From: Eledone cirrhosa
Lineage: Eukaryota
Assembly: GCA_964016885.1 (NCBI GenBank)
Contig: OZ024743.1
Location: 215,512,001 to 215,576,000 of the forward strand
DNA length: 64,000 nucleotides
Reading direction: 5' to 3'
The notes beneath the pieces are model-generated. The model was not told the DNA's origin. It made no database searches and saw only the letters and a list, made by a program, of their open reading frames with translations. Made by a program: the position numbers and the translations under genes. This document shows, in pieces, positions 1 to 64,000 of this stretch; positions within the stretch are counted from its first letter, which is position 1, and each line of letters opens with the position of its first letter.

Positions 1-1130
1 TAACCCCAGTCTCCTATGTGCTACCTCTGAGCCGACATTTGGGAGGCTCCCATACAGTTCTGAGCTTTTCATCCTCAGTGTATACTGATTAATATTCAGA
101 GCCATCCTCAGGACTCTAGTGTAGCACCCAGCCGCCATCCGAGTGAGCCCCCCGGCCAGTGTCCAATTCCTAGACCCGCAAAGCAGCACAAACCCCATCA
201 CAGCAACGAAGAGGCGGACCTTAAGGTCTTCACGAAGCTCTGACTTCCACACCGATCTCAAGCTGCGGCAAGCCGCCCAGGCTTTGCTCTTCCTCTCAAC
301 CACATCATCTTCCGTATTCCCAATCTTTGCTTCCAACATATAGGAAGCGCTCAATCAATTCTAGCGGGTTCCTGCCTACATTAGTGATCCCCTCTGGCAT
401 CTCAACATTCTCTACCAGATATTTTGTTTAGTCTTATTCATTCTCAGCCCCACACTCATTGACACAGTCTCAACATCCTGCATCAAATCCTCTGCCTCCT
501 TCACTGTATTTGTCACCAAAACTATGTCGTCGGCAAATTCAGCATCTGATACCTTTTTCGCCTTAACTCTCCTCCTCTGAGCCGGTGCTACAGTAAAGCC
601 AGAGTACTGGTGTTTCTCCAGTGCATGTCGCATACAATAGTCCTCTACGATGATAAAAAGGTAGGGAGCCAATGTATCTCCCTGGAGCACTCCAGCCAGT
701 ATCTCAAAGAACTCTGTCATCCCATCAGGCGTAATGACTTGGGATTTGGTGTTGGTGTAGAGCAGTGATATCAGGTCCACTATCTTCTTGGGGATTCCAT
801 AAGCCTGTACGATCTTCATCAGGCAGTGACTGTCCACAGAATCAAAGGCCTTCTTAAAGTCAATGAAAACCATGACCGCAGGAAGGCTGTTTGCTCTAGC
901 TCCCTCTAATATCCTCCTCAGCATCAGGATGTGACTGGTGGCTGATCGTCCCCCTCTGAAGCCGTTCTGGTTGTCACTGAGCTTCTTCTGCATTTCAGGA
1001 TGGATCCTGTTAAAAATCATCCTGTTGAGTGTCTTTGCCTCAAATGACCTCAGTGTGATCCCCCTGTAGTTGATGGTGTTAGAGAGATCTCCCTTCTTTG
1101 GCATGCGTATGACATTAAACTACATCCAGT
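1..1130 (-). mobile_element. RTE-clade non-LTR retrotransposon, reverse transcriptase (3') portion, degenerate
   Basis: ORF 412-1104 has PKKGDLS..NYRGITL, QNGFRGGRS, FIDFKKAFDSV, GVLQGDTLAPYLF and EFADDIVL (non-LTR RT motifs). Frameshifted coding-like sequence continues to the window edge. Confidence 0.9.
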
Positions 1131-3092
1131 AGCAACGCTCCAGTTCGGGAGTTCAGGAGCTGTGGGGAATATGGAGTTACCCCCTAGTTGTCATAACTCC
1201 CAGGTCTGCTCTGGCCCGGAGAAGTGTTACCTGTTAGGGCTCCGTTTATGGGTTAAATAACTACCTTATTCGAGTGGCGCCGGTAAGGTATTGTCAGCCA
1301 TTGAAAAGAAATATGGAGAGTCTATCTAACAGCACTAGGGTTAGAGCCCTTAATTACACTGTCAAGGAGCAGTCCCTGTCGTTATGACTCTGCTGGCTTA
1401 GAGCCACAGAGAGGGCCAGTGGATGATGAATCAGCTGTCTCTGAGACAAATATAAAGAAAGCAATTTGTCCTGCAGAAGCGCCATCAAAATGGGCACTTT
1501 GAATGTGAGGACTATTCGGACGCTGGAGAAGAGAGAGGTGTTGGGACATCTGTTCGAGGAAAGTGGTATACAGATAGTTGCGTTCCAAGAACACAGGATC
1601 CTACACGATGAGCCCGTGAGGAGTGTGATGATTGGGAAGAGGAGCCAGGTCATCACCACATCGGAAGTGAGGAACATGATCGGTGCTGCAGTGGGGGGAG
1701 TGGGTTTTGTTTTCAGCACAAAAAACAGTCTATTGGTGAGGGAAATAATGCCTATCTCCCCGCGAGTGTTGAGGGTGATCTTGAATGGAAGCCCAAGATA
1801 GACAGACAGTCATCTCAGCCTATAGTCCAACCGAGGGGGACTGTGATGTGAGTGCGGAAGAGTTCCATGAGGAAGTGTGTAGAGCTGTCAACACCATTCA
1901 GGCACACAACATCCTGCTTGTTTTGTGGGATTTCAATGCACATCCGAGTAAGGAGGGCAGTGAAGATGCTTGATGGTACTTCCATAACAATACCAACTGA
2001 AATGGAAGACTACTAAGAGACACCCTGCTGGAGGCGAACTTGATACCGACCAACCTAAGGTTTAGGAAGAGTCCGGGGAAGATGTGGACCTACATCTCAT
2101 ATAAGCACTTCTCCAAGTTCCAGATTGATTTCATTCTGGTGAGGAAAAAGTGTCGGAATAGTGTTCTGAACACAGAAGCATACAACTATTCCAGTACACT
2201 GGGCAGTGACCACCGGCTTGTTATGAGTGAGGTCGGGGTGAGTTTAAGAAAGAGCAAGGCTCAGCCCCGGAGAGCAATCTATGACTGGGGAGCTTTCAAG
2301 TAAGATGATAAGCTACAGGAGAGGTTCACAGGGGAAGTGAGGAACAGGTTCAGTGCTCTGTGCGGAGAGACAGAGGAGAGAGAGACTAGATGGACTAAGG
2401 AGAGTGTGACAAGGAGGTACGGGCACTACAACAATGCAGTGGCGGAAGCAAGTGAAACCCTTGTGTCGAGGAAAAAGAACAAAATGAAGCACGTCATCTC
2501 TGCAAACCCAAAAGTGTGTGCAGCCAGAGAACACCTGAAAGCTGCCAAGGACCAATTCTATGCTGATCCTACGAAGGAGAGGATGGAGACTGTGGAGGTG
2601 GTGAGGGAAGAACTCAGTACCGCTTAAACTTAGGACAGAGAGGAGGCACTGATAGAGAAGATCAGAAGTGTGGAGAGAGCAGTTGACAGATCTGGATGTA
2701 AGGAGAGCTGGATGATCATCAACGAGACCACAGGGAGCAACAGAAGGTGTTCCAGTCACATCCAGGGAACGGGGCCCAATGATAGGAAGAGGAAATGGCT
2801 AGACCATTTTAGGACCCTATTAGGAGAGCCACCCTACACAGCCCAGAGCACTGGGGAGATCAGGCGGCTGTTTGAGGAACTGGATATTGAGACACAGCCC
2901 TTCACCAGAGAGGAGCTTCAAAGAGCCAAGTAGAGGATCAAGGAGAGAAAGGCTCATGGAGAAGATGGAGTGGCATCAGAGGTGATGAAGAGGTGTGATT
3001 TTGATGATATCATCCTGGGGTTCTGTAACCGGGCACTGGAGAAAGGAGTTTCCCCGAATCAGTGGAGGATCAGTAACATCGTCCCAGTGCCA

Positions 3093-3093
<1 letters not shown>
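1131..3093 (+). mobile_element. RTE-clade non-LTR retrotransposon, 5' region + AP endonuclease + RT start, degenerate
   Basis: Broken ORFs 1466-3093 contain GTLNVRT, VAFQEHR, SAYSPT, DFNAH, QIDFILVR and GSDHRLV (APE motifs). They end at QWRISNIVPVP against (TA)n. Confidence 0.9.
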
Positions 3094-3146
<53 letters not shown>

Positions 3147-3243
3147 TGGCACTGGGATGATGTTACTTATCCACCACTGATTCGGGGGAACTCCTTTCTC
3201 CTGTGCCCGGTTACAGAACCCCAGGATGATATCATCAAAATCA
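2996..3243. repeat. Inverted duplication (~100 bp arms) of the RTE end, centred on (TA)n
   Basis: 3142-3243 is the reverse complement of 2996-3097 with a few substitutions. Confidence 0.9.
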
Positions 3244-3308
3244 GACCTCTCAGTACTGAGTACTTTGGTGCGTTATGGTCCACCTGGTTCCTTACCACAT
3301 TTCCTTCG

Positions 3309-3311
<3 letters not shown>
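3244..3311 (+). repeat. Dispersed TA-adjacent terminal repeat (also ~13585-13650 and ~41696-41761)
   Basis: Three copies of agta(c/t)tgagtact.tggtgc..tatggtcca.ctggttccttaccaca, each followed by (TA)n. Confidence 0.8.
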
Positions 3312-3355
<44 letters not shown>

Positions 3356-3530
3356 TATATACGTATATGCATGTATAATAACCCATTTGTATCTCTGTCT
3401 GTCTCCAATGCACTTAAATCTAGTGGAATAATAATGTTTAAACTTAGCATTTCAGTTCCTTAAACACAGGAAAACATTTCCTCACTGATATTAATGCTTG
3501 CAAGACCTTCAGCCGACCCTCATGTGTATG

Positions 3531-3567
<37 letters not shown>

Positions 3568-4194
3568 ATATGATCACAGTTTTTCGATGCAAGAATGGGT
3601 TAGACTAGTTGTGAAGCAAATTATTGTGTTTAGAAATAACCTCATATTGAACGGAGAGCTGGAGAGAAAGAAGGAAAGAGAGTCTAAATAATATGATGAG
3701 AAATGAGGGGTGTATAGAGAGAGAATAGAAAAGAGTAGAGGAAAGGATAACATCGGGAATGAGATCGATGGACCAGGATTTATGGAGAAATCGTGTAACG
3801 GAGTATAAACGGTGGTGAAAGGATGGAAAATATAAACACACAACACGAATAGAACTTAAGCATCATATGAATTATCTGCTTCCTTCAAGACTAACAGTTT
3901 ATCGCGGGAGGGGGAGGTATATCTATGCATATATTGCTTTCCCGCGCAAATGAACTCAAATTTCTGTTGTTCTGAAGATTCTTATTTCCTCATTCCGTAT
4001 TTGTTTTTGTTTTTTCATTTCCTAAATCCTTATAAGCTATCACCCACCAGTAACAATCTCGCAAAGTGTTTCATATGATTCACTCCATAATAAAAATGTT
4101 ATTACCGCTTTACAGTTTCTTTATTTTAATAATATCTTCGTCATCATCGAATATATATTCGTAATATCTCCTAGTTATTTTACTGTGAAGGTGC

Positions 4195-4470
4195 GTAAAG
4201 GTTGTGAGTTGGAATCCTGGACCGGGAGGTGCGTTTCGTTCTTGTGCAAAACACTTCACGTATCTCCAATTCACTACTGTTTGGAAATGAGTTGCGACGT
4301 AACTGATTATTAGCTCTATCGGACACTGCCTTTCTCTTGGAAAAAATTGCTGGCGTGAAGAGGAGAGACTCGCATATATGGGGGACTACTGGTCTTCCAG
4401 AAACACACCATGCCCAGTCTTCTATCTCGAAGGAGAATGTTCTAGTACAAATCCATGGTCATCTGTAGTT
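4195..4470 (+). mobile_element. Old tRNA-derived SINE (diverged relative at ~58575-58835)
   Basis: B-box-like gagttggaatcc, CORE-like gttcttgtgcaaaacactt, and co-linear similarity to the 58.6 kb copy ending in tacaaatcc(c)at. Confidence 0.5.
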
Positions 4471-5280
4471 GGTAAATGTGAATTATTTAAAATATCATTC
4501 TTTTTGTAATGCCAGGATCAAAATTCTAAGATTGGTTTCCATGAATTGTCCCCCTTTACTAGAAGTAAAATAAAATATGTTATCTTCAAATCTTAAATAC
4601 TATATAAGTGCACTGAACTCTACCTGTTTTAAGACGGGGCAATTACATACTATCATTAAAATCCTCTACATTCACACTTCTTTGAGAATTGTTGGCATAC
4701 TTCTAACTTTTATATATATATATATATATATTTATATGTAGATAAATCTACCAAAATATACGGTGGTGTCCAATCCGTATGAAGAACTCAATGTAAACCA
4801 AATATGGAAGATATCATGAAAAGAGAAGATGCATTCAAAAAATTACGATAAAAATCATAGTTAAGATAAATTAATAAAAACAATGCAATAAAAACAAAGA
4901 GCAAGTTCCTTATATTAAAAAATTCATCATTTTCCCATCGTTTCTGGGATGTATATGTGTGTTGGTATGTATATCATATAGATCGGTGTAAAAATATTAC
5001 AAATTATCAGAGGAAATATACATACCTTCACATATACATGTCGTCCTCAGCAATGATGAGATGTGTTTATTGCAAAAAACAAAGAATTAATATAAAAGGT
5101 CTGTTGGGGAACAGGTTTTGAATTGACCAATAGAAATGGAGTTAGAGGTCAAGTTGATAGAATAACAGTAGTAGAAATTAAATCTAGGGGTAGAGGAGTG
5201 CAGACTTATGCTTTGAATGAAAATAATACTATGGGGTTGAAATTAGGTAAAGTCAAGGAGATAGTGAAGGGTACACGAAA

Positions 5281-5657
5281 ATTTGATGTTATTAAAGAAT
5301 ATTGTTAAAAACGAAGGAAAATAACATTTTAGGGTAAGGGTATTAGTGAAAAATACCAATCTTATTTAAACCACAAGGAATCTAGATATATAACAAGAAA
5401 TTAAATTAATTGATATGTATATTTACAGGGATAATGATATATTAATTCATATGAATGTGATGAATAAAAACTTGATATTATTAAAGAGTGTTGTTAAAAA
5501 CGAAGTAAAATAAAATTTAGGGATAAGGTCATTAGTGAGAAATACTAATCTTATTTACACTACAAGGAATCTAAATACATAACAGGAAATTAAATTAATT
5601 TATAGGTATACTTACAGGGATAAAATTATATTAATTCATACCAATGTCATAAATAAA
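5281..5657. repeat. Two-copy diverged tandem repeat, ~190 bp unit
   Basis: 5281-5467 aligns with 5471-5657. Confidence 0.8.
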
Positions 5658-6190
5658 GAAGCAAAAAATTAAAACAATAACAAATAAATATATTCTTTTA
5701 CTTTGGGAATTGATATAGATATTCTTTATGTGTTCCCTTATTGGAGATATTTCGCCTTAACAACAAAATATTTGTTTGTGCACTGGATGAGGTTTTCATG
5801 CACATTGTTAAATTTTTACGAATTCGTCTATATTTAGTATATATATAGAGTGCTTATGTATACAAACATTCACGTACACACAAGCGCGCCCTGCCTCACA
5901 CACACATATAGGGTCTGCTTCAAACGGAAAATGAAAGAATGCTAAAATTTGATTTACAGAAAAATGAAAATATATTTGAATTTTATGCAAATTTACAGAA
6001 AAATCCAACTACTCTCCTATAAATGCACATAATGTTAATCAAAAATAGAGTATGAAGTGTGACAAGACGACGAACTGTAATAATTGAACAAGAGACTAGA
6101 AAATAAGAGAAATTCATAATATATAATTCGTATCTCTACTTCTACTATATATATATATACATATTTATATATACATATGTATATATATAT

Positions 6191-6287
<97 letters not shown>

Positions 6288-6626
6288 TATATGTACATGA
6301 GCATAAACACATATATGGGAGTTGTGTCTTACTTCGCCATGTTTTGCTCGATAAATGAATGAAATAAACAATCATATATACATACATACTTACATATATG
6401 TATATATGTATATGTATATATATATATATAGATACATACTTACATTTAAGTAAGTGCCATACTAAGAGTGAGAAATGAAATTTCGTTTTCATTTTTTTTT
6501 CAACTAATCGTTTTCGGTATGCCTGACCGATTTAACTCACTCAATATGCAAATTAGGCTGCTCAGCCGTTAATTTTCATAAGGAAAGTATATACTTTCGA
6601 ACGTTCAACTATCTGGCAGATGGGTA

Positions 6627-6671
6627 AACGGTGCTGATGATAGCTAACAAGCTTGAAACTAGTACATCGTT
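6627..6671 (+). ncRNA. Minimal type I hammerhead ribozyme, unit 1
   Basis: aacggtg-CTGATGA-t agct aaca agct t-GAAA-CTAG-TA-catcgtt: 7 bp stem I, 4 bp stem II, palindromic stem III ACTAGT. Predicted cut is GUA after 6664. Confidence 0.85.
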
Positions 6672-6856
6672 CCTGTGTCAGTGTTGAACAAAAAGGTGAC
6701 GTGGTTGCCTTAACACCGTATGGCATAAATTCAGGCTGTTCGCTTTGTTGACAAACAAACGAACAAAGCGGCCGGCGTTATAATAAACGTAGGCTAAACT
6801 GATGCGTGCATATATGTATGTGTACCTGTATGCATATGTGTATATGTGTATGTATA

Positions 6857-6902
<46 letters not shown>

Positions 6903-7138
6903 TGCTACTGTACGTCTGTATACATATATGTATGTACGTATACATACATACTTACATTTAAGTAAGTGCCATACTAAGAGTGAGAAATGAAATTTCGTTT
7001 TCATTTTTTTTTCAACTAATCGTTTTCGGTATGCCTGACCGATTTAACTCACTCAATATGCAAATTAGGCTGCTCAGCCGTTAATTTTCATAAGGAAAGT
7101 ATATACTTTCGAACGTTCAACTATCTGGCAGATGGGTA

Positions 7139-7183
7139 AACGGTGCTGATGATAGCTAACAAGCTTGAAACTAGTACATCGTT
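7139..7183 (+). ncRNA. Minimal type I hammerhead ribozyme, unit 2
   Basis: Same sequence as unit 1; CTGATGA at 7146. Confidence 0.85.
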
Positions 7184-7368
7184 CCTGTGTCAGTGTTGAA
7201 CAAAAAGGTGACGTGGTTGCCTTAACACCGTATGGCATAAATTTAGGCTGTTCGCTTTGTTGACAAACAAACGAACAAAGCGGCCGGCGTTATAATAAAC
7301 GTAGGCTAAACTGATGCGTGCATATATGTATGTGTACCTGTATGCATATGTGTATATGTGTATGTATA

Positions 7369-7401
<33 letters not shown>

Positions 7402-7641
7402 GCATGCTACTGTACGTCTGTATACATATATGTATGTACGTATACATACATACTTACATTTAAGTAAGTGCCATACTAAGAGTGAGAAATGAAATTTCGT
7501 TTTCATTTTTTTTTTCAACTAATCGTTTTCGGTATGCCTGACCGATTTAACTCACTCAATATGCAAATTAGGCTGCTCAGCCGTTAATTTTCATAAAGAA
7601 AGTATATACTTTCGAACGTTCAACTATCTGGCAGATGGGTA

Positions 7642-7686
7642 AACGGTGCTGATGATAGCTAACAAGCTTGAAACTAGTACATCGTT
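7642..7686 (+). ncRNA. Minimal type I hammerhead ribozyme, unit 3
   Basis: Same sequence; CTGATGA at 7649. Confidence 0.85.
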
Positions 7687-7871
7687 CCTGTGTCAGTGTT
7701 GAACAAAAAGGTGACGTGGTTGCCTTAACACCGTATGGCATAAATTCAGGCTGTTCGCTTTGTTGACAAACAAACGAACAAAGCGGCCGGCGTTATAATA
7801 AACGTAGGCTAAACTGATGCGTGCATATATGTATGTGTACCTGTATGCATATGTGTATATGTGTATGTATA

Positions 7872-7902
<31 letters not shown>

Positions 7903-8141
7903 GCATGCTACTGTACGTCTGTATACATATATGTATGTACGTATACATACATACTTACATTTAAGTAAGTGCCATACTAAGAGTGAGAAATGAAATTTCG
8001 TTTTCATTTTTTTTTCAACTAATGGTTTTCGGTATGCCTGACCGATTTAACTCACTCAATATGCAAATTAGGCTGCTCAGCCGTTAATTTTCATAAGGAA
8101 AGTATATACTTTCGAACGTTCAACTATCTGGCAGATGGGTA

Positions 8142-8186
8142 AACGGTGCTGATGATAGCTAACAAGCTTGAAACTAGTACATCGTT
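8142..8186 (+). ncRNA. Minimal type I hammerhead ribozyme, unit 4
   Basis: Same sequence; CTGATGA at 8149. Confidence 0.85.
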
Positions 8187-8371
8187 CCTGTGTCAGTGTT
8201 GAACAAAAAGGTGACGTGGTTGCCTTAACACCGTATGGCATAAATTCAGGCTGTTCGCTTTGTTGTCAAACAAACGAACAAAGCGGTCGGCGTTATAATA
8301 AACGTAGGCTAAACTGATGCGTGCATATATGTATGTGTACCTGTATGCATATGTGTATATGTGTATGTATA

Positions 8372-8402
<31 letters not shown>

Positions 8403-8643
8403 GCATGCTACTGTACGTCTGTATACATATATGTATGTACGTATACATACATACTTACATTTAAGTAAGTGCCATACTAAGAGTGAGAAATGAAATTTCG
8501 TTTTCATTTTTTTTTTTCAACTAATCGTTTTAGGTATGCCTGACCGATTTAACTCACTCAATATGCAAATTAGGCTGCTCAGCCGTTAATTTTCATAAGG
8601 AAAGTATATACTTTCGAACGTTCAACTATCTGGCAGATGGGTA

Positions 8644-8688
8644 AACGGTGCTGATGATAGCTAACAAGCTTGAAACTAGTACATCGTT
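8644..8688 (+). ncRNA. Minimal type I hammerhead ribozyme, unit 5
   Basis: Same sequence; CTGATGA at 8651. Confidence 0.85.
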
Positions 8689-9141
8689 CCTGTGTCAGTG
8701 TTGAACAAAAAGGTGACGTGGTTGCCTTAACACCGTATGGCATAAATTCAGGCTGTTCGCTTTGTTGACAAACAAACGAACAAAGCGGCCGGCGTTATAA
8801 TAAACGTAGGCTAAACTGATGCGTGCATATATGTATGTGTACCTGTATGCATATGTGTATATGTGTATGTATATATATGTATATATATATATATATATAT
8901 ATGCATGCTACTGTACGTCTGTATACATATATGTATGTACGTATACATACATACTTACATTTAAGTAAGTGCCATACTAAGAGTGAGAAATGAAATTTCG
9001 TTTTCATTTTTTTTTCAACTAATCGTTTTCGGTATGCCTGACCGATTTAACTCACTCAATATGCAAATTAGGCTGCTCAGCCGTTAATTTTCATAAGGAA
9101 AGTATATACTTTCGAACGTTCAACTATCTGGCAGATGGGTA

Positions 9142-9186
9142 AACGGTGCTGATGATAGCTAACAAGCTTGAAACTAGTACATCGTT
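9142..9186 (+). ncRNA. Minimal type I hammerhead ribozyme, unit 6
   Basis: Same sequence; CTGATGA at 9149. Confidence 0.85.
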
Positions 9187-9371
9187 CCTGTCTCAGTGTT
9201 GAACAAAAAGGTGACGTGGTTGCCTTAACACCGTATGGCATAAATTCAGGCTGTTCGCTTTGTTGACAAACAAACGAACAAAGCGGCCGGCGTTATAATA
9301 AACGTAGGCTAAACTGATGCGTGCATATATGTATGTGTACCTGTATGCATATGTGTATATGTGTATGTATA

Positions 9372-9404
<33 letters not shown>

Positions 9405-9709
9405 GCATGCTACTGTACGTCTGTATACATATATGTATGTACGTATACATACATACTTACATTTATATATATATATATATACATATATATGTATATGTGT
9501 ATATATATATGTATATATATATACATATATATATATGTATATACATATGTACGTATGTATATATATATATATGTATATATGATTATTTATTTCATTCATA
9601 TATATATATATATATATATAATGTAGGAGGTGAGTTTTATTGTAGTACAATAAAGCAATGCAGATATCGGATAAGAAGCACTCTACAGTTTGTCGGACTG
9701 GAGTATACA

Positions 9710-10130
9710 TAATATATAAGAACAAAAGATGGTTAAAAGAGTTCCATGTATTTGATTATGCGCATTTCAAAAACAAATATCATCATGCAATAATATTTGT
9801 GTTTTCATCAGATAAAACAGGAAGACATGATATGAAGGTTAAAAAACACTTGTGGATAGTTCAGTTTGAAATCAACATATGAGAAATAGTTTTAGATTGA
9901 TGTGTGATATTGGGAAAAATCTGTTTCCCCATATCACACATCAATCTAAAACTACTTCTCATATGTTGATTTAAAACTGAACTATCCACAAGTGGTTTTT
10001 AACCTTCATATCATGTCTTCCTGTTTTATCTGATGAAAACACAAATATTATTGCATGATGATATTTGTTTTTGAAATGCGCATAATCAAATACATGGAAC
10101 TCTTTTAACCATCTTTTGTTCTTATATATT
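9710..10130. mobile_element. ~420 bp palindrome: head-to-head PLE-type terminal repeats, each arm with a hammerhead
   Basis: ~205 bp arms, centre ~9920, few mismatches, TA-rich ends. Confidence 0.8.
10022..10092 (+). ncRNA. Type I hammerhead ribozyme with long stem II (mirror copy ~9750-9820 on minus)
   Basis: tgttttat-CTGATGA(10030)-aaacacaaatattat..atgatatttgttttt-GAAA(10073)-T GCGC A-TA-atcaaata. Stem III is palindromic (ATGCGCAT). Confidence 0.7.
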
Positions 10131-11213
10131 ATATATATATATATATAGATGATTCTGTTGATTGATAAATTGTTTATGTTTGTTTGATAACTTCTGGTTG
10201 AGTGCTTAATTCGGTTTGTCTAAAGGGATTCATTCCTTTATCTCAAATTGGAATTCACTGCCTAAGCGGGGGTTACCTCCTTTAGAGAAAAACCACGTGT
10301 CTGTGGCGAAATTTAAAGCTACAATATGCGCGCTCAGGCTAAGAACGAAAGATTTGCTGAAGAAGGAAATCCTATGTTCTGTCGTCAAAAACCATTATAT
10401 TGCAGACTCATGCAAGCGGAATTTGTCGATCTTGGATTTGCAGACACTTAGCACTGATGTTGGGTGCTGTATGTGATGTATATTGTGTGATATACGATGT
10501 ACATTATATATTTTGCATTCAGCCTCACCGCTTTGTCCGGGTCAGTATAAAATCTTTCCCTGGCTCCTGTATTGTCGTTGCTCTGGTGATGCCGCTGGAC
10601 TGCCTACCGCTATATCTGATTTGCTAAGCTGTCTGAACGTATTGTTATTAGTCTGGGTTTTTTCTCCCCATCCCAGTGCTAAAGCTACAGACCGATTCTA
10701 CATTCGTTAGCTTGGCCGTGTTCTAAAGCTTCGTTAATGCTGTACTAAAATGTATATATATATATACATATTTATACATACACACATATATATATATATA
10801 TATATATCTGTGTGCGTGCATTTGTGTGAGTACAAACGTTATTACCACTTATTCTATTTATATTTATTGATTCTGCTAGATTTATGTATCATTTGTGAAT
10901 TTATATTTTACATACATTTTATTGCGAAGTTCAACCGTATTAAGAAAACCAGTTGGAGAGAAATTTATAAGAATTGGTAAGGAATTTAATAGGAGCAGTC
11001 TCATAAATTGTAAGGATCTAAACTAAATTGATTTAAGTGGTTGCAATATATGTCAGAGAGTAGATTTACGCAGATCGTATTTCTATCAATAAAAGAAGCT
11101 TAATTGGATAAAATCAATGATGTAACGTAATTTTCCAAGAACTCACATTTGAAATATTTTCTGTCTTCCTGTCTGTATTTTTCAATGCATGCATTTATAC
11201 ACACACACACACG

Positions 11214-11311
<98 letters not shown>

Positions 11312-11320
11312 AATAAATAT

Positions 11321-11352
<32 letters not shown>

Positions 11353-11356
11353 GTAT

Positions 11357-11432
<76 letters not shown>

Positions 11433-12336
11433 GGGGGTGTACGTGTGTGTGTATGTGTATGACGTTCAAATCATTCTCGAGTTATTGCATTGGAACTTTC
11501 TAATTATTCGCCATTGTTGTCATATATTTCTTAAATAACTACACCTGATCTCTTTTATTGGATTTATAAGGTAAAGAGAATACATGTGTATTGTGACTGT
11601 GAGTGTAGCTTGTGTTTCTAAATGTGTAACACATTGTCTATTTGCTTTATTTATCGGTGCGTATAATCTTGGTTTATATGGCTGCCATTATCATTGTAAA
11701 TAACTCTACATGAATCCATATATTTGAATATAGAAACATGTCTATGTGTATGAGCTTACGTGGATATGTCGATATAGATTTTCGTGTAAGCATATGCGTA
11801 TATGGGCGGGAATTTATGTCTATATAAGTTTTGTGTCTAATTTATAATACCCCGGTTTACACATAATTACACCAGGAAATGTCTGTGAATGTAATAATTG
11901 TTTCTACGTTAGGCACAAGGCCAGCAATTACCCAGTCTAATACTTAAAAAATTGAATATAACACCTCCATCATAAATAAATTGAATCAAAGCAAACTTTA
12001 AATCTAAACTAACTATTATAAATATTTTATGTAAATAGGATGGAGGATATATTATAGATTAAAAACAAATAGATGCTTCAACATTATAGCACAATACTTA
12101 GATATCATTTGGCAATTGATATTATGCCACAAACCATTTTTCGTAATTACAGACATTTATGAATAAGTAACTGTAGCACTAACATAACATGATTCTTGAC
12201 CATAATTTAAAATATTCGACGTGAGATTTACCTGTTTATATTACATAAACATATGCCGCACACCTTTATATACACATCTATATATATATGTATATCTATT
12301 TCTCTCTCACTCTCTCTCTCTCTATATATATATATA

Positions 12337-12520
12337 GGAAAATGTTTAACTCCGACTGCAGAGCTGAAATCATTTCGGCCGCTATTTCTGGACTAAATTG
12401 GAATTTTTAGCGTGGTAAATAAATAGCCGCACTTATCAAGGGGTAATTCCTTATATGGGAAGATTGTAGTTGTCAACAGATTTGGTCAACATTTCTTGTA
12501 AACACAATTAAATATTTCAT
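12337..12520 (-). mobile_element. PLE-type 3' terminal fragment (family also at 13160-13570, 17610-17910, 41568-41670)
   Basis: Shared ggaaaatgtttaac..cgac.gcagagct terminus next to (TA)n. The block at 12426-12520 is similar to 17809-17910. Confidence 0.55.
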
Positions 12521-12882
12521 GGTGGTGGGTGGTGGGAGGGGGGGGGGGGGCTGAACTTGCCTGTAGAACAATGAGGGAGTGTGTGGTGCCGGTCAAGCGT
12601 TGAAAGTGAATTCTATACACCAAATTCTAAGGGGTGTGTATGAAATTAAGCTAGTTAGGAAGCAGGCGAAAAAGTAATCTGGAGGAATTAGAGAGTGGGA
12701 CGTTATAGAATAGGTTAATAAACTAAGATTAAAAGATAATAAATAAATAAATAAAATATAATAATAATAAAATTAGATAGTAAAAAGTAATAAAAAATAT
12801 CTAGAGGCTAAAGCAGCTGGTATATTTAGTGGTATTGCGTTTTCGGGTAATGGTATATATGATTTTACTGGGGTGAGGGTAG

Positions 12883-12924
<42 letters not shown>

Positions 12925-12929
<5 letters not shown>

Positions 12930-13118
12930 CAAACAGCACGGACACTCTATCTCGAAATTATTTTTGAAAAGCATTTAGAAATGCGCAACCGGTAAAAACT
13001 TAGAAACTTAAAACCACAACTGAATACTAACCCATACAATCACTAATACTCTTTTATTCCTAATTAAACCATTTTTCAACTGTGAACAATTTGTCAGCAT
13101 TTTCTATTCCGTTTACCA

Positions 13119-13120
<2 letters not shown>
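12925..13120 (+). mobile_element. ~195 bp TA-inserted element, near-identical copy at 50319-50514, with hammerhead-like motif
   Basis: Both copies are flanked by (TA)n and contain TTGAAAA-gcatt taga aatgc-GCAA-CCGG-TA. Confidence 0.75.
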
Positions 13121-13571
<451 letters not shown>

Positions 13572-13646
13572 TACCCACTCTACTAACCTAAGTATTGAGT
13601 ACTCTGGTGCGTTATGGTCCAACTGGTTCCTTACCACACCCTCTTC

Positions 13647-13711
<65 letters not shown>

Positions 13712-13712
<1 letters not shown>

Positions 13713-16700
13713 TAGTAATAATAACAAATTTGAAGACTAAAATCCAAAGAGGGCTCGATAAGGATAAATATATATCAAATATATAAGAACCGTAGAGCAA
13801 ATATTTATTAAAATAACAGATTAAGGTTTAAGCAAAGAATCGCTGCTTTCATCCTTAACGGGATCTTCTGAAACTAACAAACTCAATCTGTAAACGCAGA
13901 AGTGGATATTTCAAAAAAAAGTTGCAAACGGAGGAAGACAGGAAGACGATACTTTGGTTCGTGGAAACGTTCCCTGGCAAAGAACGGGAAAAAACGATTA
14001 TAATACGTCATTAAGAGGAGCGGTGTAAAACAATTACGCGCAAAGACAGAACCACGTATGCTATAAGAGAGGTCGTAGACTAATGTTCCATTAGGTGGTT
14101 CATAGAGACGATCTCTGGCAATGAATGAAAAAAACGAAGATAATACGTCATATATGGAAAGTGGAGAACAATAGCACGCAATGATAAAACCACGTAAATG
14201 GTATAGCAGAAGTCGTAGACTAAAATTCTAAGTAGGAGACCGAATGAATCTCCGCTACAGAGTTAAGAACAAAGTAAATAAATACAATACAGAAGTAATA
14301 GAAATAAATACATACACGCAAACAAAATACGTACATACACAAGCATACGCACAACACTTACCATCGGTATACAAAACCACGCACATATAAATATGTGTGT
14401 GTGTGTATATGCATGTATACAGATAAATAAATAATGATATAAACGTATATAAATAAATAAATACGTATATAACAAGCGCAAACACATACATACATGTAAA
14501 TACACGAATATTCGGAGACGTAAGTCAACCAAAACATGAAGTACACATATACACACACCCTACATACGTACGAACCTGCATACTCACACAGACGCAAAAC
14601 TCCCGTATACACATAGCCAAACCATATGTACCAGAATATATAAAATTATACGCCATAACATAAACAATCAAATATACGTACGAGAAGGTATACGTACCTT
14701 CACAAAACATACGGGTAATATATACTTACCTATGTAAATAAGTAAAGGAATAAACAAAACATATACTTAGCTCCCACATCAAGACGTAAAATATCCACGT
14801 ATAAATCGTACTATCCGTTAGGGTATAACGTGGGGCTGTAATACAGGAAACTTTTGTGCAATTTATGTTTACAAGCCGAAATTGCCTCAGATTTTTTTGT
14901 TTAAGATGTGGTCTGTGGCGTAGAGTATTTCCAGGGCCTCAGCGGCGCAGAGGTCACATGGTCTTTTATTTCCGTTATACGATCTAGCCCGAGCTAGGAG
15001 CTCCCAGTGTAACTTATATTGGGTGTGGTTGTCTTTTAGACTCCATATATAAGCTGAAAGTGACGTCATATTCCTTCGTAGAGGGTAACGAAAAGAATGG
15101 GTATGCATGTAAAAACGCTGCTTGAATCTATTGGCGGTTAACCCTATGTAGGCCCTACGGGACGTGGGTGTTACAACCTTACATTTGTAGACAATGTTAC
15201 TAGAGAGGCATTTCCCAGATAGGGGGCAATCAACCCGATTCCTACAATCACAGTTAGTACTAACTACAAGGTTGCACGTGTTCCTACGGCCAGGTAGTTT
15301 AGGTAAATTTGAAGCTGTGATGTTATGTGCAAGGTTAGGAGTCGTAGAGTAAGAAATTTTAATAGTATTTCTATTAAACATTTTACTATATTTATGTGTA
15401 GGGGAAAATGCTTCGTAATAAGCGAAAGAAAGATCTTAGCTAATGGTGTGGCCACCTCCATATTATATGGTGGGTTATACCAACAAATGCGACGGGATCT
15501 ATTTCTTCTAGGTCTATTTTCGTACTCTGTATATGCTACCTTATCGACAAATCCACTTCGAGCAAGAGCTTCATTGTAATAAGTGGAATGTTCGTTGAAA
15601 ATACGCTCGTTGGTGGAAAGAAGGGAATCCCTCAACGAAACATTTCTTATCAGGTTCTTGGTTATGCTGGCAGGATGGTTGGAATGCTTACTTATGTAAT
15701 TAAGCGTATCAATCGGCTTTCTATACCGGCAATTCAACCCATTCAATAAATTGAGGGTAACGTCGAGGTAATTAACGACCGAGAGTTGGCCTCAACCTGT
15801 ATAGAGAGGTTGAAGCCTTTAAAGAAGGCTGTGAGTTATTTTCTGAACCTGGCTCTAGCACGAGCTCCGCACTTAGTCATGGTCAAAAGACCATCGTCAC
15901 GGTTCAAGCCACCGCCCGCGTTGGGGAATTCGTCTTTGATAGAGAAAAGAAGGAAAAGGCCAATAAGATCAGTAACCTCCGCAGTATCACTGGCGCCCAT
16001 ACTCACGTCGAATGGGGTACTATTGGATTTTTTAATCCAAATAGAGTCGTCGAAATTAATCACCGACTTTCGGGCATTGAGGGTGACATCAACTTCGAAA
16101 TCCTTAACCACTGTGAGTGTTTTAGCGAAATTGATAGCTCTAAGGAGAAGTGGTAAAGTGATGGAGGAGTAGTAATTGTTGATGTCGAATTGGATAAAAC
16201 GGCAATGTTCCTTGTTACATATGCCGTTGAACCAATCAATCACCGCGAAAGAATTGTTCCACAGTGCAAGAGGGGCCAAACTTCTAATTGCAGGTATAAT
16301 TCTATCAAGAATCGTTTTACTAAGTCTACCTAAATCGGATTTCGTAGGGTTAATAAGCCGAATAGAGGGGTTGTTCGGATAATTGGATTTGTGATCCTTC
16401 AGGGAGAAATAGGGTCCAGAGGTTCGGTCCGGTCCAGTGTGTTGAGATCAGATGTGATTTTAAACCCAGCATCTTTGATTTCATTGATGACGCACAGATT
16501 AGTTTTACGGTAATCCTAAGTTACAGCATTATGTAGTAGTTGATGGTAAGTACTGCGCTCCACTTGATATAGGTTGCCAGTTTTGTCGGAATGGACGTGC
16601 ACGGCATTAGAATCCATAATAGAACGAATTCTATTCTTCAGGTCTTGCTGGAAGGAATTGCCCCTATTCCGATATTTGATACTCCGAATGAGTTCCAAGA

Positions 16701-17224
16701 CATCCATCATTTTCGAAGGGTAGCAATGCTGGTTTACCCGGTGGGGGGGGGGGGGTTATTATAGGTTTTAAATCCAAATGTATCCTGTTTGTTGTCTGCT
16801 TTTCGCTTATCGAAATAAAAGGCACGCCAACGCAACCCTTGAATGAACGCGTCTGTTTTCTGTATCAGGAGTTTTAGATATGTTTTCCTGCTTGGTACGG
16901 GTATGTTCTTTGTAGAAATATTCAGATTTTGTTTCTGCATGATGAATATAAGTCAGTAGAGTGCTCAACGTGGTTCTCTATTTGCGCGTAATTGTTTTTC
17001 ACCGCTCCTATTAATGACGTATTATATTCGTTTTTTCCCGTTCTTTGCCAGCGAACGTTACTACGAACCAAAGTATCGTCTTCCTGTCTTCCTCCTGTTG
17101 CAACGTTTTTTTGAAATATCCACTTCTGCGTTTACAGATTGAGTTTGTTAGTTTCAGAAGATCCCGTTAAGGGTGAAAGCAGCGATTCTTTGCTTAAACT
17201 TTAATCTGTTATTTTAATAAATAT
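13712..17224 (-). mobile_element. Penelope-like element, near full length, with inverted pLTR copy at the 5' end
   Basis: RT plus C-terminal GIY-YIG ORF. 13800-14056 is the reverse complement of 16968-17224. Both ends abut (TA)n. Confidence 0.92.
14850..16940 (-). pseudogene. PLE RT-GIY-YIG polyprotein, frameshifted
   Basis: KNIPVPS..LRWRAFYF, SDKTGNLY, FDINNYYSSI, SMGASDTAEV, NRDDGL, YRKP..YISKHSNHP, WYNPPY, CDCRNRVDCPL, IVYKC..AYIGLT..FKQRF, CDLC. Confidence 0.9.
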
Positions 17225-17251
17225 ATACATATATATAAATATATATATACA

Positions 17252-17291
<40 letters not shown>

Positions 17292-17370
17292 TCTACTCTC
17301 AAGCGTGAAGCTAATACCAACACTGTTCGTAACTGCACCCCTTGTTATTACTTTTGTTTTTTACTTTTCC

Positions 17371-17444
<74 letters not shown>

Positions 17445-17609
17445 CCCAACCCCAGTAAATCGTATAGAGCATCGGCCGAAAACGCAATACCAACTAAATA
17501 TACCAGCTGCTTTAGACTCTAGAGATGTTTTATTACTTTTTACTATTTAATTTTATTATTCTTATATTTTATTTATTTATTATATATATATATGTATGTA
17601 TATATCACA

Positions 17610-17910
17610 ATACGGCGTTAGTTCAGAACTATCTGTCGAAACGGCCGTAGCTCAGCCGGAAGCAGGTGGACCATAACGCAGGAGAGTATTCGGTACTTTG
17701 GATAGTAGAGTGGGTAATAGGAAAAGGAGTAGGAACCCGACGGCTGAGCTCCGGCCTTTTCGACAGAGTTCTGAACTAACGCAGTATTGTTAGCACAGTA
17801 GTATTCTGGCCGAACTTATCAAGGGATAATTTTATATATGGGCATGCACTCATGTCAAACAGTTCTCAAAGTTTTTTTTATCAGGGGAGTGGTCAACATT
17901 TTTGTAAACA
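17610..17910 (-). mobile_element. PLE-type terminal fragment with short inverted arms
   Basis: 17615-17658 is inverted relative to 17741-17782. Related to 12337-12520. Confidence 0.5.
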
Positions 17911-18463
17911 CAATTAAATTCCTTCATGGGAATTCTATACAGCTATCTCTTAAAGGGGTTAGGGAACTTATGATGAATAACGAAATCGTGGAATTAGCGT
18001 TGGCTAGGAGGCAGAGCAAATAGAATTTGATACAAAATTCCAAATTAATAAAATTTATAAAATTTAAGCAAATAGAATCTGATACACAATTCCAAATTAA
18101 TAAAATCTACAAAATTTAGTTATTAGTTCATCCAAAACACTAAAACAACGTCTCATAATGGTAAATTATCAATAATATCTTCTGTAATGATGCACACCAT
18201 CCCCCAAAGAAAAGAGGAAACAACGGTTATATTTTCGGCGAGTGCTATATAGATACAACAGGAGTGGAAGTATTAGGGTTAATCAAAGGAAGAATGAGGC
18301 TGAAAATAAGCGATAGGCCGCCTAATTGTAAAGGAGTGTGCAACTAATGCGGAAAAAAGGAAAGTAATATCTGATAGAGAATTATTGGGGACTTGTTTTT
18401 GCCTAACCTTACTTATTTCATGGCAAGGGCCCTTTCTACACACACACACACACACACACTCAC

Positions 18464-18494
<31 letters not shown>

Positions 18495-21400
18495 TTTTTT
18501 CCTTCACAAATGTCTATATATGCCTGCTATTTGTTTGTGAAGGAACGAATCATTTAGTGAAATAGAAATCGATGCATATGTATTGGTGTCGATATGACGA
18601 ATGTGATCCCTTAAAAGCAGTGCACCATGATGGTTGTGGTCTAATGTATGACACATATAATTAGATATCTGGTCAACAGATAAAAGAGATAAAGAGCAAC
18701 ATGAACAGCACCAAGTATATCATTTGATTTGAGTTCTACGGTTATTTTAGGTATGTTGGATATATTTTATTTTTCATAATCTTTCATTAATCCCTGTGAT
18801 GTTCGCAACTAAATCGCTTCTTTGATACTCTCTCATTAACTTTAATAATCGTATCAGTTGCATATCCCAGGATTTTATGACAATTACATCTTCATACGTT
18901 TTAAGTTGTTTATAATCAAAGCACATACGCCCATTACCCCCAATCATACTAATCGTTTTAAATGTAATTACACGTAAAACGATCACTATTGTTTGTTTCT
19001 AAATAACTTTGAATAATTTGTATGCATTACAAAACAACTATTTTACTTTAAGAGCTTTGCCGTATGGGCCATGGATAAATTGCTGAAATAGGAGCTAATC
19101 ATTGATTGCATAGCGAAACGTAACGAAGAAATCAGCTTCAATAATTGTGTAATGAAAAAGTTGTAGATTCTAAATTCTATAATTAAGGTATTAGCTATAT
19201 ATACATTGTTTACATGCAACATATCTTTTAGGTGGTTTAATTAATTAAACTGCAATATGCATAACGATACTTACAACCAGAAATCATCAAACCATCTAAA
19301 ATCTACCGAGCGAAGTTTATTATATGTGGTTAAGGTAGGTTTCACTGCAATACATTGTTTTTTCTCAGAAATATTGTGAATGGAATTATGTTTGATCTAC
19401 ATTGTTTTTCAAATTTCAGTTTCATTTACGCTTTTATATGTGCAAGCTTGTGTATTCAGATAGAATATATGCAAAACTTCCACACATTCCATAGAACCTA
19501 TGCGATTCGTGCCCCTCATTCTCTATATGTGCAACTTATTGCAGTTTCCAGACATCGCTGGATATAGAAAGGGCATTCGGAAAAGATCCAATCACTACAT
19601 GTCTACACAATATTTACCCCACCACCATCATCACCACTCATGAGCAGAAATCTACTCCGCCGTTTTATTTTTCATGCTGTTTTCTAAACTAATATCCGAA
19701 ACGTAAATTCCTCTCCCTCTCCTTCATAAGGATATTTGACATGAAGTTGAAACCAGTATCATTTGTTCATGTCATGTTTCGTCTTAGGAAATCTAGAATC
19801 AAACGAATTAAATAAAAAATATCTGATACAGCGGACATTTAGCACTTATATTTATAAAATTCTTAGCATTAATTTCCATTTCAAAACATATTCTTGTAGT
19901 TACCATTTTACATGTTGTAAAATGTATACCCTACCTTTTTTCTAAAGTTTACATATACTATTGCATTGTTTTGGTACATTATATTATACTTCCAAACACA
20001 CCAGCTGTTCACCTATAAACTAAATACAAACGTCGACTGTTGACACATTCACGATTACCGTCTAGCTATATAATATATGGCTATATAATTAATGCGGCAA
20101 TTCTTCACGTTAGGAACTTTTGTTTTTAATACTAATGAAAGACATTAAGTGTGATATAGCTGTCATTAATGGTCATTGAACAACTGGAGACATTTTACCT
20201 TGAACAGAAATCACATATGATTCAAACAGTAAAAAAAATTATGTTTCAAAACTATATTTCCAGCTGCTGAAGACATTCTTAACTAGATATTTCATAGAAA
20301 AGCAGCCTGAATATAAATGACACGATGTGACTGCATCCCCAGACGTTTATAAAATATTTTAAGAAAAGAGATTATTTATGGTTCAATGTTGATATTTTCT
20401 TGTCGATGGCAAATGTTATTTCTCTTCCGGTGAACATTCGGTTATTTCGGCGAGTAGGAATTTGCATCCATACTTGAGATGGTCTGTTATAAATATACAT
20501 ACATTAATTGAGTAGAAAGGTTAGATTTCAATATCGTACTGCCGAAAAAAAGGATTACTATACAAGTTCATTGCTAATTTCAAAAATTAAAAGATTTGCT
20601 TCATCACGTTATATATATATATATTTGACTTCTAAAAGGGATATCATATATACATAAACACCAGTACATTTTTAAAACTTCAGGCGATCTATTACCTCTC
20701 CTGTTATAATTGAATAGTATTTCGGATACCATATGAGACAATAAATCAATAACCCTGTATGTCATTATGTGTAACTCTTGTCCGTATATTTTAAAATTGA
20801 ATTCGTGCAAAAGATAGCATTTCATTGAGCCTCGCATCAGTAAAAATGCAACACAATAATGCCACATGGAACATAATTACTTGCTCATATATCAGATTTC
20901 GTATTTATAAATAATGGCTCAATATTTTGTAAGCTTATATATATATTTATGTGCATTTGCTTTGATTTCTTGATTGTGTAGTCAAGCATCCGATTTGTCT
21001 TAAACATTTATAAATGTGCTTACAGTTTTAGGTTAGGAATGTATTAGAAACTCAAAGCCATTATATATTTTAATTTTCAAAACTTACAAATACATAATTT
21101 GCATGTTGATATTAAATATGTATGTACAAACATAGTACAAACGTACGAGGAAAGAGTGGAATGACAACATTTCGTATTTCTGCTCTGGGAATAGAGCCAT
21201 TGAATACAAAAAATGTGCAACAATGACTTCATCAGAAAGTGAGCTAATATACAGATGACACCGATATATTTTCACAAAGGTAATGAGGATGTGTCTTCCA
21301 TCAAAACTACCGTGTGATGATAATAACAATATATACATCCCGAATTGATGGACACCTTTCAAAGAAAACAGCCAACTTTCAATTAAAATATGAATCTGGC

Positions 21401-21719
21401 GCGTTTACCAAAAGTCAATTTTTCTTCAACTTGAAGAAATCTAAATATTTTATTCAAGATTCACATTTTACCGCTGTGTTATATATGCATCTTCAGAATA
21501 TCCGCAAAATACATATTAGCAAAGAAATATAGACATATTAGTCGGCCTATATTGAAAGGAAAGACAGTTCGGGGAAGAATGTAATATAAGGGCATCAATT
21601 TGAGTGCTAACGATCATTTTGTAAAATATTTCATTGATTCATATATTCACCTATAATATCTATTCGGCATTGATATTCTACATTATAAGAATACCGATTA
21701 TGAACAGAGGCAGTTGATT

Positions 21720-22169
21720 AAACGCTAATTATCTAATGCAAGAGACACAATGAATAAACAAACGTTTCATGTTGAAGACTACCTATGTGAGAACTGTAGC
21801 GAGACCAACTAAATATTTACAGCAACGGGCAGCACCAATCTTTTGAACGGATCTGGTGAATTACAATTAATTGCATGCTGTAGGACCACATCACTGGTTA
21901 GAATTTAACTTACATTCTACCACAAACAGGTTTGGAGGACCTGGAGAGTATGAATTGGCAACATAGTCAGAGAACCTTCAACCTTCTGACTATCCACAGA
22001 ACCTTCAACCATCAAGGTTGTTTTCACGCGGGTATGTCAACATTTATAAAACACATTTTGTATTTTATCTGATGAAAACGCACCAAAATTTGCCTTGGTT
22101 GCCCTTGAAATATATATGATAAAATAATTATGGTTTTATAAATATAGTTTCCATTTATTAATATATTGT

Positions 22170-22200
<31 letters not shown>

Positions 22201-22440
22201 AAGTTATATTTAAAATTGTTGGGTTACAACTAGTAAATATTTATAACTGATATAAAAGCACTCGACAAATACTTGGAGTATATTTACAATATTAAATAAA
22301 TGGAAAACTATATTTATAAAACCATATTTATTTCATTATATATATTTCGGGGATATCATATTAACAATATGCTATGCCTTCATCAGACAAAATACAATAT
22401 AAACAGTTTTATAGATAAATATATTCGACATACCGTATAT
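21720..22440 (+). mobile_element. Decayed PLE 3' end plus opposed terminal repeat, two hammerhead motifs (22061-22126 plus; ~22330-22395 minus)
   Basis: attttat-CTGATGA(22069)..GAAA(22107)-tatatatg-ataaaat, with a minus-strand CTGATGA..GAAA tatata TA. The same family occurs at 33.6 kb and 49.5-50.3 kb. Confidence 0.65.
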
Positions 22441-23029
22441 ATATATATATATATATATATACACAACAACACAAGCTCTCTTTCTCTTATATTCCCCTTC
22501 TCTGTCTCCTCTCCCTCTCTTTATTTCTCTCTTTCAATCTACTCTCTCATAACCACTATCTCTTTGTCTCTTTCTTTCTCTCTCTCTATCACCGTTTATG
22601 AAGGTAACCGTGGACCGATTAACGGAAACTTGTTTTATTCCATTTGCATTTCCATTTCAGGGTCAACTTCCTTTCAAAGTATTTTCCGATAACTCGCCCT
22701 TTTTGCTGTATTACATAACAGACAATCAAGCAAGCAAACAATCACAGACTTTTAGTAATATATATATATATATATATATATATGTGTATATGTGTTTCTG
22801 CGTGTGTCTATGTGTGTCCATGTATATTAACGAATAAGAGGTTTTGAAACTTCCTCATCTATCAAGGATCATACCGCTATGTAAATCTCTCTTTTTACAT
22901 ATCCACACAACCCGCATCCACACCAACTCAATCACACGCACACACACGCGCACACACACACACACACACCACACACATATATATATAAATGTAATAAATA
23001 TTTGGTCTACTGGTTAATATATATATATC

Positions 23030-23060
<31 letters not shown>

Positions 23061-23062
23061 GT

Positions 23063-23110
23063 ATAATCCTTATCGAGCCATCTTCGGATTTTAGTCTTCA
23101 TATTTACTAT

Positions 23111-23176
<66 letters not shown>

Positions 23177-23222
23177 ATAATAAATATGAAGACTAAAATC
23201 CGAAGACGGCTCGATAAGGATA
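23063..23222. repeat. Inverted repeat (~50 bp arms) around (TA)n; arm related to 13712-13767
   Basis: atccttatcgagccatcttcggattttagtcttcatattta / taaatatgaagactaaaatccgaagacggctcgataaggat. Confidence 0.85.
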
Positions 23223-23242
23223 TATATATATATATATATATA

Positions 23243-25055
23243 AAGTATGAAATAGAAAACACAGGTAAGCATTAAGGGAAGGATTTTATCCAGGTATTTA
23301 CGACCGTTTCATTGGAAAGTGCAACCTTATATTACTATACTACAAATAACAGCCAATCAATTACAATTTTTGTTCACAGGCCACATTTTCAAAATAGTGA
23401 GTAAGTTACTCTTGAAATAATTCTTAATATATAGAGAAAAACATTTATTTGGAATTGTATTTACTAGTATAGAGAGAGAGAGGAATCAGAAGGTGAGGGA
23501 ACAAACGGAATAGTATAGAGAGAGAGGAATCAGAAGGTGAGGGAACAAACGGAATAGTATAGAGAGAGAGATGGAGGGAGGGGTAGAGGTGGAAGGATTC
23601 CTTGATCAGTTTTGATATTCAGACTTCATGTCGTGGAATGTAGTGAGGTAAAGAGAATTAAATTGATCATAGTGGGAGGGATGGATAGAGATAGAGAGAG
23701 AGATGTGGGGGGAGGTGATATAAAGAGATAAATATATATACAAAAAATAAAGTTAAAAATAATAATGACAAAAATAATAGGAAAGAAGGGGGGGCGGAGA
23801 AGAAAAGAAAAGATAGCCAAGAATGGGAGGGAAGGAAGGAAGAAAACGAAGAAATAGAATAGGAATAAAGGAGAAGGGGGATATAGGTATTGGTTTTTGT
23901 GGGTAATTATAAGGGTTTAGATACAACATAATGAATGTATGCAGTCTAACCTGGTTTACCAATGCACAGTGGAATCAGACAACCAGAAATGGTATTACAT
24001 CGGAGAGACTGGGAATATATTTAAAGCCCGTTGGTATACACACCGTTACGCAATGAACATTCCCAGCATCGTTATGTAACTACCCTTGCAAACAAGACCT
24101 GGCAACTGAGGGATGTAACCATCAATACACCCTTAAGTGGAAAAAATTATCGAACGCGTACCCATATCAGAGTGGTATGAGAAGCTGTCGATTATGCGAC
24201 CTTGAGTTGTTCCACATCTTGAGTTTGAAGAATAAGTTACTCAACAATAAAATCGAAATATCAAGTTATTGTGACCATAGACTCAAAGAGAAGTTTTCGC
24301 ACTACAAGTGCAAATCGAACCCTTAACCTCTTACTACCAACTGACAAACTGCATATACTTAGACTTTATACCCTCTTGTTGTATGTAAACCCTTTAATTA
24401 CCCACAAAAACCAATACCTATATCCCCCCTTCTCCTTTATTCCTCTTCTATTTCTTCTATTTCTTCCTTCCTTCCCTCCCCTTCTTGGCTATCTTTTCTT
24501 TTCTTCTTTCTCCCCTCTTCTTTGCTTTTATTTTTGTCATTGTTATCTTTATCTTTATTTTTTATATATATATATATATATCTTTATATCTCCCATCCCC
24601 TCTCTCTCTATCTCTATCCATCCCACCCACTATGATGAATTTAATTCTCTTTAACTCACTACATTCCACGACATGAAGTCTGAATATCAAAACTGATCAG
24701 TGAATCCTTCCACTTCCACCCCTCCATCTCAGTTTGTCACTCTACTTCCTACCCCTTCTTCCTTCCCCTCTCTCTCTATAATATTCCGTTTGTCCCCTCA
24801 CCTTCTGATTCCTCTCTCTCTCTATACTAGTAAATACAATTCCAAATAAATGTTTTTCTCTATATATTAAGAATTATTTCAAGAGTAACTTAATCACTAT
24901 TTTGAAAATTTGGACTGTGAACAACAATTATAATTGAGTGGCTGCTATTTGCGGTATAGTAATATAAGGTTGCACTTACCAATGAAACGGTCGTAAATAC
25001 CTGGATAAAATCCTTCCCTTAATGCTTACCAGTGTTTTCTCTTTTATACTTTATA
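23243..25055 (+). mobile_element. 5'-truncated Penelope-like element with ~700 bp inverted copy of its 3' region
   Basis: 23951-24290 translates (with frameshift) to LVYQCTVESDNQKWYYIGETGNIFKARWYTH and KWKKLSNAYPYQSGMRSCRLCDLELFHIL..LLNNKIEISSYCDHR (GIY-YIG). 23243-23945 is the reverse complement of ~24347-25050. Confidence 0.88.
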
Positions 25056-25184
25056 CGCCAAGAATGAACGGAATAATTCTTACACACTTGTGGAGTTACC
25101 CCTAACCGTACGTTGAAACCATCCATGAAACTGGCTTCCTTAACCACGAACTGGATCACAAAAGGCAATGTTCTGCTTCCCTAA

Positions 25185-25230
<46 letters not shown>

Positions 25231-25233
<3 letters not shown>

Positions 25234-25970
25234 ATAAATGAAGAATAAGAAATAGAATGGTCTGTAATGCGAAGAAATACCTATGATGGCTAGTAGACCA
25301 CTGATGACGAATATCCTGGCTTCTATTTCTAATTCTTCAATTATCATATATATACTATTTGCATCAGCACAGATCGCGATTTTTCATTCATATATGCTTT
25401 CCCCTTCCCTCTGACCTGTCTTTTTCTCTTCCCTTACTGCTATCCTCTTTCTCCCCCCACCCCCTTCTCTCCTTCTCCCACTTCCTTTCACTCACCCCCT
25501 CTGCTAGTCACCCTCTCTCGGCTAGCCTCTTCCTCACACTTTCACTCACTCACTCTCTGCTACTCACCTTGTCTCTCACTTCCTCCATCCTCCCACACCG
25601 TACGGGATTCTTTCCTTGCTCACATCCGCACGGCCAAGATGTGTCTTTGCCTTCTCGTCAATATTCGCAAGGTCTTATGTTCATAATGAATTATTGATTT
25701 GATTTTCTCATGTTTTCCTCTCTTTACGTTGCCTCACCATTCGTATTTGTTTACCTGTCTCTCTTTCTCCACCCAACTATTTTTATCCCAATAACTTAAT
25801 TTAGTTATTGTATCGCCCTAGCTTGAGGTATATGGTCTGTAATGCGAAGAAATACCTATGATGGCTAGTAGACCACTGATGATGGATATTCCTGGCTTCT
25901 ATTTCTACTTCTTCATTTATTATATATATCCTATATGCAACAACACAGCTCGCCATTTTTCATTCATATA
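25231..25970 (+). mobile_element. Non-coding retro-element: 575 bp unit with ~135 bp terminal direct repeat and short 5' inverted piece
   Basis: 25258-25393 repeats at 25833-25969. The body is pyrimidine-rich, 25231-25257 is the reverse complement of ~25897-25922, and the flanks are TA. Confidence 0.75.
25789..25890 (+). ncRNA. Candidate rearranged (pseudoknotted, kink-turn) hammerhead ribozyme
   Basis: Stem III AGGTAT/ATACCT next to GAA, H17 = A25832, stem I TGGTCTG/TAGACCA directly before CTGATGA(25876). Kink-turn extension CTAGCT-T-GA / TAT-GA-T-GGCTAG. TCGC/GCGA helix. Covaries with the 31.4 and 61.0 kb copies. Confidence 0.6.
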
Positions 25971-26016
25971 AATATATATATACATATGTATATATATATA
26001 CAGAATGAGATGGAGG

Positions 26017-26135
<119 letters not shown>

Positions 26136-26750
26136 GGCAATATATGTAATGCAAAAAACGTATGCGCAGGCAAAAAATACCATATTTCGAATACTCAACT
26201 ATCTAATAAGTATTTATAAAGTGTATTTCCCTTGAAACAAAACTGAAGGAAATCGTTCAAATATATTGCTTACTTTCATATGAGACACAAATTATCAAAA
26301 TATACCTCTGATAATTGAAATTAAGTTGTTTAAGTATATGGACGAAAGAGCAAGCGAAAAACATTCAGTTATTATGTATTAAATGACATTCAACTATTCT
26401 GATTCTAGCTTCACCTGTTATGACAGAAACTTTATACGGAAAATTCTTGCAACATTAGCTTAGGAAGTGCTATACGATCACATGTTATCATAATGATCTG
26501 ATAACTGCCTCTCCTATTATTTCAATCTTAGTTATGGTGCTATATTGTAAGAAAGGCTTACTTTTCGATGCATTTAGCATATGGACAATATGACATCTCG
26601 TTATATTTTAAGAACGGGTTTCGTTCGTTATTTCTTTGATTCTTTCTTTCATTCCTCCGTTCAATATATTTCTCTACTTGCTTCTTTATCATTTGTTATA
26701 ACATTTTATCGTTTTGATATTATTATTCATAATATTATTATTATAATATA

Positions 26751-26965
26751 TTGGCAGTTTCGGTGGAGCGTCGAATAATATACTTTACGACATAGAGTTA
26801 CGGCGCTTAATGTTCTGAGTTCAAATCACGGCAAGATTAGATAGCTGTTCATGTTTACGGATTCGATAACATAAATTACAAGTAACGGTCTGAGGCCGAT
26901 TTCATCGACCCTCCCATCCTCCCAAATTGCTAGCCATGTGCCTATTGTAGAAATCATTATTATTA
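26751..26965 (+). mobile_element. Short tRNA-derived SINE (abundant family in this window)
   Basis: A-box-like tggcag...ggtggag, B-box gagttcaaatc, tail tgtgcct..tgtagaaa(tta)n. Confidence 0.7.
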
Positions 26966-27079
26966 TATTTTTTATTTGGGCTGTCAAGAGAGATGTGAAT
27001 ATCGATCCGTAAGTTGTGTGAATTTTGAGGTCTTTACTTTTTGATCCTGGTTATACTTTTCTTACCAACTGTTGATAAG

Positions 27080-27700
27080 GTGTCAGTCATTCGGAGTGGG
27101 TCCTGCCGTCGACCAAGGCGAACTCACGAGTCAGTTCCGGAGGACCTACGAGCCGAGGACTATAGATAACGTCTTGGGCAGTGCTACCGGGCAACACTGC
27201 GGGTTCGAGATAAACTCTACAAGAACGGAAATGCTGTCAGACGGATATGCCCAAGATGCGCGCAGAGCCTCGAATCCGTTCTGCAAGTACTAGTCCAGTG
27301 TCAATGAATTACTCACAAACAGCTGTTCTTGCGTGTATGCCCGGCTTTCGCGAAAGGCAGGCAATTTTCCTCTGTTGGTGGTTTTAGGGAATAGTGCTTT
27401 TTGATGGTGGACCAGGTTCAAAGGACTGGAGACAGAAACACTCCTCTTCGGGCAATCTCTCATCGACCTTTTCAAATTTCACTTGGAAAGGAAGGTGAGG
27501 GTCGAGAGAGAGGAGTTGCCACATCCCAGTACATTTGCTAAAAGATAGGTGAATGGGGCGAGAATGGCCCGTGTGAATAGGCCTCTGATCATGCACCTGT
27601 AAGCTGCTTAATTTGCGGAGGAGAGGGGTGCACCTCCCGGGTGCCCTCGATGCTTCGAGTGGTTCACGATTGGTGGGAGAAGAGAGTCGTCCCAGGGTTT
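27080..27700 (-). mobile_element. Decayed gag/ORF1-like fragment with CCHC zinc-knuckle remnants
   Basis: GC-richer island. The minus-strand translation gives ..CFCLQSFEPGPPSKS.. and ..AKAGHTRKNSC.., resembling tandem knuckles. Confidence 0.4.
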
Positions 27701-30028
27701 TTATCTCCCCTATTAGGAATATAATTTGCTACAATTTTATTGTTAGTCTTTTATTATTATATATATGTTTTAACAAGTTAATATACATAAAACGCCTAGT
27801 CCCTTTCTCTGTATTGCCCCTTATATGTCGGCCCGTGTGGACCAATAAAGGAAACTATTATTAATATTATTATCAGTTTGCCCTTAGCAATTTACATCAT
27901 AATGAATCTAATTGTGAATTTGGTGGCATTGTCTAGTCAAATTGTATTATTGTATTGTACATTCTATGTGAAATTCCATCGTGGTGACACTTTCCAATGC
28001 CCATAACATTTATTCCGACCCGTTTCATATCCATGTTTCGGAGTACGGCGGTTGGCAGTTGCATCCTTGTCCCCATCGACAGTAACAAATGCATGGGATT
28101 TGTGATTTGTATGTATCTACTCCTTTCTTTCTTCCTCTGCAACATCTCCGATTGTGTGTTTGCGAGAATGGTATGCATATGTACTCATACATGTGACCGT
28201 CTTTACATTTGTGTGTATGCATCATCACGTACAAACCCACGTACCCCTACACAATTAACCCCGAATTAGCCCCGTTAAAACCACCCCCTTTTCTGCTCAC
28301 GTTAATGCAAAAATGCTAAAATATAACTAACACATAACTATCAATATATAAAGATTAAACTTACCACAACAGTCAGAGATTTATGCACATAAAACACACT
28401 ATAGCTCCCCGTTGCTTATCTCCCTTCCGATAAAACATCGAAGCGTTAGAATCGTTCAGAATTTTTCACGTTTCGAGATGGTTAATCACAATATGTACTT
28501 TCTCTCATGTCTAAATAATTTACGATTTCCTTCTGTTCTCACTCTCATACATACTCCTATTTCTTTTTCCCACTCCCACTCATCCTCTATATTCTCTCTC
28601 ACTCTCTCATTCTAGCACCGCATTAATGGCCTCAACGTTAAGAATGCTTTCTTAGTTTACACTCTATTGATTTGTTTTTCAATACACACATGACCATATA
28701 TATATGTATAATATTTAGAACGATCTATTTTGTCATTCTCGAGGAGAACATTTTATTTTAATTGTGTTTGTATAGTTTCATCTATTTTGTATTCGGGTAT
28801 ATTTCATTATTAAAATATTTGTAGGGTGTGAAAGTCACAAAGCCTTCTTGCTGGATCTTTGTTTGAACAAAGGAAAATTAGTTTCTTCGTGTGAGACATG
28901 ACGGAAGAAAGATTGAATTTTTATGATTTAGAGAATCGGCATTCTATGTAATTATATCACAAGAAAAAGAACAGTGTATGAATGGTAAATGTTGCGGATT
29001 ACATATTGCACAATACTATTGGATTGACTCTTATTGGAATTATGTGTGTGTAAATTTATATGTTTGATCAAATGAATTATTCATGGTTTAAGAGCAATTT
29101 ATTCAAAATTCTATATATTTTATTTGCGAAAATAAAAGTTCAGACGTTTTGCAAATATAGTTCATAGAAGATATTGGTTAAAATAAACCCACTAACTTAA
29201 ACCCATTTAAATTGTTCGGCGTGAGTAATTTTCCTTATTAGAAATGTTTACTAAAGTAATTATGCTGTAAAGCTGCTCTATCAAACGTAAGTATATAGAT
29301 TTCCGTGAGAGTGACTTACCAGTTTGCAATTACTTATTTGTAATACGATAAATAGCATTTAATGCTTTTCTAAGTGACTTATTAATACATCTGTTGTTTA
29401 CTCGATGTATTGACCTGAAACACATATACATCCTATTTTGTATGATTTTGCATACATTGTTTTTCATATATATACATTTCGTTTCGCCAACCAAACAAAA
29501 CACGTGACTAAATGTGCTTTGTTTAAAATTATGCATATTATTTCATTAACAATATACGCAAATACATTGTGTAACATATTTGGTTATTAAATATGCATCT
29601 ACAGCATATTTATTAGTATATAAAAGAACACATGCACTCAGAGTGCGCATTGCCTATATGATAAAGAATAGTAAATTAATGTCTCGTGAGGGAAAGAAGT
29701 GAATTTATTATATATTTATATATATATTGACACAGATAGAAACACAATTTGTTTTTTAGACAAATATTGTCTAGTTCTTAATTTCATAAATTATGTATTA
29801 TAAATTATTATCCCGATATTGTAATCTACTGCACACGTGTCTTGACTTAAGAAAAAGAAATCTTTCCCCAGCTAATTGCATTACAATTTAGTTTTAATCT
29901 TGACGTTTTCTTTAATATTTTTCGTTACATGTATACACTTTCTATTTTTCTCTCAATCTGGTATTTTAGTTAAACTATATTTATTTTGCCTTTCACGCAT
30001 CTATTTTCAAATCTTCATTGTTCTACGC

Positions 30029-30130
<102 letters not shown>

Positions 30131-30959
30131 ATCTCTGCCTCTCTCTCTCTCTCTCTTAATCTCTCTCTCTTAATCTCTCTATATATGTGCGTGTGTGTGT
30201 GTATGTATGCGTGTACGTATGTTTCTTTGTGAGTGCGTTTGTGTATGTTCATATATAAATCTTAGCTAATCGTTCTACCCATGTATTCTTTAATCTGCAA
30301 CATTATCTTTATTTTCATATGATACTAGTTCGTGAGTTACTATAAAACTCTGTAGTAGATTAATTTTTATTTCATTTCCCTTTTTTTCATTTCGTTTTAC
30401 TTCGTCATCCTGTTGTATCTTATTAAATATAACTAATATACTTCGTCTCCATTTTGGATGAGCTTTTTAATCCTACAGTGTAATCCTATATGCCCCTCCT
30501 GTCATTTGTCCATCCTTGATCGAATTCCAGGATTTTTCAAGTATTCACTCGACTGCTAATTATAGTTATGATTATCCATACATTACTACTACACCCCCTC
30601 GTCGATATACGTTGGTCCTTTTTTATTTCTGTAACGTTTCATATTTATCTACCCTCTGTTTATTTTTTACCCACAAATTGCACATCATTGCTAAAAAATA
30701 TACAGAATTGATCTCGCATGTAACTGACAAATATTATAATCAGTATATAATTCTATCTAATATGAAATCTCTTTTATTTCTTTTATATAAATTAACAGAC
30801 ACGCATATGTGTGTGAATGTGCGCGCGCACATTCACACACATATACACATGCACATATATATATATATAGACAATTGATGAGGATGTTATTGATTTCTTC
30901 GGATTCTCACTGCATTTTAAGTTACCTTAAAAGCAACTACACAGCCATTTCTATTCTCT

Positions 30960-31478
30960 ATATATTTCATCGTTTTCGCTGTGAGCATTCTTCTCTCCCC
31001 TTCTATCTACCTATTTCGTCAGTTTTTACTCTCACCCCTTTTTCTTCCACCCCCCTCTCCCTATCTACTCTTACCCTACTTTCTCCTTCTCACTTTGACC
31101 CCTTCGCCTGACCGTTTAGCAGTTCTCTTCTCACTTACAACTGCGACGATCAAACGTGTGTCTTTTTTCTCTCGACCACTCAGTCTTGAACTTAAGTTCT
31201 CTTATCGAGTGGTGTTGGATTTCCTTACCTTAAGTTGCTCGCACATTGCTCGGTTTGTTGTTTTTTTTCGCAGTTTTTTTTACTGTTTTCTCTTTTCTCC
31301 CCTTTTGCTTTCCTTCGCTTCCTCCTCCGTTTTCCCAATAAATTATCCAGTTATCCAGTTATTGACACACTATATTGTCTTTAAAGAGTAGACATATCCG
31401 AGACCTCCAGTAGACAACTGATAAGGAAACCCCCACCCGTTCTTGCTTTCTTCGTATTCCCACTGCATATTAAGTTAC
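30960..31478 (+). mobile_element. Diverged relative of the 25.2 kb / 60.2 kb non-coding element
   Basis: Pyrimidine-rich body followed by the shared structured motif and (TA)n. Confidence 0.55.
31336..31430 (+). ncRNA. Degenerate copy of the candidate rearranged hammerhead
   Basis: caataa..ttattg hairpin, acac/gagt, tata|TTGTCT..GACA..AGACAA-CTGATAA. Stem I is compensated, the core is mutated, and the kink-turn part is not recognisable. Confidence 0.45.
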
Positions 31479-31509
<31 letters not shown>

Positions 31510-31593
31510 ATGTGTGGGGCGTGGGGGTGGGGGTGTGACTGCTTATTTACATAAAAGAAATAAAAGAGATATCATATTACATAGAATTATATA

Positions 31594-32340
31594 TTGATTG
31601 TAGTGTTTGTCAGTTACATTGAAGATACCAGAACTAGAAATGTAATTTGGTATTCACTTCCAATATCATTAGGAATTAAGATATCTTTAGCACACCAATT
31701 CTTTAAAGCTCTAGATAAATGTTTTCAAAAGTCCCACAAGCACCCCTCCAATGTTAACTGGGATACATTCAAGCTCTCTTACTCTCCAACTATGAATGTA
31801 ACCCAGAATATGGCAAAAATTAATAATAGGAATTTAAAAGTAAACCTAACTGAAGTAAACACAAGTAATAATAACAATGTAATTAATAGCATTAGAAATA
31901 ATAATAATAGCGAGTACATGAATAATAACATGGTATCTTCAAATAACAATTTAAGAAAATGTAATTGCAGGAATTACATCTTATGCCCACTACAGAATAA
32001 TTGCCTAGATAGAAATTTAGTATACAAATGCACCATAAAAACTAGGGATAAGCTCTATATAGGAGCAACTTCTGCAGACTTTAAACGATCGGATAAAGAA
32101 TTCTCAACCAACTATCACAACTAAGTTGGACTTTAAAAGACAATAACACTGACTATTCAATCTCCTGGAGAAAAAATTCGAATGCGCCAGTTTACCAAAA
32201 CTCGGCACTCTCACGAATTTGTGAACTTTGTATTAAAGAAATCTTTCATATAATTACCAATCCTAGTAATATTATTAACAAAAAAAAAGGAAATATTTAA
32301 TTCTTGCTTGGTTCTCCAGGACATTTTACAATGTTTATAA
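31594..32340 (+). pseudogene. PLE C-terminal fragment (linker + GIY-YIG)
   Basis: RNVIWYSLP, KLSYSPT.N, CNCRNYILCPLQNNCL..NLVYKC..LYIGATSADFKR, downstream CELC. Confidence 0.85.
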
Positions 32341-33058
32341 TCTATAGAACCTACTATATTATGGTATATATAAGTTGCCTATTTATAATATAAATACAAT
32401 TACTATTTAAACTTAATACATAGAAATATTTATTATACAATGTAAAAAATATTATCAACACCATATTTATTGCATGGTGCTCCCAAATCTTATATAAATT
32501 ATTTACTTTTAATATAAATTATAATTAATAATTATGGTAAACATTAGATGAAACAATATATTATTAAATGTCTATCGTAAGCATACCTTTAACATTTTCA
32601 TTAAAATAATAAGTACTAGAGTTACCTCCCCAACAATTAACATATTTCAACTCGCATAACAGTTTAAATATTATATTACTAACTATATGCAATAATAGAT
32701 TATACCATAATACTGTACATTTTTACTGAAAAAATATAATTACTTACACATTCTTAATATATATGTATAACATATATATATATAGTTACCTGATTTCTCT
32801 TACGCTCATTTATAAATCTATGTATATATATATATATACTTAAATAAAATCTATATTCACGTATAATCATTTATGTACTAAATAATTATTTATTACTTTT
32901 TAATTAACGATATATAATAATGTATTCTAATATACTACAATACATTATATTTATAATTGCAATCATAGTATTAAAATATATGCTAAAAAATAAATACGAT
33001 GTGTAAATACGATATATATTCAATCTCATAACCATATTAATATTATATCGTTATATAA

Positions 33059-33403
33059 GTATGTATACGTACATACATATATGTATACAGAGAAACAGTC
33101 GTATCTATATATATACATACATGCACACATATATATGTATGTACGTATGGATTTACTGAACATTTATTATAATGCTCGGTTTGTTTGTAAACAAAGATCC
33201 CTAATTAAGCCGTACAGTGTTTAGCAGCCATCGTTGCCCTTCTGTCAACACTGACAAAGGGACGATGTACTAGTTTCAAGCTTATTAGCTATCGTCAGTA
33301 CCGTATACATTCCTGTGGAGATGATTGAAAGTATATACTTTCCTGATGCATATTAACGGCTGAGCAGCCTAATTTGCTTATCGAGTGAGTTAATCGGCCG
33401 GGT
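33059..33403 (-). mobile_element. Diverged solo copy of the 6.4-9.5 kb array unit, including hammerhead (33262-33304)
   Basis: The minus strand reads acggta-CTGACGA-tagctaataagctt-GAAA-CTAG-TA-catcgt. It also retains gaaagtatatactttc and gcaaattaggctgctcagccgttaa. Confidence 0.85.
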
Positions 33404-33643
33404 TATCTTTGGGTGTACATATCTATAACTAACTTTAAGATAACTCTACAATTCAACCTATAATAGCAACCCCATAAACATTATAAATAAGTTTTTTTTT
33501 TCAATTTATCAAGTGTCTAAATTTAACGGCTCTTTTGAGGTTTAGGTTATTCTTGAGCTTTGAATTTTTCAATCTCTATCTACATTGGACGTATACCATT
33601 AAGTTCACATGAAGATATGTCACCATCTTAACACCAAATATTA

Positions 33644-33750
33644 TAGTTTATCTGACGAAAGCGTAATTAAATATTAGTACCCTTGAAATACTTATGATAA
33701 AATAAATATACTTTTATAAAGATATTTTCCATTTATTAATATTTTTAATA
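33644..33750 (+). ncRNA. Degenerate type I hammerhead in PLE-type terminal repeat
   Basis: tttat-CTGACGA(33652)..GAAA(33685)-tacttatg-ataaa. Same family as the 22.1 kb copy. Confidence 0.45.
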
Positions 33751-34096
33751 TATATATATTTAAAATGAAGCAAAAATAATGTTAACAACTTAAATCTATT
33801 CCTTCATTTCTACATACGTTCCTATACAAGTGATAATGGTACATGTATATGTAAACAATACGTTAATAGGAAACACTTAATTAGCAAACCGTAATACAAA
33901 TAACATCCGCATATCATTGGGAATTATAAAAAGGATTACAGTTTAACCAAATATAAATTATAAGAACAGGTACGATAATACATTTTGGACGTTGGCAAGC
34001 ATATAACGAAGAACGTATGTGACGTAATTTTAACTTGCAAATTTGTACAAAAATTGTGTATATCAGTTGAGTTAAAAAGGCAACACTTCATTATTA

Positions 34097-34259
34097 TTGG
34101 ATTGACAGTATCAGTAGAGTGTCGGACGTCATGCTTTCCAGCATAGTTACGTCCCTTTATGATCTGAGTTCGGCGGGATTTGAACTCAGGTCATAAATGT
34201 CCGTAACTCTATGTTGCAAAGCATCGTGTCCGTCCCTCTACCGATACTGCCAATCCACC
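34097..34259. mobile_element. Two SINE 5' halves joined tail-to-tail (imperfect palindrome)
   Basis: 34097-34172 on plus and 34173-34259 on minus, both matching the SINE head up to the B box. Confidence 0.75.
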
Positions 34260-34384
34260 TATTTTGGCTAAGTAATAAACATAGAATGAAGTGTTAAAAC
34301 AAGAATCGAAGCGAAATTAGTCCAGAGGCCGACGTAATAATTAATTTTCACGTAAATTGACATACAATATGTAGCAAACATACT

Positions 34385-34681
34385 CAGCATAGAGCTATTG
34401 CCCTTTAAGTTATGATTTCAAATCCGCCGAGGTTAACTTTGCCTTTCATCCTCACGGGGTCGATAAAATAAATCAACAATAATGCACTGGGGTAATTGCT
34501 GGCCTTGTGCCAAAAGTAGAATCATTATTAATGTTAATTAGATCGGTGGTGGATTGGTAGAGGATCGGACGCCATGCTTTGCAGCATAGAGTTACGCCCC
34601 TTCATGATCTGTGTTTAAATCCCGCCGAGGATAACTTTGCTTTTCATCCTTACGGGGTCGATAAAATAAAGTACCAGTAAC
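34385..34681 (+). mobile_element. Two tandem SINE copies (34385-34530, 34545-34681)
   Basis: aaatcc(c)gccgagg..aactttgc.tttcatcct.acggggtcgataaaataaa. Confidence 0.8.
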
Positions 34682-34989
34682 GTACATATTGTATAATGTC
34701 ATTTTAATATAATTTTATTTTATTATTTTATTATTTATGTAATTAAAACACGGCCAGGTAAATCATTACACTTGTGAATTAGGGATGTATAACATGAGGC
34801 ATTGTTGCTATTAAAATGAGGTTTGTCTGCTAGGTTTATAGTTAATATACCTCTATATTGCACGTCATTCCAGATTATAGTACAAATACACCCACACACA
34901 TTTTGGGAAATATAAATATACACACTCCTAAACCTACACACAACCACACAACCAAATGCATAAAGGCGTATCTATATATGCGGATATAA

Positions 34990-35400
34990 CACATATTCAG
35001 TTCACAACTTTATTATTAGTGTCAATAGTTATTGTGAGATTATATTCCTTAAAGAATCTATAAAAAGGTGTTTTATTTACCTCAATGTTTCTGCTATTCC
35101 TGCTAATAGTGAAGAGACAATCCTCAGAATATTGGCGCCTTTCGAAGGATGGAAAATTGCATTTTAGTTTATTTAATAAGGAAATAGCCACTAAATCGGT
35201 GATTTTAGCAGACTCACTTGAACCTATATAATGTCGAAAATCAGGTCCAAAGTCATCTATCAAACTCAGTTATTTCCTAATAATATCAATGTTAGCCCAA
35301 GCACTTTTTGCCGTAACGAAGGCCATATTTATGAGATTAGGGTAGATAGAGAATTAATAACTATTTATATCGAATTGTATACAGTTTAATTTTTTTTTTA
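34990..35400 (-). pseudogene. PLE reverse transcriptase fragment
   Basis: IQFDI..., IGSSESAKITDLVAISLL, YSEDCL and YNLTITI...VVN are homologous to the 15.8-16.2 kb PLE RT. Confidence 0.7.
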
Positions 35401-35629
35401 CACTGAATCAATATATATTTTCCATATCTGCCCATGCTTTTTTTGCGTTATTGTATTTTTATTTCTTCTTATACATGCCTCTTTATCAGTTTTATGGCAA
35501 TCTATATCTTGCGGCTGTAACATTTGTTGTTTTGTTAAACCTGCCATTACTACGCCAATATTTACAATATTACGATGATTTTATTCACATTCAAACATGA
35601 AAAGGAAGACGTCGCCACATTCAAACATA

Positions 35630-35798
35630 CTGTACTTCCCGGCGTCAAATACGCTACCTTTTTCCTATAAGAAGTCTCAGATATCTACCATGCGTCCTGG
35701 AGGCGAAGCTTGTTTATTTTTTTATTTTTCAAATTTTTGGTGGTCAAAATTAGGGTGCGTCGTCGAGGACCAAGCGACTTCGGCGCCGGGAAATACGG
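35630..35798. mobile_element. Tc1/mariner-pogo type MITE
   Basis: TIRs ctgtacttcccggcgtc / ggcgccgggaaatacgg, flanked by TA on both sides. Confidence 0.7.
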
Positions 35799-36287
35799 TA
35801 TGTTTAAAACGATTGTGAATATAAAAGACAAATTTGTTTATACTTTGGTGGTCGTTAAATATAAGCTAATATCAGGTAGTTGAATATAGATGAAATAAGA
35901 ATTAAGATAAGTGAGACAAGCAATGCTCCATATTTCTAAATTATTTACGACTTAAAAGATTAGTTTAATTTATAATGTATAACAGACTTATTAAAACAAG
36001 GTTCTCTACTTTCCAATAACCTTTTTGTCTTTCTGTTAAAATTTTACGTATTCAAATTTAATCTTCATTCAATTTCCATGTCTTGCTATTTTCTATTCGG
36101 TTTTATTTTAAGGTTCTTAGGCTTACTATATTTCTTCTTTTAATTTCTTCGCTCAACCTAAAGAGTTTATATTATCATAATCAATAGCCAGACATTCTTG
36201 CTTAAACAAAGTGTTCCGATTTGATCATGATACAATTATGACGCTATGTACGTCAATCGTTTGCGTGCCTGAAACCTATATGGATAT

Positions 36288-37312
36288 GTTTTTTTTTTGT
36301 TTTTTTTTTCTAGAGAAAAGATTAAGTATTTCAATACGTGATTAATCCGGCGGACAGAATGGAGAAGGCGTTTCCCCGGAGGACGTCAAGGGAGACGCGC
36401 TGGAAAAGCCACTCCAACTCGCGGGGCTCACACCTGCGTCTGGCCAGCTCATCGCCTATGGTGGTGAGTAAGGAGGTAGCCCTGGGGCCGAGGACACCAG
36501 AAGTTTCCACTGCCAGGGGAACGACCGCAAACCTGTCGGAGAGCGACCGGTATTTGAGGAGTTTGGCCCCCTCAGCCCGACGTGCAGCAGAAGCTGGATC
36601 AGTCGCAGACTGCACCAGGTTGCGGCTGCAAAAGTGTCGGTGCAAGTGGCATCCCAGGGGTTTGCCACCGCGGAACAAGAAGATGGTCATGCCATCTGGC
36701 CTTTTGCCGTCCCCTCGATCCAGCCCCACCGGCTCGAGCTGGTAAGGGAAGCCTGCAGCGTCCAAGCCATGCTTAATGACCTCGTTGAGGGCAGTATGGC
36801 GTGCAATGCGGCCGGCACTGTGGCGACAGGAAAGCGGGTGGAGGCCGAAAGAGTCCACGGTGGAACCGCAGCGACATTGGTGTGGCTGGCAGATCCGGAG
36901 GCCGAGCCTCAGGGAAACGCCGATTCGCAGGCTATGGTTGTCTAGCTGCGTGCCAGTGGAGAAGGAGGGCAGAACATGGAGCCAAGCACCACTGTGGGGT
37001 TTGGAGGCCGCACGAAAACAAGCAAGGCGGTGCTAGTCGAGCTGGCGCGTAAGCCTGTCTGAGGCCAGGCTGCACTGGATGGCATCCGAACTGCGTTGTG
37101 GGGACTTGACGTCAACAGGGGAAGAAGTAGGAGGGACTTCTACTGGGCTAAATCGCAGTCTGTCCCACGTCTCACAGGTGGCCTCACGTTCTCTGAACAC
37201 AGAGGGTTCTGTTGTGTTTTGAAGAACCCTGCCGACGAGGAGGCGGCACGAGGCTACCGACGAAAGATACGCCGGCAAAGCTAGTGAGATCGGGGATCGT
37301 AGGTCTAGGCCA
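36288..37312 (-). mobile_element. CRE-clade-like non-LTR retrotransposon, 5'-truncated (zinc knuckle + restriction-like endonuclease)
   Basis: HSGAWL, CRCGSTVDSFGLHPLSC, RHTALN, KRPDG, WDATC, KY, PLAVETSG. GC-rich island; an A-rich tail on minus at ~36288-36309. Confidence 0.85.
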
Positions 37313-38624
37313 TTAATCTTAGTCCGTATGCTTCAAACTCTTTTATATAATAGTGCCCTATGTTTAGTTTTATTTTGTACCTTATAAACAAACTTATACA
37401 ATGATTAAGAGTAGCTGAATTCACTTCTCGTAAGTAACACATCTGGACATGTCCATTAAATAACTAGACTAATAAGCATCGACACTATTTTTCATGGTAG
37501 GAAATGTTTATTTTCGATAACAGAAAATTGAACATTTAAATATGTATAATTAATATTGATTGTTATCTTTAAGGGTATTGCGCACTCACGATTTCTCAAG
37601 ATAATTTGATATGTGTAATTATCTTGTTCATTGATCGTGTAAAATCATTCTTAAATGTGACGTAGGTTATATTATAATGAACAGGGTACTAGGTATATTT
37701 CGATTATACCTTGCTTTATATTTTCTGATTTATAAATACATTATATTTAGATTACACACACACACATACACACATATGTGTGTGTGTGTGTGTATGTGTG
37801 TGTGTGTGTATGTGTGTAAATGTTAATAATCTATCCTAATATAAGCATTCCAGAATCATGCTAACACAATAATTATAACTTCAAATTATACTCGTAAATG
37901 TTAAAAGAGAATACTGAGTATTTATTTTGCAATTTATTCTTATTGCTATACATAGATTACGTAATATAATTTAACAATACGCCGACAGTCGATTATTATT
38001 TCAATATATTGAAAACTTATAGAAGAACATTTTAGGCTACCGACTGAAATTGTATCCAAACGGATGCGATGTCTTCACTCTTACAGAATAAGATGAAATA
38101 GGTCATGACACAGAAAACAAAGAAAAATTCTAATTGAAATATTTTTAATTGTGACATCATATTAGTTTTTTTTGTATTATATACATTTTTATTTCATAAT
38201 GGATTTGTTACGTGAATACGAGAACGCATATATATGTGATAAATACATGCGTACTTATGGATATGTGTGTATGTGTGTATGTGTACGTATACACGAGGTC
38301 ATATGCAAACGAACGTTCATATATGTGCGCATATTTGTGAAAGTAAATCCTAATGTGAACATCTACATATGTACATATGTCTTCCTTGGGCAAACGGATA
38401 TAGGAGAGAACATATTTGCCTGAACGTATGTCTAGTTACAGAGTAAAATATTATAGACGTAAATATGTTAATCCATGATATAAACAACAGTCACATCATA
38501 CTTCTTTTTCATCTTATGCTTTTAATTGCTATCTGAATTAATATTGCAACTAATAGGAAAAATAGTTAAACATAATACATATTCGAAAATGTTTACCACA
38601 CTTACATATTTCCATTGTCGTTAG

Positions 38625-38812
38625 TGGATTGGCAGTATCTGTAGAGGGTCGGACGCCATGCTTTCCAGCATAGTTACGTCCCTTTATGATCTGAGTTCAA
38701 ATCCCGCCGAGGTTGACTTTACCTTTCATCCATAGGGGTCGATAAAATAAAGTACCAGTAATGCACTGGGTAATTGGTGGCCTTGTGCCTAAAAGTAGAA
38801 ACAGTTATTATT
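38625..38812 (+). mobile_element. Short tRNA-derived SINE, full copy
   Basis: ggattggcagtatctgtagag..gagttcaaatcccgccgagg..ggccttgtgcctaaaagtagaaa. Confidence 0.8.
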
Positions 38813-39589
38813 ATTACTACGTTTAGTTGTCCTTGTTAGCACTTGTGGCCAATAAAGAAACCATTATTACTATGTTTATTATTAGTATTATTATTTTTAT
38901 TTTCATTATTATTACTACTACGATAATTGTTATTAATATTTACATTGCCATTATTATTAGTAGTATGATCATTTCAGTTGAAAATGGAAATCAGGGTGGA
39001 GAGGGAGGTGCTGCTTTCCAACCAGTTTGTTGGAACGTGGGTGAGATAGGCAATAATAGCCCGTGTGAATAGGCTTTCCATGAGCGTGGGCCTGTAGTAT
39101 TGACAGAAGTCAACTGGTTGAGGGTCCTTGAGCTAGCGGTTAGGGTGACCGTAGCTTTATTTGAGCTGTTTATCTGTTCTTGTGACCTACGCCTCCGAGA
39201 GATTAATCACCGCTCCCATATGCACCTCGCGAGACAACATTGACAATTTTAATATATGAAACAGACAATGCCGAATAATTATGGTATGGACTTAATCCGT
39301 CTACTAAGAGATGAATATTATTTTATCATTTCGAAGATGCACTCTGATGAAATGTTATATACGGTGTTGTCTACTTTATGTATAACATGGTCAATTCTGT
39401 ATTGATAATTGAAACAGCGATAAATGTGAGATTAATGTTGAGGCCGTATGTATGTATTTGACGTCTCGGAGACAAGAATAATCAATAACGATGTCGAATT
39501 TAAATATTAATTTTATTAAGGCAAAATAGTGAGTCTTATTACGGAGTTTCGCCTGCTTAACCAGATAACCAGACGAAATTCCAAGGTAG

Positions 39590-39775
39590 CAAGTCTCAAT
39601 ATGTAGTTGAAGCCAGATGGGCCAGATGGGTCTAAGTCCAGCATATATGATTTGTTTTGGCTTCGTTTCTATGGCTGGATGTCCTTCTTAATGCCAACAA
39701 CTTTATAGTGTGTACTGGAAGCTTGGTTACCCTGGCTGGATGCTCTTCCTAATGCCAACCATTTTATAACAAGTA
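39590..39775 (-). mobile_element. Nin/Deu-domain-like SINE fragments
   Basis: Two copies of ggctggatg..cttc.taatgccaac (reverse complement gttggcatta.gaag..catccagcc). Confidence 0.45.
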
Positions 39776-41463
39776 GTGAGAGCATTTTGTCATGAATTTG
39801 ACACTACCACCTTACTAGGTGGACTGGTTACCTTTTGTCATGGCACCATCACCACCCCCTTCCAGGGAAGACATTTGTAGTGGCATCAACACTAATTCAT
39901 TATAGCTCTAGGGTGAATAGTGAACATGGCTATGCTGGAGAGAGGGCTTGTGGCTGGGGTACTAGAATTTCATTGTTGGAGGAGGGGTGGTCATGGTAGT
40001 GCCCAGCTTCCCTTGTTCTAAAAGGGAATATTTACATACTGCTTGGAGCAAGTGGTTGGTTGGGTGGAGCTTGTCATATGGGGGGTACCAGGTTTCATGG
40101 GTTCGGAAAGTGTCGGGGTGCAAGGGTTCAGCTGAGAAGGTGAATCAGTCAAGGTTCCTTCTACATTTCTATTCTAGCATGGGCTGGGAAATGTAGTCAG
40201 GAATATATTGACAGGTGAAGACCTGAGAAGTGATCCATTTTCTTTGGTTTTAGGATGGAGGGTAGTCGGTGAGTTAGCCATCCTACTGCTGTTACATTCA
40301 TTCCCTTTGTGTGAGAAAAACAACTTCTTCAATTATATCACAGTAAAGATAGTGGCTTGATGAAACGGAACGTTTTGGTAGCAAATATATATTTTGGAAA
40401 GTATAATTACAATAGAAAGATCACAGGTTAAAATCGAGTTCAGAAATTGGCAGTGGGTCTCACCCATACGAATTCAGGATATACATTATTGGGTGTTAGA
40501 AGATATTCCCGCGAGAGCTCGACATCGGAAAGTCTTCAGGGGAGAAGCCCCTCACATTCCAGATTTTTCGCCTTTAACAAATTAAATTGTAATTTTACCG
40601 ATCCACATCCAGTGGATGAATCCTAAGTGCCCTTCTGCTGACGCATTCTAAATGCTTGGATATCAGAGTTTTGTTGGTACATAATCTGTAATGTGATAGC
40701 TTTTGTTTCCTTCAACTGGATCTCATCTCCACACCCTTTGCTCTCAAACGTGTTTCGTGTTTGTCTTGTCGGCATTTATTTTGTATTATTCGCTAAATCG
40801 GTAACTCTTATATTAACTACATCATAATGACTAGACTTTGATTGCCCTTTAAACAACTTCCTGGTGGCTTCGCCGAATTTCTAATACGAATAACATGAAC
40901 TTGGCGGGCCTCCTATTGCAGGGATGCAGAAAATTAATTCGGAAAGCACAATCATGGATCAGATACAGCGAATAATCTCAATCACTTTTAGAATTCCGTA
41001 TAAACGACTCCATGAATATACAATACAAATAGAAATATGGAAATTGACAACATTTCTCAGTCTTGGCTGGAATTACTCCACAGTTTAAATAAAAAAATTG
41101 ATATGAGACAAATTTGTATATGTCAAATTTATATCAATAATTTGCTTACTTTCATTTGTGTACTTGCAATCGTTCATCTATTTAACGCAGCTTTTTGCAA
41201 TATGATCCCATTTCCCACTCACTATTAAGTTACTTTCGTTATCGCTCCTCTCATCTCTGAATATAATTTCACATATAGCAGAATGATTCTGCCAATTCGC
41301 CGCCTTATACACCCACACACACTTATATGTGTATATATATATATTATTTCACGTTGCTCCTTCTACTCGAGTTGCGACCGATAGAGAGTATTATCAATTG
41401 GAAAGACCAACGGAAACATTGTTACCTCGTTTCGATTTGAAGAAATTCGATCGTTCCATATAT

Positions 41464-41565
<102 letters not shown>

Positions 41566-41567
41566 AT

Positions 41568-41761
41568 AGGAAAAAGTATGACCCCGACGGCAGAGCTCAA
41601 GCCGTTTCGACGGGTATTTCTGGACAGAAATAGCCGTCGAAACGGCATGAGCTCTGCCGTCGGTGTCATACTTGTTTCCTTTTTCCCACTCTACTACCCT
41701 AAGTATTGAGTACTATGGTGCAATATGGTCCATCTGGTTCCTTACCACAGTTCCTTTGTTA
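41568..41761 (+). mobile_element. Hairpin terminal element of the 13.2-13.6 kb family, between (TA)n tracts
   Basis: ccgacggcagagctcaagccgtttcgacgg / ccgtcgaaacggcatgagctctgccgtcgg followed by the 3244-type tail. Confidence 0.75.
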
Positions 41762-41765
41762 TATA

Positions 41766-41849
<84 letters not shown>

Positions 41850-42236
41850 AATATATATATACATGTGAAGATACTACAAATTGTATTATGTTATATCTGA
41901 ATAACTACTGAGACTAAGTGTGTATGAAGAAAGCACCATTATGTTTATACAAGTGTAACACGCGTTTCACGATCGATCAGCTCATGGAAGAATCTGGATC
42001 GATCCTGCCTGGCACTAGAATTGATAGATCATCAAACTCGTGATTACCTTAAATATCGTTAATTTAATGAAACTATCGATTCCACAGATGGGCACTATCT
42101 TATCGATACTGGTTATACCTTGTCCTGATCGATAGCGGAACGGGCGTCACACATGAATAACCATAATTATGCTATTTTGATACTTCGTTCCTACTCTTTA
42201 TTAACCTTATTGCCATTATTGTTATTATACACACAT

Positions 42237-42353
<117 letters not shown>

Positions 42354-42358
42354 TATTT

Positions 42359-42416
<58 letters not shown>

Positions 42417-42442
42417 TTATATACACACATACATATATATAT

Positions 42443-42524
<82 letters not shown>

Positions 42525-42535
42525 GAATATACATT

Positions 42536-42604
<69 letters not shown>

Positions 42605-43818
42605 TTATATAAGGACAAACCGACGTAACCGTATTTTCTTTAAAACAGTAGTGTTATTGTTGAATTTAATGTAATTTGTCAAGAAAGGAAATTGTATTTG
42701 AAAACATTTTTTTTAGTTTCCGTTCACTTTCTTCAGTTCCAATTTATTTTTATTTTTCCAATATAAATTAAATCTGAGTCTTGCGAAAAAACAATAACAA
42801 CAAAAATTATATATACATAAATAACACAAACCTAAAAAGAAACAAAAATAACAATTATAATCCTGGTAGTGGTATTACTGAAGATCAATAAGATAATAAA
42901 ATACATAATAACAAATATATAATAATGATTTCTAATGTTATTAATAGAGATGCTGGTTTCTTTTATTGAAATTGAGTTGTATTTCATATATTTTGTATTT
43001 ATTATATGATGGCTATGATGATGGAAGAATGATAATAATAATAATAATAATAATATTTATAATTAAAATGATGATTTTGTTGATGATGATGATGATGATG
43101 AAGATGATGATGATAAAGATGATGATAATTATAATAAATATCATGAAAATCATGATCGAGATAATGATGCTTAAGTTAACGATATTGCGGAAGAAGGCAA
43201 CGATGACGATGATGATGAGGAAGACAAGGCAATATTGATAATAATAGTAAGAAGAGGAAATACATACAAACTCAATTCTATTAGGGAACGGATGTTTCAA
43301 TATTTTAAAATAACTTTCACATTTTAAAGGTAATTTTATTAGAAAACTGGCTTCATGTTTAATTTCGATTTTGCTTTCTGTTTCACTCAAATTTTATATT
43401 TCATATTAAGTTTTGTAGAATGTCTTTACATTGAGTGTTTCATATTTCTTTAAGCTTTTATTCTAATTTTCATGTCTTCCATATTTCGAATATATTTTCC
43501 GAAAATTATTCATTTTTCTTTTTAATTAGAGAACAATATTTGTTAATTATATTTAATAGAAAGTTATTCAGAGTGTTAGTGATATCCCACATATTTTAAT
43601 TGTGAAAGGAATGTATCTCCCTCAAACACTATGTAACCAATATTATCATATATGCAAACAATATCATGCTATACGTTTCCTGTAAAAGCATGCTTATGTG
43701 TCCACTGTTTGTTTTTGAAATATACATCAACATATAGTGTCACTATGAAAATAACATCTAATATATAAGTCTTCATTACCAAGTTCACACGATTAGATAT
43801 GACCCTATGAGCATCACA

Positions 43819-45077
<1,259 letters not shown>

Positions 45078-45083
<6 letters not shown>

Positions 45084-45927
45084 TAATATTTGATGAACAT
45101 TTACATGTTATAGTTGCAATTGACTAAGGCTTTTTGCCCATATGAGTCTGAGAGTATTGATTTATTATTTTCTAGATCGTACAGGCAGACCTTATGTTGT
45201 TGAATTAAGATTTTTCACTCTAGCGATCTTATTAGTCGATTGCAACTAAAACATGTAAATGTTCATCAAATATTAATTTATACTGCTCAGAAGCGATTCC
45301 TAGAGCTGAAATGATTGTAAATGACCTCTCTGAGTCTAAACTCTAAGCTATTTATCACTGCTCCCCAAGGTGAGCTGAATTTTGTAATCCCATACAAATG
45401 GCTGTTATTTCTAGCACTATGTGTGGGACGTTAGAGGACTGGAATAAGCCGTGTGCAAAACCTCGTGTATTTTCGCTACGCTAACCAGACCTTAGATATT
45501 TTTCTAAGGTTGAGTTATTTTATTTTTATCTGGGTACCTATTGATAAACACAGAAAAGTTGATTAACTCACTGCTAATTAGTTAATTATTTAATTATTTT
45601 ACTATTATACCATCCTTTGTGAAACATGTTTGAAGTTTGAAGTTCTGACCGATCTGCGGAAAAAGGTTGTATTTTGAATTTTAAACGTGTCTAGGTACCT
45701 AGGCTTTTTGCCCATATGAGTCTGTGAGTATTGATTTATTATTTTCTAGATCGTACAGGCAGACCTTATGTTGTTGAATTAAGATTTTTCACTCTAGCGA
45801 TCTTATTAGTCAATTGCAACTATAACATGTAAATGTTCATAAAATATTAATTTATACTGCTCAGAAGCGATTCCTAGAGCTGAAATGATTGTAAATGACC
45901 TCTCTGAGTCTAAACTCTAAGCTATTT
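45078..45927 (+). mobile_element. Non-coding element with ~225 bp direct repeats (45127-45352, 45701-45927) and 5' inverted piece (45078-45127)
   Basis: Same direct-plus-inverted layout as the PLE-type elements, period ~574 bp, TA flanks. Confidence 0.7.
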
Positions 45928-45946
45928 ATTTTTATATATATATATA

Positions 45947-46302
45947 TATTAGAAAGTGAGGTTTTTTTTACAAATTGAAAAATAACCGAGGTGTCCTACA
46001 CGAGTGAAAGTATAAAGAAAAAGAGATGAAATCGAAAATGCAACTGGAGTCTTATTTTTTAAAAATATATATATATTTATTTGGTTCCTTTACCGGTTTC
46101 GCAGTTCTTCTGCTTTTCAAAGGGTGAGTTGAGATGGAAGGTCTGTGGTTTTTCTCAGATGTGAGAAAAACCACAGACCCTCCATCTCAACTCACCTTTT
46201 GAAAAGCAGAAGAACTGCGAAACCGGTAAAGGAACCAAATAAATATATATATATATTTTTTTAAATAAGACTCCAGTTGCATTTTCGATTTTATCTCTTT
46301 TT

Positions 46303-46308
<6 letters not shown>
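45947..46308. mobile_element. Palindromic PLE-type terminal repeat pair (centre ~46160); partial inverted copy at 49247-49345
   Basis: 46013-46157 is the reverse complement of 46162-46306. TA flanks. Confidence 0.8.
46195..46232 (+). ncRNA. Minimal type I hammerhead with U3-A8 core variant (mirror copy 46087-46124)
   Basis: cctt-TTGAAAA-gcag aagaa ctgc-GAAA-CCGG-TA-aagg. Confidence 0.7.
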
Positions 46309-46371
<63 letters not shown>

Positions 46372-46607
46372 ACACAAACACACATCCATAAACTAGCAGT
46401 CAAGGCATAAATGATGCGATTATATGAACTCGATATTCGGTCTTCCAATTGTTCATTTGCATGTCACTGAAGCTGGGTATGTCTATTCCGACATCTGATT
46501 TCCATAGAAAAACCTAAGAATAATTTCGTTAAGGCAAATTGTTTATATGTGCAATCAACGGTCCGATATCTGTATCTACTCAAATCTCGTCTCATTATTC
46601 TAATTAG

Positions 46608-46778
46608 GGGATCGGCAGTATTGGTAGAGCGTCATACAGCATGGTTTGCAGCATAGAGTTATGGAACTTGAAGTTCAAATCCCACCGGTGTCAACTTTGC
46701 CTTACGGTTTCGATAAAATAAAGCACCATTAATGCACTGGGATAATTGCAGGCCTTGTGCCAAAAATAGGAACAAATA
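46608..46778 (+). mobile_element. Short tRNA-derived SINE
   Basis: Same family as 38625-38812. Confidence 0.75.
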
Positions 46779-47196
46779 TTGTAGTTGCTCTTAATAAAAA
46801 TATATTTCCAAAACATGTTTTTCTATGTTGACGAAGTGCAAGTTACGAAATTATATCGGCGTAACATACGTTGCAACGACGCACATTATACAGACTCGAC
46901 TTAGTATTTGCAGAAAGAGTGCAAGAAGTTAACTGAAGGACATTTGTAACAAAGAAAGAATGACACAGACATACAGATACATACACATATGAATACACAT
47001 TATACATATATGGATGATAGGGAGATAGGCTACACCATTGGATCATTTTAGGTAATATGTCTTTCAACTTCCTTTACACCACTTCAGCCCTAATGTTTAA
47101 GCAAGAGCAATGCCTACTTTGTTTAGATATAATTTATCTATAGTATCCAATAATATTAAGTAGTGCTTAATTTGTGAATATGTTAGTGTGTAATGT

Positions 47197-47240
<44 letters not shown>

Positions 47241-47250
47241 CATGTATGTA

Positions 47251-47289
<39 letters not shown>

Positions 47290-47290
<1 letters not shown>

Positions 47291-48240
47291 AAAGGTAACC
47301 AGATATAACAAAACAATCGGTACAGTATATCGAAGGAATATATTAGGTTAACGCTTGAAATAGCAGGAAGAGTGTATTAACGTTTCAGACGCTAGTCTTT
47401 CATCAGAAGAAAGAATGAGAAATAAGATAGATTGAAAGGACAGGCGGGTTGGACTTGGAAAAAAATGTCTTTAGATAAAAATAACAGGTCCTTTCATGTT
47501 GACATCTCTTGGAAAACTGTTGAAAACTTAGGAACATTAACAAAGAGAAGAAGTGAAAAGAAGCCAATAAGAAAAACATTTTTTTAAGGGGAAACTATTC
47601 TGGTAGATACTCCACCGTCTTGTCTTCGAAATAAGATGTCCTCCTCCACACCTGCTAATAGTAATTCATATAGAGTTCTCTCTTCAGGCATGTTCATTCT
47701 CGCGCGGTAGAGAGAATGCATTGCTGATATTGTAAATTCAATCACAACATAATCATCTGGTTTAGATGAGGTGCCCCTGGGAGTGGTGACTAATTTGTCA
47801 GAGGCTGACAACTCAAGAGAATTTAAAATGCATAAATTTAGCAAGGACGCTGGAGAAGCTGAAATTCGGTCTGGGGTGTTAAATACTGAATTATTTTCTG
47901 GCTGACTCGTGTGTGCGGAGTAGTCTTGGTCTCTAGAATGACAGCTGAGCAATTGCAATCGGGATTGATAATCCTAAATTTGGAAAAGGGTGGCAATAGA
48001 ATATTTCCAATTACAGAGCGAACTCTTGTTAACACACTCCGTTAAAGCCTATGCTAAGTGCCTGGTAAATAGATACAGCGAGACTGTCGAGTCCAAGCTG
48101 AACAGTGCGGTCCTCGCCCTTGACGAAGCACATCAGACCAAACATTCGCTCTGCAGCAGGTTTTCGATCTGGAATCAATATCTCAGGAGAATCTAGGATT
48201 CATGAATGATAGGATGTATCCGTGTACAAGTTAAAGAAAA
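47290..48240 (-). mobile_element. Highly decayed PLE-like fragment with hammerhead-like core (~47370-47412)
   Basis: Minus strand CTGATGA-a agac tagc gtct-GAAA-cgtta lies downstream of a coding-like stretch. Protein motifs are not convincing. Confidence 0.35.
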
Positions 48241-49336
48241 CTATTTCTCTCATCGAACAAACAGTAGCATAATATTACTGTACATTAAGGTGTATATATA
48301 TATATATATTTATATATATATACACACACACACATATATATATATACATGTGTGTGTGTGTTTGTGTGTGTGTGTGTGAGAGTCTGTATATATAATTTGT
48401 GTATGTGTGCAGGTGAGTTTATGACATATTATTTGTGATTATTGCTGGCCTTGTGCCTAACATAGAAACAATTATTATGCATTTGTTATGCAATATTTTT
48501 CCTCACATATATGTCGACCAAGTATGGTAAATTGTAGACAGTATTTATTTAATATTATAGAAAAACGAATATAGTGCATAGCGTATTAGGAAATACGAAA
48601 CACCTTTAGATTTATGACAACGATGGGCATGCAAGGCATTATTTTATAACTATTTTCTAAAATATAATGTTCAAGTATGTGCGTACAATATAGAATTTAA
48701 CCAATACGAACGATTAGGTTTTCATACCGTAAGAAAATAATACGACTAAGTTTTGAAAATATATTGAGGAAAGTCTGCTGACTAAAACACTATTTAAGTG
48801 ATATAAAAAAAATACCAGAAAATACATGAAAATCAATAATATATTATATAAAAGATTTGGACGTATAATATTGTTCTCTCGTTATTGCGTTTAAAATATT
48901 GAACAAAAGATTGGATATTTTACATGAGTATTATCTATGAAATAACTATGTTTCCCAAACCATTTAAAAAAATATAATCTGATTTAATCTTTGCTAACAG
49001 AAGGACTCCTTTCAACTTTCGAAAAAGAAAAGGTAGAAGTTGCACAAAGAAATAAGTGAGAAAATCAGCAGACAAGGAAAACATTATTGAAATAGGGTTT
49101 ATGATAGCAGAAGACGGCACAATAAGAAAAATAGAATTATATGAAAATGAATTATAGTGCATATAATTTAGAAGTGCCAAAATGATGATACGATGTATGT
49201 CACATATTTATTCATACATATATTTAAATCGATACATACAAACCTACAGTTGCATTTTCGATTTCATCTCTTTTTCTTTATACTTTCACTCGTGTAGGAG
49301 ACCTCGGTTATTTTTCATTTTGTAAAAAAACCTCAC

Positions 49337-49376
<40 letters not shown>

Positions 49377-49380
49377 ATAT

Positions 49381-50323
<943 letters not shown>

Positions 50324-50509
50324 CAAACAGCACGGACACTCTATCTCAAAATTATTTTTGAAAAGCATTTAGAAATGCGCAACCGGTAAAAACTTAAAAA
50401 CTTAAAACCACAACTGAATACTAACCCATACAATCACTAATACTCTTTTATTCCTAATTAAACCATTTTTCAACTGTGAATAATTTGTCAGCATTTTCTA
50501 TTCCATTTA

Positions 50510-50553
<44 letters not shown>

Positions 50554-50566
50554 TATGCAAAAATTG

Positions 50567-50635
<69 letters not shown>

Positions 50636-52693
50636 TTTCCCTTCTTTTAATTTATTTCTTCTTTTGGAAAACTATATCGAGAACTAAATTTGAAGTTGAG
50701 TGAATAACCTCTTTGTATTATTCACCACAAGAACACCCGCTTCGATAGTGTTAAGATGCCTTTCTGTTTTGATATCATGTAATAGAACAATATTGGTTAA
50801 TTATCATTTTGGACAGTGTCTTAATAGTTAAATCGAAGTAGGATATAAATCGAAAAAATTCTGCTGCGGAGGTGTATCTTAGTCTTGCGTAATAGCACTT
50901 TAATTCATTTACAGCTTTCGAATGCACACTAGAAACATTCTTCTGCTCAACCGAAATCGAGCTGATCCGGGCAGGAAATTATTTTTCCTTTTGATCTTCG
51001 TTATTTTTGCTATATACTACAGCTGGGATACTACACCTGGCCGGTCTATATATTGTTCACAGCTTTTCCCTTCAATATCTTATTGAATCCACTCTGACGG
51101 CGGAATTATTTCATTTATCATATAATTGCGTGTATAGAAATTGCTTTAGGTAATTCGACCAATTCTTACTCATATGGACAATCTAGATATGCAGAAAAAG
51201 GTTGTTAGTTGGAATATGATAAATATATTCTCCACGCAGCTGCATGTTACCAAAGATTTAACACCTACTATTGCATATATCTTAGAGACTGTATATTTGC
51301 TAATGTTGCTTATCTATCAGACGTTTTTCATATATCAGATCTCGTCCTGTAAATTGGTAATCAGAATAATTTAACAGTGAATTCATTTTTTTTCCTTCAA
51401 ATTCCTGTGTGTGTAATCCTACATTTTTAAAGGTAATTATGTTTGTAATTGTTAGTGTATTTATTATGTTTGCGTCCGTTTTCCTGGGTATAGTTATATG
51501 GCTTATTGTAGTAAATTTGTTTTATATATTACAACGTAGGGCTCTACTAAACATTTATAAGCTGTGTTTGTGTATTCGTGTGTTTGTGTGTGTGTGTGTG
51601 TGTGTTTGTGTGTGTGTGTGATTAGATTTGTGTGTTTAGCATTAATGATAGCAAGTAGAAAAGAGATAGAAATAGAGATAGAGATATTCGGTATTATATA
51701 ATGATAGTGCATATTCCTTTGAAACATACAGTGATATTAGGGAGGGATTCTCCGCTGACACAGGAATCGTAACATAAATTCCAGCAGTAGGATCTTAATG
51801 GGTTTCCCATAGTTACACTATATGATATGGAGATATAAACGCCCGTTCTACAAAAGCACCTGGAGGGTAAAAAGCCCCATCCAATTTGGTTTCTCTTAAC
51901 ACTATCCCGTACACATGGCAATTCTAAGAGAATGTTATATAAATGTGGTCATCGTGGAGGCAAGGGTACTTGCTCATTGACCTCAGGTCACTATATATGA
52001 ACTGGAATTCAGACATTTAAATAAATCGATACATACACACCTACACGCATATATATCAGAACTGGAATTCAGACAAATGTGATCTAACACCCATTTCTGA
52101 TACTATGGGATCTACATATTTCTTAGTTAGCCTGGTTGATGAGTTGGCTTGGCAGTGTTTTTCATGGATCTCGAGGTATAGACGATCTTCATAGACACAG
52201 ACGGTAGTCCGGTGGTCCTGCATGGAAGGAAAATTGAAGGTTGTGCTTTTGGTTAGCCTTACTTGGTTGTCTCACCATTACTGTTAGCAGGAGACTGGAA
52301 CAACATGTTAGTCCTAACCAGCGATTGTGTGGGAGTAGCTGAGTGTTTGGGGAGGTAGTATACACACACGAATCTTATCAAAGTGTTACCAACAAGATTT
52401 CAGGAATGTGTAATTGTGGACGAGGACAAATCGCATATGGTAATTTTGATCGTATGTAGATAGGTTTTGATTAAGGTAGCAGATAGGGATAGCTTTGTGC
52501 GTACACAATTATAAATGATCGCCTATTCAAATGCCGATCTGTATATTCGATTAATATAGAATATATCGTCTGGGAACAGTTTACTGACAGATTAACTTAT
52601 CATTGTAGACAATTTGCAGAATTCTCTGGTTTGGGAGTGCTACACAGACATATGTAAATATATGCGTATACTCAAGGATATATGTATATATAT

Positions 52694-52778
<85 letters not shown>

Positions 52779-53109
52779 ATAACTAGGAGATTAAGTGAAG
52801 TTGATAGTCATCGAATTTCTTTAACATTAACAGAATGGAGACGATAAATAGGTAGACAGTATGAAATAATTTGAAAAAAAATGTTTAAAAAATTGAAAGC
52901 TACACGGAATGGCAAGTTTATAAATATCATGGAAATATTTACCTAGTGTAGAGACAATAGTTATTATTTTCAATAGGTTTTAATGGGCCGAGAAATAGAT
53001 TTAAATTGCAGATTATTTCAGACATAAACTCTGACACGGATATTTTAGTGATGGTTTATCTGCAAAAAAATCATTTTGTATATATATGTATGTATGTTCT
53101 TCTGGTTTA

Positions 53110-56100
53110 TAATTTCACAAATGGTTACCAATAGAGAGAGAGTCGGTTTCTAACATAGACACAAGTCTCTCTCATTGGAATTTACACATCATCAACTAGG
53201 TAGATTAAGTATGCATGCCTGCATGCATGCATGTGTAGATATGCATTTTAGTGTATGCGTGGATGTGGATGTTTTGAGTTGAACATGTGCATGTGTATAT
53301 GCTTTGTATCAGTACATGTGGTATTAGATGCAACATTTTTGGAATGTTTTACATATTTATACTGTTCCATTAATGGATTGTTCTTGTAATTTCCTTACTA
53401 GTTGTGTTCTTTCTGTTCCTGTGAAGCCTAGCTTCTCAAGATTTGTATTGAGGCGGTTACTAACATACAACAGTGCACGAATAAACACAGGCATAAATCT
53501 GAAGGTGTAATCAGGGTGGAGTATATGCAGATTCCTCATCAGTTCTGTATAATCTTTGATATTATATTGGCTTCTGCTGGGCAACTAACTTCCACTACTG
53601 TGCATGCTTTTTTTCCCCTGTCCCATATCATATTATCTGGTCTATTATGCCTGCATTTTATTCGGGTTTTTACTGGAATATTCCAGAAGTACTCTTTCAT
53701 ATTATGTATATGGATGTCTTCCCCTTTGCTGTAGCTTTTAATGTGTTTATTATAGGGGCTACCTTATCTACGGATTGCATTGTACAGTGTTTTGGCCACT
53801 ACATCATGCCTCATAGGTAGATAGTACCGCGATGAGATCTTTGGACATCTGCTGATGACATAGGTGACATCTTCGATGTTAATTATGCACAGTCTGCACT
53901 TGTTATCACATCTAGGTGTTTTGTCTGCACCCCGATCCCTTTTGTGAAGCAGGTATTTCGTGTTAATTTCCTGTTCTTGGATTGCAAAAGAGTATCCTTC
54001 AAAGTGGGAGCCAATATAGCGTTTGTTGGTCCAATATAGACTACTTTCCTTATCTATATTACTCTCATTCTGGAGCTTCCTGGCAACATATCCATGCATG
54101 ATGTTTTGCTGATAAGCATGTTCCCAAATGTCATGATCTTATCTGTTTCATGCAGATAGACTTGCTCAAGAGACGGGCTCCTACGCTTCGAGGTTCGTAG
54201 ATGTTGTCGGAGGGATATGATGCGACATTCAAATGCTGTCTGGATTGATGTTAGGCCTCTGCCTCCCTGCGTACGTTTCAAGTAAATGCGGTCTATGTCG
54301 CTGTTGATGTGGAAGTTTCCGGTGTTGTTTAGTATTTTGGCGAGTTCTAACATGAACTGCTCGGATTTCGTGTATCGTCCAATTGAGTATTCCAAACGAT
54401 GGTGTTAGGACAGGCACAGCAAGCACATTGTGAACCACAGTTTTGTTTTGCGCAGAGAGTTCCGATGACCAAAACTTTCTTAATCGGGTGTAGTATTCCC
54501 TGATTACGCGTTCCTTATTAAAGATACCATTATAGGATATGTTCTCATCTATCCCCAGGTATCTGTATCAGTCCTCATCAGATATCGGTGAAACAGTTAG
54601 GACATTGATGACAATGTTGCTAGATTAGGTTGTTGTTCTTCCCCGCTTTACAGTCATATACGTGCATTGATCTTGGCCAATCTCCATTCCTATATCCGTT
54701 GAGAACATTTTAACCAGGTAAAGATTTTTCTTCATCTCATCCATGTTCTTGTCATAGAGTTTCAGTTCATCCACAAGAGAAATTATGGGTTAGGTTCGTA
54801 TTTCTGTTCTCCTGTGAGCCAATGATGTATCATTCACATTTCTTGAGCATAAACGTCAAGAGCTTTAATGACAGGATGAATAATATCACAGAGAGACTGT
54901 CTCCCTGAAATATACGCCTGCGATATATTATTTTATCAGTGAAAATAGAGTCCTCCTTCTCTGTCTTAAATCAAGAAGAAGACAGCTTCTCTATGGCTCT
55001 GATAATAATGTCTGGGCTTTAGCAAGTTGGAGGGCCTCTATCACCCAAGAGTGGGGAACAGTATCGAAAGCTTTCCCGTAGTCCAGCTGACTGTAGCCAT
55101 ATTCCTCCTAAGTTGTCGCACCTCCGATATCGCAGTTTTGTTGATGAGAAGTTGTTCAGCACATCCTCAAACCCCTTTCTTTCCAGCTGATTGTTCATCT
55201 GTGATGATGTTATTATTTTCCCAGTGATATTAATGGAATATGTTCAGGCAGGCTGTATACATCTTATACATCAAGTACTGGCATGCACTGGGTCGGTAGT
55301 CTTTTTCCAAGTGGGTGTATTCGTTCTTGAGGACCAGTAATGTTTGTGCTAATGTCAACCATTCTGGTAAAGTGTATCTCGTTGGTAGAGGTCAGTAAGA
55401 TACATCCGATAGAACATCAGATTTTTGTACCAGTATCCGACAATCATGTTAATTCCTGGTGTTTTCTTATCTTGGAATTTTCCTATCACAGTCTCAAGGG
55501 TGCCCTCACTTATTTCGCATGTTTTTGTTGTAGTGTAGGAGCAATAGTTCTTTCGGATTTCTTTTAGCCACACTGCATCTTGGTTGAAATTCTTGTCTTT
55601 ACCCCATATTTTTCTCCAAAAGGAATCTGTCTTTCTGGAATGGGGCCTTAGTGATACTTTATATTTTGCCCTTCATATCTCTATAGACTGATGTTTGGTT
55701 TCGTCTGAATCTTTTATGAAGCACTTTTCGTTCATCTACCTTCTTCAGGTATCGGCGTTTTTCGCTCACAGCTCTCAATTCTTGTTTGTGGGTGATCAGC
55801 TTATATTGAAGTTATGGTTCTACTGTAACCAAACATCGTCTCTATTTTATTTTTCACTCTTTGTTGGTGAGGAGTCAGGTTTTTTGTGTTTGTTTGCATT
55901 TAAGGAGCATTGTCACATATCCTATGGTTTTTCGTAGGTCAGCAATCTTTTTTTCTATTTTAGTTATATATGATGGTGTTTTTGGTGGTGTTCTGTTCTT
56001 GTTAATATCTCTGCTATCACCAAGATAATGCTTCACTGTCGTTGCTAAGGCTTATAAACAGTCGTTCATTTGTCAAAATGTTGGGGTTTTTATCAGTCGT

Positions 56101-56880
56101 AAATATTCATGCCCTATTTCATCAATAACACGTAATATTTCATTATTTGTTGTTTTTTTTATTAAATATTGTCGTTTTAATACGTTCAGCAAGAGAGATA
56201 TTTATACATGAATTAATTTCTCTCTGGAAGAATTCGTTGAGGGAAATTTTCAATTGTTTATACTTTTGATTATTATCATTATCGATAGTATTTCCACAAC
56301 AGTCGAGGTAGACTCGAATGGTATGCGTGGTGTCACATTTCTTCGATTATTATTATTATCGATAGTGGTTTCCCCAGCATTCGAGGTAGACTAAGATGGT
56401 ACACGTGGTGTCAAGTTTCTTACAGGCATAGTTGTTTCAAGGCACTGTTCGACCTGGCTGCTAGGAAGTCTAGTAGCATGGAGACCTGTAGCACGTGTTG
56501 GTGATTCCATATTTGTTGTGGGGGACTTAAAATTAATAATATTTATCTTATTTTTACGCTCAACAAACGTCGCTTGTTGGCGTAATTATTTCGCTGTGAA
56601 GTGATTTAGCTCTGGGTGTATTTCGTCACAGTGTAGCTTCATTCTATTCATATAGTCAATGGAGGGATTGTTTTTTGCCATTTTATAACAATTAAATTAA
56701 TCATTAATTTCGCAACTCCAAGAGAAATGCAATTTATAATTTCGGTTTCTTCTGTAGCTACACTGAATACATTTTGTTTACCTTTCTCGTTTTTCTTCGG
56801 TACTCCACTGATGTTGTTGTTGTTGTTGATGTTGTGTTCAGCCATGCAAATCCTTGTAAAATGAATTAAGTATTTAGTGG
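53110..56880 (-). mobile_element. R4/Dong-clade-like non-LTR retrotransposon (RT + zinc knuckle + RLE), near full length, decayed
   Basis: TPGINMIVGYWYK, IFQGDSLSV, YRYLGI, DRIYLKRTQGGRGL, MHG, AIQEQ, CRLC..ED..YVISRC..Y..RHD.VAK, HNRPD, VEVSCP. Confidence 0.85.
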
Positions 56881-57535
56881 GATAACTCTACGAATTCGAA
56901 TAAAAGATTTCTTCAATAGATATAGTTAGAAGAATATCCAGTTATTCAACATGACTGGTAGTTGCGGCATTACTGTCGGAGATAGTATTCATCTTAAATT
57001 TTAATGAATAGTCTCCAACACCAAAATATGCGACTGATCGCGTTGACTGAATATGTATGTAAGCATGTATGTATGTACGTATGTATATATGTATGTAGGC
57101 AGAATTCTAGGAGAAGGAAAACTCTGATATAACACCTGCAACCCTGATGGTATCCACTGATGTTGACTTGTTCTTCTTTTGGTTAAGAGAGTGGGACTGT
57201 CTTTGTGCAGTGCCTTTGCTCACTATAAAAGCGTCACGGCACAGGCATTGCTTTATATCTGGAGATCTCTCTGCACTTGTCGTCACATGGTACCATGAGC
57301 CCAGCACTATGTGTCAATAATTGTCACAAGTGTAGTGTTTGTACCAGAGTTTTCAAGTCGCTGGCTGGTCTAAAAAGTCACACTCGTTCAGCGCATCGGT
57401 AGGGGTTCTCCTACATGGATATAAAGTAGTGGCCGTACTCGAAAACGAGTTGGCAGCCACCATGTATGTATGTATGTATGTATATATGTATGTAGGTATG
57501 TATATATGTGTATATATATATGCATGTGTATATAC

Positions 57536-57570
<35 letters not shown>

Positions 57571-59289
57571 TGTATGCATGTGTATGTATATGCGCGGGGA
57601 CATAGAAATAATCGGGCGGGATATCGGATCGCATAGGTAAACCACTGGGTGTGAAGGATACCTTATATTTTGTCAGAGCATTCTTCTAGGAGACGGTAGC
57701 TCAGGAAACTGGGATAACTCCGACATAAAACCTGCGGCTCTGTAGTTACCTATAAGGTTGACCTTTTCCTCTTTTCGGGTTATAGCTACTGTCGCTCAGA
57801 GAGTGGGATTGGCTCAGTGCAATGTCTTTCCTCATTAAAAAGTTTCGTCACGCACGATGGCATTAATTGATAATTATTAATAGTGTTATATCGTGCAATG
57901 GCCAAAATCCATAACGAGGGGGCAGTCATCATATATGTATGTAGATATGCATGCATATAGTATGTATGTACGCATATATCTATGTATACACGTATGTATA
58001 TATGCGTGTATATATGTATATATGCATGTATGTATGTCAGGTCATTCTCGAGCGCTACAGGTAAAACGTAACCCAGTACAACCTGTCCCATGGTTGGATC
58101 ATCAGTGACTAAACTAGCAACCACACAAAGCTTGTTTGGTGAGGAGAGTGATATTTGGACACCGTTCGGGTTGAAATACAACACCCGGCAAACTGCGGAG
58201 GAACTCAGTAGAGTCAACGGCCATCGAAATAGAACTTTTTCTATCACCTGGGGTAAAATGCCCCCAGTTTTTGTCACAACATTTTTCTAATAGAAGGCAA
58301 CTCCAAAAAAAAAGTTGCGGCTTCGGAAGCATATGATGATTTTGACCAGTTCTCATTTTCGGGTACTGTTTTCGATTTTCAGAGAGTAACATTTCCCCAC
58401 TTAAAACAGCTTCAAAGCACAAGCATTGCTTGTTCAGGATCTGTTACATGTTCGTATATCTGGCCGTAGCCATAAAGTGCACCGTTTTCTGTAATCTGTC
58501 AATCGATTGCAATACTCTTAGCAGGGTTTTCAGCCATCATGTATGTGTGCATGCAGAAAGACGCCTAGTGTTTAGAGGTTTGGGCTTTAAATCAGGAGAT
58601 AATGAGTTCGATAATCGGACCGGGTATTGTTCCGTGCCTTTCATAAAGACACATTAGAAATGAATTGCACCGTCCCTGGGGACAAGCTATATCGCACATT
58701 GATTTCCCTTAGACAACATCGGTGACGAGGAGACGGGATCCTGGTATGCATGGGCAAGTGTAAGTTTTTCAGAAACAAGCTAGCGCGTTCTTCTGCCTAG
58801 AAGGTGAAATTATGTATACAAATCCCATAGTTATGTATGGAATGTAAAATATTTGACGGTATGTTAAATATTTGAATTTTTTCAGTCCAGCTTTATAAAT
58901 GTGTCGGTCGAAATATGATAATAAATACATCATTGACGTATTTGTGAAATATGTATGAGTATAGATATAAATATGTATATATATTTATATATATATAGGT
59001 TCCGAAGAGATTGCTTTGGTAACAATAGAATCAAGCAGGAGAAAGATCTCAACATTTGTAGTGTGTAGTTAGGATGGAGATTCAGTATAATAATAACATT
59101 AAGAAAGATGTTGATGTTACATAAATCATTTATTCGTTATAATTATTTGAACGGTCCTCCCATGCGTTTGCTTTTATCGGAACGGTATCCTGCCGCCGGC
59201 AGGAAAAAACATGTCGTTCTGCTTGTCCGCGTGGGACACATATGAGTTCCTGAAAGGGTCTACCAGCCGTCGTGTTTTCTGGAGTAAGT

Positions 59290-59935
59290 GCTAATTAACA
59301 CTTGGAGCGCCCGATCTCATCTCAGACCCTCCACCTCGAACCCCTCTCCTCCACTCTCCACACATACACACACACCTACACTCATACAGGGACTATACAT
59401 GCACAGATATGAACTCCACCCCAACACACGCACAATGGTTTTCCCAAACCCACATTCACGTACACTCACTTCCTCCCCGGCTCTCACACTTACAACCACA
59501 CATACACACACACACTTACATCTACACATACACACACCTTACCTTCCACCATCCCCACTCGGACACTCATTTTCTTGCTTTCCTTCCTCCTCTCACTCCT
59601 CCACCCAACGCTTACGCACAACCACACCCTTTCCATCCCGGACCCGTACACACTCCCCACCAATTCACCTTCATTTTTTTTTATTCTGTCTTTTATATAT
59701 TCCTTTTCAATTTTGTTTCTATTTATTTTGATTTTCCCTTCCTTTCAAGTTTTTCCTTTTAACTCCCCTCCTCACTCCCTCTCGGAGCTCCTCCCAACTT
59801 CCTGATGAAGGACGTATGTCCGAAAAATCAGAACCTCCCCCATTCTCACAAACCGGGAAAATATTAACAGTATGTAATATTGACTCCTGCTTTTGTTTGT
59901 TTATTTGTTCTTTCGAACTATATATGTATATGTAA
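59290..59935 (+). mobile_element. PLE-type 3' region with hammerhead-like core (59795-59835)
   Basis: Pyrimidine-rich body, then CTGATGA(59802)-a ggac gtat gtcc-GAAA-aatc. Confidence 0.45.
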
Positions 59936-60015
59936 GTTATTCCGGGTTGAATCGGAGGCAACCACAGTAAGTAAGGTACTCAATACATAGCAGAGTGTAA
60001 CAGTTTTAATATAGA

Positions 60016-60245
<230 letters not shown>

Positions 60246-60295
60246 GAGAAAAACGTGCTGCAGGGTTGCTAATGGGTTACATATGAATAAAGTTA

Positions 60296-60393
60296 GTCCT
60301 TCATCAGTGATTTTCCAACCATCATTGGTATTGCATCGCTTTAAAGACCATATACCTCCGGTTGGTGCGAGCAACGGCTAAAAAAAGTCGTTG
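60296..60393 (-). ncRNA. Candidate rearranged hammerhead, copy with GCAA core mutation
   Basis: The minus strand has a perfect CCAACC/GGTTGG helix and the kink-turn, but GAAA is changed to GCAA and stem I has a mismatch. Confidence 0.5.
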
Positions 60394-60982
60394 GGACACG
60401 TATATAAAGGGAACACGAGTGTAAACAAACAAAATGGTGAAGCAACGAAAAGTGAGGAAGAAGGAGTCAAGTCCCAAATTTCTATGAATTTAAATTCGGT
60501 GAAATCGTGAACGAGAGAGAATAAAGACCATCAAACCTGGTTGGAATGTAAGCAAGGAAGGAATTCCGTACAGGTCTAACGGGAGGAAGAAGGGATCTAG
60601 TCTGTGATTTCGGTGAACGTAAGTTCTGTGAAATCGTAGACGAGAGAGAGAAAAAAAGCGACCTGCCAGACCAAGGGTGCGAAAGAAAAGAATTACGCAC
60701 AGGTCAAACGGGAAGAAGGAGGAGGAGGAGAGGTAGTAACAGAGAATGAGTGAGTGAAGGGTGAGGAAGAGGTTAACAGAGAGATTGACTGCTAGAGAGG
60801 GTAAAGATACAGAGAAAGAGGAAGCAGTAAGAACGAAATAGACGTCTAACAGCGGGGAAAAAAATATGTGTAAATATGAGAAAAACGTGCTGCAGGGTTG
60901 CTAATGGGTTACATATGAATAAAGTTAGTCCTTCTTCACCATTTTGTTTGTTTACACTCGTGTTCCCTTTTTTTACGTGTCC

Positions 60983-61080
60983 CAACGACTTTTTTTAGCC
61001 GTTGCTCGCACCAACTGGAGGTATATGGTCTTTAAAGCGATGAAATACCAATGATGGCTGGAAGATCACTGATGAAGGAC
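60983..61080 (+). ncRNA. Candidate rearranged (pseudoknotted, kink-turn) hammerhead ribozyme
   Basis: GGTAT-A|TGGTCTT..GCGA-T-GAAA-TACC-AAT-GA-T-GGCTGG-AAGATCA-CTGATGA(61069)-A. Confidence 0.6.
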
Positions 61081-61088
61081 TAACTTTA

Positions 61089-61161
<73 letters not shown>

Positions 61162-62233
61162 TTAATCTATGAGAGAATAAGAAACACAAGATAAGTTATT
61201 AAAATATCCCATTGTCTTACGATCACTTACAGTAACATCAATTCCTGTTCACCCTGATAGGTTTGCTCTCTGAAAAGATAATGAACAATAGATTAATTAA
61301 CTACCCAGCTTAGGTTTTCTTATTCTTTCATTATTTTGCATTATATATCTGACTCGGTAGTTTTGAATACTGAATACGATGATATTATCCCCCCCCCCAA
61401 AAAAAAAAAACGATAGCACTTGGCCTCTACGGAATAATCCCCAACACACTTACACTCCATTTTAGAAATGTGTATTGTGTTGTTGTCAATATTCAATCGA
61501 AGCGGAATGATATCATTTTCATGTTAGGTCATTTATATGTAATGCAAACTTAAGAAATAAGTAACAATCACTCTCATGGTATGTAACCAAATATAGGCAT
61601 ATATGTATCCATACAAATATAGTTTCATTGTATGCGTTATAAACGTATTTCATGTTTGTTTTAATGGACTTCATGAATTCTTCTATAATTCTTCTTATAA
61701 ATCTTTAGCTTGTTATATTTGCACTATAGTTGATTACTACGAAAAAAGTATTTACGATATTTCAAACAATTTTGTAAGCTTCAACAGAGAGAATTACCGT
61801 AATTTTTTCTATTGGTCTGACTGGTGAATACTGTCTGAACGTTGTTATTACCATATTGTTTAAACTGCTTCCCTTAGGCATCATGTCTTGACTAAGTATT
61901 GCTGTGTATGTGTGAGCAGGTGTAATTATGCGTGTTATCACTGTTAGGATGTGTATATTGATAAAGAATGTATTGACGTATTTATTAAATATTATTTATT
62001 TGTGCCAATAGTAGAAACAATTATTTATTAAGTCCCATTGATATATTCTAGCAATCAATGACTGTGTACGTGTATGTACACCTGATTGTGTATTGTGTGT
62101 GTTTGTCAGCGCCTATTACCTTTTTGTATGTGAGTTTCGACGTGTGTATGCAAATAAACATATACAGAAAGGGAGAGTCATATTTAGAGAGAGAATGTGT
62201 GTTTGATTGTGAGCATGCGCCCGCGCGCGCGCG

Positions 62234-62274
<41 letters not shown>

Positions 62275-62929
62275 CTGTGTCAGAGCGATGTAAATAAGAA
62301 TAAATGAGTGAATGTAGATGGTTATTGAATTTGTGAATAGATCAAACGCACTGGTCGATGTGTTTACTTGAAATATTAGAGCTAAAGGGGAGTTTATGGA
62401 AAATATCTTAAGATACAAGGGGACGGTACTTGTTAGAATAATTTGTTTACATATCATTGAAGTAAATCAAAGCAAAGAATCTGCGCAGAGAGCCACGGGA
62501 TAAACTATAGGTGATGAAATATTTATTCTCTGTGATAAATAGATATGTGAGATGAAATCTGAAGGTTTTGACTGAAAGTACGTTTATCTGATAAGTATCC
62601 CCGTGATTTGGTATAATGTAGTCACTGAACTAGTTAATTTAAGCTGCTTTCTTACAAGTATGTACTCTCTTCAAAACGTATCCACAAAAACATTCATAAA
62701 TGTTCATAATAATATTAGACAGTGTAAACTCAGGGGAGGTGATCATTATTATATTCGTACAAAGCTTCCTTATATTGAAACTAATTAATAATCTACATTC
62801 ATAACGATTACGACCAATCAGGAATAGTCGTTAATCTTATATAGAGATGAAGAACCTTTATATTTCTAGCAATTATCACATCCAGATGGAGGTGAATGTT
62901 AGTCAGCACAAAGCAAGATCGATATTATA

Positions 62930-63575
62930 AATCTAGATAAACAAACTACATGAGGAAGTGATCTTCAACTTGCACTCGATAGGTTTCATGCGGAGTGCTG
63001 GATGGTTGGAATGAAAATCAGCGCTGCGAAAACTGAGACACTCGTCCTCTCCAGGAAGCTCGCGCAATGCACTCTAATGTACAGGGAGCTCCACTGAAGC
63101 AGACAGAGAGGTTCAAGTATCTCGGGTACGTGTTTACGAGTGATGTAATGTAGGAGGCCGAATTAAGTGCAAGAATTTGAGATGGTGTATTAATGTACAT
63201 AATAATCAGAAGAAGGTAGGTAAGCGTAAAAGCAAAACGCACTCCATGGAAGGGGCTTTAGAGTAACTTTAATAGAGTGTGTAGAACGAAGATCATAGAG
63301 TCACTCCAGGTAGAACTGCTACTTCTCCGCATCGGTGCTATGGGCATATTGTTAGAATATCTTAGTGAGGTCCTCTGACAGATATTACGTTACGGGCAAA
63401 TCCAAGCGGCAGGAGACTCAGGGATAAACCCAGAGGAAGAGGGTTGGAAAAAATCCATGAGCTTGGCTGCTCTTGCATGGGGATCCAGCCGGAACACATG
63501 CAGACGGTTGCTTCTGACAAAAGCTGCTGGAAATAGTGTTTGAGGATTCTGCACCCACGACCTTTCTGTACATGA
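62930..63575 (+). mobile_element. RTE-clade LINE 3' fragment, decayed
   Basis: DLQLALDRFHAEC..VGMKISAAKTETLVLS, ERFKYLGYVFTSD, and a downstream GKPRGR-like motif. Confidence 0.75.
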
Positions 63576-64000
63576 CTGTAAAAGATTTAACCAGCATATT
63601 TAGACACGATTACCAGGAGGATAGACTCTAACACTTTTAGAAAAATGAATATTTTACAAAAGAATCAATCTTTTCAATGCAAATTCATTCTATTTAGTGG
63701 TGGTATTTTCAGGTTCTATGCACCAAATAGGATAGAAATATTTTAATTATTGATTTAGAGTGTGAATGGTGTCGCTGCGTAATTTTTTTCTCAAAACTCA
63801 ACGATATTCTTGCACTAACCCAAGTACAATATCATACATTATTTAGTGGTCCTTTCATCACTAAACATATGTGTTGGTGAAGGTTATGCTTCAGAGAATA
63901 GAAAACAAGAACGTGAGCGCTTTCACACAAACAGCATACACACATACCACCACCCTTACACATGCAAACGCACACAAGCATATAGATTGATATATATATC

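Follow-up and report, generated by a model that had tools for sequence, protein, structure and literature searches.

Insertion ends of a non-coding Penelope-like element in Eledone cirrhosa accumulate at the predicted cleavage site of an S-G-C hammerhead motif

The window, a 64,000-nt stretch of the Eledone cirrhosa genome (contig OZ024743.1, positions 215,512,001 to 215,576,000), carries a 713-bp insert at 25258-25970 with (TA)n on both sides. The left flank is a (TA)n target tract (25186-25230) that overlaps the AT-rich end of an inverted arm, and the right flank is (TA)-rich (25971-26000). On the forward strand the insert consists of one full unit (25258-25832), numbered here u1-u576 from the predicted cleavage site and with one base missing, and of a second, partial unit (25833-25970) that covers u1-u138/139 and ends at the second of two 3' ends preferred in the family counts. 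Part of this partial unit, 25930-25970 (forward strand), represents the Penelope-type 'tail'. The first base of the insert is T25258, whose counterpart in the complete downstream copy is T25833, adjoining A25832 of the AUA triplet; the upstream repeat thus begins directly after the equivalent of the predicted H17, as a first-pass annotation had stated. The unit is 576 nt long, not 575 nt as given there, the spacing of 575 between the repeats arising because one base is missing from the upstream copy. Where both copies are present (u1-138), 11 of 138 aligned columns differ and there is one gap. The unit is pyrimidine-rich and its longest ATG open reading frame has 43 amino acids.

The inverted arm lies on the reverse strand at 25225-25257. 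It matches the downstream copy at 24 of 27 bases over 25231-25257 and, extended to 25225, is identical to 25897-25929 at 30 of 33 bases; by the segment map it is a copy of u65-u97 that ends at the first preferred 3' end (u97). The earlier description of these 27 nt as an inverted copy of the element's own tail is therefore right as to the inversion and wrong as to the tail, since the arm is not derived from the terminal 42 nt. A25257 is the final base of this arm, which leaves a 1-nt ambiguity at the junction, as the annotated position 25257/25258 already allowed. The first 50 positions of the insert (25258-25307, forward strand) represent the half of a putative upstream ribozyme that lies in the 3' cleavage product, with the 5' strand of stem I, GAAA and CUGAUGA, while the strands of the S block are absent. 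Elsewhere in the window are a head-to-head copy of a second family, B, with its own S-G-C motif (60230-60938, reverse, and 60934-61098, forward; arms running from about u45 to u122 of the next unit and from u536 to u73; predicted cut at 61025/61026), a 500-bp unit repeated six times head to tail at 98% identity (6427-9465), and broken remnants of Penelope-like reverse transcriptase/endonuclease at 14923-16548 (reverse) and 31951-32261 (forward), identified by tblastn against locus ORFs.

The element belongs to the non-coding, Penelope-like repeats and sits in (TA)n tracts. In the 3.0-Gb genome 258 places match a 24-mer taken 3' of the site exactly, 3,400 spaced matches were obtained with a looser core pattern, and 407 with a pattern designed for diverged families; the controls, reversed in the first two cases, gave 0 throughout. 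In metagenome and viral contigs the family pattern had 0 matches. For family A, to which the insert belongs, 120 loci were mapped, 36 of them top matches to a junction-spanning query and the others from the first 100 of the 258 places, and after removal of duplicates and of segments below 84% identity 143 segments were retained. For family B, with a unit of about 632 nt, 56 loci were mapped. Units range from 576 to 634 nt across families and occur mostly as dispersed 1-2.6-mers with Penelope-type junctions, tandems reaching 1.9 units in family A and 2.6 units in family B. The segment maps show copies that are 5'-truncated, that form partial tandems, that often have an inverted 5' arm and that carry the tail on one end; partial tandems, truncation and the inverted arm are described as Penelope hallmarks in the text of PMC8557442. 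Two 3' ends prevail in each family: u97 (56) and u139 (44), 42 nt apart, among the 143 segments of family A, and u73 (40) and u122 (22), 49 nt apart, among about 75 of family B. Head-to-head inserts that join one long and one short end make up 16 of 27 in family A and 8 of 12 in family B. According to the text of PMC11167929, it is two internal reverse transcription start sites that produce the 'tail' of Penelope-like elements (PLEs), and the present pattern of ends is in keeping with them.

The predicted hammerhead of the window is assembled from three blocks on the forward strand. The S block (25826-25838) comprises a stem III strand (25826-25831), H17 (A25832) and a stem I strand (25833-25838), with the predicted cut at 25832/25833; the G block (25848-25857) comprises position 11.1 (25848), GAAA (25849-25852) and the 3' strand of stem III; and the C block (25870-25883) comprises the 3' strand of stem I (25870-25875), CUGAUGA (25876-25882) and position 10.1 (25883). 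Both core strands, CUGAnGA and GAAA, are thus present in the window copy, and the motif-pattern rows used below were selected on these two strands themselves. The block order, site to GAAA to CUGAUGA, is S-G-C, a non-circular order with crossing stems, and not one of the circularly permuted orders C-G-S, G-S-C and S-C-G of types I, II and III. An Rfam scan of the whole window gave 0 matches at the gathering score. Among 251 copies the cleavage triplet is AUA in 187, AUC in 38 and GUA in 14, and the A15.1-U16.1 pair is kept in 248; the non-A variants of H17 in the exact set of family A (n=18) are 17 C, 1 T and 0 G.

The secondary structure was evaluated on alignment A1, which contains 25 gap-free rows hand-picked from 300 motif copies that represent at least four families, and in which GAAA is invariant, the rows having been chosen for it. 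The model contains stem I, stem III, a distal stem III helix, a further pseudoknot helix named Pa and a single 10.1-11.1 pair. The 5' strand of the distal helix (25818-25823) pairs with the segment preceding the 3' strand of stem I (25863-25868), with compensatory changes in 5 of 6 pairs, and strand 'a' of Pa (25813-25817) is predicted to pair with 25843-25847 (4 of 5 pairs in the window copy). Over the whole model 86.4% of cells are paired and 16 of 23 pairs are compensatory, against 29-49% in slid-partner controls, a comparison in which the structure is favoured because it was derived from the same 25 rows and in which related rows easily exceed shuffles. Stems I and III are 88.7% and 88.8% paired, with 4 of 6 and 4 of 5 pairs compensatory and with covariation in four families. 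The least supported of the helices is Pa, with 77.6% pairing and compensatory changes in 2 of 5 pairs, for one of which CpG decay on both strands could account. A 5-bp stem II of the conventional kind does not hold up, its pairing of 43.2% being no better than that of shuffles (43.3%), and only its 10.1-11.1 pair holds, in 21 of the 25 rows (CG, UG, AU, UA) and in 171 of the 251 copies, while a C-A mismatch is found in 66 of 251, including the window's upstream copy. Minimum-free-energy folding, which is blind to pseudoknots, recovered only the extended stem III (z 0.45). The covariation supports the view that the ribozyme core is under structural selection. Stem II has been reduced to one pair, and its role is likely taken over by Pa. 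The motif thus has the looks and the conservation of a hammerhead, yet the usual stem II is lacking. The first-pass annotation of the junction mentions neither this nor the non-circular block order.

Some recurrent features were left outside the model. In several families CUGAnGA is followed, in shifting registers, by a short hairpin that starts with GGA (25884-25892 in the window, and homologues), and a UAA-N-G linker, itself part of the selection pattern, recurs after stem I; hairpin and linker are possible partners in tertiary contacts. Older families (C, D and others; loci L265-L293, L107:567-655, reverse, and L203:5354-5442, forward) have GUA triplets and a G10.1-C11.1 pair, and are likely to be better suited to activity assays than the younger ones.

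For a single junction, the prior chance of lying this near to a given site is roughly 1 in 100 to 1 in 300, and the window's junction was picked post hoc. When the 5' junctions are tabulated across copies, as the first-pass annotation had proposed, they show an excess at the predicted cut in each of three lineage groups, and it falls off sharply on the 3' side. This excess of 5' ends is genome-wide and base-precise, and the population counts lift the window's junction above chance. Among the 131 segments of family A that contain the last u1-24, 11 have their 5' end 0-4 nt upstream of u1, where 1.79 are expected from the hazard elsewhere in the unit (Poisson P 3e-6), and this is the top 5-nt window of the unit. 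With the window's own copy excluded, 10 ends remain (P 2e-5), and within a strict 0-2 nt window 5 remain against 1.09 expected (P 0.005). Genome-wide, patterns for family A recovered 9 junctions in 12 rows at the A preceding the site, against no clean one among the 8 control rows at u17; exactly at u1 there were 0 in 18 rows, loci L025 and L084 being found outside that pattern, and the peak lies one base upstream of u1.

Family B shows a 2-3-fold peak over controls with a sharp 3' edge. On the 3' side, junctions make up 9 of 13 rows at u16, 4 plain ones of 32 at u5 and 6 of 7 at u2; at the site and upstream of it they make up 21 of 26 at u1, 25 of 26 at -1, 13 of 17 at -2 and 9-11 of 24 at -8. 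The count at u1 differs from the control mean of 7.5 with P 4e-5. All junction rows from pattern lists, in whichever group, were sorted by eye, and some of those of family B are the two arms of one locus or likely duplicates. The family-B pieces that end at u1 are mostly short (73-126 nt), and in two loci (L161/L162 and L264) both arms end there.

The third group consists of lineages with an AUC triplet, whose template reads TATC. They have 14 junctions at u1, about 0.9 being expected per position; 12 of the 14 lack the templated C, 2 have it, and 8 lie directly on (TA)n. The first AUC set (26 rows) contains the 12 u1 junctions without C, 9 AUA-lineage rows, 4 point variants and 1 small deletion, and the second set (3 rows) contains the 2 junctions with C and 1 deletion. 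At u2, 4 of 11 rows are junctions, and 358 rows read through; the latter serve as a denominator only, as the degenerate base of the intended control included the consensus. The base preceding u1 in the 12 junctions without C is A in 7, T in 4 and G in 1. Since these templates lack TATA and still have ends at u1, the ends correspond to u1 itself and TATA is not needed. A true end one base 5' of the cut, considered for the family-A peak, was dropped on this ground, and the frequent A before the site would most likely derive from an AT-rich joining partner.

An explanation without cleavage would make the peak a joining artefact, produced by TATA or ATGG microhomology with (TA)n or with the element's own strands, or by fold-back at a palindrome. 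We consider this improbable. In four of the 11 family-A ends at the site the flanks are indeed TA-ambiguous, and AT or ATGG microhomology is used in several of the others. Family B moreover has a fold-back hotspot close to the cut on its 3' side, an 8-bp palindrome (u5-u12) to which 27 of the 32 rows at u5 belong; these represent 17 loci, 10 perfectly head-to-head and 7 partial, so that sequence-driven hotspots do exist beside the site. The fold-backs may be trimmed cleaved ends or an independent hotspot. There is also a lesser cluster of 5' ends at AT-rich u79-u99. Microhomology does not account for the AUC lineages, however, where only 2 of the 14 ends carry the templated C, nor for the sharp fall from u1 to u2 (21 to 6 in family B, 14 to 4 in AUC lineages) or for the two loci in which both arms stop at u1. 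The prediction of the site came from the ribozyme core and made no use of the junctions, and a reverse transcriptase moving 3' to 5' would have opened all helices before it reached u1. Small internal deletions with their 3' border at or near the predicted cut were also encountered (L344, L355, L157 and two C6 rows of the u2 pattern), and they look as if the reverse transcriptase had jumped over a cleaved site to upstream sequence.

A fixed 5' end of the RNA could also have another origin, if u1 were the transcription start of an internal promoter and full-length cDNAs ended there without any cleavage. Capped templates often leave an extra G, and G rarely precedes u1 (1 of 14 AUC-lineage junctions, 4 of 21 in family B), so that no extra G of the cap type is evident. 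Internal pLTR promoters are described for Penelope elements in the texts of PMC11167929 and PMC8557442, and the higher stop rate of family A at its upstream site, given below, fits a fixed RNA 5' end of any origin. The start site would, however, have to coincide with the cut of a hammerhead core that has covarying stems and a conserved NUH triplet, and we regard this explanation as very unlikely.

Most copies extend beyond the site: in family A 125 of 131 do so at the last site and 13 of 18 at the upstream one, and at the upstream site of family B all 20 tandems do (0 of 20 stop). Cleaved RNA would therefore be a minority template. The first-pass annotation had taken the inserted cDNA to come from an RNA whose 5' end was made by self-cleavage, and had named randomly distributed ends, many of them past the site and with no enrichment, as the outcome that would speak against it. 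Ends beyond the site are indeed the majority, but the enrichment at the cut is there, and together with a core that appears to be under selection it sustains the idea of a self-cleaved end for part of the copies. A minority cleaved template fits the text of PMC11167929, in which cleavage is not required for insertion in vitro, and that of PMC4209133, in which PLE hammerheads are weakly active. It is likely, on the sequence evidence, that the S-G-C hammerhead cuts RNA in living cells, in a minority of transcripts, at 25832/25833.

The repeats within one insert are more alike than those of different inserts (divergence of 5.7% against 7.3% in family A and 4.6% against 9.0% in family B), and they have rare variants in common 5-8 times more often. 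Discordance at subfamily sites within inserts is 32 of 141 and 61 of 438, against 46%. At most 10% discordance is found in 8 of 15 tandem inserts of family A and 6 of 21 of family B, and at least 30% in 5 of 15 and 3 of 21. The 8 family-A inserts look copied from one unit, while the 5 and 3 inserts with at least 30% discordance imply that two different units were copied. In the window's own repeat pair the differences are mostly private changes, which favour neither a single unit nor two.

These figures bear on the possibility that, in the manner of non-LTR retrozymes, the main template is a monomer re-ligated into a circle, around which the reverse transcriptase runs repeatedly and sometimes stalls at the ligation junction. 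We regard it as possible but doubtful; it still needs cleavage but gives the 5' end another meaning. A circle agrees with the closeness of repeats within an insert, including the 8 family-A inserts of low discordance, with the fact that nearly all copies span the junction, and with tandems of 1.9 and 2.6 units, and animal retrozymes do form circles according to the text of PMC7229834. The within-insert concordance is, however, explained equally well by homogeneous tandem source loci, and a circle does not provide the two units from which the discordant inserts were copied. A circle also predicts an equal stop rate at each pass, whereas family A stops in 5 of 18 cases at the upstream site and in 6 of 131 at the last site (Fisher P 0.004).

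Taken as a whole, the evidence makes it probable that the junction in the window is the 5' end of a self-cleaved RNA, and that the insert is a Penelope-type, non-autonomous element, probably descended from Naiad elements, with a new variant of the SGC hammerhead. In this mechanism tandem loci would be transcribed into multimeric RNA, and the ribozyme would fold as a multi-pseudoknot of stem I, the extended stem III and the single 10.1-11.1 pair stacked on Pa, the folded form cutting only partially. A Penelope-type reverse transcriptase, supplied in trans, would nick both strands of a (TA)n tract and start at two internal sites, u97 and u139, one per strand. At this locus the u139 arm would have extended for 714 nt, passing a 3' ribozyme that was uncut or re-ligated, and come off where the upstream cut had left a 5'-OH end, and the u97 arm would have stopped after 33 nt, the arms then being joined head to head.

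The 3' region of the element resembles published Naiad 3' ends by eye, and the family is therefore likely Naiad-descended. In the text of PMC8557442, Naiads are said to lack canonical hammerheads and eight are marked 'HHR_half_core', Obim being unflagged. About nine records of its supplement were inspected by eye at their ends, two ostracod ones without a clear reading. The consensus ends of Naiad_Obim, Naiad_Ovul, Naiad_Smim and Naiad_Esco read as S-G-C hammerheads, and the nematode record before Naiad-1_Nbra (Parc) reads as a C-S-G hammerhead with full stems; Esco and Parc are named by file order, as the records before Naiad_Adux and before Naiad-1_Nbra. Of the four S-G-C records, those other than Obim carry only the 'HHR_half_core' flag in that source. 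By the same inspection Naiad_Obim and Naiad_Ovul are like family C in having the extended stem III, a helix of the Pa kind and certain short motifs, and they resemble family A in the bases upstream; unlike the element here, they have a linker of 1 nt and a Pa helix that reaches 11.1. Naiads are 3.4-4.4 kb long in this source and encode EN-RT, whereas the present family is non-coding with units of 576-634 nt. Cephalopod Naiads survive as remnants only, according to the same text. Genome searches with Naiad-type motif and ORF patterns, degenerate patterns that make weak tests, gave 4 family-C matches and then 0, 0 and 0, and the sampled element loci, likewise a weak test, contained no Naiad motif.

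Reverse transcriptase could be supplied in trans by a young and very abundant PLE whose open frame has 821 aa (150 scored matches at 97-100% identity, 55,518 candidates; L295-L324, L188:1730-3700). Its C-terminal end is GIY-YIG-like, and by its motifs we take it to be Hydra-like. As a partner that shares the ribozyme it was rejected, its terminal hammerhead being an ordinary type I with a palindromic stem III. Pfam recognised no family in four PLE-like ORF pieces. At two loci (L192, L067), same-strand PLE fragments upstream of the motifs were considered and set aside, as they are not contiguous with them and (TA)n tracts lie between.

Non-circularly permuted hammerheads have so far come from unassigned environmental sequences. 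The text of PMC10085705 contains no SGC example from the genome of a known organism, and the role of hammerheads in PLEs is called unclear in that of PMC8557442. We lean slightly towards a broader reading, in which such hammerheads would be a common part of animal retroelements and the 'missing' ribozymes of Naiads (SGC in octopus, squid and spider, CSG in nematode), the form that evolved in this genome having a one-pair stem II kept in place by a new pseudoknot helix; cleavage would take place in the germline and the pile-up would record the cleaved transposition template. With the family described here the SGC permutation passes from environmental RNA contigs to animal chromosomes, in thousands of copies. 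The genome-wide excess of ends at the predicted cut makes cleavage in vivo directly testable and suggests that cutting is partial. A hammerhead architecture without a normal stem II is offered for structural work. The findings also suggest that ribozymes of one class are overlooked by standard descriptors, and that permuted hammerheads are hidden behind the published view of Naiads as lacking canonical ones. The literature search, with most subscription journals outside it, returned no report of SGC or CSG hammerheads in animal retroelements, nor of insertion ends that accumulate at the hammerhead site of a PLE.

Among known hammerheads the closest are those of type SGC (HRIMA-1 and variants; Eckert et al. 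2023, PMC10085705), with which the present motif has in common the block order, a pseudoknotted core and an NUH site. In the SGC hammerheads of that study, according to its text, stem II has several pairs, about 3 nt link stem I to stem II, and the far sides of these two stems are joined by a helix. The element here has instead a one-pair stem II, 10 nt between stem I and GAAA, a GAAA-side strand that pairs with the 5' segment (Pa), and the distal pairing of an extended stem III in place of the joining helix; unlike them, it is found in thousands of copies in an animal-type genome, inside a retroelement.

The non-LTR retrozymes of animals (Cervera and de la Pena 2020, PMC7229834; Li et al. 2026, 10.64898/2026.07.22.740005) are likewise short, non-coding, one-hammerhead units that occur in tandems, and the origin and mobilisation proposed for them in these texts lie with PLEs, as here. 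Their hammerheads, however, are of type I, their units are mostly 150-450 bp and their circles are demonstrated, whereas the units here are S-G-C, have 576-634 nt and are mostly dispersed; no type I hammerhead in short tandem units is found in this family. With PLEs and their non-autonomous derivatives, as presented by Craig et al. (2021, PMC8557442) and Frangieh et al. (2024, PMC11167929), the element shares truncation, pseudo-LTR tandems, an inverted 5' copy, a 30-50-bp tail on one end, two reverse transcription starts, (TA)n targets and a hammerhead near the 3' end. The PLE hammerheads described in the text of PMC4209133 are type I, whereas this element is S-G-C and has no ORF. Finally, in the text of Frangieh et al. 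(PMC11167929) none of the RNA reads is reported to end at the cut, the position at which insertion ends accumulate here.
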